This document shows, one piece after another, positions 1-64,000 of a stretch of DNA of 64,000 nucleotides. A program made the translations under genes and the position numbers. The notes beneath the pieces are model-generated. The model had not been told where the DNA came from. It did not search any database and saw nothing but the letters and a program-made list of their open reading frames with translations. Position 1 is the first letter of the stretch. Every line of letters starts with the position of its first letter. The stretch comes from Candidatus Bathyarchaeota archaeon (GTDB lineage Archaea; Thermoproteota; Bathyarchaeia; Bathyarchaeales; Bathycorpusculaceae), in the NCBI GenBank assembly GCA_963702095.1, contig OY969706.1, positions 2,304,001 to 2,368,000 on the forward strand, written 5' to 3'.

Positions 1-311
1 TCAGCTATGTATGGGAAGCTTTGAGTCTCTACGTGACCGGATGGCGAAGTGATGGTGAGTTGGAAGTTGTGGAATCGGTAGGTGTTCGTGTATCCTGAAC
101 CATAGAAGTAGTTAGTTAAGAACATGAAGACATTGACTTGCTGGTCGACACCGATTGGATTTGGTGCGCAGACGACATAGGCGTAGGTTGGTATTTCCCA
201 TCGGGGTTCATGTGCGTTTGCTGTTGGCATAAGTGTTGCGGTTGCTTCGATTGAGCATATTAATATTATCAATATTACTATAGCTAAGGTTTTGTTTTTT
301 TCAAATTTCAT
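1..311 (-). CDS. Secreted PQQ-like beta-propeller surface protein, N-terminal part (runs off the window)
   Basis: Manual translation from ATG 311: MKFEKNKTLAIVILIILICSIEATATLMPTANAHEPRWEIPTYAYVVCAPNPIGVDQQVNVFMFLTNYFYG. Signal peptide; clear paralog of the gene starting at 4413; GGAG SD upstream. Confidence 0.85.
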   Translation of the reverse strand, partial: MKFEKNKTLAIVILIILICSIEATATLMPTANAHEPRWEIPTYAYVVCAPNPIGVDQQVNVFMFLTNYFYGSGYTNTYRFHNFQLTITSPSGHVETQSFPYIA

Positions 312-356
312 TTTTTATTCTCCTTTTAGTTGGGTGGTTGGTCTTTTAGCGGATAA

Positions 357-371
357 GCTATTTAAAATTTT
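357..371 (-). promoter_or_regulatory. Putative TATA box of the first beta-propeller gene
   Basis: TTTAAATAGC on the minus strand about 50 nt upstream of ATG 311; the same motif precedes the paralog at 4463-4478. Confidence 0.55.
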
Positions 372-508
372 GCAATTAATGTTTTTTTACAGAAATAATT
401 TAACTTTAACAGGGGGCTATAGTTGAAACTTTTTTAAGCAATGAGGAACTCTGATACCATTGTGAAGGCAAAACAGAGAGCCAATAACATAGAGAAAGCA
501 ACCGAACA

Positions 509-526
509 ACCAATAATGATATAATA
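509..526 (+). promoter_or_regulatory. Putative BRE/TATA promoter of Lrp regulator 1
   Basis: ACCAATAATGATATAATA, conserved as ACCAATAACGATATTAAC upstream of the paralog. Confidence 0.5.
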
Positions 527-575
527 CAGACAAGTCCTCTTCGATAAACAGCAATCTCAAAAGCGTGAGAGCCGA

Positions 576-1550
576 ACGAGAGAAATTGACGAAAACGATT
601 CAGCGATTCTAAGTGCGCTTTTAGTCGAATCGAGAACTAGCTTCACGGAATTATCTAAACGCTGCGGCATATCCGTAACAGCCGTTACAAAGAGGTATAC
701 ACAACTAAAAAATTCAGGCATAATTCTCGCTGAACGCATGTTCCTAAATCCATTAAGCGTAGGCTATGAAAGCATCGCAGAAATCGGAATACTAACCGAC
801 CTATCTGACAAAGAAAAAGTCAAAGAATCATTAAAAAACAAGCCCTCGGTAAGGGTCGCATCGCCAATAGGTAAATATGACATTAGCGGTCAAATATTTG
901 CTCGAAAATTCAACGATTTATCAACACTAGTTCGTCAGATCGACATCAAACCATTCGTTAAAAGCTTAGATGTCTTAATCTTTGCTGATTTATGGGATAA
1001 CCCATGGCACCCCGAAAACCTAGTTATACCGCCAAAAGAAAAAGGCGAAAAAAAAGTATCCAAGCCCAAAAAAAGCTTTGAACCAACAGAACTGGATGAA
1101 ATAGACCTCAAAATCTGTAAAGCCTTAATGCAGAATTCGCGGGTGCCCTTCAAGAGTTTATCTCAACAAATAGGAATCTCAACATCCAACATCATTCAGA
1201 GGTATCGCTCGCTTCGAGAAAGAAACGTACTGAACCTCTCAAGCATAACTGTGGACCCTTCTAAATTGGGATACAAGGCGAACGTGGACAGCTACATCAA
1301 AGTTACAAACAGAGGAAGCATGGCTGAAGTAGAGGCACAACTGCTTGAGATACCGAATTTGACTTTCTGCGCCAAATTCATAGGAGGCACCTATGACCTA
1401 AGGATTGCAGTTAACGCTCGAGACTTCAACGATGTAAACTCTCTTAAAAAAGCAATTTACTCAATAGATAACATAAAACATGCTGAATTCTATATTTTTG
1501 TGAATCCGACCAGGTGGCCAACCGACTTTATAGGCGGTTCACTAATCTAA
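576..1550 (+). CDS. Lrp/AsnC family regulator with tandem-duplicated HTH+RAM modules (start uncertain, non-canonical)
   Basis: The track ORF starts at 738, but the frame extends upstream through a full HTH (IDENDSAILSALLVESRTSFTELSKRCGISVTAVTKRY). A second HTH (LDEIDLKICKALMQNSRVPFKSLSQQIG) lies mid-protein. Confidence 0.85.
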   Translation, partial: TREIDENDSAILSALLVESRTSFTELSKRCGISVTAVTKRYTQLKNSGIILAERMFLNPLSVGYESIAEIGILTDLSDKEKVKESLKNKPSVRVASPIGKYDISGQIFARKFNDLSTLVRQIDIKPFVKSLDVLIFADLWDNPWHPENLVIPPKEKGEKKVSKPKKSFEPTELDEIDLKICKALMQNSRVPFKSLSQQIGISTSNIIQRYRSLRERNVLNLSSITVDPSKLGYKANVDSYIKVTNRGSMAEVEAQLLEIPNLTFCAKFIGGTYDLRIAVNARDFNDVNSLKKAIYSIDNIKHAEFYIFVNPTRWPTDFIGGSLI

Positions 1551-1563
1551 GACTTGGCTTTGT

Positions 1564-1641
1564 GGTTTGCTGGGGCTCTGGACCGCAACTAAAGGAGAAA
1601 AGAATGGAAAATGCAACTAAACCATTCTTCAACCGCGATCT
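1564..1641 (+). repeat. Dispersed intergenic repeat family A, copy 1 (hairpin core)
   Basis: The 31-nt AGAAAAGAATGGAAAATGCAACTAAACCATT (1596-1626) is identical at 28102-28132, and GGTTTGCTGGGG is shared upstream. Confidence 0.8.
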
Positions 1642-1680
1642 GTTATTTCTATTCCAGAGCCCTCTCAGCCCAATTTTGCA

Positions 1681-1716
1681 CTTTTTGCTTCCAAAAAAAG
1701 GAAGAAGGGAAATTGT
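1681..1716 (-). terminator. Putative oligo-U terminator of the beta-propeller gene
   Basis: TTTCCCTTCTTCCTTTTTTTGGAAG on the minus strand just after the stop at 1730. Confidence 0.45.
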
Positions 1717-1729
1717 TTGTTGTTGAAGT

Positions 1730-4413
1730 TTATTGTCGTTTTCTAACTAGCAGAGCCAGTACTGCACCGATTATGATGACTACTACGATGATTGCAGCGC
1801 CTATGCCTAAGATGTAGTTCTGTGTTGATGACAAATCGACAGGTTGCGATGTGGGAGACGGTGATGATGCCTGCATTACTGTGAAGTGGTCTTCAGCGTA
1901 TGATGGCCAATAACCGTTGGTGCCAACAAAGTTTGCGTAGACTGTGAAATCGCCAGAGATATCAGGAGTCCAAGTATAGCTGTAGATGCCTGTTGCATCA
2001 GTGGTTGCAGTGCCAATTTGGCGGTAGTTACCATTGGAGTCAACAACGGAGAGAGCCACCGTGACACCAGTATAGTTGCTTGGTTGAGGCTCTTGCTGGT
2101 AGACATAGCCCATCCACTCTTTCATGCATGCGTCAGATGCTGCTGGAACACCGTTGGGGAACCGTACAGCTTGTTCGTCCTGGGTTGTGCCACTTGAAAG
2201 GTCCATAACTGAACCGGTTATTACCAGTGGTTGCTCCCAAGATAGACCTGTATGCGGCGCTGAAACGGTAGTTGAACTTGCGCCTCTGCCAACAACGTAG
2301 ATTTGGTTGTCGTAGCCGTTGAACCATGTATTGTAGCCGTCAGCCATAGCATAGCTTGTTTTGCCGAATTCCATGGTAACTGAGGAAACTGTCCAGATTT
2401 CTGAACCGTCAGTTGCGTTGACTGCGCGCGCTAAGCCGTCTTTGTAGATTGGGGTTGTCCATGTGTGTTCGCTTGTGATTAGGTAGACAACGTCGTTGCC
2501 GATTGCCTGTATGAAGGTTGGAATGTTGCCGTATGGCCAGTGCGTAGCCTGAGTTGGTGCTGTTTCCTTCGCCGCCGTTACCATAAGTCCAGAGTACGTC
2601 GCCGGTTGTCATGTCATAGCAGTAGAGTATGCCAGCCATGCCTGAGCTGTAGAGTTTGCCGTATGCGATTTGTCCTGAGAGAACGCCTGCGCTTGTGCTG
2701 CCATAGTAGTCGAAGGCTGCTTGAGGTTCACCTGTCCATAGTGAGCTACCGTCGTTTAGACTGTAGGCAACCCACTGTGTAGCTTCCTTGTAAGACTGCA
2801 AAAAGACACGGGTATCCCAGTCGATTCCGCCCTGTACAACTGTATAGTTGTTGTCTGGAGGACTAAGAGTCTTTGACCAGAGAACAGAGCCGACTGCACC
2901 TCTAGATGAGTCTAGGTTGATGAAGTAGTAGGTGTAATCCGTTTGGCTTACAGTTCCGAAGTTCATGTTTTCGCCGTTAGAAGGCAATTTACCAGAGTAG
3001 CAAAGTATGCCGTCACCATATTTTGCGCCAACCACCGTTAAGGTGCTTGCGCTGTATGCTGACGAAACGTTCCAGTCATAGCGGTTGGTAGTGCTTCCAT
3101 CAATTATGCCTGTCATGGTTGGGGCTGCAGCTGTACCAGCAATGAAAAGCTTGGTTGAATTCCATTGTGCTAGATACCAGTTGGGATTTGTTGAGTTGCC
3201 AAGGTTAGTCATTATGTAGTTTAAGTATTCACCGTCTGGACCCATAACTCGAGCAGCGTTAGTTTGGACAGCAAATGAACCAGAGGGATACGATGGGACG
3301 TTAGTGACGTTGAATATCCAGTTGCCAGTGTCTGCATCATAGCCCATCCATGTATTACCACTCATGGCAATTAGTACAGGTGGAGATACGCCGTGTTCGT
3401 TTTGTGTCTGCACGTTCATGATTAAACCCATTGAAAGCGCTGGGACATCCGTTCGAGACCAAATTTCTTTGCCCGTTTGTAGGTCAACGCATACAGTTGG
3501 TCCATAGCCGCTTGCTGCGCCACTCATGCCGTAGCCGGTATTGCTGAAGCCTAGGGGTTCTGTGTAGTAGAGCATGCCGTCAAGTATTATGGGGTTGTTG
3601 TATCGGATGAGGTATGCTGAGCCGTCGAAGTAGGTTTGTCCTTGAATGCTAGTGTTGTTTCCGCCGACAACACCGCCGCTTTGGAGGGGTTTAGTCCACA
3701 TGATGTGGCTTGTCTGAGAGCCAATAGCGTCGCCTGGATAAACTGCCATACCGTTGTAAGCTCCGCCTGCTGCGTCTGCGCCTGTGCTGGTCCAACCGCC
3801 ATAGTTTGGTGCAGTTAGGCCTAGCCAGTTAGATGAGATGCTCCACCAGTCAGTGTTCTCGCCGTAGATTGGACGACTCCAATATTCAGTTGGCAGTGGG
3901 TAGCTGGTGATGGCTGCGGGTATTGGGTCTTCTTGAACGGTGAGTGTTGTTTCTGCACTGCTTAGCTAAAAAGACGTCGCCGATATATGCTGAACCTTCG
4001 GGTTGGTCATTTGCAGTCATGGTTTGTCCTGGGTAGGTGAAGTTCAACGTGTAGGTGCCGACTTCTGTCGGGGTAAAAGTTGTGGCTTGTGCTGAGGTTG
4101 TGTCAGCGATGTTTGCAAAAGTTTGTTCAGTTACTTGACCGGTGGGCGAGGTTATGGTGAGTTTGTAGTTGTGAAATCGGTAGTCGTTTGTGTATTGTGA
4201 GTTGTAGAAGTAGTTGGTTAAGAACATGAAGACGGATACTTGTTGATCGACGCCTACGGGGTTAGGTGCGGCTGTGATGTAAGCGTAAGTGGGAATCTCC
4301 CAAACGGGATCATGAGCACTTGCGTTTGGCACTAGTGTTATTGATGCTCCGATTGATACTGTTAGAAGGATTGCGATCGTAATAGCCATTGTTTTATTTT
4401 TGGTATAATTCAT
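1730..4413 (-). CDS. Secreted PQQ-binding-like beta-propeller protein with C-terminal membrane anchor (two apparent frameshifts, ~3963 and ~2540)
   Basis: Three track ORFs join into one ~890-aa protein: signal peptide, repeated 'C.D..TG..LW' propeller motifs, an Ig-like domain, an S/T/P linker, then a TM helix and LVRKRQ tail. Confidence 0.85.
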
Positions 4414-4462
4414 GCTTTTTTTATTCTCCTATCATTAGGTGGCTTAGCTAAAACAAGCCTTC

Positions 4463-4478
4463 GCTATTTAAAAATTTC
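4463..4478 (-). promoter_or_regulatory. Putative TATA box of the second beta-propeller gene
   Basis: TTTAAATAGC about 50 nt upstream of ATG 4413, matching 357-371. Confidence 0.55.
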
Positions 4479-4585
4479 TCCAAATCTGTACCAACTGCAC
4501 ATTTTTTAACGGTTACATTAAAAAAACATTTAAAATATTTTAGACGCCTCAACCAAAAATACAGCACCGAAAACAGGTAACCACC

Positions 4586-4603
4586 ACCAATAACGATATT
4601 AAC
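4586..4603 (+). promoter_or_regulatory. Putative BRE/TATA promoter of Lrp regulator 2
   Basis: ACCAATAACGATATTAAC, homologous to 509-526. Confidence 0.5.
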
Positions 4604-4645
4604 AAAAACAATCGATTTCAGTAGCAAGCAAAAAGTGAAATCAAA

Positions 4646-5623
4646 ACGAGACCAATCGACGAAACAGACGCCAAAATTCTCACCACACTCCTAGCGGAGT
4701 CACGCACAAGCTTCACCGAAATAGCTAAGGAAATCGGCGTATCAGTAACAGCAGCCATACGAAGATATACACGCTTAAAAAGAGATGGCATAATTCAAGG
4801 CGAACATATGTATCTCAACCCCTTAAGCGTGGCTTATGAAAGTATAGCAGAAATCGGAATACTAACCGATTTAGCGGACAAAGACAAAGTAAAAACGCTA
4901 TTAAAAACCAAACCATCAATGACAATTACTCCAACCGCAATAGGCAAATACGACATCTGCGGCATACTTTACGCGCACAAATTTAATGAATTATCCGCAT
5001 TAGTCCAGCAAATAGACATCAAACCCCTAGTCAAAAACTTGGATGTTCTGATTTTTACTGATCTATGGGATAACCCCTGGCACCCTGAAAACCTCGTAAT
5101 TTCACCGTTAGAAAAAGTGGAAAAAAGGAGCCACAGGCAGAAAAAGACATTTACACCTATGGATTTGGATGAAAAAGACCTTGATATCTGCAGGGCGTTA
5201 ATGCGTGGCTCACGAACTCCCTTCAAGGATATAGCAAATAGTTTAGGGGTTTCTACCTCTTACGTAACAGAAAGATACCGCCTACTCAGAGAAAAAAATG
5301 TTCTCAACCTCTCGAGCATTACAGTTAACTTACCAAAACTGGGCTATAGGGCAAACGCGGACAGTTACATTAAAGTCACAAACAGAGGAGGCCTGCCCGA
5401 AGTCGAGGAACAACTGCTTGAGATACCGAATTTGACTTTCTGCGCCAAATATGTTGGGGGAGCCTACGACTTCAGAGTCGCAGTTAACGTTCAAGACTTC
5501 AACGGTGTTGACTCTATGAAACAAGCGATTTACTCCATCGACAACGTCAAGCACGCGGAATTCTATATATTTGTGAACCCGATTTTCTGGTTCAGCGATT
5601 TCATCGGCGGAAACCTAATCTAA
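4646..5623 (+). CDS. Lrp/AsnC family regulator with tandem-duplicated modules, paralog of 576-1550 (start uncertain)
   Basis: An in-frame HTH (IDETDAKILTTLLAESRTSFTEIAKEIGVSVTAAIRRY) lies upstream of track start 4808; long identical stretches with the paralog (e.g. DLWDNPWHPENLVI, QLLEIPNLTFCAK). Confidence 0.85.
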   Translation, partial: TRPIDETDAKILTTLLAESRTSFTEIAKEIGVSVTAAIRRYTRLKRDGIIQGEHMYLNPLSVAYESIAEIGILTDLADKDKVKTLLKTKPSMTITPTAIGKYDICGILYAHKFNELSALVQQIDIKPLVKNLDVLIFTDLWDNPWHPENLVISPLEKVEKRSHRQKKTFTPMDLDEKDLDICRALMRGSRTPFKDIANSLGVSTSYVTERYRLLREKNVLNLSSITVNLPKLGYRANADSYIKVTNRGGLPEVEEQLLEIPNLTFCAKYVGGAYDFRVAVNVQDFNGVDSMKQAIYSIDNVKHAEFYIFVNPIFWFSDFIGGNLI

Positions 5624-5631
5624 CCGCCATA

Positions 5632-6759
5632 TCACTTCGATTTTAATGTGAGGGCAACAACGAAGGCTACTGCCGAAAAAGCACCCATACCTAACAAAGA
5701 AACCGTTAACGAACTTGACAAATCGACAAGATAACCAATAATCAAACCTGCAAAGACTGCGCTAAGGGCTCCAAAAACCGCAATTAAACCAATTCCGACG
5801 CCTGCCTTGCGGCAACCTAAAATTTCTGCGGGCATCGCATTAATGACTGGCGACGCAATCGTGGCTGCAATACCCATAAAAATAACTGAGCTGAACACTG
5901 CCGAAATGGGTCCGAAAGCCAAAGCAACAAATGAAACCGTTGTCAACAGTGGACCCAGCACGATGAAAAGGCGTCTCTTACCCATTTTATCGGACAAGAA
6001 ACCGAAAAAGGGATTGAAAAGGACAGTTGGAAGAATGGACAGTGACGCCAACAGACTGGCTTCGACTATTGGCATACTAGTGAATTGTGTGTATAGGGTG
6101 GGGGCCCACATTGAAAATGCAGAAGCGGCGACATTGATACAGAATCCGACTATTGCAACCTTCCAGAGGCTTAAATTTAAGTAATCATTTCTAACTCCAG
6201 TTGCAAGCACTTTTTCCTCGCAAAAGGGGTTTTCCTTCATCACTATTGCATTAATTACTAACCCAAAAACTGCCAATAAAAGACTGACATAAAAAGGAAA
6301 TTGCCAATTAAAACTAGTTGCGGCAAGGCTGACTGCGGAGTAGGTGATAATCGTTACTATGGGGGTGCTTGCTCCAAGAATTCCCATAGCTTTGCCCAGT
6401 TCTTTTCTGCTAAACCACTGTGAAACTGCACCTAAGGTGGTGATATGCATCAAGTTGCCGCCTATACCCAGAAGAAACCTGCCTAAAAGTAACCACTCAA
6501 ACGAGTTAGATAAGACCGTGACAAAACAAGCCACGGTAATGCAAAACGAGGCTAAAACGCCGGTTCTTCTGGCATGATACTTATTGAACAGCCAAGCGGA
6601 GGGTAAACTAAGAAAAAGCCCTGGAACCACAGCAATGGAAATTAGCAGTCCAGCTTGGACGGCTGAAATCGAGAATTGATCCATAAGTTGTGGAAGCACC
6701 GGGGGAACCGACTGAAAAGCAACCGTGAAAATGTTTGTTGAAAATACAGCTACCAACAT
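5632..6759 (-). CDS. MFS transporter
   Basis: About 12 hydrophobic helices; motifs GRFLLGIG and GFLSDKMGKRR. The frame continues upstream through AYRWVI, so the true start may be near 6816. Confidence 0.85.
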   Translation of the reverse strand: MLVAVFSTNIFTVAFQSVPPVLPQLMDQFSISAVQAGLLISIAVVPGLFLSLPSAWLFNKYHARRTGVLASFCITVACFVTVLSNSFEWLLLGRFLLGIGGNLMHITTLGAVSQWFSRKELGKAMGILGASTPIVTIITYSAVSLAATSFNWQFPFYVSLLLAVFGLVINAIVMKENPFCEEKVLATGVRNDYLNLSLWKVAIVGFCINVAASAFSMWAPTLYTQFTSMPIVEASLLASLSILPTVLFNPFFGFLSDKMGKRRLFIVLGPLLTTVSFVALAFGPISAVFSSVIFMGIAATIASPVINAMPAEILGCRKAGVGIGLIAVFGALSAVFAGLIIGYLVDLSSSLTVSLLGMGAFSAVAFVVALTLKSK

Positions 6760-6993
6760 AATTACCCATCGATAGGCCTGACCATTCGGATGCTGGGCTA
6801 GCAGATTGTCCCCGATGACTTTTTCTCCCCTCTTCGCGGCAGATTAGCAAACGATTCTCTATTTTGCCAATCAGTCTATGTTGCATCAGTTAGTTTATAG
6901 AACTTTGCCAAAATTAGACCTATTTTTTGGTACAAGCAATTAGCCAACAAGATTTCAAGGCTAATGTGAGAAAAGATGTGTTTTTTTCAGCAC

Positions 6994-7182
6994 TTATTGT
7001 GCACAGGCGTCGCTGATTGAGTGTATCTCATAGTGGTTGAATAGACGCCGCAGGGCATCCTTGACGATTTCTGCTTGGCTTTCGTACAAACCGTCTTTGA
7101 TTAAAGCGTCCATGCCGTCGATGTATGGACCCCCGACGAGAACTTTGAGATTCTTCCTCTGGGCAACTGTCATTTCGCTCAT
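6994..7182 (-). CDS. Ribbon-helix-helix (CopG-like) small regulator
   Basis: 62 aa; 'MDALIKDGLYESQAEIVKDALRRL' is typical of archaeal RHH proteins. Confidence 0.7.
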   Translation of the reverse strand: MSEMTVAQRKNLKVLVGGPYIDGMDALIKDGLYESQAEIVKDALRRLFNHYEIHSISDACAQ

Positions 7183-7254
7183 CTCCTCTGCAGCTTAATT
7201 GGCTCAACAGCTTTAAAAAAATAAATTCGATTCGGATTCAGAAAAATCATAGTT

Positions 7255-7973
7255 TCAAACAGGGATGTTATCCTTAGAAGCCTCAAAACCAACGATATTG
7301 CGCTCCAACCGCCCACTCCGCAACACATAATCAGTCGCTCCCACAAAGGACTCATAGAGGTCAGTAGTAGTAACAACCACAGTCACCCTACCCTCAGCAC
7401 TAATCTTGCCCAACAAATCCATCACTAATGCCGCGTTCTCATCATCGAGACTTGAAGTTGGCTCATCCGCCAGCAACAACCGCGGGTGATTCACCAAAGC
7501 ACGGATCACTGCTACACGCTGCCTTTCTCCACCACTGAGACTCTCGGGGAATCGCTCTGCAAAATCGCCTAGCCCAAACTGCCACAGCAACTCCAAAGCC
7601 CTAGCACGTCGCACAGATTTCTTAACGCCAGCTAAAGCCATAGGCAACTCCACTTCTGCAACACAGTCAAAGAAGGCAACAAATTAAAGAACTGGAAAAC
7701 CAAGCCGAGTTCTCGTAGCCTCAAATTGGACTTTTCGCCGTCCCTAAGAGTATGGATGTCTTTTCCGAAGAGGCGCACGACGCCGTCGTTAGGTGATTCG
7801 AGCAAACCCATGATTTTGAATAGCGTTGTTTTTCCCATACCGGATTTGCCTCGGACAACGATGAATTCGCCTTCTTCAACCGTTAGGTTGATGTTTTTTA
7901 GGATTGGGGTTGAAAAGTAATTTTTCGAAATGTTAACTAAATCTATTATCTTGTTTAGGCTTTTACTTTGCAT
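7255..7973 (-). CDS. ABC transporter ATP-binding protein, LolD/MacB type (frameshift ~7655)
   Basis: Walker A GKSGMGKTT and FQFFNLL in the upstream ORF; LSGGERQRV and LLLADEPT in the downstream ORF. One base is missing in LQ(N)VELPM. Confidence 0.85.
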
Positions 7974-9567
7974 ATATACTCACCATGTTGTTAGCGTAAA
8001 CTTGGTTTAGGCTTAGGAGTTTGTTGGACCAGTTTTCTGGGAGGGGCGCAACGTTTCCACTGTAGACTACATAGCCGTTGGTGTACATTTCAGGGTAAAC
8101 AAACAAAAAGGCAGGTTTAGAACCGCCAGCGTCTAGAAACCTGAAGCCGCCCATAACATCGGTGTGCACATTTTGGTAGCCTTCTAGGAGATAGTAAACT
8201 TTCATGTCGCCGGCTACAGTCTGGCTTGACGCATAGGTTGCTATCCACTGGGCTGAGGAGGCTTCGGGAACATGATAGAGCCAAAAGTACCCTAAGTATG
8301 GTTCCTGTAAAGAAACGGAAGCGTACAAACTGTAGGATCCCACGCAAGCTGCAACCGTGACAGCCACTGCAATACCCACCAGGCAAAACCGCCGCATCGA
8401 AGCATGCTGAATGCTTATAAATTTGTGGAAAAATATGCCTGTCATGACAAACAGGGGCAGCAACAAGAAATCCAGTATCCGACAACTCAAAGTCAACCCC
8501 ATTGATGACCCACTGAAAAATGCATAAGCTCCAAAAGCAACTAATGGGGCAAACCAAAAAACGGGAACCAAGAGTGTGCTTTGGCGCTCATGCAAGCCAC
8601 TGAAGCCAAGCGTAAACAGCGGCACTATGATTAGGTAGGGAATAAAAAAAATGAAGTAATGTATGGGTAGCGTTGGAGCGGTAGGAATCAAGCTTTTTTG
8701 GGTAAAAAGAGCTATAAAGCAACAAGCTAACCCCAGTACGATAAAGTAGCGTATCGCTAAGAACTTTTTGGAGATAGAGCTGTGTTTGGTAATGAAGAAT
8801 AGGGCTGCTGAAAAAACCAGTATCTGATAGGCACCTACCGCCAGCAAATCATTGGCAGATACAGCATTTGGCAAGCCCTCGTAAGCGAAAAAACCATAGT
8901 ACACGCCAGCGATGCCTAAAATTATGGCAATCAAACTTAGGTTTTGCTTCAGAGAACCGCCCAAACGGCTGTCTCGGCTATAGAATAAAGCAAACGCTAA
9001 AAACACTAAAATTTCGATTGTTAAAAACGCAGTTAAATGATGGGTTAAAACCAGCGCTGTTGAGGCTGCAGAGAAAAGCAGAATTCGTTTCCAAGAAGGT
9101 TTAAGCAGAAAAATCAGGATTACGGAGAGGTAAATTGGGTTGGCAAACGTTTCTTTTGTTACGCCCGCGGTTAATTCGATGTAAGGGTAGGCAGTAGCTA
9201 ACAAACCGGTGGCTATTAACGCCGTTTCTACTTTACCGGTGATTTTGCGAGTTAAAACAAAAAACAGAGGGATAGTTAGGGCACCCGCTGAAGGAACACC
9301 GATGGCCATGGCATTGATGGGGTCAAGGCCTGTGACTTCTGAGAAGACTGCTCCAAAGAGGCTGTTTCCTGGCCAAAAGTTGTTGTAGCCATCAAACAAA
9401 CTGGTATTGCCTAAAGCTACAGGCGAGTTCTGCAATATCAATTCGGTGTTTCGGATGCAACTCCATCCATCTGTGGAGAAGGGTAAACCGCTAACCAAGA
9501 AGGGGTATAGCCTCAAGAGGAAGGCAACTGCAATAATAATGGCTAAGAGGTAGATGTATTTTCTCAG
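7963..9567 (-). CDS. Polytopic membrane protein, GT-C/DUF2206-like (probable CTG start)
   Basis: More than 10 TM helices, an N-terminal 'LLRLYP...STDGW' loop and a THHLT motif. The first TM helix lies upstream of track start 9516 and begins at a CTG overlapping the upstream TGA. Confidence 0.7.
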   Translation of the reverse strand: MRKYIYLLAIIIAVAFLLRLYPFLVSGLPFSTDGWSCIRNTELILQNSPVALGNTSLFDGYNNFWPGNSLFGAVFSEVTGLDPINAMAIGVPSAGALTIPLFFVLTRKITGKVETALIATGLLATAYPYIELTAGVTKETFANPIYLSVILIFLLKPSWKRILLFSAASTALVLTHHLTAFLTIEILVFLAFALFYSRDSRLGGSLKQNLSLIAIILGIAGVYYGFFAYEGLPNAVSANDLLAVGAYQILVFSAALFFITKHSSISKKFLAIRYFIVLGLACCFIALFTQKSLIPTAPTLPIHYFIFFIPYLIIVPLFTLGFSGLHERQSTLLVPVFWFAPLVAFGAYAFFSGSSMGLTLSCRILDFLLLPLFVMTGIFFHKFISIQHASMRRFCLVGIAVAVTVAACVGSYSLYASVSLQEPYLGYFWLYHVPEASSAQWIATYASSQTVAGDMKVYYLLEGYQNVHTDVMGGFRFLDAGGSKPAFLFVYPEMYTNGYVVYSGNVAPLPENWSNKLLSLNQVYANNMVSIYAK

Positions 9568-10748
9568 CTTAAACGCCTATGTGCAATACTTATCATGACA
9601 ATACTCGCCGTGAGACAGCAATTCAAAACCACGACAAAGGGGTCAACAGTAAAGTTAACTGTGTGCGAAAACGCCATCAGAAAGCCAGAGTTTCCAAGCA
9701 TAGACAAGATTGCTGTGGCAAAAATAGACCCCAAAGAGGATGCAATAAGCGATATTGGCAGTACTTTGCAGGCAACATCGAATTTGAGTTGCCTTTGGGA
9801 TACGCCTATAAAACGCAGGGTTGCAAGGCTATTTTTGTGTTGCAGCAGAAGTGTTTGGCAAGCAACAATGATGGTAGCGCTTGAGAAAAAGAAGACCATA
9901 ACCGACAACACAACGAAAGCTTCCTTTGTAACACCATATCGGTCAAGAAAACCCTGCATGATATTTTCGCTGTTAGTTACTCCGATTTTGCCTATTGGAA
10001 AGTCAACGGTAGACCACAAAAAAAGTTGCTGATAGGTGCTTTGCTGTTTAGATGTAGATGGCTGGGGAGTTGCCTGTGAAGCGTTTTCAGCTAACTTCTC
10101 ATAGAGTTCTGCGTTTTGGATTAAGTTTGGGTCAATTTTTGCTCTGATCAAAGTAACCCAATTGTAATCCTTGAAGCACAGCCATTGGCCGACATTTAAC
10201 TGCACAATAGCTTCGTCATCTATGCTTGAGTTAGTAAAGCAAATGCCAGCGACCCTCAACTCTAAGTATCGATCCGCCAAAGTAGCAAAAACCATCACCG
10301 AATCGTTAACTCCGATGTTTAATCGGTCAGCAGCCCTTTTGCCCAGCACTACTTGGTCAAAGTTGCTTGCGTTCAAAAAGTCTCCTCTAACCAATGAAAC
10401 CGCGTTTATTTTGTAAAACTCTTCAGGCAAGACGCCTCTTATAAATAGCGTTTGATTGCGAATTATGCAAGGCGTTATTGTTTCGGGGCTGACAGCTAAA
10501 ACCCCATTGAGCTGCCCGATTTGGTCTGTTAAGTAAGCAGGAACATAACCTGAAAAAGGAGTTTTACTCTCAACGTCGTAGATTGCAACTACATCTCCGC
10601 CTTCCCCCAAGTAAGAGTTAAAACTGTTATAATACCCCAAAAACCCTGCCGCAGTCACCATAAAAAGCGTTGATGCGAAAGTCAAAACCAAGGCTAAAAC
10701 TAAAAGGTAACGGAAACGCAGATACCGAAACCTAAGTAAACTAAACAC
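9564..10748 (-). CDS. ABC transporter permease, FtsX/MacB family
   Basis: N-terminal TM, MacB-like extracytoplasmic domain (VVLGKRAADRLNIGVND), and C-terminal TMs with 'LATLRFIGVS'. Confidence 0.8.
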   Translation of the reverse strand: MFSLLRFRYLRFRYLLVLALVLTFASTLFMVTAAGFLGYYNSFNSYLGEGGDVVAIYDVESKTPFSGYVPAYLTDQIGQLNGVLAVSPETITPCIIRNQTLFIRGVLPEEFYKINAVSLVRGDFLNASNFDQVVLGKRAADRLNIGVNDSVMVFATLADRYLELRVAGICFTNSSIDDEAIVQLNVGQWLCFKDYNWVTLIRAKIDPNLIQNAELYEKLAENASQATPQPSTSKQQSTYQQLFLWSTVDFPIGKIGVTNSENIMQGFLDRYGVTKEAFVVLSVMVFFFSSATIIVACQTLLLQHKNSLATLRFIGVSQRQLKFDVACKVLPISLIASSLGSIFATAILSMLGNSGFLMAFSHTVNFTVDPFVVVLNCCLTASIVMISIAHRRLS

Positions 10749-11868
10749 TAGAAGTACCCGTCAACGTTTTTCTATACGTAGCCTTTAACGCTGGATAGAG
10801 GCAGCCCATTAATGAAAATGCAAGTGTCCACCCAAACAATTGAGCAGCCTCTACTAAACCTAAAGAAGGCGTCACTTGAATACTCTGCGAAATCCACCGC
10901 AAACCAGACGCCGCCACCTGAGTCCCCGTGATTCCAAGCGATACTCCCAAAACGGCAGCAGCCGCAGTCGCTAGCAAAGCATAACTGAAAATAACATTAA
11001 AAAGACCTGATCTTTTAGCGCCCAAGGCTCTAAGCATCGACAGTTCAAATTCAGATTCAACTACCAAACGTGTGCAGATAACATAGGAAGAAGCAACAAC
11101 CATAAGGTAAACTGGTATTGACCAAACAGCCAAGAAGTTATGGACTTCTCCGGTGGATTGCTGCAGAAACATGGCAGTTTGCTGAACCTTCACTACCGAG
11201 ACATCAGAGGGTAGAGACATTGACAGACGGTTAATTGCATTTGCTTTGTTAACATCGGCATTTAGGCTGAATTCGACAAAAGACAAGCTATCATCAGTTA
11301 ACTGATGACAGACGTCTATGGGCACCAAAATTTCGCTGCCAAGTTGAGAACACGTAGACACTACCCCTGCAACCTCAAAGGTCAAAATGCCACTGGGCAA
11401 CGTAACATTGACGAAATCACCTTTACTGAGCCGGCAGGTTTTAGCCAGCAGACCCCCGATGTTGACTTCACCCGCATTTTTCACGTATGAACCGTTTACG
11501 GTTGCAAACTGCAACTTCAAATAACCACTATAGTTTCCTACCCCATGCAATGTAACCGAATAGTTACCTAACATGGTCTCTAAAGAGACGGTGCTGATTC
11601 TCTGCGGGGAAACATAAGTGACTTCGCTGAGGTTAAATGCGCCTAGAACATCGTTGCCGATTTTGCTGTCACTTAAAGAAGAACAGTTACTGCTAACAAC
11701 TAAAAATTTGTCGCCTACGCTTGCAAGCTGCCCGATGGCGGATGTCTGTGTATCAATAAAATTCATTACGGCAGTCATAGAAGCAATAATTGCAACTAAA
11801 AGAGCTAAGGCTAAGATTGCAGTCGCTGTACTTTTTTTTCCAAAAAGCATCCTTAAGCTTAAAGACAA
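10741..11868 (-). CDS. ABC transporter permease, FtsX/MacB family
   Basis: Same architecture; FtsX motif 'ELSMLRALGAKR'. Confidence 0.8.
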   Translation of the reverse strand: MSLSLRMLFGKKSTATAILALALLVAIIASMTAVMNFIDTQTSAIGQLASVGDKFLVVSSNCSSLSDSKIGNDVLGAFNLSEVTYVSPQRISTVSLETMLGNYSVTLHGVGNYSGYLKLQFATVNGSYVKNAGEVNIGGLLAKTCRLSKGDFVNVTLPSGILTFEVAGVVSTCSQLGSEILVPIDVCHQLTDDSLSFVEFSLNADVNKANAINRLSMSLPSDVSVVKVQQTAMFLQQSTGEVHNFLAVWSIPVYLMVVASSYVICTRLVVESEFELSMLRALGAKRSGLFNVIFSYALLATAAAAVLGVSLGITGTQVAASGLRWISQSIQVTPSLGLVEAAQLFGWTLAFSLMGCLYPALKATYRKTLTGTSSV

Positions 11869-12089
11869 AACGGTGCAGACTACGGTTGTTATTTAGCTCG
11901 TTTTTCACAAGTGAACATGTGGAATACTGCTTACACGGGTTTTATTCTGCCAAAGGGGATGATTAAAGCAACGGATGTTGAGAAAGCGCAAACCGTTGTT
12001 TTAATACGGGGAAACGTTTAGAACCCAATGTAGCAAGTAATTTTCCTATCCACTTATGGAGAAACAGTTTAAAGCTAACCATACGATCC

Positions 12090-12920
12090 CTAATCGGACG
12101 TCCTCAGCGATCTAGATTTTTCAGCAATTAGAATTATTTCTGTGCCAAGCAAGATTTTGGTTATTTTAAATCGGGTTGTAATGGCTTCTAAAATTTTTTC
12201 CAATTTACCAATTAAACCTGTTTGCCAACGTATAGTTTCAGGAATTAATTCTTCTCTTAAAAAAAGCACATCCAACTTGGGGGCAATTATTGACCAAAGC
12301 GTCTTACGAGAATAAACTTCAGGGGGCTCACTGCAATTGGAGGTGTTTGATGATTTGAGCAAAAAATTACGAATCCTCTGAGGCATATAAGAAACAGGAA
12401 GTCTGGAATGCATTTCAATAGGAAACAAGCCGTTAGGAACAGCTGCAACAAATTTGCCGCCGGGTTTCAAGAGTCTAAGAACTTCAGCCACTACTTTTTC
12501 AGCTTGCCGTCTATCACTCGGATACCTGTGAGATTCAACAGATATATGCTCTAAAACGTCGAGGCAAAAAATCAAGTCAAACGTGTTATCTTTGAACGGA
12601 AGATACTTTCCGTTGGCGTGCACGAAGGGGTTATCACAATCGTACGTTCGGTTGTATAAGCTGGCGATTTTGCAGCTGATATGTTCAGGGTCGATTCCGA
12701 TGACCTCTCCGTTGCCTTTACGGATTTTTATGCAGAGCCAGCCCCAGCCAGTGCCGATATCGAGCACTTTCTTGCCGTCAAAAGAAGGAACCGTTTGACA
12801 GATAATGTCAAATTCCCTCATCATACGGAGGTCAGATGTGTACTTGAATGCAAGTCGCTGCTTCTCCTTCAATGAGGTTTGTTTTAGCAGAGAACAATAC
12901 ATTTTTTGTTTATCTATCAA
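12090..12920 (-). CDS. Class I SAM-dependent methyltransferase
   Basis: VLDIGTGWG, LPFKDNTFDLIFCLDVLEH and LLKPGG motifs. Confidence 0.9.
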   Translation of the reverse strand: MIDKQKMYCSLLKQTSLKEKQRLAFKYTSDLRMMREFDIICQTVPSFDGKKVLDIGTGWGWLCIKIRKGNGEVIGIDPEHISCKIASLYNRTYDCDNPFVHANGKYLPFKDNTFDLIFCLDVLEHISVESHRYPSDRRQAEKVVAEVLRLLKPGGKFVAAVPNGLFPIEMHSRLPVSYMPQRIRNFLLKSSNTSNCSEPPEVYSRKTLWSIIAPKLDVLFLREELIPETIRWQTGLIGKLEKILEAITTRFKITKILLGTEIILIAEKSRSLRTSD

Positions 12921-14235
12921 TTAACTTGCCTGTTTTCTTTTTAAGGTATGACAGCAAGCTTTCGGTAGCCAACATTACTTTAACGTTGAATCGAAGTATA
13001 CGCCATCTTTTTGTGTTCTTTGCAAAGAATGAGTTGAAGCGAAAAAAAATAAAATCACGTAACAAAGGCAGGGTTATTGGGAGCGGATATTCGAATTTAG
13101 GCGAAGTTTGCTTAAACAAAAGCCTTGAACCCGTGAACCGTTTTGTTCGTTTCTTAAATACGCTACTAGATTGTATAGCTTTGTCTACCGAAATACCTGT
13201 TAAAGATATAATTGACGCGTCAAGGGCGCTTTGCAGTATTTTAGAACCAGTAATTGTTCTTGCAATAACAACGGATTCACCTAATCTACTATCGGGGGTA
13301 GAGTTTATTGTCCAAGGATAAAGTCCCCATGGATCAGCTAAAGAGATATCCGCAAGTTCGCTTGTTTGGTCTGCACAGAGTAAACAGCGCTCGCGACAAA
13401 AATACTGTAAGAAACCAGACTTGATGTACTTCGTCATCGGCGTGGACAACTCGGAACCATCCTTCAATTTAACGGTAAAATATCCAGGCCACCCCTTACC
13501 CCTATACCGTAAACTGGCCACTTCCTCTTCTGAAATTCCCAGACAACCTAACAAGTATTTTGTTGCGTTAACGGATGGAGTGTTATTGCAGTAAAGACCA
13601 ATTTTAAAGACTACAACATCGGCTAAAGTGGGCCAAACCTTCTTTGCTAATTCGATGGCTTCAAGGTGGCATGGAAGACCAACAAAGGCAAGGCGGTGAC
13701 TGTCACGGGCAATTATTTCCCTGAGTACTTCGTGCATGCTAACGGGTGTGTATTTTGAGCCTGTGGAATCAAGCAACTCTTCAACTGATATTACAATTTT
13801 GGCTTTTGCAAATAGCGGATTATCATCCATGACCGTGACAACAGCGCCATCGATAAGTTTCTGCTCAAACATGAAACGTATTATCGCAGTGCATAAACCG
13901 CCCGAAGAAGCATTCTGTCTTATGGCTAAATCGTTTGCATACCCTACATAGACAGCTCTGTACCCACCGATCAAGTTATTGAAGTATTGAGCGTTGCTTT
14001 GTTTAGCAAATTCTCGAAGGTTCAGACCCTGCCCGGGGCAGACACTTGCACAAATGCCACAGTTGGAACAGTATTCAGCGTTAATTTTTGGAGCAAAAAA
14101 GCCAGCGGTGGTTCGGGTCATTTTTATTAGGTTCTGGGGGCAAAACGGTTCGCAAACTCCACAACCACAACAAAGATCATTTGAGACTATGTGCGAAATA
14201 TTCTGTAGCTTATAGTTCATTGAGTATTTGCTCAA
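12910..14235 (-). CDS. Ferredoxin-fused coenzyme F420 hydrogenase/dehydrogenase beta-subunit (FrhB/FdhB) family protein
   Basis: Two CxxCxxCxxxCP motifs, then SSGG, GSKY, VGLPCH, IGLYC, YRGKGWPG and ADISLADPW. Confidence 0.85.
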   Translation of the reverse strand: MSKYSMNYKLQNISHIVSNDLCCGCGVCEPFCPQNLIKMTRTTAGFFAPKINAEYCSNCGICASVCPGQGLNLREFAKQSNAQYFNNLIGGYRAVYVGYANDLAIRQNASSGGLCTAIIRFMFEQKLIDGAVVTVMDDNPLFAKAKIVISVEELLDSTGSKYTPVSMHEVLREIIARDSHRLAFVGLPCHLEAIELAKKVWPTLADVVVFKIGLYCNNTPSVNATKYLLGCLGISEEEVASLRYRGKGWPGYFTVKLKDGSELSTPMTKYIKSGFLQYFCRERCLLCADQTSELADISLADPWGLYPWTINSTPDSRLGESVVIARTITGSKILQSALDASIISLTGISVDKAIQSSSVFKKRTKRFTGSRLLFKQTSPKFEYPLPITLPLLRDFIFFRFNSFFAKNTKRWRILRFNVKVMLATESLLSYLKKKTGKLIDR

Positions 14236-15529
14236 AGGTCTGTTGGAAGTCTATTTTAGCCTTATCTACAAAACGGTTGTAATAGGTTAGTTGTACCTTT
14301 ATTTCAACAGATTTGTTTATCACTTCATTTAACAGCTGTGTAGTTTGGTTGATGTTAAAATTCTTACATTCAACCAAATATTTGGACATGCCAAAGCGTT
14401 CTAAGATGCCCAATGTTTTGTGGCTGTAGCCTAAACTTAGTACTGGAACATCTTGCTTAAGCGACGCTATAACAGGATGCGTCAAGCTTGTGAAGACAAC
14501 ATCGCATTGCCCAATAATACCCCACAACTCTTCAACCGAATAATCCCTTTGTATAAGAAAGGCACGTTTTTTCTCTTTGAGCTTTTCGTAGACCAGGGAA
14601 TTGCATAATTTTCCAGCTTTATCGCAGTTGAGTGATAAACCATGGCAGATGAAAACAACACTAACATCTGGGCGGTGCAGTACGTTGCTAAGAACTTCAG
14701 ATAGAGAATCGTAGGTAAGCTTAGAGTTGTCGTCTGAAAATATTTTTTTGCTTAAAATTACCGCAAGGAGTTTTTGCTGGGTTGGATCAACGCCGTTTTC
14801 ATGCAACAAATTAATTGAATCACTCGGTGAATTTATCGGTGACCAGAAACCCATATCGGGGGCAACCAGCAGTTTTGCTTTGTCTATTCCCAATGCTAAA
14901 CCGTATTTAAGAGAATGTAACTCTCTTACCGCAATCATTCGAGTGTGGTTTAAGAGCCATTTTGCCAAAATTCTTCCCAAAAAAGTTTTGAAGGGACCGA
15001 TCGATTGGGGGAAGAGATAAATCGGCTTATTTGAAAGAATTTCGAAAACAAACCTCAAGGAATTATAATAATAGAGTATTTTCCCATAATAAACATCGTT
15101 GAAGACATCACCGAAATTCATCTCGATAATGAAGTCACAGGAGAGCACTTCGCTTAGAACAGCATTCTTAAAACGGGGCTTGATATTGAAAACTAACAGA
15201 AAACGAGTAATAATTAAAACAGCTATTGAGCAAAGAAGTTTAACTGTTGACTCAAGGATTGCATGCAGCTGAATCCGGGGTACTTTGTAGGAGATAACAG
15301 CGAAATCTAAATCGCCCTGGTCAGATTGAAAGGCGGAACGTGCTGTAGCTCGATTTTTTGTATATCGCTCGAAAGATTCTGGATACGAGTGCCAAATAAA
15401 AAGCTTGAAATTACATGTGGTTAATTGACGAAAGAACATAATCAACCCGTTAAAAATTGCAGAAACGCCTCTATTGTCTGCATAGGGGGTTGCGCCGCCG
15501 ATGAATATTCTAAGGGACCTTTTTTTCAT
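14210..15529 (-). CDS. Polysaccharide pyruvyl transferase family protein (WcaK-like)
   Basis: N-terminal 'NRGVSA', plus QSIGPF, IAVRE..S, PDMGF and YSHKT motifs. Confidence 0.85.
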   Translation of the reverse strand: MKKRSLRIFIGGATPYADNRGVSAIFNGLIMFFRQLTTCNFKLFIWHSYPESFERYTKNRATARSAFQSDQGDLDFAVISYKVPRIQLHAILESTVKLLCSIAVLIITRFLLVFNIKPRFKNAVLSEVLSCDFIIEMNFGDVFNDVYYGKILYYYNSLRFVFEILSNKPIYLFPQSIGPFKTFLGRILAKWLLNHTRMIAVRELHSLKYGLALGIDKAKLLVAPDMGFWSPINSPSDSINLLHENGVDPTQQKLLAVILSKKIFSDDNSKLTYDSLSEVLSNVLHRPDVSVVFICHGLSLNCDKAGKLCNSLVYEKLKEKKRAFLIQRDYSVEELWGIIGQCDVVFTSLTHPVIASLKQDVPVLSLGYSHKTLGILERFGMSKYLVECKNFNINQTTQLLNEVINKSVEIKVQLTYYNRFVDKAKIDFQQTFEQILNEL

Positions 15530-15531
15530 TC

Positions 15532-17262
15532 TTAGCCTGAGAAATACATTACTTGAAGTTTACCGTCATAAATTATGTCACAATGTTTGGAGACGTTGAC
15601 GAAGTCTGTGGTTACGGTATACCCCCAGCCGTCGCCCCAAAGCGGTGTGCCTTTGTCAACGGTTAGCAAATAGTGAATATTGCGTAGATTCATATCACAG
15701 AAGAAACGGGTTGTATTCCCCGAAGTATCGGCTTGATAGAGTGTGACCGCGTCGACAGAAAGGGGTTCTGGCACAAGATTACTAGTTTTATTTGCCAGCG
15801 CCGCTTGGTTAAAGATTGTACTAGTATAATCGGCATCACCCGTTATCGTAATGAAGCCATCAATGGGGCAATTGGCTAAAAGAAACTCTGAAGCAGCTAT
15901 AACCTGCTGGTATTCATATGGTTTAGCAGATGCAGAACCATACAACCAACCATTTGCTAGACCACCAAACGATGCTAGTAAAACTACGGCAACAGCAGCA
16001 AACGCTAAGATCTTTACCCAATTCAAGCCTTTTTTGGAAAATTTCAGGCTAGCGGCAGTTGGGAGGCGCCATCTTTTTCCCAAAAGACCGTTCGACGCAG
16101 TGTTTGACTTCTTATCGATTGCGTACAAAATCAGGTATAATAGGGCAAGCACGCCGTAGGTCATGATCCATCGGAAGGGGTTTAGAGAGCCCAATGCCAA
16201 GTAGGCTATTTCTCCAATACTTGCAAGGAGAATAATCAACGAAAAAAGCCAAATGCCATTGACCGGAAAGCTACCCTCGGCATGCTGATCACTAGGTCTA
16301 GTGTGTCTTTGTAGTTTAGGCAAAAATATAATTAAGCAGATAAAAATTGAAATTATCGAAATGACTCTTACCGCAAATAACAACTCATTTAAACGGGCGG
16401 TTAGAGGGTCTATGTACTTGTATCCATAGAATAGGAGCCATGAGGAATTTTCTTGGCTCTCAATGTGTAGTGATGATTTAATGAATGTAAACGCGTTACT
16501 GAGAATTGTGGATATGGTTACGTTCGCAGTTACAGTTTTCAGGAAGGGATTGAGCAGGAACATGAAGGAAGACAGAACAGTTATTGCTAAAGCCGGAAAA
16601 GTGTATTGCCGTTTGAATAAGAGAACAGCGGAAAAAACAATTAGGCCCATGGTTAAAGTGAGAACAAGTATCCCAAGGATTGCTGTATAGTAGCAGTAAC
16701 CTAAAGATACCGTTAATATTGCTAATAATATAAACCAAGAGAAACGGGGCTTGCCACTTAAAAACGATCGGATAAACTCGTAATAGCACAGGATGATGAA
16801 AGCGAACAGTGTAACACCTAAAGTCGCGCGTTCTATAGTCGTTACCTGCAAATTAGTAAAAACCATAAAGAGGAAAAAAATAGAAGCAAAAAAGAAGCTT
16901 AGACCACTTTTGTTTCCTCGATCCAAAATTTTGGCGGCTAAAACAAAGTAGATTATACTGGCGAGAGCTACAATTGGCAGAAAAATCATAAACTCCGTTG
17001 GAATACCGGTGATTAATGTTATTTCGGAGAGGAGAAGTGCAGGCAATGGGTAATCGATTTCAGACTGGATAGCGCTGGCCCAGTAATGGTGGGATGAAGA
17101 GATGAAATTAGCAGAGGCAATGTGACCGTTAGCTAGGATATTCTGGGCGTATACTGAGGGGGGAGCAGCATAGGCACCGAGATATGTAAAAAAGGTAGGT
17201 AAAGACATGAAAAATAGCAAAACGCAAGTTACGATTATGTAGCTAAGGATTTTTAGTTTCAT
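15532..17262 (-). CDS. Polytopic membrane protein (possible GT-C glycosyltransferase or polymerase)
   Basis: 576 aa with many TM helices and a soluble C-terminal domain, inside a glycosyltransferase cluster. Confidence 0.65.
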   Translation of the reverse strand: MKLKILSYIIVTCVLLFFMSLPTFFTYLGAYAAPPSVYAQNILANGHIASANFISSSHHYWASAIQSEIDYPLPALLLSEITLITGIPTEFMIFLPIVALASIIYFVLAAKILDRGNKSGLSFFFASIFFLFMVFTNLQVTTIERATLGVTLFAFIILCYYEFIRSFLSGKPRFSWFILLAILTVSLGYCYYTAILGILVLTLTMGLIVFSAVLLFKRQYTFPALAITVLSSFMFLLNPFLKTVTANVTISTILSNAFTFIKSSLHIESQENSSWLLFYGYKYIDPLTARLNELLFAVRVISIISIFICLIIFLPKLQRHTRPSDQHAEGSFPVNGIWLFSLIILLASIGEIAYLALGSLNPFRWIMTYGVLALLYLILYAIDKKSNTASNGLLGKRWRLPTAASLKFSKKGLNWVKILAFAAVAVVLLASFGGLANGWLYGSASAKPYEYQQVIAASEFLLANCPIDGFITITGDADYTSTIFNQAALANKTSNLVPEPLSVDAVTLYQADTSGNTTRFFCDMNLRNIHYLLTVDKGTPLWGDGWGYTVTTDFVNVSKHCDIIYDGKLQVMYFSG

Positions 17263-17277
17263 ACAGAACCCTTCGTT

Positions 17278-18480
17278 CTAATTGCAGACGTTTTCCATAA
17301 CTTCCACAAAATCTTTGAAAATTTTCTCGTTACTAAATTTCCTTAAATAGTCCTCGCGGTTTTTCAACCCCAATTCAGACACCGCTGCCTCATCGAGGTC
17401 AACGACGTAACTGATTAAATCCGATAGCGCCCTAGAATCACTAGGTTTAAACAGGAAAGCCCCTTTTAATCCATCAACCTGTTCTGGGATTCCGCCAGAA
17501 AGTGCGGCTATTATTAATCGCCCTCTAAGTATACCTTCAGTAACAACGTAACCCCAAGTTTCAGGCCAAACTGATGGAATTATGACAGTGTTAATCTGTG
17601 AAAAAATACGCTCAAAGGTTTGTTCGGTAAGGTGCCTATAATGATTAACCTCTGATTTTCCTATCCACATCAGTTTTTCGGTAGGAAACTTTGTGGCATG
17701 AACCCTAACTGAAGAGCTATGGACTAATGCTTTCAAGAGAGTATCATAACCCTTGAGAAAGCTTGGGCCTCCGAAATAACCCATGTCCCTTCCTTTAAGC
17801 GGCAATAGTTCCAGCGGTGGCAAGGGATTATGTACAACTTTGAGTTTATGGGCGACTGATGGCATGCGGTTAACTGTTATTTGTCTTTCTGCATTTGAGA
17901 CACATATTAGTACATCGCTGCCTTTGATTAGCCTTGCAAACAGTCTTCCGAGAGTGAAATTAAGACCAGATGAAAACAGGACACGTTTTAAATCGGCGTT
18001 AGTGGCTTCTTCATAGGATTTTATGCATTTAAGAGTACAGATTTTGTCGCTGCAAAGGCTTCTATCCAGAGGGTTATACATGCTTCCAGTTAAACAGGTT
18101 AAATTATAACTATGCAAGTGAACGATTACAGGCTTCTTATGAGCTTTGATTATTGGAATCGCCAGATACCAGCAACGTGGAATGTAAACGACATCAGCCC
18201 AGTCAATCAGATGCCCAAGAAAATCCGAAAACAAAATACCAGGATGCTCGGCCGTCAAATACTTCAAGCTTGTTTCTCTTGAAAAAAGGGGCAGACGATA
18301 AATGGTTAGGGCGCCATTCTGCTCCTTCGCCGGTTCGCCTGGATACCGGTTTGTTACAATCTTGACGTTAAACCCATTTTGCAGTAGCATTCTTACATAC
18401 TGTTGGGTTGCAACTTCTCCGCCGCTACCATGGGGTGCAAGAACTTCGCTTAGGATTAGAATGTTCTCTGGGATGTTAAT
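17278..18480 (-). CDS. Glycosyltransferase family 4 (probable ATT start)
   Basis: PSVWPETWGYVVTEG and GGIPE motifs. The N-terminal strand NILILSE and the GSGGEVAT motif lie in frame upstream of track ATG 18390. Confidence 0.85.
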   Translation of the reverse strand: MNIPENILILSEVLAPHGSGGEVATQQYVRMLLQNGFNVKIVTNRYPGEPAKEQNGALTIYRLPLFSRETSLKYLTAEHPGILFSDFLGHLIDWADVVYIPRCWYLAIPIIKAHKKPVIVHLHSYNLTCLTGSMYNPLDRSLCSDKICTLKCIKSYEEATNADLKRVLFSSGLNFTLGRLFARLIKGSDVLICVSNAERQITVNRMPSVAHKLKVVHNPLPPLELLPLKGRDMGYFGGPSFLKGYDTLLKALVHSSSVRVHATKFPTEKLMWIGKSEVNHYRHLTEQTFERIFSQINTVIIPSVWPETWGYVVTEGILRGRLIIAALSGGIPEQVDGLKGAFLFKPSDSRALSDLISYVVDLDEAAVSELGLKNREDYLRKFSNEKIFKDFVEVMENVCN

Positions 18481-19415
18481 CTAACCTTTACGAGTGAGAA
18501 TAACCCAGTGAAAAGTCCAGCATAAGTCGACGATAGTAACACTATTAAAACGATAGGTGCATAGAGGAAGACAGCGCCATGCTTTATTGAATTAAGCAAT
18601 AGCATACCAGGAACGATCCAGTAAACTGCAAGAACCGCAATAATCCATGTGGGAAAAAAGGTTGCAAAAAATATCAGCGATAGAACAACTGCTGTAGCGA
18701 GTAACAATTGTTTGAGGTATCCTGCTCGTTTGAAGTAAATGCCTGCGGTGACATCATTGATAGCATAGGAATAATTCTGTTCAAAGAAAGCACTTATGCT
18801 TTGTCTGGGGGGCCAATAAACCAAAGCGTCAGGTGCCCAGCTTATTTTTGCTTTTGATTCCTCAATTTTTAGAAAGAAGACGGTATCTTCAGCCTTAGTC
18901 AAGTGTTCTGGAAATCCACCGACTTTTTCCCAAGCGGTTTTTTTAAAAGCGATAGACCTTGCAGAGGGAATAAAGTTGTGGCCAACCCTGTTTCTCTTTG
19001 GGTAATACAGTGCACCTATTACCCTTTGAAGAATAGTGCCAGCGTAGGGCTCATAAAATCCGCCGACGACCTCTATTTCTGGATTGTTAAACGGTTTAAC
19101 TATATTTGCCAGCCAGTCCTTATCAAGGAAAGCTCCTGCGTCAGTGCATGCTATAAGCGAATTTTTTGCAGTCTGTATGCCAATGTTTCTAGATTTAGCG
19201 ATGTTTGATCCGGGGGAACGAATGAGTATGCAATTGTTGATTTTTTCTGCTTTGACAATTTGGAGGGTGCGATCGGTTGAGCCACCATCAACTAATATTA
19301 TTTCCGAGGGTTGTAGCGTTTGACTCTTGATCGAATCGAGTAGACATCGAATGGTTTGAGCTTCGTTTTTAACTGCAATTACCAGTGAGATATCAAGGGG
19401 CATTGAAAGGCTCAA
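18456..19415 (-). CDS. Glycosyltransferase family 2
   Basis: ISLVIAVKNE, VDGGSTD, GGFPE and AEDT motifs; C-terminal TMs. Confidence 0.9.
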   Translation of the reverse strand: MSLSMPLDISLVIAVKNEAQTIRCLLDSIKSQTLQPSEIILVDGGSTDRTLQIVKAEKINNCILIRSPGSNIAKSRNIGIQTAKNSLIACTDAGAFLDKDWLANIVKPFNNPEIEVVGGFYEPYAGTILQRVIGALYYPKRNRVGHNFIPSARSIAFKKTAWEKVGGFPEHLTKAEDTVFFLKIEESKAKISWAPDALVYWPPRQSISAFFEQNYSYAINDVTAGIYFKRAGYLKQLLLATAVVLSLIFFATFFPTWIIAVLAVYWIVPGMLLLNSIKHGAVFLYAPIVLIVLLSSTYAGLFTGLFSLVKVRLTSQRTF

Positions 19416-20599
19416 GATTGCTCAACACAAGTTGAAAGAAGCGAGGCTAAGCACCGTGTGGAAGTATCCCAAGTTTTTGTTAAGGCTTTTCCGTACCCTT
19501 TGTTAACTTTCTGCAGAACCCAAGGCTCCTGGTCCTTTATGCTGTTAAACAGGCGCACATAAGCTTCAGGAGTTGAAGACAAAAAAAGATACTCCTGATT
19601 TTTTAATGCCTCGGGGATTGGTGTTGATATCACGGGTTTTCGCTGTGAAAGGTATTCCCACATTTTGTTTGGCGACGAGTAATAAGCGGTTGGGTTAGTC
19701 GCATCAAAAGGGATTGTTCCAACGTCGATAGCGCTTAGGTAGAACGGAACTTCCTCGTAGGGAACAAAATCTAACCAAAAAACTTTATCTCTTATTCCTT
19801 CTTCGCGGATTTGCTGTTCTACTTTCTTGATGAATTCTGTATGTAATCCCTTACCTACTAGCAGCAGTTTTGCATCTAAACCCTTCCTAGCTGAGAGCGC
19901 GACACTTTTAAGCAGTGGCTTCATCTCTAACCAGAACTCTATACTACCGATATAACCAATGATAAAATCTGATGAATCAATACCTATTTTTTCCCTTATC
20001 TGAGTCCCATTTCTGAGCTCAAGAAAGCCTGCCGAAATACCATTTGGCACATTTTCAACCCATTTAGCGCCGCAGTGAATTGCGTGTGCTTGGAGAGCAG
20101 AGGAGACGACAGTTACCAAACTGGCGTGGCTAATAATTCTTCTTAGAATTAAATCAAAGTAACCTGTTAGAATCTTCCCTTGAACGCTTTGGACATCAAA
20201 GAGGTAACCTGATGCGCTAGTCGGATAATAGTCTGGGAGATCAACAACTATTGGGATGTTGATACTTGAAAGTTCATCCATTAAAGTATAGGCAAGCGGA
20301 GCGGATAGGTTGGAAAGTACCACAATATCTATGCTTTCTTGTCTTATAATTCGCCTGATTTCGGATGCATGACTTGCTGCATTTCGGAGATAGTATAAAG
20401 AAACTGAATTTTTGCAGAATCCGCTGAGATCATGAACGACAACGTTGCTACTCATTTTTTTGTTATTAAAAAGGTGGAATCTAGCTACGTGTACTTCGAA
20501 ATTCTTGGCGTCGTTTAGGCGTTCGAATATTTGGTTATGACGTTGAGGAAAAGGGTGGCATAAATAATCGCTGCTGGGAACTAGAAGAACACGAATCAT
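19412..20599 (-). CDS. Glycosyltransferase family 4
   Basis: VPNG, IGYIGS and SSPNKMWEYLSQRKPVIST motifs. Confidence 0.9.
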   Translation of the reverse strand: MIRVLLVPSSDYLCHPFPQRHNQIFERLNDAKNFEVHVARFHLFNNKKMSSNVVVHDLSGFCKNSVSLYYLRNAASHASEIRRIIRQESIDIVVLSNLSAPLAYTLMDELSSINIPIVVDLPDYYPTSASGYLFDVQSVQGKILTGYFDLILRRIISHASLVTVVSSALQAHAIHCGAKWVENVPNGISAGFLELRNGTQIREKIGIDSSDFIIGYIGSIEFWLEMKPLLKSVALSARKGLDAKLLLVGKGLHTEFIKKVEQQIREEGIRDKVFWLDFVPYEEVPFYLSAIDVGTIPFDATNPTAYYSSPNKMWEYLSQRKPVISTPIPEALKNQEYLFLSSTPEAYVRLFNSIKDQEPWVLQKVNKGYGKALTKTWDTSTRCLASLLSTCVEQS

Positions 20600-20663
20600 A
20601 TGCTGATTGGCAGTTCACTTTGGTTTTTATGGACGCAGTTTCGCTGTTGACGCAATGGGGGAA

Positions 20664-20912
20664 TCAAACTACTTCAGTGACTTTCAGGCAGACGATTAAT
20701 AGAAAGACTATGAGCAGGGGTAGTATGCCTACATTTAGGTAGCGGCGAAGTACCTTTAGAGAAGACCTTTTGTTTCCCGCAGTCGCTTCCTGTGTTCCCA
20801 ACAATGTGATAAGTAGTATCGTAGCTAACGCACCAAGGCTTGCGCCTGTGGTTGTGAGTGTTACGATTGTTGTTACTGTTGTTGTGGTTACAGTTGATAT
20901 CATGGCAGACAA
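20664..20912 (-). CDS. Small Thr-rich two-TM membrane protein
   Basis: 82 aa: ISTVTTTTVTTIVTLTTT followed by two hydrophobic helices; co-oriented within the cluster. Confidence 0.7.
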   Translation of the reverse strand: MSAMISTVTTTTVTTIVTLTTTGASLGALATILLITLLGTQEATAGNKRSSLKVLRRYLNVGILPLLIVFLLIVCLKVTEVV

Positions 20913-20922
20913 CTGGTTACTA

Positions 20923-21717
20923 TTAAAGCGTCACGATACTAATAAAGTTTATCACAGAAGGCATAATCAAAAACAAAAAAACATTCGTTAAGCCATGAGA
21001 AAGGCTAACACCTAAAAGGCTCTTAGTTTTAAGCACCAAAACACCAAAGAACAAACCCACGGAAAATACAAAAAACACGTCAAGCAACTGAAGCCAGCCA
21101 ATGTGGAGAGCCGCAAAGATTACGGCCACAGAAATAAGACCCGCTTTGGTACCGAATGCTTTTATCGCGTTATTCTGGAGCACACCACGGAAAACCAATT
21201 CTTCAACAAATCCCGTTGCAACAATAACACCCACAGAGAGAAGAATAAAGCTCCAAGTTGAGAAGCCTACAGTTATAGCAGCAGGTCTCAGTATCAAATA
21301 CTCCAATATGCCAAAAGGAATCCCAGTAAAAGTTATTGCCAGCTGAATCAACGGTTTTTTAACCGTCAACCCAATTTCTGAGGCAGTTAAGCCCTCAAGC
21401 CACACTACAGTGACGGCTGCAACAAGCATAGGTACACCAGCGATCAGGTACCAAACATATGAGGGAAACATCTGAAGTGGCATTGAGAGGCTAAATACTC
21501 TGATCAATGGCGCTATTGAGAGACAGAGAAAAACGTTTGATGTCTGACTATTTTTTTTCCACAATGCCGATAAGCAAAGCAGAGAAACAAGCAGCATCGA
21601 ATGGATAACGAGCCCAAAGGTGGGACTTATAAAAGACGTAATTGCTTCTGCAACAACTATCAAAGTGATGTAGACTAAAAATATTAGTCCATTTGACGCG
21701 GGCATTTCAACGGTCAC
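20923..21717 (-). CDS. CPBP (Abi/CAAX) intramembrane glutamic endopeptidase
   Basis: EELVFRG, FAALH and HGLTN motifs. Confidence 0.9.
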   Translation of the reverse strand: MTVEMPASNGLIFLVYITLIVVAEAITSFISPTFGLVIHSMLLVSLLCLSALWKKNSQTSNVFLCLSIAPLIRVFSLSMPLQMFPSYVWYLIAGVPMLVAAVTVVWLEGLTASEIGLTVKKPLIQLAITFTGIPFGILEYLILRPAAITVGFSTWSFILLSVGVIVATGFVEELVFRGVLQNNAIKAFGTKAGLISVAVIFAALHIGWLQLLDVFFVFSVGLFFGVLVLKTKSLLGVSLSHGLTNVFLFLIMPSVINFISIVTL

Positions 21718-22555
21718 TTACAGTTATTAATAATTGAAGATGACGATAGGGAGCGGATATGCCTTCTTTGAACAACTGAAATTCGAGTTTCATTTGCGCC
21801 CCAGTCTTGTCTGGAGTAAAAGTGTAGGGTCTCGTCCAGTTTTGGCTGTTCTGCACTTGAATGTTATCGATTGTCGCCAATGTTTTATTTTCTAGGCTGA
21901 TTGTGATTCGGTAGGTTATGTCTTGGTCCTCGTGGTTTATTATACCAGTAATTACTGTACCGTTTTGTCCAAGCGTTAAATTCTGCGGATAATCAGTCAA
22001 TTTACCATTAAAATCCAGAATATAGAATTCTGTGAATTGGTCGCCTGCTTTTGGAGCTGCACCAAGGTAAGCGGTTAAGCTTCCAACCATTACAATGGCT
22101 GCGATAATGGCGAGAAAGAAGAACTTATCAAGTCTGGTAATCTTTGCTAATTTTGGGAAGCCGTGGAAAGAGAGGGCGAGGGCATTGTCAGGCGCTAACG
22201 CACTCCTTCGATAAATAGCAAGCAATGATAGTGATGCAGTGAATAATGTTAGTGATATTATGATTGGCACAAGCCTTATCCCCCAAGGAGTATAGTTAAG
22301 GCCCAAACCGATCAGGGGAACAACGGCTAAACTCAACCCTATGCTTAGGGCTAAACGCTCCATTCTTCCTAAAGCCGTTTTTTCTGGATACAAAGCGCTG
22401 ATTAAGCTATATCCAGGGAAGAACAACACAAAGGGTAAGCCTAATATGGTTCGTATCAGCGAATCAGGCACTAAAGCTGTTACTACAATTAGGGCTACAG
22501 ATATCAAGTTGATTATGAGCAGATCAGTTGCAGCATTTAATCTGAAGCTATTCAT
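21707..22555 (-). CDS. DUF1616 family membrane protein
   Basis: LFFPGY, ERLALSIGLS, LNYTPWGI, FTEFYIL and INHE motifs. Confidence 0.85.
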   Translation of the reverse strand: MNSFRLNAATDLLIINLISVALIVVTALVPDSLIRTILGLPFVLFFPGYSLISALYPEKTALGRMERLALSIGLSLAVVPLIGLGLNYTPWGIRLVPIIISLTLFTASLSLLAIYRRSALAPDNALALSFHGFPKLAKITRLDKFFFLAIIAAIVMVGSLTAYLGAAPKAGDQFTEFYILDFNGKLTDYPQNLTLGQNGTVITGIINHEDQDITYRITISLENKTLATIDNIQVQNSQNWTRPYTFTPDKTGAQMKLEFQLFKEGISAPYRHLQLLITVSDR

Positions 22556-23510
22556 GCCTCTTTTCTCTTCCCATGTTTTGCATGAGTCTTGTTTCAGTTC
22601 TCTTTAGAACAAGCACCATTGTGCCAACTGCGATTGCCTGGGAGGCAAAAAGAAGGAGCATAACACCCATTAGAGCCCAGCCGCTATGCCAGATACCTAA
22701 GAAAAGCTGGTTAAAAAGAACCCAAACCAACACACCAGCCGCGGGAAGTATCGATAGCATCGAAACCGACGAAAAGAGCAATACGGGATTGTATTTACGC
22801 GCCAAACCGATAACCGACATCAAAATTCCAAAGCCGTTACGCCAGGAAAGTTTACCTTTTCCCAGCCGTTTACGGTACCCGATTGGCACCTCAGTTATTT
22901 CATGCTCAGCTGCGGTTTGGGCGGCAATTTCCACTTCAGTAGCAAAGTTCCTCGACCCAAGTTCAATATACTGGGCTACTTCAGTTTTGAGGAGGTACAT
23001 ACCCGAGCATATATCGGAAAGATGAGTGCCCATTAGGAGGTTGAAAGATTTTGTTATGATCCAGTTTCCCAGCCGATGGAGTAGGCTGATGTTTTTGGGG
23101 TCTCTAACGCCGATCACCTGGGCATAGTTAGCGTGATTTAGAAGGCGTTGGATGTCTTGGGCTCGGTAGGTGTAGTCCCCGTCTATTATTAGCAAGTAGG
23201 GTGTGTTGACATGTTCTATTGCGGTTTTTACTGCACCGCTTTTGCCTTTATCGTGTTGTTGGATGAAGGTGATGCCGGGTATTTCTTTGATTTTTTGGGG
23301 GGTTTTGTCGATTGAGTACCCATCAACCACCAAAATGTTGTCATAACCCTCTTGTGTTAAATCGTTTAGTACGGGAACTATGGCTTCCTCTTCGTCTTTT
23401 ACAGGTATTACTATGGTGACCTGATCCTTGTCTATCGAGCCCCAAGGTAAACCAGATGGCTCCTGAGGGACAGATGCCTGATTGATGATTGGTTGTGTCA
23501 GCTTAGGCAT
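22548..23510 (-). CDS. Glycosyltransferase family 2, polyprenol-phosphate glycosyltransferase (AglJ/DPM-synthase-like)
   Basis: VVDGYSID, IDGDYTY, DICSGM and YRKRLG motifs; two C-terminal TMs. Confidence 0.85.
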   Translation of the reverse strand: MPKLTQPIINQASVPQEPSGLPWGSIDKDQVTIVIPVKDEEEAIVPVLNDLTQEGYDNILVVDGYSIDKTPQKIKEIPGITFIQQHDKGKSGAVKTAIEHVNTPYLLIIDGDYTYRAQDIQRLLNHANYAQVIGVRDPKNISLLHRLGNWIITKSFNLLMGTHLSDICSGMYLLKTEVAQYIELGSRNFATEVEIAAQTAAEHEITEVPIGYRKRLGKGKLSWRNGFGILMSVIGLARKYNPVLLFSSVSMLSILPAAGVLVWVLFNQLFLGIWHSGWALMGVMLLLFASQAIAVGTMVLVLKRTETRLMQNMGREKRHE

Positions 23511-23632
23511 AGTGTGGTTTTGTGGAGTTTCATCGCGACGGAGTTAAGGAGTATAAAGAGGAGGTTCCTACCGCTCAACCCTTTCACACCGCATGGTAAC
23601 AGAGGAGCCATTCAAACGAAGCAGTTGTGGTT

Positions 23633-24112
23633 TCATAGTTTAGTGCTGACTTTAAACATAGGAAGGTCATTCATGTCGATAACTGTTAAATGGCGAATGA
23701 AGCCTTCATCGTACATCCACTGTGACGCCAACTTGTTCCCCCAACCGACAGCGATTAAACTGATTTGCCGAACCTGCCGCAGCCCAAACGTTTGCATACC
23801 ATAAGATAAACTGCCGAATAATCCTTTGAGGCCGCCTATTGCATCTATCAGTTTCTCGACCAGTGGTGCCAGAATTTTTAGGATCATTAGACTGTGTATT
23901 TTATCAACCGTCTGGATGACTGCGTCGATGTATCGGCGTTTATCAGCGGTTAAGGTTCGGAACCAGGAATTGTGGGCTCTTAGGGCTTTCTGTTTTAAGG
24001 TGCTGAGGAATTTTCTTCCGCCTTTCATTATCATGTTTGAAACATCGGCGCTCTTCGGTTCCTTATCAGCATCTTGTTTGAGAGCTAGTGACTGTTGCTT
24101 CAGCGTTTTCAT
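23633..24112 (-). CDS. Hypothetical protein
   Basis: 159-aa ORF with normal composition; its ATG overlaps the TGA of the upstream ORF. Confidence 0.6.
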   Translation of the reverse strand: MKTLKQQSLALKQDADKEPKSADVSNMIMKGGRKFLSTLKQKALRAHNSWFRTLTADKRRYIDAVIQTVDKIHSLMILKILAPLVEKLIDAIGGLKGLFGSLSYGMQTFGLRQVRQISLIAVGWGNKLASQWMYDEGFIRHLTVIDMNDLPMFKVSTKL

Positions 24113-24504
24113 AGGGAAGCCTCGTTTGGTTCCATTGACGATTTGTTGGTTGGTCTGCTGCCGATGGAGTCCTGTTCGGAAAGCGGAGTGTTCGTTAGGA
24201 GGTTTATTTGGTCCAGAAGGCTTGTGCAGACGGATAGGCAGTCTTCACAAAGGGTGAAGCCGTATCTGAGAAGCAGCGTGTTTGTGGTTTTCTTGCAGAT
24301 GTCACATATGCCGATTTTGGTTCCGATTAGAAGCGGGTGGCGTATGCGTGTTTTTTTGTTGTTATCTTTTGATTGTTTGGGGTAAGGTTGAGTTAGGTGG
24401 CTATCGCTGTCGTGGTTTGGTAGCGTTTTGTTGCAGTTGTTTTTTGTATGTTGTGTTTTGGGTGTTTGTGAATATCGCTGTGTTTTTGTTTGTGGTTGGT
24501 TCAC
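24109..24504 (-). CDS. Hypothetical protein with CxxC...CxxC zinc finger
   Basis: CDICKK...LCEDCLSVC; low-complexity N-terminus; GGGG SD; coupled to the downstream ORF. Confidence 0.5.
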   Translation of the reverse strand: MNQPQTKTQRYSQTPKTQHTKNNCNKTLPNHDSDSHLTQPYPKQSKDNNKKTRIRHPLLIGTKIGICDICKKTTNTLLLRYGFTLCEDCLSVCTSLLDQINLLTNTPLSEQDSIGSRPTNKSSMEPNEASL

Positions 24505-24722
24505 TCACATTCCCCTTTGGCAGACAAACGGTGTCTAGTTGTCACAGCGAGTTATTTATAACTTATCACAAAAAACAAACAGCAACCAAACAAGACTCCT
24601 CAATAAACCCATACACTGACTGACTAATCCAGCACGCATGGGCAATGCCAAACCAGAAACACCGCAGACAAAGCCACGGATAAACTACACCATAAAACAC
24701 ATCAGTTAATGACGAGCAAGCG

Positions 24723-25838
24723 CTACTTTTTCTTGCCGTTTTTGCCTTCTTGCGGTTTCTGCTCCAACTTAGTCGGCAAGTACTCATCCACAATGTAGGT
24801 TAAACCGTATCTGCTGAAAGCTTCAAGTTCCGTCTTACGCCTGATTTTTAGGAACATCTTGATCTCACGTTGCCAGACAGGGTCGTTTTGGTACCGGGGG
24901 TCCTTTTGGAGTTCGTAGAGGCGTTTGATGTCCACTTCGTCAAGCGGGTCTGTGGGTAACTTGTATTCGACGATGTCGCTTGCCCACACTCCGCTCCAGA
25001 CTGCGTCCGGGGTGTTTAGGTTTCTTAGGTGGGCAGCGTTGGCTGAGCCAGAGATGATAACCTGCGCGATGTGCATTCCCCAAGGGTCACCGTCAGTTAA
25101 TATGTAAACTGGCAGATTGAGTTCATCATGTAATCTTCGAATGAAACTGCGGGTTTGTCTGGGTGCTTGACCTCCGCAGGCGATTAAGAGGGATTTGTGT
25201 TTGTTGTGCACATTTTCTTCGATGAATCTGGTGAAGAGTGCGCCTTTTTCGATGGCTATGACTTTGTCGGCGCTGGTTTTTATGAATTCAGAGGAGGTTA
25301 CTGCGGGTCCGATGAGGACGCCGTCGGGGTGGCTGGTTAAGTTGACTGTTTTGCCCTCGTAGCCTGGTACTGTGTAACCTATGTCGAGGTCGCCAAATAT
25401 TGCGCTGCGTTCCTCGGGGAACACGCTGAAGTCTTCCCGTGCAAAGCCTGTTAGGGTTTCGAGGTCGGTTATGATGTTGTTTGATTCCTGCTGGTCTTGG
25501 AAGGTCATTTCGTATGCTTGCGCAGAGTAGTAGACATCTCTTAGGGTGCTGGTTTTGCGTTGGCTGGTTAATTCGTTGCTAAACATAGCCACCCAAGCCA
25601 GCTGCGTAAAGGGTTTAATGTGGCGGATGTTGCGTGTGCTTCTGCCAACGATTTTTTCGCCTAAAACGTATTGGCGCAGGTTTTCGTCGTAGGTGATGTT
25701 TTCGGTGCTGCGGCTCGGCATGTTAACCGTTGGAAACTGTCCTTGCTCCAGCTGGTTGTAAATGCCTGTGCCGAAGCTTTTGAGCCCTTTTAGAACCTCT
25801 TGCTTTCGCTCTGAGATTTTAATTTTCTTCTGCGCCAT
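24723..25838 (-). CDS. top6A: DNA topoisomerase VI subunit A
   Basis: TLRDVYY (catalytic Tyr), AIEK, and TOPRIM motif TDGDPWG. Confidence 0.95.
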   Translation of the reverse strand: MAQKKIKISERKQEVLKGLKSFGTGIYNQLEQGQFPTVNMPSRSTENITYDENLRQYVLGEKIVGRSTRNIRHIKPFTQLAWVAMFSNELTSQRKTSTLRDVYYSAQAYEMTFQDQQESNNIITDLETLTGFAREDFSVFPEERSAIFGDLDIGYTVPGYEGKTVNLTSHPDGVLIGPAVTSSEFIKTSADKVIAIEKGALFTRFIEENVHNKHKSLLIACGGQAPRQTRSFIRRLHDELNLPVYILTDGDPWGMHIAQVIISGSANAAHLRNLNTPDAVWSGVWASDIVEYKLPTDPLDEVDIKRLYELQKDPRYQNDPVWQREIKMFLKIRRKTELEAFSRYGLTYIVDEYLPTKLEQKPQEGKNGKKK

Positions 25839-27347
25839 ACTTCTGTACACTCTTGAGTAGTTTTTCTATGTCTGGCTTTTGGGTTTGCGCCAGCAAGGGT
25901 AGTGGAGAACTCGGCGATTTTAGGCAGGTACTTACTGAAAATGCCCAGCCGCTTCTTTTCATTGTGCACGTGTTCTTGGCGGGCAAGGAAATGCTGCATT
26001 TGCCTCGCCACATCACGGATTGCATTGGCTTCTTCCCGGCGTACTTCGGGACGGTCGGAGATGAATTCTTTGCCCACCGTTTTATAGGGCACTTTGGTGC
26101 TGCAAATGTGCACTACAATGGCTATGGGCATATCCGGCTGGACTTTGTAACGCCGCCAATTCATAGCTGAAATAACACGGTAAGAAACATCGCTTGCTTC
26201 ATCGTAGAGAAGCGGGATCTTGTTTGCGAAGCGGTAAATGACAAAGTTGCCACGTTTTGGCACTCCACCCCCGTAAGCCATCGCCATCTCCACGATAAAG
26301 GGGTGACCCGCATACGTGGAGGGTTTACGTTGGTGAACAACGAGGTATTCGGGGTTAAGTTCCTTCATGACTCCTGCCTTTAGGAGATCTTCGCCCAGCG
26401 GCGAGAGGCAACTGGCGTCCGGCGGCAGGAAATCCTTGTATTTTTTGAGGTTTTGCATCAGGCGCACGATTTCTTCGTGGCTGAGTTTCTTGGGGTTCTT
26501 GTTGGCGGGGAGCCCTGTGAAATCGAGGAATTTCTGCGCGGTTATTTCGCCAACGCGGTGGAAATGCTGTCTCAGAAAAGTTGACATGCTGGTGCATTCG
26601 GTGATTTGGATAAGCCGCTGTAAAAGCTCCACGTCTACGCCGTAGGGGTGGGGCGCGGTTTCTTTTGGGGGGTCCGGCATGACTGTGGTTGCCCTTGTGA
26701 ACTTGTAGAGTCTGCCTTTGGGGTCGACGAATGTTAGGTTGGCGTAGGGGTTAACCATGGCGGTTTGTTTGAAGTACTCGATGATTTTTGGCATCGCACG
26801 CAAGTAGTCGCCTTCGATTGAGAACTCGATTATGGTGCCGCGCCAGTTGTCCTTGTTGATGAGGACTTTGCGGTCGACGATTATGGGTTTGTTGCGTTGG
26901 ATGTCAATCATCAATTTGAAAGTGTAGATTTTTTCTTGCCCAGTGCTTGAGGTTACAATTACGGGTTGGTGGGTTGTGATTTGGCCGTAGAGAACCGCCA
27001 TTTTGCCGCCGAGTCCGAAGGTGCCGCGGGCTTGTTTGAGTTTGTATTTGCTTCCGTAGAGGATTTGGCCGAAACGCTGAGGGGATGAAGCGGGGTTGGA
27101 TGCCGCTGCCGTTGTCTTCGACTCTTAGCCGGTAGATTTGGGTGTCTTTGGTGGCTTCTGCCTCGAAGCTTAGGCGCACGTAGACTTCGGGGGGGATTTT
27201 TTGGCTCTCAGCAGCGTCGAGGCTGTTTTCGACGAGTTCTCGGATTGCGACGAAGATTGACCTTGAAGGGTTGGTTAAGCCCGCGATGTCGCGGTTTCGA
27301 TAGAAGAAGTCAGATGCACTCATCTCTTCGAAGGTTGCTTGAGCCAC
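25819..27347 (-). CDS. top6B: DNA topoisomerase VI subunit B (apparent frameshifts ~27072 and ~25885)
   Basis: RELVENSLDAAE, DNGSG, (RGTFGLGGK)MAVLYGQ, HPYGVD, RFANKIPLLYD and VPYKTVGKE motifs. Confidence 0.93.
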
Positions 27348-27647
27348 TTGCTGCTTACACCACTTTCCCCAATATTTTTTTGGCTTAGTATACTTGCTGC
27401 TTGTTCTTTAAGTTAACTGCATTATGCGTATAAAACGTTCGTCTAAAAAATTGTTCGGTAACATACCTGAATGGAAGGTTTTAACATGAAAATGTCGATT
27501 AATCCATTGATAGGTTGATTTCAAAGCTAAATTTACCATGCAAACGACAGGAAGCTGTTACTGCCTCTAAGCAACCACACAACTATAAATAAAAACCACC
27601 CCTAAAAAACCAAGGAAACAACCCACCAAAACCGCGCGGTCTCACTT

Positions 27648-28019
27648 TTGACGCAAAAAACATCAAACCTAAAAGACCTCATAACCCAATTCCTAAACGA
27701 GGCAAAAGCAACCCTAAAAGAATACATCCAAAAACAAGAAGCAGCCCTAAAAAACCGCCTAAAAAAACTCCTCATCATAAGCATCACAAGCGCCGTCATA
27801 ATGTCCATAGGCATCTCCATGGCAGGCGCCGCCGCACTATTCTTCCTAATCGGCTCACTGCGGTACCTCGAAACCTTCCTCCCCGCATGGCAAGCATGGT
27901 ATGTCATTGCCGCCACATCAGCGGTAGTAGCAGCAGCCCTGTTCATAGCGCTGTTTTTGATTATTAGAAACCAGTTGGCACCTCCCAAAACGACTGAACA
28001 GCCCCCGACAAGCATCTGA
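27648..28019 (+). CDS. Two-TM membrane protein (YqjE/holin-III-like)
   Basis: Amphipathic N-terminal helix, then two hydrophobic segments around 'LPAWQAW'. Confidence 0.6.
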   Translation: MTQKTSNLKDLITQFLNEAKATLKEYIQKQEAALKNRLKKLLIISITSAVIMSIGISMAGAAALFFLIGSLRYLETFLPAWQAWYVIAATSAVVAAALFIALFLIIRNQLAPPKTTEQPPTSI

Positions 28020-28068
28020 GACTCTCAAGATTTGAAGAGCGATTTGAAGTTTTATTTATTAAAATTAG

Positions 28069-28150
28069 GGTTTGCTGGGGAACTGAAACCGAACTAGAGG
28101 AAGAAAAGAATGGAAAATGCAACTAAACCATTTTTATCTACTGCGATTTC
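28069..28150 (+). repeat. Dispersed intergenic repeat family A, copy 2
   Basis: 31-nt core identical to 1596-1626; shared GGTTTGCTGGGG 5' segment and GCGAT 3' segment. Confidence 0.8.
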
Positions 28151-28534
28151 CAAGTTAAGGTTTAGTCGTTAAAATTGCTGTTTTTTATTCCCCTTCTTGT
28201 TTGCGAAAATTGTTTTTAGGGGTGGGTTGTTTTGGGGTTGGTTGGGAAGTGAGAGGTGGCTGATGCCTTTTGAAGGGCTATGCTAGTGCCGCTTGCATTG
28301 CGCTGTTCATTGCCGTCTGTTGTTTGCAAAAGAATTCAGTAGTTTAGGAATCATATTTGGAGGCTATTAGAATATCTATGCAGAAACCTATAGAGGGTAG
28401 GTCTATGGGGCTTGCCTTCTACATATAAGGAGGGGTCTCTGCTGAGAGCAACAAAACGTTGTTTCTGTCGCAAAAAACTTAACAGCAACCCCCCTCAAAT
28501 AATCCACAAACACACGCTTATTTCAGAGGTATTC

Positions 28535-30166
28535 ATGTTGAGAAGCGACAACATTAAAACTGGAATAGAGAAAGCGCCTCACCGCGCACTCCTCAAATCC
28601 TTAGGGCTCCAAGACGACGACTTAGCCAAACCCCTCATTGGAGTAGCCAACAGTTACACCAACATCGTCCCCGGACACATCCACCTCCGCGCACTGGGAG
28701 AAGCCGTCAAAGAAGGCATCTTAGCCGCAGGCGGCACACCATTCGAATTCAACACCATCGCAGTCTGCGACGGCATCGCCATGGGACACCAAGGCATGCG
28801 TTACAGTCTCCCCAGCCGAGAAGTCATCGCTGACTCAGTAGAAATCATGCTCCAAGCCCACAGCCTCGACGGAGTTGTGATGGTCACTAACTGCGACAAA
28901 ATCACCCCCGGCATGCTAATGGCAGCAGCCAGAGTAGACATCCCCGCCATAATGGTTACAGGCGGACCCATGGCAGCTGGATACCTCAGAGGCAAAAAAA
29001 TCAGTTACTCCAACATGCCCGAAGCGCTTGGTCAAGTTGCCGCGGGAAAACTCTCCGAGGGCGAACTGCTTGAGCTAGAAGAAGCCGCATGCCCAGGCTG
29101 CGGCAGCTGCAGCGGCATGTTCACCGCCAACACCATGGCATGCATGACTGAAGCACTCGGTTTGTCGCTGCCGTATTGTGCCACGTCTTTGGCTAACAGC
29201 GCCTACAAAACCCGCCTCGCAAGAGCCACAGGCAAACAAATCCTAAAACTCATCCAAGCCGACCTTAAACCCAGTAAAATACTCACAGAAGCAGCGTTTG
29301 AAAACGCCATCGCACTCGACATGGCACTTGGCGGCTCAACCAACACCACCCTGCATTTACCAGCTATCGCCAAAGAAGCCGGCGTAACCCTGCCCCTGTC
29401 ACGTTTCGATGAGATCGGCAGAAAAGTCCCGCATCTCTGCAGCATGATTCCAAGCGGCATCTACGCGCTTGAGGATTTGGATGCAGCAGGCGGCGTTCCA
29501 GCGGTTCTAAACGAAATCCGAAGTCTCCTTGACCTCAACCAAGTCACAGTTACCCTCAAAACAGTGGGCGAAAACATCGAAGGCGCCAAAGTTTTAGACC
29601 GCAACGTCATCCGCCCACTCACTGACCCAGTCCACAAAGAAGGCGGTATCGCAATTTTAACCGGCAACCTAGCACCCAAGGGCTCCGTAATCAAAAGCGC
29701 CGGGGTCTCTGAGAAAATGCAGAAGCACACGGGCCCCGCAAAAGTGTACGATTCCGAATCCGAAGCCCTCGCCGCTATACGAGGAGGCAAAATAAAAGCC
29801 GGCGACGTCGTGGTCATCCGCTATGAAGGACCCAGAGGCGGACCCGGCATGCCGGAGATGCTGTTTCCAACCGCAACCATCGCGGGCATGGGCTTAGCCG
29901 ACTCGGTTGCATTAATCACGGACGGGCGCTTCAGCGGCGCCACCCACGGCGGCAGCATCGGACACGTTGCCCCCGAAGCCTTCGACGGCGGACCCATTGC
30001 AGTGCTTAGAGACGGCGACACCGTAACCATCGACATCCCCAACCGCACACTCAAAGTCGAAATAAGCGAGGGCGAACTCCAAGAGCGCTTAGCAGCTTGG
30101 AAGCCGAGACCGCCAAAAATCAGCAAAGGCATCCTCTCCCGCTACAAGCCAACACCTATCGAATAA
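28535..30166 (+). CDS. ilvD: Dihydroxy-acid dehydratase
   Basis: CDGIAMGH, SLPSRE, NCDKITPG, CSGMFTANTM, YEGPRGGPGMPEM and TDGRFSG motifs; ATG 28535 follows GAGGT. Confidence 0.95.
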   Translation: MLRSDNIKTGIEKAPHRALLKSLGLQDDDLAKPLIGVANSYTNIVPGHIHLRALGEAVKEGILAAGGTPFEFNTIAVCDGIAMGHQGMRYSLPSREVIADSVEIMLQAHSLDGVVMVTNCDKITPGMLMAAARVDIPAIMVTGGPMAAGYLRGKKISYSNMPEALGQVAAGKLSEGELLELEEAACPGCGSCSGMFTANTMACMTEALGLSLPYCATSLANSAYKTRLARATGKQILKLIQADLKPSKILTEAAFENAIALDMALGGSTNTTLHLPAIAKEAGVTLPLSRFDEIGRKVPHLCSMIPSGIYALEDLDAAGGVPAVLNEIRSLLDLNQVTVTLKTVGENIEGAKVLDRNVIRPLTDPVHKEGGIAILTGNLAPKGSVIKSAGVSEKMQKHTGPAKVYDSESEALAAIRGGKIKAGDVVVIRYEGPRGGPGMPEMLFPTATIAGMGLADSVALITDGRFSGATHGGSIGHVAPEAFDGGPIAVLRDGDTVTIDIPNRTLKVEISEGELQERLAAWKPRPPKISKGILSRYKPTPIE

Positions 30167-30207
30167 ACCTCAAAAAAATGGTTATAGGTGACCATTGGTT
30201 GCTTAGT

Positions 30208-30561
30208 TTACCGGCAACCTCTGGCACCGTAACCGTTTCTACCCATGCCTGTGCCCTGCTGCTGGTACTGGTTTTGTTCACAATAACAGAAGCCGTTTTG
30301 GTAGGCGCCTGATCCGCAGCCGCATCCATAACTTTGACCAATCTGGGTGCCGTTGTTGAAGCAGTAGGGTTCGCCGTTTGTGCCGTTAACGCAGTATTGT
30401 GGAGTTTGGTTGGAGTTGCCTGTGATGCAGGGCGACTGGACTTGGTTGTTGGTTGTGGTGTTGAGTTGGGTTTGGGTTGCGAATTGGGCTGCGGTGACGC
30501 CGATTAGGGCTGCTGCGAGGATACCGAGGATGGTTATTGCGAGGATAATTTTTGTTTGCAT
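30208..30561 (-). CDS. Secreted Cys/Gly/Gln-rich small protein
   Basis: Signal peptide, several Cys, and a C-terminal GYGARGCR; GAGGTGA SD. Confidence 0.7.
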   Translation of the reverse strand: MQTKIILAITILGILAAALIGVTAAQFATQTQLNTTTNNQVQSPCITGNSNQTPQYCVNGTNGEPYCFNNGTQIGQSYGCGCGSGAYQNGFCYCEQNQYQQQGTGMGRNGYGARGCR

Positions 30562-30610
30562 ATGTTTTTCACCTCAGGTATCTATTGGGGTTGGTGCGGT
30601 TTGGATGTTG

Positions 30611-30688
30611 GCTGAAACAGATGTGAAACGGTTTTTGAAACGTTTTTCGATGGTGAAAACGCTGTTTGTGCTGAAAAAACCTTAAATC
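30611..30688. promoter_or_regulatory. Operator-like TGAAAC repeat array plus TATA box between divergent genes
   Basis: TGAAAC/TGAAAA at 30613, 30624, 30636, 30654 and 30672; palindromes AAACGGTTT and AAACGTTT; TTAAAT at 30682. Confidence 0.55.
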
Positions 30689-30718
30689 CCCGTGGAACCA
30701 GTCTAAAATAGATATAGC

Positions 30719-31345
30719 ATGAAAAGAGTTAATTTGTTCCTCATCCTACTCATCGCATCCATAACCGCACTGGCAACCGCAACCGCCGTCGGCTTCGCCA
30801 TCTTCTCCACCCAGCAAAACCCAACCAGCTGGATGAGCCAAATGTGGAGCACCCACACCGGCGACAACAGCGGAACAGGAGTGGGCAGCATGATGGGACA
30901 CGACGATACCGTTGTCCAAGCAACCAACGTTTCATATCTACCCTACTATGGCATCCTCTACGCCGTCCTAATCGCCGTAACCGTCATCGGCGTTGTAGGC
31001 CTAAGCTACTATGTGGTTTACCCCCAAATTCGCGTCGGCGCAGCACCGCAGCCAACTTCGATGATTCAGGTAACTGCTTCCTCTGCAAGCCAAGCCGCAA
31101 GTTCCGCATCGGCGTATGAATCTGTCTCTAAAACCCTCACCGAAGACGAACGCAAAGTCATAAGCGTACTCCAAGCCCATCAGGGCAAGTACCTGCAGAA
31201 ATACATCAAAGCTGAAACGGGCTTGAGTCGACTGCAAACCCACCGCATCATCGCCCGACTCTCCGACCGCGGCATCGTCTCACTCGAAAAAGTCGGCAAC
31301 ACCAACCAAGTTACATTGGCAGATTGGCTAAAACAGAAGCAATAG
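30719..31345 (+). CDS. Membrane-anchored winged-helix transcriptional regulator
   Basis: Two TM helices flank an M/H/G-rich loop; C-terminal wHTH (LTEDERKVI...QKYIKAETGLSRLQTHRIIARLSDRGIV). Confidence 0.8.
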   Translation: MKRVNLFLILLIASITALATATAVGFAIFSTQQNPTSWMSQMWSTHTGDNSGTGVGSMMGHDDTVVQATNVSYLPYYGILYAVLIAVTVIGVVGLSYYVVYPQIRVGAAPQPTSMIQVTASSASQAASSASAYESVSKTLTEDERKVISVLQAHQGKYLQKYIKAETGLSRLQTHRIIARLSDRGIVSLEKVGNTNQVTLADWLKQKQ

Positions 31346-31387
31346 TTTGCTGCCTTGCCTACCGCTTCCTCCATTTTGTATTGAGCT

Positions 31388-31547
31388 ATTTCTCTTTATG
31401 TGGGTGTGGCGTTTTATGGGGTGCCACAAGACTGCAAGCGGATGCGGTTGCTTTTTGGGGAATCATTGCGTTTCCGCGTCTGTTTCGGTGTGGGATATGC
31501 TTTTTCTTCCACACGCCATACATGGCTCCATGCAGAGGCCGCCGGGA
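31388..31547 (-). repeat. Dispersed structured intergenic element family B, copy 1
   Basis: Colinear with 62545-62706 (exact 23-mer TCTTTATGTGGGTGTGGCGTTTT) and, in reverse, with 50660-50810. Confidence 0.8.
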
Positions 31548-31726
31548 TGTGTGTGAATACATGTATCGATTGTCTTTTTGTCTTTAAATACAGTGAACAG
31601 CGATGTCAGCGCAATGCAAGCGGGCACTAACATGAAGTACCCATCAATGTCACACCCCCACTTTAGTCAATAATCCTTGACGAACACCCTTTTATCTCAC
31701 CAAATCCAGAGCCATATTGAAGTAAC

Positions 31727-32761
31727 ATGACCTTCGCTCAACCAAACACTCCAAAGCCCAAACGATTCGGTATAAAATCCGTCGTGGCTGTGCTTTTGGT
31801 TATTGCGCTTGCCGCTACCGCCTTTACTTTGGTTGTCAGCTACGGCGTTGCTACTCCACAGGAGAGTACAGTTAATCCTGAACCGCAACTCTTTGGTAAC
31901 GAAGCCAGAGGCTGGCAATTCATCAAAACCGTCCTCGCCATAGACACCGCAAAATACAACGTCACCGTCAGAAGCAATAATGTGCCGCCGCCCATTTTTG
32001 CCACCCCAGAACAGATCGCGAATTTCCCGTCCGATGTAATGTACAATTTGAATTCAACACAGAGCACACTTACTGTTTCATGCTCTTTTATCAAGGGCAA
32101 CCTAACAGCCTCCCACCTCTACCTCTACACAGGAACCGTCATAACAAAGCAACCCTTGAGCAGCAACCTAACCGAGGCAGCCATAAACTTCCTCACTACG
32201 TACCAGAACTTTAGCGGACGCAACGTATCGGATATGCTTCAGACACTGGATGGAATAAACTTGGTTAACGGCAGCACCGTTCAGTTGGGCGACCTTAAAT
32301 TTAATGCTACGCACCGAGACCTCACGGGCACGGTCTTCGGTGACAGTGTAGACTTTAGCTGGGTGAACATTTACAGCGGCTGCGAATACCGTGCGCTTTC
32401 AGTCTCTTTCCAAGATGGGCATTTCGGCAGCTTCATCGACAATCGCCAATGGTACCAAATCGGCGACACAACAGTCAACGTTTCAGCTCAGCAAGCCATA
32501 GACATCGCACTTAATGCCGCAGAGAGCTATTCCTACAAGATGTCTGACGATTGGTGGATAAGCGAATTCAACATCACACGCACCGAAGCCATACTGTATC
32601 CGCAGTCCAGGGGCAGCGTATGGTACCCCTGCTGGACAGTCAACCTCTACTTCGACAAAACTTACCCTGGGAGTGTGCATGGAATAATGGTTTTTGTTTG
32701 GGCTGGTTCAGGAGAAGTACAAAGCATCGGCAATATCGCCTATGCTTCACCAGACGATTAA
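31727..32761 (+). CDS. Membrane-anchored exported hypothetical protein with PepSY-like C-terminus
   Basis: N-terminal TM helix; 'VSAQQAIDIA...YPCWTV...VWAGSGEV' pattern. Confidence 0.7.
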   Translation: MTFAQPNTPKPKRFGIKSVVAVLLVIALAATAFTLVVSYGVATPQESTVNPEPQLFGNEARGWQFIKTVLAIDTAKYNVTVRSNNVPPPIFATPEQIANFPSDVMYNLNSTQSTLTVSCSFIKGNLTASHLYLYTGTVITKQPLSSNLTEAAINFLTTYQNFSGRNVSDMLQTLDGINLVNGSTVQLGDLKFNATHRDLTGTVFGDSVDFSWVNIYSGCEYRALSVSFQDGHFGSFIDNRQWYQIGDTTVNVSAQQAIDIALNAAESYSYKMSDDWWISEFNITRTEAILYPQSRGSVWYPCWTVNLYFDKTYPGSVHGIMVFVWAGSGEVQSIGNIAYASPDD

Positions 32762-32833
32762 CACGCCAGAGGGGGGTCCTCTGATTCCCCCAAAATTTTT
32801 GTATAAAGAGCCGAAACTATTAGCAGTGGAATA

Positions 32834-34020
32834 ATGGAAAAAGCCCAGTCACCCAAAATCGGCAATAAACCTAAGGGGATACTTCTAATCGCTATCGTCG
32901 TCTTCGCCAGCGCCATACTTGTCTACACACAGCAGCCCACAAAAGAAAAAAGCCCATCAACCGACACTTTCTATTTCGGCGTCTCCTTCGGCGGCGACAC
33001 CCCCCAAGAAGCCAAAACCCTAATCGACAAAGTCAAAAACTACACCAACCTCATCCTCATAAACTCCTATCCACTTATGACAAACGAAACAGCACTAAAC
33101 GAAGTCTGCGACTATGCCTTCCAAGCAAACCTCAAATTCATCGTCTATTTCCAATTTATTTCTAGGATCGTTCATCCTTGGCATCAAATCTGGCTTGTCT
33201 CTGCGGAGCAACGGTGGGGTGATAGGTTTTTGGGTGTTCACTTCATGGATGAACCAGGTGGGAAACAAATCGATACCCGAGAGCCCGTTACTAACGCTTC
33301 CAGCTATAGTGATGCCGCCAACCAATTCATCTACAACATCACGGCTTCTAACAGCATGGCAGATGCAAAAAACAAAAGCATCAGCACATTCACATCCGAC
33401 TATGCACTCTACTGGTGGGATTACCTTGCAGGTTACGACACGGTTTTTGCAGAGTTAGGCTGGGGACTTAGTTCAACGCGGCAGATAGCGCTTTGCCGTG
33501 GAGCCGCTGATATGCAGGGAAAGGATTGGGGTGCTATAATCGTGTGGACATACAATGATCCACCTTATCTGGCAAGCGCCCAAGAAATCTACGTCGACAT
33601 GTTATCCGCCTACAATGCAGGCGCAAAATACGTTGTAGTCTTCAATTACCCAACTTATCCAGAAGGAAATCTCTATGGCATCCTCTCAGAGGCGCATTTG
33701 GCAGCCATGGAGCGATTCTACAACTACACGCTTGAGAACCCTCGGGAGAACGGCGGCGTAGTGCATGGTGATGTGGCTTTGGTTTTACCGAAAGATTACG
33801 CTTGGGGCATGAGGCACAATCAATACATAACTAACGACAAAATCTGGGGCATATGGCCGAAGATGACAAAGCATCGCTCATTAGAAATAACACCGAGAAA
33901 CTGCTAAACAAGTACGGGTTGCAACTTGACATAATCTACGAAGACGAAAGATTCGATTTTAACGGCAAATACTCAAGGGTTTTCTTATGGAACACTACCC
34001 AGCCCTATTTGCCTCCGTAG
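32834..34020 (+). CDS. Exported hypothetical protein, possibly TIM-barrel glycoside-hydrolase-like (frameshift ~33860)
   Basis: N-terminal TM; DEPGGKQID and DYALYWWDYLAGYD motifs. The shifted frame continues DDKASLIRNNTEKLLNKYGLQLDIIYED to TAG 34020. Confidence 0.7.
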
Positions 34021-34170
34021 GCTTGTGGTTGTATCGCCCCTACTGCAAACGCTTTTACGTTTAAACCCGCTGAGTTTTGGTAAGTGACTTGCCCCAGAGT
34101 CGGGCATAACCTATTTCTGGAGAACAACGATAAGAGGTTCAACCCCATGGTTTTAGTTGAAGGATTAGAA

Positions 34171-34497
34171 ATGCAAGCGAAACACATACCAAAAAAGCAA
34201 CTCGTCGCCGCATGGAAAACATTAAGCGACAAACCGGTCCCAAACGTCAAGATGCTCCGGCTCAGCGACGACGACTTCAACCATGTCCTGCAGCACCGCC
34301 GCTGCCTCGAAGACGACCTCCGAGAAATCGAGGAATGGGGACGAGTGCTCCCAACAAAGGGAACGGACGCATGCATCTTTAACAGCGAAGGAGACAACGA
34401 TGCAGACTATATCATACTGGTCAGAGAAACCCCCTACCACACACTGGAAGAAATTATTTTGCATGAATTGAGGCACATCGCCAACGGCGACCTCTAA
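34171..34497 (+). CDS. Small hypothetical protein with HExxH motif
   Basis: C-terminal 'EIILHELRHI' zincin-like motif. Confidence 0.6.
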   Translation: MQAKHIPKKQLVAAWKTLSDKPVPNVKMLRLSDDDFNHVLQHRRCLEDDLREIEEWGRVLPTKGTDACIFNSEGDNDADYIILVRETPYHTLEEIILHELRHIANGDL

Positions 34498-35438
34498 CCA
34501 AGGATACAGGCACCAGCTTCTTTAAACAGCCTCAACCCCTCGACGCTGGGCAAATCAGCAAAATACAACATGAAATAGGTAACGCCCAAGTCTACGTAGG
34601 CTTGGAAGCCGCGGATGCAGTCTTCAGCGGTGCCCACTAAAGTGAACTGTTTAAAGTCTTCAAGCGAAGTACCCTCAGGCTTGTACCTGGCGATTTTTTC
34701 TTCCAGCTCTTTATGGTCGGCTGCAACTAATATTTGCCCGCTTGGCCAGCAGGACAGCTCTATTTGCTTGAAATCTCGGCCAACAAGTTCACAATTTCGC
34801 TGCAGAATAGACAATTTACGCCGATACTCCTCTATGGAGGGCAAAAAGCCCCAGTCGATGCGGTCAGCGTATTTGGCGGCAACTTTTAAGGTGTATTTTT
34901 CTCCGCTGCCCCCCACAATGATGGGCGGATGGGGCTTCTGTTTGGGTTTAGGTTCGCATGCGGCGTCTTTTAAGGCGTAGTATTTGCCTTGGTAGTTGGC
35001 TTTTGGGTATGTCCAGAGGCGCCGTATAACTTCTAAAGCCTCCTCCAACTGCGCTATTCTCACAGCGGGCTTGGGGAAACCGAAACCGTAAGCCTGATGC
35101 TCAGCCTCCTGTACGCCTGCGCCTATGCCGAACTCCAATCTGCCCTGAGAAACCACGTCCAATGTGGCAGCGGTTTTGGCGAGTAATGCGGGGTTGTGGT
35201 GGGCATTGCAGGTTACCATGGTGCCGAGGTGGATTCTGCTGGTTGAAGCCGCAAGCGCAGAGAGCGTGGTCCAGCATTCTAGAATGGGGGTGTCTTTGTA
35301 CATGAGGTGGTCGTCGAGCCAAACTGAGTCGTAGCCCAGCCGTTCGCATTCCAAAACGAGGTTTTTTAGCTGCTCAAAGTAATCTGCTGTTTTGAAGGCA
35401 TAGAAGGGGAGGAAGACTCCGAATTTGATTTTGCCCAC
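34494..35438 (-). CDS. LLM class (probably F420-dependent) oxidoreductase
   Basis: GYDSVWLDDH, LDVVSQGRLEFGIGAG and PKPKQKPHPPIIVGGSGEK motifs. Confidence 0.9.
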   Translation of the reverse strand: MGKIKFGVFLPFYAFKTADYFEQLKNLVLECERLGYDSVWLDDHLMYKDTPILECWTTLSALAASTSRIHLGTMVTCNAHHNPALLAKTAATLDVVSQGRLEFGIGAGVQEAEHQAYGFGFPKPAVRIAQLEEALEVIRRLWTYPKANYQGKYYALKDAACEPKPKQKPHPPIIVGGSGEKYTLKVAAKYADRIDWGFLPSIEEYRRKLSILQRNCELVGRDFKQIELSCWPSGQILVAADHKELEEKIARYKPEGTSLEDFKQFTLVGTAEDCIRGFQAYVDLGVTYFMLYFADLPSVEGLRLFKEAGACILG

Positions 35439-35477
35439 GCAGTGCACCGACGCTTACACATTTGGGTGCTTGGCGTA

Positions 35478-36917
35478 TTAGGTTTTAGGTTGTTTTCGAC
35501 GGTCTTCTCTGCCCCTGAAATAAGAAAAGACACCCGCTATAATCAAGATCCCTATGGAAGCGTAGAAAGCGTTGTGTATACCAAGCAGGAACGCGTTGCT
35601 GACGCCGCCGCTTAGATTCGAGGTGCCGATGAACACTTCAAACGCCACCGACCGCGGAACAGAAGCTGCCGCAACCGAAATCGCCAACACATAGCTGCCT
35701 ACCAACCCAATGTTCTGCACGGTTCGGAGTAGTCCTGAGATGCTGCCGAAGGAGCCTTGTCTCGCGTTTGCCATGACTGCGCTGTTGTTAGCAGGGAAAA
35801 ACATCGATGTGCCCAACCCTGACACTGCCGAGCCAATCAAAACTATGTAGAGCGGCGAAGTGGTGGTCATGGTTAGGTAGATGAGTATTGCAAGGGCTAA
35901 GAAGAACACGCCTGCAGTCGCGATCCCCCGCGACCCATACTTGTCGCTTAGCCTGCCCATGACTGGACCCAAAAAGCTGCCTGCAACGTAACCCGGCACC
36001 AACAGCAACGAAGCATCCAGCGGAGAGAGCCCCCGTATACCCTGCAAATACATTATCAACAGGAAGACGACGCTGAAGTAGCCGACGCTGAGGAAAAAGG
36101 CGGCATAGATGGCGTTACGCAGTACCCTGATTTTTAGGGCTTCAAAGTCGATGAGGGGGTTGTCTAATCGGCGGTCGTAGAGTATGAAAACAGGGATTAA
36201 CACGGCTCCCACAACAATTAAAATGGCGCTGAAGACGCTGAGTCCCTGCGCGGCAAAGCTAACCAAGCCCAAAGTAAGAAGAACCAAGGCGGTAGCCAAC
36301 AAGGCCATGCCTGCAATGTCGAGCTTCTTGTGTGTTTTTCCGGTGTCTTTTAGGTATTTCAACCCAATGGCTGCTGCCACGGCGCCGATGGGGATGTTTA
36401 TAAAGAAAATGAATTGCCAACCAAAGAAAGTTGTCAATATACCGCCTAAAACTATGCCAAGCATGGCGCCGGCGGTGAACCCCAACGAGTTGTACCCGTA
36501 TGCTCTGCCGCGGACTTGGGGCGGAAAAACATCTGCGATGATGGCGCCGCTGGTAGCCTGCAAAATCGCTCCGCCGACCCCCTGCACAATCCTAAACGCT
36601 ATGAGCATGTAGATGTTGAAGGAGAAGCCGCATAAGGCTGAGCCTACGGTGAAGATTAGGAAGCCTATGTTGAAGATTTTGCTGCGTCCGTAGCTGTCGC
36701 CGATTCTGCCCATCTGTGTGGTGGCAACGGCGAGCACCAGCAAGTAAGCAATGATGACCCAGATTGTGGTGGCGAGGTCTGAGTGGAGACTGTCGTTTAT
36801 GACTGGAAACGCCAAGAGCACAATCGTGCTGTCCAAGGCGCCCATCATGGTTCCCAGTACGATGACGGCTAAGATGATTCGACTGTGAGGGGAAGCTGGC
36901 GTTTGGAGTTGACTCAT
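35478..36917 (-). CDS. MFS transporter, DHA2 (14-TM) family
   Basis: MGALDSTIV, GRIGDSYGR and WQFIFFINIPIG motifs. Confidence 0.9.
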   Translation of the reverse strand: MSQLQTPASPHSRIILAVIVLGTMMGALDSTIVLLAFPVINDSLHSDLATTIWVIIAYLLVLAVATTQMGRIGDSYGRSKIFNIGFLIFTVGSALCGFSFNIYMLIAFRIVQGVGGAILQATSGAIIADVFPPQVRGRAYGYNSLGFTAGAMLGIVLGGILTTFFGWQFIFFINIPIGAVAAAIGLKYLKDTGKTHKKLDIAGMALLATALVLLTLGLVSFAAQGLSVFSAILIVVGAVLIPVFILYDRRLDNPLIDFEALKIRVLRNAIYAAFFLSVGYFSVVFLLIMYLQGIRGLSPLDASLLLVPGYVAGSFLGPVMGRLSDKYGSRGIATAGVFFLALAILIYLTMTTTSPLYIVLIGSAVSGLGTSMFFPANNSAVMANARQGSFGSISGLLRTVQNIGLVGSYVLAISVAAASVPRSVAFEVFIGTSNLSGGVSNAFLLGIHNAFYASIGILIIAGVFSYFRGREDRRKQPKT

Positions 36918-37098
36918 CACATGCCTCTTCAAACAAATAAAAACAGTAACTTCCGCCGAGATTTAAAGGCGGCGACCCCGAAACCAAGCAACCGCTCAAT
37001 AAACAGCCAAAATCCTTGGTTAATTCATATTAAGTTTGGATAAAGTAATTATAATTCAAAAAAGCATTCTAAACCAAACTACCCTAGTGAATTCAAAG

Positions 37099-37620
37099 AT
37101 GCCGGACAAGCCGCCTTCTATATTCGATTTGATGGAAGAAGAGAGCGCAGCGGTTGACGAGGAAGAAGAAAAACGCAAAAGACGACAGGAACTCCTCGCA
37201 CCCACAGGAGTCAAAGAACTCTTTAAAGACGGCAAAATCACCATCAACAAATTCACCTGCGTCGGCGGCCAATGCAAAATCTGCATCCAAAAATGCCCCA
37301 CCAACGCGCTGTATTGGGGCAGCGGCGAAGTCGGCATAATCGAGGACCTCTGCGTGTACTGCGGCGCCTGCGTGGCTAACTGCATGGTGGATAACTGCAT
37401 AAAAATCGAGCGTATCCGAGACGACGGCACCACAGAAAAATTCAGCAAGGTCGCCGATGTGGTCAAGATGGCTGAGCGGTTAAACACTAAGAAACGGTTT
37501 GAAAGAGTAAAAACCAACGCGGTTATCCTAAGATGCCGCTACAAAGGTGGCAAAGACAAAAACAAGGACTACCGTAAATTAAGGCAGCTCTATGCAAAAG
37601 ACGAAAACGAAGTTCTATAG
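37099..37620 (+). CDS. 4Fe-4S dicluster domain protein
   Basis: CVGGQCKICIQKCP and CVYCGACVANC motifs. Confidence 0.8.
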   Translation: MPDKPPSIFDLMEEESAAVDEEEEKRKRRQELLAPTGVKELFKDGKITINKFTCVGGQCKICIQKCPTNALYWGSGEVGIIEDLCVYCGACVANCMVDNCIKIERIRDDGTTEKFSKVADVVKMAERLNTKKRFERVKTNAVILRCRYKGGKDKNKDYRKLRQLYAKDENEVL

Positions 37621-37700
37621 CCCCTCATGGCAAAGAAGATAAGCGGACAGATAAACTGATAAGTAAAAACATTGTTTTACACACCCAAAGTGGATAACCT

Positions 37701-38714
37701 ATGAAAACTTACAGCATAGCTGCCCTCAAAGGCGACGGCATCGGACCCGAAGTCACCGAAGCCACCGTCAGAGTGCTGCAAGCAGTTGAGAAAAAAGTAG
37801 ACTTCAAACTTAACTTCCTCTATGGAGAAGCAGGAGCACACTGCATACCCCAACAGGGCACAAACCTCCCAAAAGAAACAGTTGAGCTTATCAAGCAGAC
37901 TAACGCCTGCCTCAAAGGTCCCATGACTACCCCAGAGGAGCCTGGTGCACCAGTCAGCGTAGCAGTCACACTGCGGCGAATGTTTAACCTCTATGCTAAC
38001 GTGCGTCCATGCCGCACTTTCCCCAACGTTGAAAGCCTAAAACCCAACATCGACCTCGTGGTTGTCCGAGAGAACACAGAGGGCATGTACTCGGGGATGG
38101 AATCGGTTTTGGCGCCAGGCGTCGGTGTTGCACTCAGAATAATCACAAAAGAAGCCTCTTTGAAAGTGGCGGAATTCGCCTTTAAACTGGCGATGCAACG
38201 CAGAAAGCACTTAACTTACATTCACAAAGGCAACATCCTACGCGTCACCGACGGCATCTTCAAAGACGCCGTTAAAGAAGCCCAACAGAACTACCCTGAA
38301 GTTGAAGTGGACGACCTCCACATCGACGCAGCCACCATGCAGCTTATCAAGCAACCCGAAAAATACGACGTTATGGTCACAACCAACCTCTTCGGCGACA
38401 TCATCAGTGACGAAGCAGCACAGGTCACCGGCAGCTTAGGCTTAGCGGCAGGCGCAAACATCGGCGCAGTCTACGGCATGTTTGAACCGGTCCATGGCAG
38501 CGCACCCAAATACACGGGCATGAACCGCGTTAACCCCATCGCAACCATAATGGCTGGGGCGATGATGCTGGATTGGCTCGGCGAGAAAGCGGCGGCAAAG
38601 AAAATCGAGGATGCCGTGATAGCTGTGCTCAAAGAGGGCAAAGTCAGGACCCACGATTTAGGCGGCTCAGCGAAGGGCACAGAAATAACAGACGCTATAA
38701 TAGCTAACATTTAG
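37701..38714 (+). CDS. Isocitrate/isopropylmalate dehydrogenase family (LeuB/AksF-like)
   Basis: GDGIGPEV, VRENTEG, NLFGDIISD and FEPVHGSAP motifs. Confidence 0.9.
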   Translation: MKTYSIAALKGDGIGPEVTEATVRVLQAVEKKVDFKLNFLYGEAGAHCIPQQGTNLPKETVELIKQTNACLKGPMTTPEEPGAPVSVAVTLRRMFNLYANVRPCRTFPNVESLKPNIDLVVVRENTEGMYSGMESVLAPGVGVALRIITKEASLKVAEFAFKLAMQRRKHLTYIHKGNILRVTDGIFKDAVKEAQQNYPEVEVDDLHIDAATMQLIKQPEKYDVMVTTNLFGDIISDEAAQVTGSLGLAAGANIGAVYGMFEPVHGSAPKYTGMNRVNPIATIMAGAMMLDWLGEKAAAKKIEDAVIAVLKEGKVRTHDLGGSAKGTEITDAIIANI

Positions 38715-39547
38715 GTGCCTACAAAGGTGTTGGAGTCAACATGGACTTCAACCGCACCACCTTTTGCTTCTTTCACTCTTGCATTCACCAGCAGCAACCG
38801 CGCACTTTCACGGAGCGCTTTTTCGAGTTCTTCCACTTTCTCGTTCCACACAACCACCGTCACCTCACCCGAATCATCCCGAAGCGCCAACCGCAACACC
38901 ACGCCATCGCTGTCATCGCCTCGTTTGAAGCCGCTTTTACCATAAACCGCCTTCACATTGCCAGTAAGGTGTACGTTGCCCATGTTTGGGTTTAGGGTGC
39001 CGATTTTTGTTGTAAAGCGTTCGATGGGTGGGATTTCGCCTGTTTTTTCTGGGGGTTGAAGTTCAATTAGGCTTTTGTTGCCCAAGTGCAACTCGGTTTT
39101 TCCATAGCGGTCTTCCCTTGTGTAAGCATGCAGCAGTTTGACGGCTTGCCCCGCTTTCAACTCGCCCCGCTCAACTAACTCAGCCTTCTCGTTCCAGAGC
39201 ATAACCCGCAGCAGCCCCTCGCTGTCGCCCAGCATTAACGTTGCGAATTTACCTGATTTCTCCTCGCCCTGAAATGTCTTCACAGGGAAAACAGCGATTA
39301 AGCGCCCTGCAATGTTAACGTCGTATAAGCCTGGGAATAGGCGGGCTGAGGAAACTGTGCTGCAGTTTTGATAGCAGTTTTGCTGGACTTGGACGCCCAT
39401 TTTTGCGGCGATTAACCGTAGCAGTGTTTCGTCACCGAGTAACCCGTTGGTTCTGGCGCGTTCCGCTTCAAGTCGCTCCAGAATCTGGGTTCGGGTCACC
39501 AGTGGGTTTTTGGCTTGAATTTCCCCGATGAGCTCTTGAGTGGTCAT
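38711..39547 (-). CDS. Replication protein A / OB-fold ssDNA-binding protein
   Basis: Two OB folds (LGDSEGLLRVMLWNEK and LRDDSGEVTVVVWNEK). Confidence 0.85.
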   Translation of the reverse strand: MTTQELIGEIQAKNPLVTRTQILERLEAERARTNGLLGDETLLRLIAAKMGVQVQQNCYQNCSTVSSARLFPGLYDVNIAGRLIAVFPVKTFQGEEKSGKFATLMLGDSEGLLRVMLWNEKAELVERGELKAGQAVKLLHAYTREDRYGKTELHLGNKSLIELQPPEKTGEIPPIERFTTKIGTLNPNMGNVHLTGNVKAVYGKSGFKRGDDSDGVVLRLALRDDSGEVTVVVWNEKVEELEKALRESARLLLVNARVKEAKGGAVEVHVDSNTFVGT

Positions 39548-39654
39548 TTTGCGCCGAAACCCTAAAGCGTCTTGGAGCTTTTAATTTTTTGCATTCCCAC
39601 GGCTATTCTGCTACATTTATTAAAACGGGTGTTTCTATTCTGTTGGGTGCCTGT

Positions 39655-39927
39655 ATGGTTGATTTAACAGTTTTTTACTCGTTAGGCACAGCTTTAGTTG
39701 TCGTAGGCATAATCGTAATCGTCTTGGCGATTATCCTTGCTTCCAAGGGCTCCAAAAAAAAGGGACATCAAGGGCGGGTGCGGGGAGCAGGAGTCATCAT
39801 GATTGGACCCATACCCATAATTTTTGGCACAGACAAAAAATCAGTCAAAACAGTTTTAGCGTTGGCAGTAGCGCTCTCAGTAGTGGTTTTAATTATTTTG
39901 ATAGTTTATTATTGGTTGCTGAGGTAG
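39655..39927 (+). CDS. DUF131 (TIGR00304) membrane protein
   Basis: GAGVIMIGPIPIIFGTD motif between TM helices. Confidence 0.85.
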   Translation: MVDLTVFYSLGTALVVVGIIVIVLAIILASKGSKKKGHQGRVRGAGVIMIGPIPIIFGTDKKSVKTVLALAVALSVVVLIILIVYYWLLR

Positions 39928-39934
39928 AAGCGAA

Positions 39935-40225
39935 ATGTTAAGCGATGATGAAAAGGAAGATGGGTTCGCTGTTTCTGGCAGGCTCTTTACTTTTCTGTTG
40001 CTGGGGTTAGCTTTGGTTTTCATAGGCGTCGCCGTGATTGTGGTTGCTTCTATAGCGTTGGGCGGGGGCAGTGTTGGCGGCGTAATCTTCATCGGTCCCA
40101 TACCCATAGTTTTCGGCGTTGGACCCGACGCAGCCTGGTTAATCCTCATAAGCGTAGTCATTTCAGTAATCAGTATAGTTTTGTTTTTGGTAATGAGTAG
40201 AAGGGCTAAAAGAATCGAAGAGTAG
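39935..40225 (+). CDS. DUF131 (TIGR00304) membrane protein, tandem paralog
   Basis: GGVIFIGPIPIVFG motif. Confidence 0.85.
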   Translation: MLSDDEKEDGFAVSGRLFTFLLLGLALVFIGVAVIVVASIALGGGSVGGVIFIGPIPIVFGVGPDAAWLILISVVISVISIVLFLVMSRRAKRIEE

Positions 40226-40234
40226 ATGGGTTTT

Positions 40235-40357
40235 TTATTCGGGTATTTGCTCTTCTTCTCGCCCATAGTAAGAGTATAGGAAGATTAAAGCTAAAGCAAT
40301 GAATACTGAGCCCATCAAGATGTATTGGAGCGTTAGGAAGTATGCGCCTAAATCCAT
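40235..40357 (-). CDS. 40-aa single-TM small protein (not in the ORF track)
   Basis: MDLGAYFLTLQYILMGSVFIALALIFLYSYYGREEEQIPE; GAGG SD upstream. Confidence 0.6.
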   Translation of the reverse strand: MDLGAYFLTLQYILMGSVFIALALIFLYSYYGREEEQIPE

Positions 40358-40399
40358 TGAGGTTCCTCTATGTACTCCTAATCTTGTTACTCTTCATAT

Positions 40400-40810
40400 T
40401 TAAGGAGTAGCTTTTTTCCACTCATTCATCAACATGCCATAGCAGGCGTCGTTTTCCTCAAACACAGAAAACCAGCCGAGGTTCTGCGCGAGCTTCTGCG
40501 TCAACAAATGATAACACATATGCACTTTCTTGTCCAACACGCGGAAGTAGAAGTCGTCGCAGGGGCAAAACTCGGCTTCGGGCATGATGAGATAATCGCG
40601 TTCCCTGCCCACCACAATCCACACCACTCGTCCCGACGGCTTAAAAGTGTATTTTTTTACTCTGCCCTCTTTCACTGCGTCAAGTGCCTTGGTGAAACGT
40701 GGCCCAAAAAGTTCATAGAGCCTGTTTAGGTTGTCGCCTGAGAGTTTCCCCGCTGCTTTGGCTTCGCGGCAAATAGCGTTTAAGGTTTCGTCTTCGGAAC
40801 TGTCACTCAT
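40400..40810 (-). CDS. SWIM zinc finger protein
   Basis: FCPCDDF...MCYH SWIM motif. Confidence 0.85.
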   Translation of the reverse strand: MSDSSEDETLNAICREAKAAGKLSGDNLNRLYELFGPRFTKALDAVKEGRVKKYTFKPSGRVVWIVVGRERDYLIMPEAEFCPCDDFYFRVLDKKVHMCYHLLTQKLAQNLGWFSVFEENDACYGMLMNEWKKATP

Positions 40811-40851
40811 CAGTACTCAAGGTATTATTGTGGGCGAGGGGAATTTAGGTT

Positions 40852-41457
40852 TTAGCCTATGTTTATGGGTTCGCCCCTCGATTTGGAGGGTTCAGCCTTG
40901 GGCAATATGACTTCTAAAACACCGTTTTTGTAGGTGGATGCAGCTTCTTTCACGCGGACTTTGGTGGGCAACTGCACTTCCTTGTAGTACTTGTACTGCG
41001 GCGTATCCACAGAGATGTCTATGGAGTCTTCGGTTCCATGCAGTTTAATATCGGTTTTCTCTACCCCCGGCAATTCAGCTACCACACGCACTTCGGACTC
41101 ATTCTCCACAATATCCACCAGCGGCTCGCGTTCCTCTTTGACTTCGGGGGGTCCTTTGAGGCCTTTTTTGATGTTGCCGAACTCTTGGATTTCAGGTTTC
41201 CCATCGGACCCGATTTTCATGCTGTAACCATAAACGAATGGTCCAAGCTCCTTAACTGTGCTGCCGTCGGGTAACTTACGTTCTTTGACGTATTCCTTTG
41301 GCACTTTTTCAGTGAAGTCTTTGAGTTCCTCATCCACCATCTTCTCCATCTCCTTGAACATGTCATCTATGTCGCCGAAGAAGGGATCTTTGTTTGGGCT
41401 GCGGCGTCTTTTGAACCATTCAGAAAAATCGTTATTATCTGAAGACACACAATTCAC
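40852..41457 (-). CDS. hsp20: Archaeal small heat shock protein Hsp20
   Basis: GPFVYGYSMKIGSDGKP, EREPLVD, AELPGVEK and YKNGVLEV motifs. Confidence 0.92.
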   Translation of the reverse strand: MNCVSSDNNDFSEWFKRRRSPNKDPFFGDIDDMFKEMEKMVDEELKDFTEKVPKEYVKERKLPDGSTVKELGPFVYGYSMKIGSDGKPEIQEFGNIKKGLKGPPEVKEEREPLVDIVENESEVRVVAELPGVEKTDIKLHGTEDSIDISVDTPQYKYYKEVQLPTKVRVKEAASTYKNGVLEVILPKAEPSKSRGEPINIG

Positions 41458-41793
41458 CTAAGGCTAATTGTTGTTTTTTCAATCCAATAAATTTATTGCA
41501 CAAAATTGCGGCATCGCTATGTTGGCTGAGGCACTTTTGGCTTAAAGGCATGCTGGTTGGGCTCTGTTGCTCTGCCGCTACCTCCCTCCTCCTATTTTGG
41601 AAAATCTGAATTGGTTTTTTGTTCTTCTAGTGTTAGAAGAAGAGGATGCCGCCCTTACTCATCATCTTCTCAGGGACATGGCAAGCAACTGTGTTTTGCG
41701 TTCGGCAATAGAGATGCGATGCTGGCTGGTTGAGGGCAAATCCTCAAGCAGAACCAAAAAAACCCTTTGACTCCCCATTAAAGGCACAAGCCG

Positions 41794-42651
41794 CTACTTT
41801 TTGGGCAACCTACGCCACAACGCAACCAACCCAACCGCCAAAACAGCAACCACCACAACCAACCCAACAATAGCGATTTCTTCCCAATCTAGACTCAGTA
41901 TAACCCCACTTTGAGTCTGCGGTTGGTTGAAAGCTTCCGATGGGTAAAGCGTGGGTGTAGCAGTCGAGTTTTCGGCAGGCATTGGCAAAGAAGGGGAAGG
42001 CGTCGTCGTTGATAGGGTTACTATTGAGGCTCCGTTGACTAAGGTTAACGTTTGCGTGGGGCTCCATTCGCTTACGTCGACCAGTGCAATCGCTGGCTCT
42101 GAGTCGCCGCCGTATTGAGGATAGAGCGGATGCATCGGAACATACATCTGCGTGTTCTGCGCCAAGACGGCTTCAACACGGAAATCGACAGAGGAATTGT
42201 CTGGGTAATCAGGCGGCAACGAAAAAACAGTGTATTGAGAGTCCGATTGCTCTGGACCGTGGTTTGATAGGTAGTTGGAGCTGGTGTTTAGATAGGAATC
42301 CGTGTAGGTTGTATAGGTGTTAGGTGGATACTTGTCTGACCAGTATTGCCCAAAATGGCCTTTAACCTCAACATCATAGAATAAACGGTAGCCCTCGCTT
42401 ACAAGTTGATTCTTAATGGTTATCTCGATTGTCCAGTTGTCATAGTGGCCGCCCTGGTTGGTAACGACAGTTTCTCCAGTGTACTGGTCGATAGTTGACT
42501 CTTGCGCGACATCATAGGGGTGATTTATATACTGCACAGTAAATTGGGGCACAGACGGCTTGGGTACTGCTTGTACAGAACCTGATTCAAGCCACAGCAA
42601 ACACGACGCTGCCAAGAAAAATACAAGAGTTAATGAGAGTATCTTGCGCAT
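41794..42651 (-). CDS. Secreted surface protein with C-terminal TM anchor
   Basis: Signal peptide, PKPSVPQFTVQ, SEWSPTQTL, a P/T linker, then TM + WRRLPKK. Confidence 0.8.
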   Translation of the reverse strand: MRKILSLTLVFFLAASCLLWLESGSVQAVPKPSVPQFTVQYINHPYDVAQESTIDQYTGETVVTNQGGHYDNWTIEITIKNQLVSEGYRLFYDVEVKGHFGQYWSDKYPPNTYTTYTDSYLNTSSNYLSNHGPEQSDSQYTVFSLPPDYPDNSSVDFRVEAVLAQNTQMYVPMHPLYPQYGGDSEPAIALVDVSEWSPTQTLTLVNGASIVTLSTTTPSPSLPMPAENSTATPTLYPSEAFNQPQTQSGVILSLDWEEIAIVGLVVVVAVLAVGLVALWRRLPKK

Positions 42652-42657
42652 ATTGTT

Positions 42658-43467
42658 CTATGCCCTCCTTCTACGTGAAAGCAGCAACACAACAACCAAC
42701 ACAGCAATCGCCGTGCAAGCCACCGCAAGGGCGATGTCTTTCCAAGTGAACCCAGATTGGACATCTGTTTGGGTGTTGGGTTGGATGGGTGCTTCGGTGG
42801 AGTTCTGTGTAGGTTCAACTCTACAGCTATCATTTAGTGTGGCTTGGAGAGGTGTGGGCGAAGGTGTAACTGATTGGCTATTTGAAACTTGGCTGTTGCT
42901 CAGGTCAATCGTTTGAGTGCTGCTCCAGCCGCTTGCTGAATCAAGGCTGAACCCGGTGCCCATCGGTTGTATCCCGCTTTGACTCCATACAAGATATTTG
43001 GTTCCCGTTACTGCCTGAACCCGGACATCCACTTGGTTGCCTGTTAAGAGGTACCAGCAATCGGAGTTAAGAGGGAATGTTACAACGGTTTCCTCAGAAG
43101 TTGACGGCTCGACAGTGTATCTGCCACGAAAATCAGAGCCAGTGATTGGCCAACTTTCAAAGTGACTTTTCGCCTCAATATTGTAGAATAACCCCGTTAT
43201 GTTCCCGGAGTCTTCTGTGCGTGTAAACGGCTGATTTTTTATTACTACATCGATCGTTCGATTCTCAACGCGATGTGCTGGGGTGGTTATTGTCTCCCCC
43301 GTGAGGGGGTTGGTCGAGTAGGAAGTTGCAACATCGTAGGAGCGGTCGACCAGTTTTACCGTGACTTGTGGCACAGACGGATTAGAGGCTGCAGACGCGA
43401 AGTGGATAACCGTTAAACTTGAAACTAATAGAACCGCTATGAGTGTTATGGTGATTGTTCTGCTCAT
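42658..43467 (-). CDS. Secreted surface protein with C-terminal TM anchor, paralog of 41794-42651
   Basis: From ATG 43467: signal peptide, NPSVPQVTVK, SGWSSTQTI, then TM + RRRRA. Confidence 0.8.
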   Translation of the reverse strand: MSRTITITLIAVLLVSSLTVIHFASAASNPSVPQVTVKLVDRSYDVATSYSTNPLTGETITTPAHRVENRTIDVVIKNQPFTRTEDSGNITGLFYNIEAKSHFESWPITGSDFRGRYTVEPSTSEETVVTFPLNSDCWYLLTGNQVDVRVQAVTGTKYLVWSQSGIQPMGTGFSLDSASGWSSTQTIDLSNSQVSNSQSVTPSPTPLQATLNDSCRVEPTQNSTEAPIQPNTQTDVQSGFTWKDIALAVACTAIAVLVVVLLLSRRRRA

Positions 43468-43679
43468 GCTCTGCCACCACATAACCCTTGGCGTTGATTG
43501 CCAATTAAAGGGTTCTTGTACAGGTTCCTTGACAAAGCTTAGTCTACGTTTCTTGACTAACCATCGATTCCAACATTGAATGGGATAGCCCATATTCCAA
43601 AGAAGCCTTAAAGTGCACTTTTTTAGTAAATATTATATGCTTGCTTTTCCTTTTCGATTGGCATCAAGGGTAAGCTACT

Positions 43680-45182
43680 TTGTCGCATCAAGAAAAAACC
43701 CGCACAATAGAGGAAATTAATGCGAAAATACGCAAAGGCGACGCGCAGGTCCTCACCGCCGAAGAAATGAAACGGTTGGTTGAGAGCAGCGGCGTAGAAG
43801 TCGCCTTCAAAGAAGTGGATGTTGTCACAACCGGCACTTTTGGCGCCATGTGCAGCAGCGGCGCAATCGTCAACCTCGGCCACTCCGATCCTCCAATCAA
43901 AATTGACAGGGCATGGATAAACGACGTGGCAGTCACACACCCCGGTGCGGCAGTGGACTTATTCATTGGTGCCACTAACATTTCTGAGAGGCATAACTAC
44001 GATTATGGCGGAGGCCACGTCATCTCTGATCTTGTCGCGGGTAAAGAAGTAGAGTTCCGCGCAACAGGCATCGGCACAGACTGCTATCCCCGAACCTCAG
44101 TCAAAACCACCCTCACCAAAAACGACCTCAACCAATTCTACCTACTCAACTTCCGCAACTGCTACCAACGCTACAACTGCGCAGTCAACGGCAGCGACGA
44201 AATCATCTACACCTACATGAGCAAACTCCTGCCCCGACTCCACAACGCCACCTTTTCAGGCGCAGGTGAACTCAACCCACTGATGAATGACCCTGACTAC
44301 GAAACCATGGGGTTGGGCACCCGCATTTTCTTGGGCGGCGGACAAGGCTACATCATAGGCGAAGGCACCCAGCATAGCCCCCAAAACCAAGACGGCACCT
44401 TAATGGTTAAAGGCGACGCGAAACAGATGTCGCCAGAGTTTCTGCAGGGCGCCAGTTTCACCCGATACGGCACCAGCATGTACGTGGGCTTAGGCGTCCC
44501 CATACCCATCCTCAACATGGGCTTAGCCAAAAAAACCGCCATACGCGACAGCGAAATCTTCACAAGCATCGTCGATTACAGTGTGCCGCGGCGGGACCGT
44601 CCCAAACTGGGCAAAGTCAGCTACCAAGAACTCAAATCAGGCAGCATAACGGTAAAAGATAAGAAAGTCCGTGTTAGCTCGCTTTCCAGCCTAAAAATGG
44701 CAAAAAAGGTTTCGAGGACGCTGAAAAGCTGGATTGAAGAGGGCACATTCACATTAACCTCGCCAGTGGAGCGGTTGCCCACCAACACCGTTTTTAAGCC
44801 GATGCGCCAAACTGAGGAAATCCCATTCGTCGTCAGCGTCATGCACTCTGCGGTCACCTGCACCGAAGACGAAGCCATCCGCGCCATCGCCGAACGCATA
44901 GTCACCAAATCAGTCAACCACATCGTCGTAGTAGACGAAACAGGCAAACTCAAAGGCATCGTCACTTCATGGGACATCACCCGCGCCATGGCAGAAGGCA
45001 AAAAAGCACTCGCCGACATCGAATCACACAACGTCATAACCGCCAAACCAGACGAGCCATTGGAAATCGCTTCTAAACGCATGGCACAACATAACATCTC
45101 CGCGTTGCCAGTGGTGGACATAGAAAAGAAAGTGTTAGGCATCATCACAGCTGAGGATGTCTCTAAACTGTTAGGACAGTAA
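43680..45182 (+). CDS. L-aspartate semialdehyde sulfurtransferase (COG1900/DUF39 + CBS pair; MA1821-like homocysteine biosynthesis protein)
   Basis: RTIEEINAKI, VDVVTTGTFGAMCSSG, TDCYPR and GTRIFLGG motifs; two C-terminal CBS domains. Confidence 0.9.
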   Translation: MSHQEKTRTIEEINAKIRKGDAQVLTAEEMKRLVESSGVEVAFKEVDVVTTGTFGAMCSSGAIVNLGHSDPPIKIDRAWINDVAVTHPGAAVDLFIGATNISERHNYDYGGGHVISDLVAGKEVEFRATGIGTDCYPRTSVKTTLTKNDLNQFYLLNFRNCYQRYNCAVNGSDEIIYTYMSKLLPRLHNATFSGAGELNPLMNDPDYETMGLGTRIFLGGGQGYIIGEGTQHSPQNQDGTLMVKGDAKQMSPEFLQGASFTRYGTSMYVGLGVPIPILNMGLAKKTAIRDSEIFTSIVDYSVPRRDRPKLGKVSYQELKSGSITVKDKKVRVSSLSSLKMAKKVSRTLKSWIEEGTFTLTSPVERLPTNTVFKPMRQTEEIPFVVSVMHSAVTCTEDEAIRAIAERIVTKSVNHIVVVDETGKLKGIVTSWDITRAMAEGKKALADIESHNVITAKPDEPLEIASKRMAQHNISALPVVDIEKKVLGIITAEDVSKLLGQ

Positions 45183-45187
45183 CAACT

Positions 45188-45616
45188 ATGGGAAGAATAC
45201 TTATCCGTTTCAACGAAGAAAAAGTGTCCGAGCCAATCGCCTCCCAAATCATCATCGAATACAAAGTGCCCATGGCAATCCTCTCAGCCCACATAAACTC
45301 CAAAGGCGGCGAAATCCTAGCCGAAATCCCCGACGACATGCAGGAAAAAGTGGTGGCGGCTTTCCGCAAACGCGGCGTAACCGTAACCGTGCCCAAACTC
45401 ATCGAAGTCGACACCGACAAATGCTTCAGCTGCGGCTCCTGCGTGGCGCTGTGCCCCGTCGAAGCCATCAGCATAGACAAAGACTTAACCGTCCAATTTA
45501 ACAAGGAGAAATGCCTCGGCAGCACCTGCAGCATCTGCGTCGACGCCTGCCCAGCACGGGCTATAAAGTCGCTAAAACCCAACGGCGGAGACCAAAACAG
45601 GGACAAAAAAACTTGA
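45188..45616 (+). CDS. NIL domain + 4Fe-4S ferredoxin (MA1822-like)
   Basis: N-terminal NIL-like domain; CFSCGSCVALCP and CSICVDACP motifs; directly follows the COG1900 gene. Confidence 0.85.
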   Translation: MGRILIRFNEEKVSEPIASQIIIEYKVPMAILSAHINSKGGEILAEIPDDMQEKVVAAFRKRGVTVTVPKLIEVDTDKCFSCGSCVALCPVEAISIDKDLTVQFNKEKCLGSTCSICVDACPARAIKSLKPNGGDQNRDKKT

Positions 45617-46317
45617 ATGACATACTCATCAAAGAAAACTTTACCCAAAAAGAATCCCAATGCACCATAATCTCTGACCGCGCAGAAGCCATAGAAGCCG
45701 CCAAAGAATCAATCCGCCGCAACCGTTTTGAACTCGAACTCTACGTCAGAGCCAACCCCAAATTTCTCTACACCTTAACGCCGATTCTAGCGCCCCAGAA
45801 GCCACTTGTGGCACGGTTGATGACTGAGGCTGCAGCGAAAGCGGATGTGGGTCCCATGGCGGCGGTCGCAGGAGCCATCGCGGATTTAGCGGTTTTGGAC
45901 ATGAAGCGGGTGGGCTGCAGGGTAGCGGTGGTGGAGAATGGCGGCGAAATCATGGCTGACTCCGATCAGCCTGTGGACATAGCGGTTGCTGCTGGGCAAG
46001 AGCCACTTTCTAAACGGTTCGGTTTCCGCCTAACAGAGTTCCCCATTGCAGTCGCCACGAGTTCGGGGCGCTTCAGCCATGCATTCAGCTTTGGCGAGGC
46101 GGAGGCAGCGACGGTTTTTGCTGGGAATGCGGCTTTGGCGGATGCGACAGCGACGGCAGTGGGCAACGTGGTGAAGGGTGAGGACGCAGAAGCAGCGATT
46201 CATGCTGGCATCAAAAGGGGCTTGTCCATCGAGGGCATCGAGGGGGTCTTGATTATCTATAAGGGGCAGGTTGGGACCGCCGGCAAGATTCCCCAAATAT
46301 TAAAAGTCGACCCCTGA
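45613..46317 (+). CDS. UPF0280/COG2122 ApbE-like protein (MA1715-like)
   Basis: VGPMAAVAGAIAD, VENGGE, ATSSG...SFG and ADATATA motifs; its TTG overlaps the upstream stop. Confidence 0.85.
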   Translation: MNDILIKENFTQKESQCTIISDRAEAIEAAKESIRRNRFELELYVRANPKFLYTLTPILAPQKPLVARLMTEAAAKADVGPMAAVAGAIADLAVLDMKRVGCRVAVVENGGEIMADSDQPVDIAVAAGQEPLSKRFGFRLTEFPIAVATSSGRFSHAFSFGEAEAATVFAGNAALADATATAVGNVVKGEDAEAAIHAGIKRGLSIEGIEGVLIIYKGQVGTAGKIPQILKVDP

Positions 46318-46386
46318 TTGTGCGTCACCTCTGAGACACGCCAAGCGCTAATCTCTTCCGCATACACATTTTAGGGTTGGCTTGCC

Positions 46387-48039
46387 ATGACAGCGCAGAT
46401 TACCACCGAAAACACTGTTGTAGCTCAAGCGTCAGCTCTGCCGCCTAAAAAGCAGATCAGCCTCGACGAAATTGTAGAGTCATTCGACTCGGTCACACAG
46501 GACATCGTGCAGATTGGCAAGTTAGCCACCGAGGAAAAAACGGTTTTCGCCCAGTTCCTCGAGTCGCTGAAAAATCATCTTGAACCCTTATGTAGGCCCG
46601 TCGAGGTTTCAACGTCCATAGTGCCAATAGACTTAGGAGTGGTAAACCAAGCACACATCAAATGCACTGGGCATTTGGAGTTGACTTTCGTTGACGGGCA
46701 TAACGATCTTGTGGACCTAGGCGAACCCAGAAACCGCGACCTCATGATGGCGGTAATCGACGACGTTATGCCCAAGTTTGAAGCCTTAATCGGTGAAATA
46801 GAAGAGGAAAACCGTCGCAGAGCCAACTATAAAGAGCCGCTGCAGGTCGAGGTTGCTTTGCCGCAGACTCCAGCGCCAGTCATCCCTCAACCAGAGATTG
46901 TTCCAGTGGTTGCTGTGGAGCCGCCTGCAGCCGAATTACCCATCAGCCTGCCTGAACCTGTGACTCCAGAACCTGAGCCTGAGCCGCCCCAGATAGACCC
47001 CACGATAGCCCTTATGGAGGAACGCAACGCCCAAATTGAAGCCATCACAGCCGAAACCCTCACTTACCTAGACATGTTGGGAAGCGAAATGTTTGAGCAG
47101 AAACCTGTGAGCAAATACTTCGACGACTGGATGGGGAACCTCCGCCAAGTCATCCTCTCCTTTGAATCCAGCGAAGCCATAGGCGCATACGAAGACGAAG
47201 CCTTCGCCGCCCAGTACAACCAAATCTTTAGCAAAATCCAAACTGAACTTGACAACAGAATCGCCGACGAAGCAGAAATCGCCGCCTCGTACCTCACTCT
47301 CGCCGAAAACCGCCATCTCCTCAACAAAATCGACGAAGAACATACAGCTAAAACTAAACAGTTGGTTGAGAAGGGAGCAAGCGTCATCGAAACGCTGATG
47401 CGTAACGCAGCAAACATCGAGCGGGAACTCTCTGAGGTGCAAGCAGTCCAAGTCAGTTATCGTCATCCGATGCTAAGAATGGCTAAAGACCAAAAGGCAG
47501 AGGAACTAACCCAAAGATTAAACGCTGTTAAGAGGCGGCTGGCACTGGCAGTCGGTTATTCCTCCACGAACGCGGGTAAAGGCGACGTCGAAGCACAGTT
47601 TGTAGTGCAAACCAAGGCTCTTGAGGAGAAACGCAAAGTCGTCTTGATGCTACTAACCAAAAACTTCGATGACCTGGCAAACAAAATAGCCAAGCTAAAG
47701 AGGGCTAAAACAAGCAACCCCATCCACAACGTTGCCATTCAGCAGCAAGTGTATGAGACGGAGCAGAAACTGTTTGAAGCAAAGAAACAGCTCAAGCTGG
47801 CAGAGCAGAATTCCTCCTACGAAATGGCACGCCTGCGAGACGAGTCCGAGAAGAAGAAGCAGGCAGCATTGGGACAGGTGCAGACGCTTGAAAAGAACAT
47901 TGCCACCAAGGCGGTTGATAACTCGGCTGGGGTGCGTAAAGAGGCGGCTAAGGCGTTGGCGGAGGCAGTGAAGTCGCTGTCAGAGAAGAAAAAGGCAGCG
48001 TCGCTTTCTTTAACTAAAGAAAGGGCTCCTCAAGGTTAA
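46387..48039 (+). CDS. Hypothetical protein with Pro/Glu-rich linker and long coiled coil
   Basis: 550-aa ORF; PEPVTPEPEPEPP linker; heptad-rich C-terminal half. Confidence 0.7.
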   Translation: MTAQITTENTVVAQASALPPKKQISLDEIVESFDSVTQDIVQIGKLATEEKTVFAQFLESLKNHLEPLCRPVEVSTSIVPIDLGVVNQAHIKCTGHLELTFVDGHNDLVDLGEPRNRDLMMAVIDDVMPKFEALIGEIEEENRRRANYKEPLQVEVALPQTPAPVIPQPEIVPVVAVEPPAAELPISLPEPVTPEPEPEPPQIDPTIALMEERNAQIEAITAETLTYLDMLGSEMFEQKPVSKYFDDWMGNLRQVILSFESSEAIGAYEDEAFAAQYNQIFSKIQTELDNRIADEAEIAASYLTLAENRHLLNKIDEEHTAKTKQLVEKGASVIETLMRNAANIERELSEVQAVQVSYRHPMLRMAKDQKAEELTQRLNAVKRRLALAVGYSSTNAGKGDVEAQFVVQTKALEEKRKVVLMLLTKNFDDLANKIAKLKRAKTSNPIHNVAIQQQVYETEQKLFEAKKQLKLAEQNSSYEMARLRDESEKKKQAALGQVQTLEKNIATKAVDNSAGVRKEAAKALAEAVKSLSEKKKAASLSLTKERAPQG

Positions 48040-48120
48040 GCTCTAAAACCGTTTCTAGCCTATAACTTTTTTACAAACATTTACCCATGAATTATCAAAA
48101 GCCAGACCGGTCAGTGTTGT

Positions 48121-48366
48121 TTAGTAAAGTTTTGAGTTGAAGTACCGCACAAGCTTAACGCCGAGGGGCAGGACAAGAAACGCTTGAGTTGTGCCTGTGA
48201 ACTCTTTTTTGAGTGCGTTTTGTTCCTGCAAGAAGGATAGACGTTTTTCTAGTTCTGTGCTGTCTATTTGGGTGGCGTTTTGGATTTCACTGAGTTGGAG
48301 GGGTCGCTGGTTTATGATGATAACTTGCAGAATGGCCAGGTAATCTTCCAGTTTAGTCCGATGCAA
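48121..48366 (-). CDS. Small winged-helix DNA-binding protein
   Basis: 'HRTKLEDYLAILQ...LSFLQEQNAL...LPLGVKLV' resembles archaeal small wHTH regulators. Confidence 0.7.
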   Translation of the reverse strand: MHRTKLEDYLAILQVIIINQRPLQLSEIQNATQIDSTELEKRLSFLQEQNALKKEFTGTTQAFLVLPLGVKLVRYFNSKLY

Positions 48367-48481
48367 TACGAGCGGGGCCTCTTTATTTGTGAAATACAGT
48401 AAGCGTCTACTATATACATATAACTGAAAACAAAAGCATCATGAGTCCAGATTTGCATCTCCCAAAATACCCAACTATTGG

Positions 48482-49342
48482 TTATCTGAGGATCAGAAGC
48501 CGTAACAGGAAAACCAGCGGCACCCATTCACCGTCAACCATTAGGGCAGCTTGCAGTCGGGGGCGGGTAGATTTGAAAAAGTACCAAATTAGCAGGCTTT
48601 CGTAAATAACTCCGAATCCTAAAGTAGGCAGATATTCAGTAAAGATTGCAGTGAATAAGCAGCAGATGAACCAGACGACCAATAAACCGTTGAAGCCTAA
48701 GAGAAGACATTTGGTTTTCTTTTGCCCTAACGCTAAGGGTACAGTTAGTATACCTGATTTGCGGTCACCTTGAATATCGAGGGTGTCAAAAATTATGGTG
48801 TTGACTAGAATTTGGATGAATATATAGATGAAAAGCATGACTTCTTTGTAAAAAGCGATTGATTGTATGGCGGAGGGTAGGAATGCGCCGGTAATGCCCC
48901 AACTTAACGCGACAACAACGCTTTTGACGCCTAAAATTTCTTTTAAACGCGGTATTGATTTGGCTATTTTGATGCTGTATGTGAACCCGATCATTAAAAT
49001 TGCAACTAAGATAAGTAACGCCGTTATACCTGCGGCTATGCCTAAGGCGATGCTTACAATTAAACTAGTCACTGACGGAACAAGGTAATAGAGGGTTTTG
49101 TTAGGGGCAGCCTCTAAGCGATTGATGGCGTCTTCTTTGCTGTCGGTAGCCATGTTTAAGCTGTAAATGGAGAATGTTAAAAAAAAAGCCGCCAAAACCA
49201 AAATCGGCGAAACCTGAATTTCATAGAGGAAGCTTGCAAAAACAAACACTAATGCCCCGTTAAGGGCCAAATAAATTGAGTTGGAGAAAGCTAATTTTAG
49301 GACCTTTGCTAACCAGGCTTTCTCTTTAGGGGTTATTCCAAT
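48482..49342 (-). CDS. UbiA family prenyltransferase (start possibly ATT 49342)
   Basis: NMATDSKEDAIN and DTLDIQGDRKSGILTVP Asp-rich motifs; multiple TMs. Confidence 0.85.
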   Translation of the reverse strand: MGITPKEKAWLAKVLKLAFSNSIYLALNGALVFVFASFLYEIQVSPILVLAAFFLTFSIYSLNMATDSKEDAINRLEAAPNKTLYYLVPSVTSLIVSIALGIAAGITALLILVAILMIGFTYSIKIAKSIPRLKEILGVKSVVVALSWGITGAFLPSAIQSIAFYKEVMLFIYIFIQILVNTIIFDTLDIQGDRKSGILTVPLALGQKKTKCLLLGFNGLLVVWFICCLFTAIFTEYLPTLGFGVIYESLLIWYFFKSTRPRLQAALMVDGEWVPLVFLLRLLILR

Positions 49343-50127
49343 TATACGCTCACCTTTTCCGCTCGTTTTAAGAAGCTTTGGAAAACCTCTTCGCCCCATT
49401 CCAAAGCCCGGGGATCAATCGAAACTAAATCCATAGTGTAATCGTATTGTCCATCTAGATGAAAAAGCCCCAGGGACAATATGCTTTCAGTGGTTGTTAA
49501 CGCGATTTTTATATCATCTAGCAAGTAAAGGTTTAATCGTCCTTCTACCATGAATTTATGGAAAAGCTCCCCTGTACCCGCGGAGATTGCGAATTCGAAG
49601 GTTTTGTTAAAGACTTCCTGGGTAATAATTAGGTCAACTGATCCTCCCACGTTTAAGACTTTTTGGAACAGGCTAACAAAGTCAGGGTGAAAAATCGGTG
49701 AAATACCAGTCACTTTATTGGTGTTTTCCACTATTTTCAAGAAATTATTGTGGACTTTGGATAATTCACTACGTTCGCTTTTCACCACGGATGAGGTTTG
49801 AAGCATACCGATTTTAAGCAGCGAACTGCTGGGTATCTGGTGAATGTCATGGGTTAACCAGAAAGTCTTGAATTTTTCCATGATTTCAGAGGCTCCCAAG
49901 CAGGCGTCACATAGATGTGCTTCAATACACCCGAGGGACGAGAGACTGTAAAACCCAGAATTTTTTGTGGTCAGGTCAAGTTTCTCGAATTCTTTTAGGG
50001 CATGGAGTATGGTTGTTGCGGTGCTGTCGATTTCGTTTTTTAAGTCTGAGAGCTTTTTATCGCCCCCAAGCAGGCTAATTAGAATTTTTTGTTTGAGTTC
50101 CGATCTGATTAATGCTCGGTACTCCAT
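49342..50127 (-). CDS. Winged-helix regulator with DUF1724-type C-terminal domain
   Basis: N-terminal HTH (RSELKQKILISL...TTILHALKEF); FWLTHD, SPIFHP, LSLGLF..DG.YD and ALEWG motifs. Confidence 0.85.
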   Translation of the reverse strand: MEYRALIRSELKQKILISLLGGDKKLSDLKNEIDSTATTILHALKEFEKLDLTTKNSGFYSLSSLGCIEAHLCDACLGASEIMEKFKTFWLTHDIHQIPSSSLLKIGMLQTSSVVKSERSELSKVHNNFLKIVENTNKVTGISPIFHPDFVSLFQKVLNVGGSVDLIITQEVFNKTFEFAISAGTGELFHKFMVEGRLNLYLLDDIKIALTTTESILSLGLFHLDGQYDYTMDLVSIDPRALEWGEEVFQSFLKRAEKVSV

Positions 50128-50318
50128 AAGTTCCCCCTCAGTTTAGAAATTATTCATTCAATACCATATTTAAGCGTTAAGACAAATAGGCAACTATTGG
50201 ACGCAGGTGAGGTGAGCGGTTTGCCCTCATGTTGATTGCTTTGTTTAGGCAACTTTGCCTAGTTTTGACAAGATTTATATTCTTAATCAACAAATGATGT
50301 AAAGCTAGGAGGCTAAAA

Positions 50319-50546
50319 ATAATTAGCACTAACTTTCCTAAAAAAGGGACTACAATAAAATGCAGCTGCGGATCAGAAATCCCAGTTATACCTAACGCAG
50401 AAGCAGTTGGCAACTTCATAGATGCCCACATTGAAGAGCACCGGAGACAACAACCGGACCCCGCCCAAGGTGAAATCGTAGCCAAAGAAGTCCACGACAA
50501 ACTCTTCAAAGCACTCTTCAAAAAAATTGGCAGTGCCCCAACTTAA
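50319..50546 (+). CDS. 75-aa CxCG/His small protein with no ATG/GTG/TTG (ATA or ATT start)
   Basis: GGAGG at 50308-50312, then ATA ATT AGC; reads ...TIKCSCGSEIPVIPNAEAVGNFIDAHIEEH...LFKALFKKIGSAPT; in-frame stop at 50295. Confidence 0.65.
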   Translation: MISTNFPKKGTTIKCSCGSEIPVIPNAEAVGNFIDAHIEEHRRQQPDPAQGEIVAKEVHDKLFKALFKKIGSAPT

Positions 50547-50659
50547 CTTTGACCAGCATGAAATGAATGCTCTTCAGATTACGCCTAAAAAAAGATAAGT
50601 TAAGCATAACAGCGCACAGCCACATTCACTCTTCTCCCATATTCACATCTCTTTGGTTC

Positions 50660-50810
50660 CACAGGGAAACATTTATCGCGTGTGAAGAAAAACGCATATC
50701 ACACCCAAACAGACACAGAAAACGGTTGCAACCCCAAAAAACAACCGCCCCATCAAGCAGTTTTGTGAAAATTAAAAGACTCCAAACACCCAATAAAGAG
50801 AGAAAAATAG
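50660..50810 (+). repeat. Dispersed structured intergenic element family B, copy 2 (more diverged)
   Basis: GCGTGTGAAGAAAAACGCATATCACACC...CCAAAAAACAACCG...GCAGTTTTGTG...ACACCCAATAAAGAGA aligns with the reverse complements of the other two copies. Confidence 0.7.
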
Positions 50811-50830
50811 GGGGACAAGCCCTCGAATCC

Positions 50831-50846
50831 GAAACGCTTATATTTT
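50831..50846 (+). promoter_or_regulatory. BRE/TATA promoter of the aromatic amino acid operon
   Basis: GAAACGCTTATATTTT; TTATAT at 50838-50843 lies about 35 nt upstream of the leader ATG. Confidence 0.6.
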
Positions 50847-50877
50847 CTGTGACCTGAGTGATTGCAGGTTCGAAGCA

Positions 50878-50967
50878 ATGACATCAAAAGAAGCCAAAAG
50901 CAGCATCCGCAAATGGCAGTTTCACAGCTTCGACTACGGCTTTTATTATTACGGTTATTTTCCATAA
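50878..50967 (+). CDS. Aromatic-residue-rich leader peptide (putative attenuation uORF), 29 aa
   Basis: MTSKEAKSSIRKWQFHSFDYGFYYYGYFP: 1 W, 4 F and 5 Y in the last 17 codons; ends 59 nt upstream of the operon's first ATG. Confidence 0.8.
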   Translation: MTSKEAKSSIRKWQFHSFDYGFYYYGYFP

Positions 50968-51005
50968 GCCCAGAACTGACAGATTTTTTGAGATTGGTTC
51001 TGGGC
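50968..51005 (+). promoter_or_regulatory. Leader hairpin (putative attenuator) with U6 in the loop
   Basis: GCCCAGAAC (50968-50976) and GTTCTGGGC (50997-51005) form a perfect 9-bp stem, extendable by 3 pairs (2 G-U). TTTTTT at 50984-50989; SD GGGTGA at 51013-51018. Confidence 0.7.
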
Positions 51006-51026
51006 AGCAAACGGGTGACCTAAAAC

Positions 51027-52271
51027 ATGGCTAAACAACTTCCTAGTCGTAAAATCGTTGTTAAATTCGGCGGATCCAGCCTAGCCGACCACGAACGCAT
51101 GCTAAAAGCAGTCAACTCAGTGGTCACTGAAGCGAAGCGGGGCACAAAAATCGCAGTCGTTGTCTCCGCAATGGGCAAAACCACCGACGTCCTCATGACC
51201 ACAGCAGAAAACACTTCAAACGGCAAACTCCAAAAACACGAACTCGACGACATCCTCTCCATGGGCGAACGCACCAGCGTACGCATCTTCGCCGCCGCAT
51301 TGCGCAACAACGGAGTGGACGCCTGCTACTTCGACCCCACCGACAACCAGTGGCCAATCGTCACCGACGAGGCATTCCAAAACGCCAACCCCAACCTCAA
51401 AGAATGCAACAAAAACATCCATGAATGCATCCTGCCAATCGTCGAAAAAGGAACCATACCCGTCATCGCAGGCTTCGTCGGCAAAACCAAAGACGGCAAA
51501 ATCACCACTTTAGGCAGAGGCGGAAGCGACACTACCGCTTTCCTCTTAGCCGAGGGCATAGGCGCCGACCAAGTCGTCCTCGTCACAGACGCAGACGGCA
51601 TAATGTCGAGTGACCCCAAAATCATCCAAGCACCCAGACGGCTCCAAACCATAGACGTCACCACCTTAGTGGGTTTGGCGGATTCAGGCGCGAAATTCAT
51701 CCATAGCAAAGCACTCAAGTACAAGCCCAAAGACATCGACGTCACAGTCATAAGCAACCAGCATGGCGACTTAAGCCGTGAAGGCACGATAATCACTGGC
51801 GGATTAGCAACAGAGCTTGACGCGGAAATCGCCCACCCCACAGCAGTAGCGGAGATAACTGTGATTGGCAACGGCTTGTCAGCCAACCCGCAGATTATCA
51901 ACCAGATGATTGAAAAAGTCAAAGAAAACACCGTCCTCTTAGGCATGTCGATGAACACTAACTCGATTATCCTCTACGTGCCCCAAACTGAGTCCATCGC
52001 CACATTGTTCAACCAAATCCACCAGATCACAGTCGGCAACAGCGAAACCATCGCGATGGCGGTCAAAAAAGACCTTGTCTTCATCAAAACCAGCGGCGTA
52101 GGCCTAGAAGAAACTCACGGCATCATCGGCAGAATCAGTGAGGATTTACGCCTAAACGGCATAAACATTTCAGGCATCTTAACCATCACGTCGAGTATTC
52201 TGCTTTTTGTAGATTGGAATGAGAAAGAGAAAGCGCTAAAGTTAATTAAAAACGCGCTTAAAACACATTAG
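51027..52271 (+). CDS. lysC: Aspartate kinase with ACT domains
   Basis: VVKFGGSS, VVVSAMGKTTD, SMGERTS and TTLGRGGSDTTA motifs. Confidence 0.9.
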   Translation: MAKQLPSRKIVVKFGGSSLADHERMLKAVNSVVTEAKRGTKIAVVVSAMGKTTDVLMTTAENTSNGKLQKHELDDILSMGERTSVRIFAAALRNNGVDACYFDPTDNQWPIVTDEAFQNANPNLKECNKNIHECILPIVEKGTIPVIAGFVGKTKDGKITTLGRGGSDTTAFLLAEGIGADQVVLVTDADGIMSSDPKIIQAPRRLQTIDVTTLVGLADSGAKFIHSKALKYKPKDIDVTVISNQHGDLSREGTIITGGLATELDAEIAHPTAVAEITVIGNGLSANPQIINQMIEKVKENTVLLGMSMNTNSIILYVPQTESIATLFNQIHQITVGNSETIAMAVKKDLVFIKTSGVGLEETHGIIGRISEDLRLNGINISGILTITSSILLFVDWNEKEKALKLIKNALKTH

Positions 52272-52282
52272 AGGCAAAAATA

Positions 52283-53073
52283 ATGAACGTCGGCAAAACC
52301 CGCAGACTTAAAAAAATCATGCAGAAAGACAACCGCACAGTCATCGTGCCCATGGACCACGGCGTCACCATCGGACCAGTCCAAGGCATCACAGACATGC
52401 AAAAAATAACCAACCAGCTAATCGAAGGCAAAGTAGACGCCATCTTGGTACACAAGGGCATAGCAAAACGCATTGACGTCGACGGCGCAGGCTTAATCGT
52501 TATGCTCTCAGGCGCCTCAAACCTCGGCCCAAACCCCAACGGCAAAGTCCAAGTTTGCAGCGTAGGAGAAGCCCTCCGCTTAGGCGCCGACGCCGTCAGT
52601 GTACACGTAAACATAGGCGCACAGGACGAGGACAAGATGCTGGCAAACCTGGGCAAAGTCAGCGAAGAATGCGAACACTACGGGTTGCCATTGCTGGCGA
52701 TGATGTATCCAAGGGGCCCAAAATCCAAAACGAACACGACCCTGAAGTGGTGGCACACGCTGCCCGAATCGGCGCTGAACTGGGAGCAGATATAATAAAA
52801 ACCAACTACACAGGCAATATTGAAACTTTTAGGGTAGTTACAGAAAGCTGCCCAGCCCCAGTGGTCATCGCAGGGGGACCAAAATGCAAGTCTCTCCAAG
52901 AAGTGCTCCAAACCACCCACGACGCCCTCCAAGGAGGAGCTGCGGGTCTCTCGATTGGACGCAATGTGTTCCAATGTGAAAACCCAACCCAGATTTCAAG
53001 GGCGCTCTCAGCCATCGTCCATGAAGGCACCTCAATTGAGAAGGCAATGAAAATTCTCGGTGACAAACGTTGA
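52283..53073 (+). CDS. aroA': 2-amino-3,7-dideoxy-D-threo-hept-6-ulosonate (ADH) synthase, class I aldolase (frameshift in A-run 52720-52723)
   Basis: [20 protein letters not shown] and MMYPRG, then in the shifted frame [19 protein letters not shown] and GRNVFQ; adjacent to DHQ synthase II. Confidence 0.88.
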
Positions 53074-54110
53074 AGGAACTCTGGCTAGAAATCAATCCAG
53101 CCGCTTCGGCTCAAGAAAAAGAAGCCCTACTTAGCCTTGCCCACGAAAACGCTGTCGTAGTCTTGGAGAATGGCAACGCCAGTGGCTCCTCTGGCAAACT
53201 GGACATAACTTTTCTAGCCGACCTCAACGAGAAAAAAATTGCCCAACTCAAAAAAGAAGGCAAAAAAAACGTTTACCAAGTTACCATAAAAGGCAAAGAC
53301 GACGAAAACCGAGCTGCCACAGCCGCGGAACTCGGCGTCGACTACGTAATCATCAACTGCCAAGATTGGCGCGTCATCCCACTCGAGAACCTCATCGCCA
53401 AGGGCAGAGGCAAAAGCAAACTCATCGCCGAAGTATCAACAGCCGACGACGCCAAAGTCGTGTTGGAAGCCCTCGAGTTGGGCACAGACGGCGTCTTGCT
53501 CCAAACCGCCAATTCGGCTGAACTCGAAAAAACCATCAAAATCATCAAGAACCAAATGCCCAAGATAGCACTGACAACCGCCAAAATTCTCTCTGTTAGA
53601 CCAATCGGTTCAGGCGCACGTGTCTGCGTGGACACGGTGGATTTGATGGTGCCCGGCGAAGGCATGCTAGTCGGCTGCCAATCAGCGGGCTTCTTCCTCG
53701 TCGAAGCAGAGGTCAGTGAAAACCCCTACGTGCAATCGCGTCCTTTCCGCGTAAACGCAGGGCCCGCATCGCACTACACCCTGACATCGCTGCAGGGTAC
53801 ACGGTACCTCTCGGAGTTAAAAGCCGGCGACGAAGTCCTAATTGCGACCCGAGAAGGCAAAGTCCGAATCACCAACGTGGGCAGAAGCAAAATCGAGTTC
53901 CGACCGCTAATGCTCATCGAAGCCCAAGCAGGCGAAACCAAAATCAAAACCATTCTCCAAAACGCCGAAACCATCCGGGTCGTCACTCCCAGCGCGTCTA
54001 AACCCGTAACTGAACTCAAAGCGGGCGATGAGGTGCTGGTGCATTTGGCGGCGAAGGGCGGCAGGCACTTTGGCATTAGTGTGCCTGAAGAAACGGTGAT
54101 TGAGAAGTGA
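53070..54110 (+). CDS. aroB': 3-dehydroquinate synthase II
   Basis: [32 protein letters not shown] and ILQNAETIR motifs. Confidence 0.93.
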
Positions 54111-54793
54111 GCCTGAGAATCTGCGTTTCTATTCGCCCCAAAAACATGGCAGACGCACGCAACCTCATCGCCAAAGCTGAAGATGCGGGGGCTGATTTTG
54201 TTGAGGTCCGCATGGATTTTTTAGAGGAAAACAGCAGCCTCAAAGATTTGGCGGCAAACACCAAGCTGCCGCTTATAGCCACCAACAAGCTTCAGAGCGA
54301 AAACGGCTACTTCACAGGCACCGAAGCACAGAGGCTGCAAACCCTGCTGGATGCAGCGAAAAGCGGCTTCCAATACGTCGACGTTGAATACACCAGCTCA
54401 AAACGCGTGGAAACCGTCGCTAAAATCAAGCAACTCGGAGCCAAAGCCGTCGTTTCCTACCACAAATACGATGGAATCCTAAACGCTTCCAGTCTCGAAA
54501 AAATCCTCGACCAGGAAATCGCAGATGGCGCCGACATTTGCAAAATCGTGTTAACCGCCAAGCAATTCGAAGACAACATCCCCGTGCTCAGTTTCGTCTC
54601 GTTCGCTTCCACCAAAGCGAAGCTGGTTTGTTTCTGCATGGGTGAAGCAGGCAAAACCTCTAGGTTGCTCTCTCCCGCTTTAGGCGCTTATTTCACTTTC
54701 GCCGCGTTGGACGAGTGCAGCCAGACGGCGGCGGGACAGATGAGTATAAAAGAAATGAAGACCGCTTACAATCTATTAGGGATTGGGCAATGA
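54107..54793 (+). CDS. aroD: Type I 3-dehydroquinate dehydratase
   Basis: ADFVEVRMD, VSYH, ADICK, MGEAGKTSRL and TAAGQ motifs. Confidence 0.92.
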   Translation: MSLRICVSIRPKNMADARNLIAKAEDAGADFVEVRMDFLEENSSLKDLAANTKLPLIATNKLQSENGYFTGTEAQRLQTLLDAAKSGFQYVDVEYTSSKRVETVAKIKQLGAKAVVSYHKYDGILNASSLEKILDQEIADGADICKIVLTAKQFEDNIPVLSFVSFASTKAKLVCFCMGEAGKTSRLLSPALGAYFTFAALDECSQTAAGQMSIKEMKTAYNLLGIGQ

Positions 54794-55659
54794 CTATTTC
54801 AGGCAAAACCAGGGTCTGCGGAGTCATCGGCGACCCCATCGAGCACTCGTTGAGTCCAATCATGCATAACGCCGCTTTTGAAGCGCTGGATCTTGACTAC
54901 GTGTTTTTGGCGTTCAAAGTTAAACCTGCCCACGTAGCAGACGCAGTGGATGGCATGCGGGCGCTAAACATCCGTGGCTTAAACGTCACCATGCCACACA
55001 AAAAAAAGGTGATGGCAAGCTTGGACCGCATAGACCTCTCAGCCCAAATAATCGACTCAGTAAACACCATACTAAACCAGGGAAACCTGCTGTTTGGCTT
55101 CAACACAGACGGTGTCGGCGCAGTCAAGGCACTCAAAGAGAACGGAGTTGAGTTGAAGGGCAGAAAAGTGTTGCTTCTAGGCGCAGGAGGCGCAGCCCGA
55201 GCAATCGCTTATGCAATGGCTAAGGAAGCTGACGAACTCGCAGTGCTCAACCGCACCGTCAAACAAGCCAAAGCCCTCGCCAAACTCATAGAAAAAACCG
55301 CCAACAAAAAAATCGCTTCAGGCTCACTCTCGCCAAGCGACGTGCAAAAGAACCTGCAGGACTCCGACGTCTTAATCAACGCCACCTCCATAGGCATGAA
55401 ACCCCACCCCGAAGAAACCCCTGTTCCGCCGAAACTGCTCCGCTCCAACCTCTCAGTCATGGACATAGTCTACAACCCGTTAGAGACGAAGCTGGCGAAA
55501 GACGCAAAGGCAGCAGGCGCCAAAGTCGTCAGCGGAGTTGAAATGCTCATCTACCAAGGTGCAGCGGCCTTTGATATTTGGACTGGCAAGTCGGCGCCCG
55601 TTGAGGTTATGAGGAAGGCGGTGCTTATGCACCTGCAGCAGAAGGCGAAGGAAGGTTGA
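54790..55659 (+). CDS. aroE: Shikimate dehydrogenase
   Basis: GDPIEHSLSPIMHN, NVTMPHK, NTDG, GAGGAARA and DIVYNP motifs; ATGA overlap with aroD. Confidence 0.95.
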   Translation: MTISGKTRVCGVIGDPIEHSLSPIMHNAAFEALDLDYVFLAFKVKPAHVADAVDGMRALNIRGLNVTMPHKKKVMASLDRIDLSAQIIDSVNTILNQGNLLFGFNTDGVGAVKALKENGVELKGRKVLLLGAGGAARAIAYAMAKEADELAVLNRTVKQAKALAKLIEKTANKKIASGSLSPSDVQKNLQDSDVLINATSIGMKPHPEETPVPPKLLRSNLSVMDIVYNPLETKLAKDAKAAGAKVVSGVEMLIYQGAAAFDIWTGKSAPVEVMRKAVLMHLQQKAKEG

Positions 55660-56525
55660 CTGGGAAAGCTTCGGCAGTAGCGCATGGCGCAGCAACAGTT
55701 GTTAATGCGATTGCACTGGGCAAGGGCGCAGCGTTTGGCGTGGATTTGTGGACTAAAGCAGAGGTCAAATTGACAAGTGAACCCGACTTTTTCGAGGCAG
55801 AAATAACCTCAGATGCAAGTGAGAGTACACTGCTTCTTGAGCAAAGTGTGGCTCGGGTTCTTCAGCGCTTCGGAGTCGAGAAAACTTATGGTGCCAAAGT
55901 CAAAACCACATCCAACATCCCCTCAGCCCGCGGCTTGAAAAGCAGCAGCGTCGCCGCAAACGCAACCGCACTCGCCACAGTAGCTGCCTTGGGCAAAGAA
56001 CTCGGCGACTTAGAAATCGTAAAACTCGGCGTCCAAGCAGCATTCGACGCCAAATGCACCATAACAGGCGCCTTCGACGACGCCTGCGCCTCATACTTCG
56101 GCGGAGCAGTCATAACCGACAACACAAAGAGACTAATCCTCAAGCAATTGCCATTGCCCAACGACTTGGTGGTGCTATTCCATGTGCCGCCCCAAAAAGC
56201 CTACACCATCAACTCAGACGTGACACGCCTACAAACGGTCAAACCCCTTGTGGAGACTGCGTTTGAGAAGGCAATGGAGGGCAAACTTTGGGATGCTTTA
56301 ACGCTTAACGGTTTGGTTTACTCTGCGGCTTCTAATTTGAACCCAGCAATCGCCATTGACGCGTTGGCAGCTGGTGCAGTGGCTGCTGGACTCTGCGGCA
56401 AGGGACCCGCCGTAACCGCCGTAACCACCACTGATAACGTTGATAGAGTCAAAGCTGCGTTGCAGAAGTATGAAGGCATAGTTCTGATGGCACATTTCAA
56501 CAGCGAGAAAGCCAAGGTGGTTTAG
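55656..56525 (+). CDS. aroK: Archaeal (GHMP-type) shikimate kinase
   Basis: GAATVVNAIA, IPSARGLKSSS and TGAFDDACAS motifs. Confidence 0.93.
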   Translation: MTGKASAVAHGAATVVNAIALGKGAAFGVDLWTKAEVKLTSEPDFFEAEITSDASESTLLLEQSVARVLQRFGVEKTYGAKVKTTSNIPSARGLKSSSVAANATALATVAALGKELGDLEIVKLGVQAAFDAKCTITGAFDDACASYFGGAVITDNTKRLILKQLPLPNDLVVLFHVPPQKAYTINSDVTRLQTVKPLVETAFEKAMEGKLWDALTLNGLVYSAASNLNPAIAIDALAAGAVAAGLCGKGPAVTAVTTTDNVDRVKAALQKYEGIVLMAHFNSEKAKVV

Positions 56526-56528
56526 TCT

Positions 56529-57824
56529 ATGGCGGATGTGATTGTGAGGAAAACGGAGCGTTTAGAGGGTGAAGTTGAGGCGCCGCCATCTAAGTCTTAT
56601 ACTCAACGCATGGTTATAGCCGCCGCGCTCTCGGAGGGCACTTCTCTTATCACAAACCCGCTTCACTCAGAAGACACAGAGGCGGCGCTACGGGCAGTCA
56701 CGGCTTTGGGTGCAGGCTTCCGCACTGGAGACGGCTGCTGGCAAATCAAAGGGGCCCAGCCACTCCACGCCGCGGAGGAGCCTATTGACTGCGGTGAGTC
56801 AGGCGCAACCCTGCGCTTCATGATACCCATCGCCGTATTGGCAGATGGACCATCAACACTGCTGTTTAGAGGCTCCCTTGAACGTCGCCCCGTAGACCCC
56901 CTGCTAAATAGCCTCAAAGACCTCGGCGCCGAAGCCCGTGTGGGGAAAGTGGGCGATTTAGACGCGGTTTTTGTGGAGGGCAGAGGCATAGTCGGCGGCG
57001 AAACCTTCATTGCAGGTGACGTTAGCTCCCAGTTCATCTCGGGTTTAATGTTTGCTTGCCCGTTAGCTGATTCCGAAACCGAAATCACGCTTACGTCGCC
57101 GTTGGAGTCGGCGGATTATGTTAAGATGACTGAGGCAGTGCTCTCGAGGCATGCGGTTGTCGTCGGAGTTGAAGAACGTTGCATCGCCATTCCAAGCGGC
57201 CAAACCTACAAGGCTGCAGACGAGGCTGTGCCAGGCGATTTTTCTTCAGTGACTTTTCTTTTGGCAGCAGCAGCCATCACGAACTCCAAGATTACAATCG
57301 CCAATCTCGATTATGAGTCGGTGCAGGGAGACAAAGCCATTTTAACAGTGCTCAAAGGTATGGGTGTTGATGGTAGGGTTTGTCGGGGCAGCGTCGAAAT
57401 CGAAGGCAAGGGTAAGCAGCTCAAACCTATCGATGTTGATGCCCGAAACATCCCCGATCTGGTCCCAGCCATAGCAGTGCTGGCATGCTACGCAGACGGA
57501 ACCTCAAACATCACGGGTGCTAAACGGCTTCGACTCAAAGAATCCGACCGCCTGCTCACCATCTACGAGGAACTAAGCAAAATGGGCGCCAAAATAACCA
57601 TAACAGAAGACAGCCTAATCATCAAAGGCACACCACTCCACGGTGCAACCGTCGACCCCCACAACGACCACCGCATAGCCATGGCAGCAGCCGTAGCCGC
57701 ATTAGGCGCAAAGGGCGAAACAACGATCACAGACTTCGAGTGCATCAGAAAGTCTTATCCGCAGTTCCTCACTCATCTTAAGCAACTAGGAGCTGAAGTT
57801 GTTGGCGGGAAACTCGATAGGTAA
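56529..57824 (+). CDS. aroA: 3-phosphoshikimate 1-carboxyvinyltransferase (EPSP synthase)
   Basis: PPSKS, CGESGATLRF, SSQFISG, RLKESDR and DHRIAMA motifs. Confidence 0.95.
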   Translation: MADVIVRKTERLEGEVEAPPSKSYTQRMVIAAALSEGTSLITNPLHSEDTEAALRAVTALGAGFRTGDGCWQIKGAQPLHAAEEPIDCGESGATLRFMIPIAVLADGPSTLLFRGSLERRPVDPLLNSLKDLGAEARVGKVGDLDAVFVEGRGIVGGETFIAGDVSSQFISGLMFACPLADSETEITLTSPLESADYVKMTEAVLSRHAVVVGVEERCIAIPSGQTYKAADEAVPGDFSSVTFLLAAAAITNSKITIANLDYESVQGDKAILTVLKGMGVDGRVCRGSVEIEGKGKQLKPIDVDARNIPDLVPAIAVLACYADGTSNITGAKRLRLKESDRLLTIYEELSKMGAKITITEDSLIIKGTPLHGATVDPHNDHRIAMAAAVAALGAKGETTITDFECIRKSYPQFLTHLKQLGAEVVGGKLDR

Positions 57825-58905
57825 AGAATTCATGGTAACAACGTTTGGCGAAAGCCATGGCAAAGTCGTCGGCGTAGTCGTCGATGGGTGTCCAGCAGGT
57901 TTGCCGCTTAGCGAAGTAGATTTCCAAGAGGAACTAGACCGCAGGATACCCTCGGAGCCTAAAATCGTGTCAGCCAGAGTGGAGAAAGACACAGCCAAAA
58001 TCTTAAGCGGCGTCTTTGGCGGCTACACCACTGGTGCCCCCATCGCTGTGATGGTTGAGAACAAAGAAACCAAATCAAGCGACTACGACGCCATCAAAGA
58101 CTTGCCCCGCCCCAGCCACTCCGATTACCCCGCCCGCATCCGCTACGGCGGCTTTAACGATTACAGGGGAGGCGGACGCTTCAGTGGGCGTGTCACAGTC
58201 GCGCTAATCATGGCAGGCACCATAGCCAAAAAACTACTGAGCAGATATGACATTGACGTTTTAGCTTACACCAAAACCATCGGGAAAATCCGAAGCGGCA
58301 AAGCGTTTAGTGCCGCGGAAATCCGCAGAAACCGTTTTGCCGCTGCCACAAGGTGCCCCGACTTGGAGTGCGCCGAAAAGATGGAGCAAGCCATCGTAGC
58401 GGCTAAAGAGTCAGGCGACAGCCTCGGCGGAGTCATCGAGTGCATAGCATTCAACATGCCTGCGGGCGTGGGTGAGCCGCTCTTTGACTCATTAGACGCG
58501 GATTTGGCGAAGGCACTATTCAGTGTTCCCGCTGTGAAGGGCGTGGAATTCGGCGCTGGTTTTAAGTCTGCGGAGATGCGGGGCTCAGAAAACAACGATG
58601 CATTCCTTGTCAAAGGTGGAAAGGTGGTGACGGCGACTGAGAATGCAGGCGGCATCTTAGGCGGCTTATCCAGCGGCATGCCCATCGTTATCCGCGTTGC
58701 CGTTAAGCCTACGCCCTCCATTGCAAAGGAGCAGCAAACCGTGAACATGTCGTCGATGGAGAACGCTTCCATAAGCGTTAAGGGCCGCCATGACCCCTGT
58801 GTTGTCCCTAAAGCCGTACCCGCCATAGAAGCGGCGGTCGCAGTAACCTTAGCGGATCACCTGATTCGTTCAGGCGATATTCCAAAAAAGTTAAAGGAGC
58901 AATAA
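57799..58905 (+). CDS. aroC: Chorismate synthase
   Basis: TFGESHG, RPSHSD, GGGRFSGR, KPTPS and GRHDPC motifs. Confidence 0.95.
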   Translation: MLAGNSIGKEFMVTTFGESHGKVVGVVVDGCPAGLPLSEVDFQEELDRRIPSEPKIVSARVEKDTAKILSGVFGGYTTGAPIAVMVENKETKSSDYDAIKDLPRPSHSDYPARIRYGGFNDYRGGGRFSGRVTVALIMAGTIAKKLLSRYDIDVLAYTKTIGKIRSGKAFSAAEIRRNRFAAATRCPDLECAEKMEQAIVAAKESGDSLGGVIECIAFNMPAGVGEPLFDSLDADLAKALFSVPAVKGVEFGAGFKSAEMRGSENNDAFLVKGGKVVTATENAGGILGGLSSGMPIVIRVAVKPTPSIAKEQQTVNMSSMENASISVKGRHDPCVVPKAVPAIEAAVAVTLADHLIRSGDIPKKLKEQ

Positions 58906-58907
58906 AA

Positions 58908-59168
58908 ATGGATGAAATAGATAGTTTGCGTGAAAAAATCAATGCTGTTGACGAGCAAATCCTAAGAGACATAGTTGTGAGAGTAAAAATTTGCCGTGCC
59001 ATCGGCGAGTTAAAGAAGCAACATGGCAAACCCGTTCATGACATTTCCAGAGAGACAGAAGTTTACAATCGCATCAAGGAACGGGCGTTAGTGTTGAAGC
59101 TTGACCCAATTCAAACTGAACGCATCTTCCACGAAATAGTTAATATGTGCAGCAGCGTTCAACAGTAG
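58908..59168 (+). CDS. Chorismate mutase (AroQ type)
   Basis: LREKINAVDEQI...R...IGELKK...D.SRE pattern. Confidence 0.88.
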   Translation: MDEIDSLREKINAVDEQILRDIVVRVKICRAIGELKKQHGKPVHDISRETEVYNRIKERALVLKLDPIQTERIFHEIVNMCSSVQQ

Positions 59169-59196
59169 AGAACTCTCAACGGAGAGGTATTCATAG

Positions 59197-60279
59197 ATGC
59201 TCTATGAAATAAACGAGAAAGCCCTAAAACTCGAAAGTGAAGGCAAAAAAATCATTCGACTCAACCTAGGCGACCCCGACATGGCTACACCCCCAGAAAT
59301 CGTGGAGGCAGCCTACGCTTCGATGAAAGAAGGCAAAACCAAGTACTCCTCATCCTACGGCGAACTATCACTACGCAAAGCCATCGCTGAGGTACACGGC
59401 GTCAAACCCGAAAACGTTGTTATCACCCCCGGTTCGAAATGGGCGATATTCTCCACTATGTTTCTCACACTCAAAAACGGCGGCAACGTCATCATCCCCA
59501 CGCCGTACTGGACAGCTTACGACTTAATAGCAAAAAGCATTGGCGCAAAAACCAAATTGCTCCGCACAGAGATGGAGGACGGCTGGAAAATCCACCTTGA
59601 CAAACTCGAAAACCTCATCGACAGCGAAACAAAAATTATACTGCTAAACAACCCTAACAACCCCACCAGCAAAGCCATCGACGACAAAACCCTCGACGGC
59701 ATAGTTGAATTAGCCAACAAAAAAGGCGTCACCATCCTTAGCGACGAAGTCTACGGTGCCATCGCATTTAAGAAAACCAAGAGCATCCTCGACTACGGCG
59801 CAGACAGCCGCCACATCGTCAGCAACGGCTTCAGCAAAACCTTCACGATGACTGGCTGGCGCATCGGCTACTTAGTCGCCAACAAAACCCTAGTTGACAA
59901 CGTCACAAAACTTAACCAGATCACCTTCAACAACGTACCCGTCTTCATCCAAGACGCCGCACTCAAAGGCTTAGAACTCCACAAGCAAATCGCCAGCAAC
60001 ATCAAAGCCAAATACAAAGCCCGCGCCGACCTCGCAAGCAAAAAACTCTCCTCTGCAGGCTTCGAATTCACTAAGCCCGACGCACCCTTCTACGTGTTCC
60101 CAAAGAAAAAAGGGCTCGACGGTACAAAATTCACCCTCAACCTGCTCGACAGCGGCGTAGCAGTAGCCCCAGGCTCAAGCTTCGGCGACTACCCCGAACA
60201 CTTCCGCATCAGCCTAACCGCTCCAGACGACCAAATAGCAGTTGCCCTGGACAAAATCAGCGAGGCAGCAAATCAATGA
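59197..60279 (+). CDS. Class I/II PLP aminotransferase (aromatic/aspartate)
   Basis: NNPNNPT, SDEVY and FSKTFTMTGWRIGY motifs. Confidence 0.9.
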   Translation: MLYEINEKALKLESEGKKIIRLNLGDPDMATPPEIVEAAYASMKEGKTKYSSSYGELSLRKAIAEVHGVKPENVVITPGSKWAIFSTMFLTLKNGGNVIIPTPYWTAYDLIAKSIGAKTKLLRTEMEDGWKIHLDKLENLIDSETKIILLNNPNNPTSKAIDDKTLDGIVELANKKGVTILSDEVYGAIAFKKTKSILDYGADSRHIVSNGFSKTFTMTGWRIGYLVANKTLVDNVTKLNQITFNNVPVFIQDAALKGLELHKQIASNIKAKYKARADLASKKLSSAGFEFTKPDAPFYVFPKKKGLDGTKFTLNLLDSGVAVAPGSSFGDYPEHFRISLTAPDDQIAVALDKISEAANQ

Positions 60280-61148
60280 GGACAGCCGTTCTCGGCGCAG
60301 GAAAAATGGGCATTTGGTTCACAGAGTACTGCAAAGAGAAAGGCGACACAGTAGTCCTTGCTGACCGCAACCCAGAGAAACTGGCAAAGTTAGGCGACGA
60401 GTTGGGCGTTTTAACCGCTGATTTCTCAGCCGCAGTCAAAGGCGCTGACCGCGTTTTACTCTGCATATCCATCTCCAGTTTTGAGGAAACAGTCAAAAAA
60501 ATCGCCTCCTCAATCCACAAGGGGCAGCCTGTCATGGATATCTGCTCCATCAAAGAGTACCCAGTTGAAGTCATGCACACGTATCTCAAAGGCGCCCTCA
60601 CACTGGGCACGCACCCAGTGTTTGGGCCAGGCAGCAACGGCGTAGCCCACAAAGCCTACGTTTTAACCCCCACCAACGCCGAGGAAATAGCCTACGCTAA
60701 AGAATACCAGCGGTGGCTTGAAAGTGAAGGCGCTCACGTCTTTGTCATGACGCCTAAGAAGCATGATGAGTTAATGTCGATCGTGTTGGGGTTCCCACAT
60801 TTCCTCGGCTTAGCCGCCTGCGAAACCCTGCTGGAGCAACCAGCCTTCGCCGAATCCAAAAAGTTGGCGGGAACAACCTACCGCATGCTATTCACCCTCG
60901 TCGAGGCAGTCGCCGCAGAGACGCCTGACCTCTACGCTAATTTGCAGACCAAGCTGCCGGGTATGGAGAAAATTGAGGAGCGGTTCATAGCCAATGCCGA
61001 GGAGTGGCTTGAGTTGATGAAGAAAAAAGATTCCAAAGCCATCATGAACCGCATGGACCGCCTCCGCGCGATATTGGAGAAAACTGACCGTGAATACGGG
61101 AAGAGTTATGAGGATATGTATAGAATGCTTCAGTCAACTGAGGAGTAA
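60276..61148 (+). CDS. tyrA: Prephenate/arogenate dehydrogenase
   Basis: GAGKMG, DICSIK, THPVFGP and HDELMS...PH motifs. Confidence 0.9.
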   Translation: MRTAVLGAGKMGIWFTEYCKEKGDTVVLADRNPEKLAKLGDELGVLTADFSAAVKGADRVLLCISISSFEETVKKIASSIHKGQPVMDICSIKEYPVEVMHTYLKGALTLGTHPVFGPGSNGVAHKAYVLTPTNAEEIAYAKEYQRWLESEGAHVFVMTPKKHDELMSIVLGFPHFLGLAACETLLEQPAFAESKKLAGTTYRMLFTLVEAVAAETPDLYANLQTKLPGMEKIEERFIANAEEWLELMKKKDSKAIMNRMDRLRAILEKTDREYGKSYEDMYRMLQSTEE

Positions 61149-61153
61149 GCAAG

Positions 61154-61786
61154 ATGACTAAGACTTTACTGGTGAACTGTTACCTTGACAGCAACAAAAT
61201 CAACCCCCTCTGCGACGCACTCAACAAGTTCACAGTCTGCAAAACAGTGCCCTACACAAAAATTCAGAAAGACTATCGGTTTGGGGAAGATATCGCCGCA
61301 GTCGTCGTAAGCGGCTCCGAATCCCGCATAGTAAAACCTGAGGACCAAATCAAATTCAAAGGCGTCATAGATTTTATTCCAACATGCGAGGTGCCTCTGT
61401 TCGCCGTTTGTTTTGGGCATCAACTATTATGCACTGCTTTTGGCGCCAAAACCGCTTCGCTTCCCAAGCCAGTCATGGACCGGTTTGAACAGGTTAACAT
61501 TATCCAGACAGGCGACATTCTTAGCCGATTTAGAAAAGGCCAAGCGGTTCCCCTGGCAGAATACCACAACGACTACGTCTTAAAAGACAGCCTCTACGAC
61601 GCAGGCTTCAACTTGATCGCTGACTCCCCAAGCTGCGAAGTGGAAGCGGTGAAGCACAAGAGCAAGTTGTTCTTCGGCGTCCAATTCCACCCCGAACGCA
61701 TCACAATCGGAGACGAAACCCATCCTGAAGGTCATCAAATCATTGATAACTTTTTCTGCAACAATGTGAAACGACTCGGCATCTAG
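61154..61786 (+). CDS. Class I glutamine amidotransferase
   Basis: AVCFGHQ nucleophile elbow and GVQFHPE triad motif. Confidence 0.85.
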   Translation: MTKTLLVNCYLDSNKINPLCDALNKFTVCKTVPYTKIQKDYRFGEDIAAVVVSGSESRIVKPEDQIKFKGVIDFIPTCEVPLFAVCFGHQLLCTAFGAKTASLPKPVMDRFEQVNIIQTGDILSRFRKGQAVPLAEYHNDYVLKDSLYDAGFNLIADSPSCEVEAVKHKSKLFFGVQFHPERITIGDETHPEGHQIIDNFFCNNVKRLGI

Positions 61787-62058
61787 CTCCAAAACTTAAA
61801 CTGCACTATTCAAGTGTGAGATCAGTGTTTTTTCTTTAGTTGTTGTTGCAGGAAATCGCCTATACACAACAACAACCAACAGACTGTCTGGGCGACTGTG
61901 TTTTGGGTTCAGCTTGCGTCTGCAATTGAAGACTGCTTGTGGCGTATTCAACAATCACATCAAAAGAGGGCCGTAAAAGTTGATCTGAGATAGAAACGGA
62001 GCAAATTTGTATTTTTTGGGCAAAAACTAATTACATCCAAACCCAAGCAATAACAAAC

Positions 62059-62529
62059 GTGACCTCTATGGAAAACTGCGCCCGATGCGGAAAAGAGCTG
62101 CTCTGGAATGAGCGGAGAATGGTTTTCTGGAATAAGCAGCTCAAGAAAGGCTACATCAAATGGTACGTTATTGGCTCACGAGATGTGGGTAAACGCAAAG
62201 AATTCCCGGAACTCAAAGGAAAAAAACTTTGCCAAGCCTGCGCATACGCGGTTTTCCTCGGACCATTAGAACAATCAAAGACGCCTAAACCATCCAAACA
62301 ACGCGAGATGCCTCAAACAATCACCAGCATAGAAATCGCTGATTTTGCAGCACTAAACTGTTACCTCAAAGACAACGGCGTAGTCATGTCAGCGTTTAAC
62401 TGCCCCAAATGCAACAGCATGATAGACATCCCAGAAGAGGGCAAAGTTTTGGTTTGCAGACACTGCGGCAACCCAGTCAAGCCAGCGGATGTCTACGAGA
62501 AAGCCAAAGCCCTAATACCCGAAAGTTAA
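62059..62529 (+). CDS. Hypothetical double zinc-ribbon protein
   Basis: CARC/CQAC and CPKC/CRHC pairs. Confidence 0.65.
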   Translation: MTSMENCARCGKELLWNERRMVFWNKQLKKGYIKWYVIGSRDVGKRKEFPELKGKKLCQACAYAVFLGPLEQSKTPKPSKQREMPQTITSIEIADFAALNCYLKDNGVVMSAFNCPKCNSMIDIPEEGKVLVCRHCGNPVKPADVYEKAKALIPES

Positions 62530-62544
62530 ATCGGGGCTTATCTG

Positions 62545-62706
62545 TTTTTTTCTTTATGTGGGTGTGGCGTTTTGCAGGGCACCACAAGAATGCAACTGAA
62601 TGCGGTTGTTTTTTTGGTTTGCTTTGTTTTTCTTTGGCTGTTTTGGTGTGGCAAGTGTGTTTTTCTCCACACGCGGTGCATGGCTCCTTGCAGAATCAGC
62701 CGCCGT
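62545..62706 (-). repeat. Dispersed structured intergenic element family B, copy 3
   Basis: Gap-free alignment with 31388-31547 over ~145 nt, including an exact 23-mer at 62551-62573. Confidence 0.8.
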
Positions 62707-62803
62707 GTGAGTGTGGAAGTATGTTGGATTTGATAATGGATTTACCGTTTAAAGTCAAGGTTTTTCGGAATATTTATGTACCAAATGGTACCATCTGTTA
62801 ACC

Positions 62804-63145
62804 ATGCAGAAACAGACCGATTCAGAAGGTTGCCAAGCGGCAGTGCGCCTCCCAAAATCAGACTACAAAAAAATCCAACACCTCATCGACGCAGGCCTCT
62901 ACCGCAGCTTCGCCGATTTCCTAAGAGACGCCGCGAGGGACAAACTCGCAAGCATGGAAGTCATCAGCGTCAAAGACGTTACAGTACAAGAAGCCGAACA
63001 CATGATTGGAGAATACCTAAAAGCCCATCCGGGGCCAAGTTTTGCCAGCGAAATAGCCGACACACTGGGGCTGGAATACGACATAACTTTTAAAACAATC
63101 CATAAACTGCTTGAAGAAGGACACATCAAGAAGGCAAAGAAATGA
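62804..63145 (+). CDS. RHH + winged-helix protein
   Basis: AVRLP...LIDAGLYRSFADFLRDAAR (RHH), then ASEIADTLGLEYDITFKTIHKLLEEG (wHTH). Confidence 0.8.
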   Translation: MQKQTDSEGCQAAVRLPKSDYKKIQHLIDAGLYRSFADFLRDAARDKLASMEVISVKDVTVQEAEHMIGEYLKAHPGPSFASEIADTLGLEYDITFKTIHKLLEEGHIKKAKK

Positions 63146-63309
63146 CCACCCTAACCAGTGAAGGCGACGGCATAATCGGCAAACGCATAGTCTACATAGC
63201 GCGAAAAGTGTCTGGTCCAAGGCTAATTATGAAGGGTGGGAGGCACCGCGGTATGGAAGGCGTCCTCTACGACGGAAAAGCCTACGTGGACGTAGCTGTT
63301 GAAAAGTGA
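63142..63309 (+). CDS. 55-aa ORF translationally coupled to the RHH-wHTH gene
   Basis: ATGA overlap; MTTLTSEGDGIIGKRIVYIARKVSGPRLIMKGGRHRGMEGVLYDGKAYVDVAVEK. Confidence 0.4.
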   Translation: MTTLTSEGDGIIGKRIVYIARKVSGPRLIMKGGRHRGMEGVLYDGKAYVDVAVEK

Positions 63310-63645
63310 TTACTGAATTAGGTAACCCAAGGGCAGGACCCCAGTATTTTATGAAGCGCCCATCAACAAGTTATTTTAATATCTATTACGACACTATACT
63401 GGGACGGTATACTTGGGATTAGAAAGCGGCGTCAAACTAGGCGGCTCTGGGGCAGTTTTGTTGCACTCAGCCTTACGTTCCTCATGCTTGCTTGGGGCTA
63501 CTTCGTAGGAGCCGACGCTGTAACGTTTTGTTTGTTCTTGATAATTTCCCTTGCCGCCGCCTTTTCGGTGCTGATTATTTTTAGGGCAAAACGAGGAGTA
63601 AAGCAAGACTGAAATGCCCGCTACGTTGGGCCAGAACTCGTCGGC

Positions 63646-64000
63646 TTAGATAACTCGCGGGTAGCTTCCCAGAATCTTTATGAAATTCGCGTACTTCTCC
63701 AAGGCCGCCAACGCCTCAGTGCAACGTTTCTCTGTCCGATGCCCCTCGAAATCAACGTAAAAGTTGTATTGCCAGGCGGTGGTTTTGGTGGGTCTGGATT
63801 CGATGCGTGTTAGGTTGATGTTGCGGGATGCGAATTCGCCGATTGCGTGATAGAGCGTGCCCGGCGCATGTTTGAGCGAGAAGATGATGCTGGTTTTGTC
63901 GTCGCCAGTTGGTGCCGCATCTTCTAATCCCAGTACGAGGAAGCGGGTGTAGTTGGTGGGGTTGTCGGCGATGTCTCTTGCGAGGATTTTCATGCCGTAG
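63646..64000 (-). CDS. pheA: Prephenate dehydratase, C-terminal part with ACT domain
   Basis: NYTRFLVL, KTSIIF, PGTL, INLTRIESRP, YNFYVD and LGSYP motifs. Confidence 0.93.
   Translation of the reverse strand, partial: YGMKILARDIADNPTNYTRFLVLGLEDAAPTGDDKTSIIFSLKHAPGTLYHAIGEFASRNINLTRIESRPTKTTAWQYNFYVDFEGHRTEKRCTEALAALEKYANFIKILGSYPRVI

Follow-up and report, generated by a model that had tools for sequence, protein, structure and literature searches.

The 12-gene operon for aromatic amino acid biosynthesis of this Candidatus Bathyarchaeota archaeon is preceded by a 29-codon open reading frame (ORF) that, judging from its sequence, likely specifies a regulatory leader peptide, with the ribosome translating it reporting the supply of charged Phe- and Tyr-tRNA to the operon. 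Put more broadly, we consider it rather likely that the leader is a Phe/Tyr-sensing, ribosome-mediated attenuator of some kind. In the window, i.e., the whole 64,000-nucleotide stretch that was analyzed, the sequence and the ORF list place the ORF with its TAA stop codon at 50878..50967 on the plus strand, where it reads MTSKEAKSSIRKWQFHSFDYGFYYYGYFP. Upstream on the same strand, a BRE-like GAAAC and the TATA box TTATAT (50838-50843, inside CGAAACGCTTATATTTT) together occupy 50830..50846, and TTATATTTT is at least 90% conserved among the 23 same-genus sequences that reach the promoter stretch; transcription would be expected to start about 25 nt past the TATA box, near 50865-50868. Translation places the aromatic residues at W13, F15, F18, Y20, F22, Y23-25, Y27 and F28 (50914..50964, plus strand). 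A hairpin follows the stop codon, and the Shine–Dalgarno sequence (SD) of the first operon gene, GGGTGA, lies at 51013..51018 on the same strand. The preliminary description had reported the TATA box, the ORF, the stop-adjacent hairpin, the SD and the 12-gene aro operon, and each was found where it had been placed; its count of no aromatic residue in the first 12 codons and 10 W/F/Y in the last 17 was likewise confirmed by translation.

The operon is encoded on the plus strand and headed by a dedicated aspartokinase (51027..52271, ATG at 51027), a 414-aa paralogue for which Pfam returns the AA_kinase and ACT domains. The remaining genes (52283..61786, Pfam) are aroA' (split), aroB', aroD, aroE, shikimate kinase, EPSP synthase, chorismate synthase, chorismate mutase, aminotransferase, tyrA and a GATase. 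The Pfam calls include a DeoC-type ADH synthase in two frames, DHQ synthase II, a GHMP shikimate kinase, CM_2 and prephenate dehydrogenase; trp genes are absent from the operon. Orthologues of the aspartokinase were recovered in 163 of the 301 genomes of the order at E ≤ 1e-90 and in 54 of the 401 genomes of the phylum at E ≤ 1e-80. Among RNA reads, three soil metatranscriptome runs from one study contain 8% of the sampled words; within 50600-52300, their reads match just 52206-52300 and a single 32-nt segment (50720-50751), none of it in the leader, and as the likeness is mostly 90-95% they come from relatives.

The comparative test set beforehand was whether an F/Y/W-rich upstream ORF and a downstream hairpin precede the orthologous operons. 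Both were found far beyond the genus, which supports a leader-peptide sensor. First, a short F/Y-rich ORF ends 46-101 nt before the orthologous aspartokinase at all 90 loci of the order. Second, when other orders and classes of the phylum are added, 109 of 117 loci have at least five aromatic residues in the last 14 codons, and the leader is clear in families from those other orders and classes, namely f14 (2/2), f15 (1/1), f39 (3/3), f43 (2/2), f28 (6/6) and f34 (1/1). Third, all of the 51 named Bathyarchaeia records tested, i.e., the relatives' 56 loci minus five truncated ones, have at least six aromatic residues; one of them is Ca. Bathyarchaeum tardum CP122380.1, whose leader lies about 100-170 nt before the aspartokinase at 1597378.

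Between families, the leader peptides cannot be aligned, as illustrated by the C-termini ..SFDYGFYYYGYFP, ..FYSFSYFFYN, ..FFTYFSGYYTTF and ..FGYFYFYYFGP. The leader is conserved in composition and position only, and not in sequence. With respect to composition, 373 Y, 321 F and 13 W were counted among the 1260 codons obtained by taking the last 14 from each of the 90 loci. This fits an operon that has tyrA, chorismate mutase and an aminotransferase and lacks trp genes, and it upholds the Tyr/Phe dominance that had been proposed to match the trp-less operon. With respect to position, the aromatic fraction across the 90 loci reaches 0.63-0.86 for codons -2 to -8, counted back from the stop, and does not exceed 0.06 for codons -18 to -24, with the N-terminal half of the ORF free to vary. 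The last aromatic codon is at -1 in 21 loci, at -2 in 63 and at -3 in six, which accounts for all 90. Signals for translation initiation are also retained: the start codon is ATG in 88 of 90 loci and TTG in the other two, the ATG is invariant in all 24 aligned relatives, and 76 of 90 loci have an SD-like 4-mer ahead of the start, compared with 3 of 90 for a control stretch taken from within the ORF. Alignment gaps within the ORF of these 24 relatives come as runs of three or six columns, and 4-column gaps occur only at its 3' end, in four sequences with a ...TAG-type stop.

Aromatic-rich short ORFs are rare in the genome itself. Only 4 of 6189 intergenic ATG-initiated ORFs of 10-70 aa in the whole genome reach 10 aromatic residues in a 17-residue window, and the other three have no relevant gene downstream. 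Under the detection rule used for the relatives, at least 8 aromatic codons of 14 were found before 3 of 1790 long ORFs, at least six before 16 and at least five before 57. Ordinary lysC-type aspartokinases adjoining dapB have no F/Y-rich ORF in front of them (0/3). The idea that the leader goes with the pathway as such, and not with the operon that the aspartokinase heads, was rejected on a small sample of three genomes that have DHQ synthase II and lack the aspartokinase orthologue, where the upstream sequence contains at most 4 aromatics in 14 codons. A search of the leader against Rfam (cmscan, E ≤ 10) gave just two noise hits on the opposite strand, and one against Pfam and NCBIfam (hmmscan, E ≤ 10) gave no family.

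The preliminary description had further proposed a search for cognate-rich upstream ORFs before other amino acid operons of the same genome. No W- or H-rich ORF was found upstream of the trp operon (genome positions 1945153-1950642) or the his operon (2611598-2617728), and none of the other amino-acid-rich short ORFs of the genome stands upstream of cognate genes; the top T- and W-rich intergenic ORFs examined precede genes for an ABC ATPase, a NosD-like protein, a CbiA-like protein and a DUF5752 protein. That the trp and his operons of the same genome are without such leaders counts against an attenuator.

The hairpin, which we term P2, is apparent in the sequence, the predicted fold and the consensus. 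It begins at the first base after the stop codon and spans 50968..51005 on the plus strand, with a 9-bp stem formed by GCCCAGAAC (50968-50976) and GTTCTGGGC (50997-51005) and a 20-nt loop whose 3' half carries a T6 run (50985..50990, plus strand). The P2 sequence occurs once in the 2.94-Mb genome. A further helix, P1, is predicted by both the minimum free energy (MFE) fold and RNAalifold: its 5' strand is the 5'UTR segment GGTTCGAAGC (50867..50876, plus strand), which includes the leader's own SD-like AGGT, and its 3' strand lies in the codons for S-F-D-Y (AGCTTCGACTAC; 50926..50937, plus strand), with 50927-50935 as the paired positions. The S-F-D residues, though non-aromatic, are conserved in the family because of this pairing. 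The RNAalifold consensus of 24 genus members contains only P1 and P2, and P1 is also present in 10 of 10 other genera of the family. It speaks against the element that the whole 181-nt leader of the window folds no better than shuffled sequences (z -1.35, with 19 of 200 shuffles equaling it); the stretch from the stop codon onward folds better than shuffles. Of the 109 loci that have a leader, 82 show a fold of the 52 nt from the stop that is better than that of dinucleotide shuffles (z < -2), compared with 2 of 87 controls, and in 87 of 90 loci pairing begins within 3 nt of the last base of the stop codon. The stems themselves vary by family, e.g., GCCCAG../..CUGGGC, GGAAGAGCC/GGCUCUUCC and AGCUUCGAAACC/GGUUUCGAAGCU. 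Within the family, P1 and the P2 stem are nearly invariant and hence offer no compensatory covariation: the P1 changes in the 24 genus members are one-sided and wobble-compatible, with no compensatory double change. The structural case for P2 rests on differences between families.

This near-invariance within the family is typical of a sequence-specific binding site, and the inverted repeat can also be read as a DNA operator. Both points favor a view in which the element is no attenuator at all, but either a small protein with a function of its own or an RNA structure recognized by a protein or metabolite, with the aromatic codons being incidental. We regard this as very unlikely: across families neither RNA nor peptide sequence is kept, only the F/Y run at the ORF end and the hairpin past the stop; gaps inside the ORF come by threes, with the ATG and the SD-like site retained; there is no Rfam, Pfam or NCBIfam hit; and conservation of a peptide in composition only is unexpected for a folded protein.

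How a ribosome on the leader might act on expression is less clear-cut, and the model that follows is offered tentatively, as possible rather than probable. Here, the closed hairpin would be the off state, and a ribosome stalled on the last F/Y codons would act as a doorstop that holds it open. When Phe or Tyr is scarce, the ribosome would dwell on the F/Y run; if stalled at codons -1 to -3, its leading edge would lie over the 5' arm of the hairpin and keep it from closing. Under good supply, the ribosome would reach the stop codon and depart, upon which the hairpin would close, P1 would shut the leader's SD and operon expression would fall. Expression might drop because the transcript is terminated prematurely or processed near the hairpin, or because ribosomes are hindered from entering at the SD just behind it. 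The ribosome footprint geometry used here is that of bacterial ribosomes. With this geometry, stalling at codon -2 would melt no more than ~4-5 of the 9 base pairs of the stem, and a ribosome that waits at the beginning of the run would not touch the hairpin. Moreover, a proposed role of FttA is to terminate polymerases no longer accompanied by a ribosome (PMC11616081); such action on ribosome-less polymerases, taken alone, would have the wrong sign for a model in which the stalled ribosome holds the hairpin open.

The signs could be reversed: the folded hairpin would then be the on state, and a ribosome that has completed the leader and sits at the stop would melt the whole 5' arm and expose the U-run of the loop and the 3' arm, now single-stranded, to aCPSF1/FttA, the archaeal termination and cleavage machinery that uses U-tracts, with a held-back ribosome permitting read-through. 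A terminating ribosome would cover the entire 5' arm, since in 87 of 90 loci there is next to no gap between stop and hairpin. A T-run of at least four lies inside the hairpin, mostly predicted unpaired, in 78 of 90 loci, at a fixed distance from the stop (median start +19 nt with IQR 19-23; medians from +19 to +25 nt). aCPSF1 cooperates with U-tracts (PMC8716108), and the sign comes out right with no need of a fourth segment. On the other hand, all 90 loci have an aromatic codon at -1 to -3, which would work against this scheme, a terminating ribosome is present only briefly, and the T-run of at least four is missing from f5 (0/3 by count) and was not seen in the f39 and f43 hairpins inspected. 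Sequestration of the loop U-run by pairing was also rejected, as the run is predicted to be unpaired in both ribosome states (0.69 versus 0.63). Taken together, we see the reversed scheme as unlikely.

Alternatively, the ribosomes parked on the F/Y run might simply protect the message, keeping 5'-to-3' decay away from the 5' part of the mRNA, or a termination/cleavage factor from loading on the U-rich codons, in the manner of erm mRNA stabilization, with the hairpin as a mere insulator; this takes up the masking of U-rich codons put forward in the preliminary description. This calls for no alternative RNA structure, and none was found. It also agrees with the preference of the leaders of the order for U-ending codons (TAT 253 versus TAC 120; TTT 184 versus TTC 137), in contrast to the long ORFs of the genome (TAT 6280 versus TAC 12382; TTT 9173 versus TTC 12117), a bias that is overstated because related loci are not independent. 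However, the leaders of the GC-richer families f39 and f43 use mostly TTC and TAC, and protection accounts neither for a hairpin that begins at the stop in 87 of 90 loci nor for a run that always extends to codons -1 to -3. We judge this quite improbable.

The classical devices fared no better in the predicted structures. A scan for bacterial promoters and terminators gave nothing relevant, with no intrinsic terminator on the plus strand before the aspartokinase. A T-run of at least four within 10 nt past the hairpin occurs in 8 of 90 loci of the order and in none of the 47 of the genus. No terminator/antiterminator alternatives (1:2, 2:3, 3:4) were found, the consensus being P1 plus P2. With the 5' arm masked, no conserved partner emerges for the 3' arm, leaving a fourth segment unsupported. 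An antiterminator formed by pairing of the 5'UTR with the hairpin was rejected on mean z-scores against shuffles of -0.2 in the genus (n=47), -0.7 in f7 and f11, and -2.1 in f5 (n=3). Such pairing looks suggestive in the single sequences L086, L079 and L082, and is not general.

Sequestration of the aspartokinase SD, as in erm/cat and the mycobacterial poly-Cys ORFs, would have the stall tract or a hairpin arm pair with the SD and a stalled ribosome set it free. The SD lies just 5-9 nt past the hairpin, the MFE fold of the window's leader pairs its last codons (GGUUAUUUU) with the SD region around the hairpin, and a mycobacterial precedent is described in 10.1101/834739. Yet this outer helix is missing from the consensus of the 24 relatives, and the SD is predicted to be mostly unpaired, with an accessibility independent of the modeled ribosome position: in every group of the 90 loci, the accessibility of the SD..AUG stretch shifts by no more than ~0.1 between a ribosome on the stop and one at codon -5. 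Covariation of the stall tract with the SD was not found either, as non-cognate pairs of leader end and SD are as complementary as cognate ones (equaled in 388 of 500 permutations for the genus and 418 of 500 for all loci). We disfavor this mechanism as highly improbable.

Finally, hungry-codon frameshifting would have starved ribosomes slip on the U-rich F/Y codons into the -1 frame (50862-51023), read through the hairpin and stop 3 nt before the aspartokinase ATG, turning the gene on by termination-reinitiation. The corresponding 53-aa frame, 50862..51023, is open in the window, and when the -1 frame is followed from a point 18 nt upstream of the leader stop, it terminates no more than 12 nt from the aspartokinase start in 35 of 47 genus loci. 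This arrangement is common in the genus but not elsewhere, being found in 1 of 12 f7 loci, 4 of 11 from other genera of the family and 0 of 3 in f5, and in 10 of 12 f7 loci the frame stops before the end of the hairpin. Furthermore, the +1 frame does nearly as well (23 of 47 genus loci), so that much of the signal reflects the low stop content of the GC-rich stem and the stop-rich SD spacers. We give frameshifting hardly any credence. In sum, bacterial-style terminator/antiterminator pairs, SD sequestration, codon-to-SD pairing and frameshifting each went without support in these tests.

Leader-peptide attenuation, a textbook case of regulation in bacteria, requires that transcription and translation be coupled, and such coupling is accepted for archaea. 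The enterobacterial transcription attenuators of this kind include pheL-pheA, pheM-pheST, trpL, hisL, thrL and leuL. As in these, the Bathyarchaeon leader is a short ORF in the 5' leader of an amino acid operon and is enriched in codons for the end products; the run extends nearly to the stop, RNA structure begins at the stop, and a helix is able to close the leader's ribosome-binding site. Unlike them, it is archaeal, has a TATA/BRE promoter, belongs to a DKFP-type aro pathway, has one hairpin only between its stop and the structural gene, shows no terminator/antiterminator alternative and, in the genus, no T-run past the hairpin, matches no Rfam leader family, and would sense F and Y about equally.

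The factor-dependent attenuation of the tnaC type requires a conserved arrest peptide and free Trp. As with tnaC, a ribosome parked at the end of the leader ORF could decide whether a termination factor acts; unlike tnaC, the peptide is conserved between families in its F/Y content only. A candidate factor is FttA/aCPSF1, proposed in PMC11616081 to police the coupling of archaeal transcription and translation. In the mycobacterial poly-Cys leaderless short ORFs described by Canestrari et al. (bioRxiv 10.1101/834739), the downstream ribosome-binding site is sequestered in a duplex unless a stalled ribosome prevents this pairing. The Bathyarchaeon leader shares with these a short ORF of cognate codons as the first cistron of a biosynthetic operon, the lack of a classical terminator and, as proposed here, pausing as the sensor. 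It differs from them in that SD-sequestering pairing was looked for and not found, and in having a short 5'UTR with an SD in place of a leaderless start.

In full-text literature searches we found no described archaeal leader-peptide attenuator. A review of archaeal coupling does not mention one, and the passages on upstream ORFs in archaeal small-proteome papers present them only as reminiscent of those of bacteria and eukaryotes, or as having a possible role. The present analysis contributes the distribution of the leader in Bathyarchaeia and Thermoproteota, the stop-abutting geometry in numbers and the negative tests of four mechanisms. The leader may also be one member of a phylum-wide archaeal attenuator class, with a cognate run extending to the stop, a single hairpin there and a readout by U-tracts and aCPSF1-FttA in place of a terminator/antiterminator pair, a generalization that we find plausible while leaning somewhat against it.

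If this broader reading is true, it would mark the first time that a translating ribosome is seen to attenuate transcription in Archaea, and would provide a natural handle on the communication between ribosome and RNA polymerase in this domain. As a conserved and easily recognized element, the leader offers a direct test bed for this communication and for the function of FttA/aCPSF1, and could serve archaeal genetics as a portable amino-acid-responsive switch. For the organisms themselves, the presence of an own aspartokinase in the aro operon ties the supply of aspartate-semialdehyde to the demand for aromatic amino acids, and the leader in front of it offers a way to read amino acid regulation in the uncultured Bathyarchaeia.

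Our analysis showed that the Phe/Tyr-rich leader ORF and the hairpin abutting its stop codon are real and strongly conserved. On the + strand of the window, a BRE/TATA-like element (CGAAACGCTTATATTTT, with TTATAT at 50838) and a short 5′UTR with AGGTTCGAAGC precede the 29-codon leader MTSKEAKSSIRKWQFHSFDYGFYYYGYFP (ATG at 50878, TAA at 50965–50967). The hairpin P2 opens on the base after the TAA (50968–51005), its 5′ arm GCCCAGAAC pairing with the 3′ arm GTTCTGGGC (50997–51005) across a 20-nt loop that contains a T6 run (50985–50990). GGGTGA follows at 51013, ahead of an aspartokinase of 414 aa that combines an amino-acid-kinase domain with ACT domains (ATG at 51027, frame 51027–52271). The operon continues, with no sizeable gaps, through eleven more genes: the archaeal ADH synthase (DeoC family), DHQ synthase II, aroD and aroE, then a GHMP-type shikimate kinase, EPSP synthase, chorismate synthase and chorismate mutase, and finally an aminotransferase, prephenate dehydrogenase and a glutamine amidotransferase. 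On re-reading the window, we found everything that the preliminary description states of the sequence to be correct.

The ADH synthase gene (aroA′, 52283–53073) is present as two overlapping frames, 52283–52795 and 52555–53073, covering profile positions 1–141 and 134–228, respectively. As it is a single ORF of 263–267 aa at the same place in seven relatives, the split is a frameshift near 52700–52790, either a homopolymer assembly error or a real lesion. In three soil metatranscriptome runs, the matching contigs cover only 52206–52300 (the aspartokinase end and aroA′ start), beyond which they diverge from the window; they are probably transcripts of related organisms. Upstream of the operon, a FilR1-family regulator-like gene (49342–50127) and a UbiA prenyltransferase (48482–49399) lie divergently on the − strand, which also carries a terminator-like hairpin and T-run at 50762–50743.

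Orthologues of the aspartokinase were found in 23 of the 24 other sampled genomes of the genus, at order level in 163 of 301 genomes (E ≤ 1e-90) and at phylum level in 54 of 401 (E ≤ 1e-80); Ca. Bathyarchaeum tardum is a relative at 59% identity. From these we assembled 90 order loci (27 from the genus-level search, 23 from the order-level search and 40 picked to cover other genera and families) and 27 more from the phylum's other orders and classes. The preliminary description had called for a search for an aromatic-rich short ORF before the orthologous operons, and such an ORF recurs in all 90 order loci (median 27 codons, range 11–29) and, with at least 5 of the last 14 codons aromatic, in 109 of the 117 loci overall. 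The distance from leader stop to aspartokinase start is 46–74 nt in 89 of the order loci and 101 nt in one. Across these 90 loci the leader peptides are unalignable between families: they end in ..SF[DGE]Y.FYYY.YF. in the family of the window, in ..FY.YRYFFYR or ..FYSFSYFFYN in family f7, in ..FFTYFSGYY.TF in f11 and in ..FFGSFGYFGY in f5. Further afield, the leader is plain in f14 (2/2, one with seven consecutive Tyr), f15 (1/1), f39 (3/3), f43 (2/2), f28 (6/6) and f34 (1/1), weaker in f13 (4 loci), f47 and f52, and not seen in f33 (4 loci), f17 and f54. It is absent from the three ordinary aspartokinases beside a dapB-like gene that we inspected, and from three genomes with DHQ synthase II that lack an orthologue of this aspartokinase. 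These counts cover related genomes and are non-independent; what carries weight is that the leader recurs in families that share no leader sequence.

Such ORFs are rare by chance. Only 4 of the 6189 intergenic ATG-initiated ORFs (10–70 codons) of the 2.94-Mb genome reach 10 aromatic residues in 17; apart from the leader itself, none of these precedes a relevant gene. For each of the 1790 ORFs in this genome that span 200 codons or more, we then took the best ORF ending 25–130 nt upstream and counted F/W/Y in its last 14 codons, the same rule as on the relatives: at least 8 aromatic residues were found for 3 genes, at least 6 for 16 and at least 5 for 57. Among the named records, all 51 tested (56 relatives' loci less 5 truncated ones) have at least 6. 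Elsewhere in this genome (G000:C1, 1944800–1945153, outside the window), the conserved N-terminal region of TrpE precedes the first ATG/GTG/TTG of its frame, possibly reflecting a frameshift or atypical initiation; the 22-codon ORF ending just before it contains a single Trp and is not a Trp-rich leader.

The anatomy of the leader was quantified over the 90 order loci, numbering codons back from the stop. The aromatic fraction is 0.63–0.86 at codons −2 to −8 and 0.62 at −10, with 0.47, 0.41 and 0.43 at −9, −11 and −12, 0.10–0.27 at −13 to −17, and no more than 0.06 at −18 to −24. Summed over the last 14 codons, Y accounts for 373, F for 321 and W for 13 of 1260, a composition that matches an operon making Tyr and Phe precursors and lacking trp genes. 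The final aromatic codon is most often −2 (63 loci), otherwise −1 (21) or −3 (6). As to start signals, 88 leaders begin with ATG and 2 with TTG, and an SD-like 4-mer lies 4–16 nt before the start in 76/90, versus 3/90 for a control stretch within the ORF. Across the genus alignment the ATG never varies and gaps inside the ORF span 3 or 6 columns, with 4-column gaps at its 3′ end, where four sequences have a displaced stop. The leaders prefer U-ending codons (TAT 253 versus TAC 120; TTT 184 versus TTC 137), opposite to the long ORFs of the window's genome, which favor C-ending ones; the GC-richer families f39 and f43 do not share this bias.

The downstream hairpin, likewise sought on the suggestion of the preliminary description, also recurs. 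When the stop-to-start segment is folded to minimum free energy, pairing begins at most 3 nt from the end of the stop codon in 87 of the 90 loci. Compared with dinucleotide shuffles, the 52-nt segment running from the stop folds more stably (z < −2) in 82 of the 109 loci with a leader (median z −3.56), versus 2 of 87 (median +0.28) for the 52 nt upstream of the leader. The exact P2 hairpin is single-copy in the genome, and its stem is almost invariant within the window's family, the changes being one-sided wobbles. Between families the stem sequence differs; thus, what recurs is structure, not sequence. In 78/90 loci the hairpin encloses a T-run of at least 4, with a median start of +19 nt relative to the stop; a T-run behind the hairpin, in the style of bacterial terminators, is found in 8/90 and in 0/47 genus members. 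In five loci of f39 and f43 (L102–L106), the leader ends ..GGU CCC UAA GGGGACC, so that its last two codons can pair with the six bases past the stop, enclosing the stop codon in a 4-nt loop; a downstream CCGGUCCUC offers the same GGGGACCGG another possible partner, which would make a three-segment alternative of a kind not seen in the window.

A second helix, P1, is formed in the window's family by the 5′UTR strand GGUUCGAAGC (50867–50876), which holds the leader's SD-like AGGU, and the S-F-D codons GCUUCGAC (50927–50935), a pairing that accounts for the conservation of these non-aromatic positions. A similar helix of 11–13 bp joins early codons to F-S-G-Y codons in four distant genera, and in some f11 sequences the 5′UTR pairs with F-S-G-Y codons. 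P1 likely serves to close the leader's ribosome-binding site after the ribosome has passed. In two f14 loci from another order (L095, L096), the post-stop hairpin, made of AGCUUCGAAACC/GGUUUCGAAGCU, is the same GCUUCGAAGC palindrome that forms P1 in the window's family, and is followed by a U-run and GGAGG.

That the sensor would be the speed of the ribosome on the Phe/Tyr codon run follows directly from this anatomy, whereas the output does not. Bacterial-type alternative structures were tested and are not supported. The aspartokinase SD is predicted to be open at any modeled ribosome position, which argues against its sequestration, and the stall tract and SD region do not covary. Predicted folds likewise do not hide the loop U-run by pairing. 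A −1 frame of 53 codons (50862–51023) runs from the 5′UTR through the aromatic run and hairpin to a stop 3 nt before the aspartokinase ATG; frameshifting into it is an attractive explanation within the genus, where a similar frame is open in 35/47 members, but fails elsewhere, where such a frame is rare.

In bacteria, the ribosome footprint reaches about 12–13 nt ahead of the A-site codon. By this measure, a ribosome on the stop codon would cover the entire 5′ arm of the hairpin, but briefly, whereas one starved at codon −1 or −2 would cover about half of it or more throughout the stall. The main rival reading has the opposite logic, with the folded hairpin as the on state and a terminating ribosome exposing the U-run to aCPSF1/FttA. 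Because an aromatic codon at −1 to −3 is a universal feature of the leaders, we prefer the reading in which a stalled ribosome would keep the hairpin open and the closed hairpin would lower expression, via premature termination or processing, or by impeding entry at the SD 5–9 nt behind it. FttA has been proposed to remove polymerases that are without their ribosome (PMC11616081); hence, an RNA-level device would be needed to give the response the right sign.

The proposed action is like that of the enterobacterial leader peptides, but two structural features that define these, alternative hairpins and a hairpin-plus-U terminator, are not found in this element. The nearest design without a terminator is that of the mycobacterial poly-Cys short ORFs (10.1101/834739), whose duplex sequestering the ribosome-binding site was not found here. 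The element has no match among Rfam, Pfam or NCBIfam models. The openly searchable full-text literature yielded no archaeal leader-peptide attenuator, though an older mention in a subscription journal or supplement may exist: the accessible portions of the Haloferax and Methanosarcina small-proteome papers raise uORFs only as reminiscent of bacterial or eukaryotic cases or as having a possible role, and the word "attenuation" is absent from a review of archaeal transcription–translation coupling. Taken together, the leader is most likely a ribosome-mediated attenuator of an archaeal aro operon. This operon opens with its own ACT-domain aspartokinase paralogue, distinct from the lysC-type copy beside a dapB-like gene in relatives (L028–L030), and such a dedicated aspartokinase would couple the supply of aspartate-semialdehyde for the DKFP route to aromatic demand.
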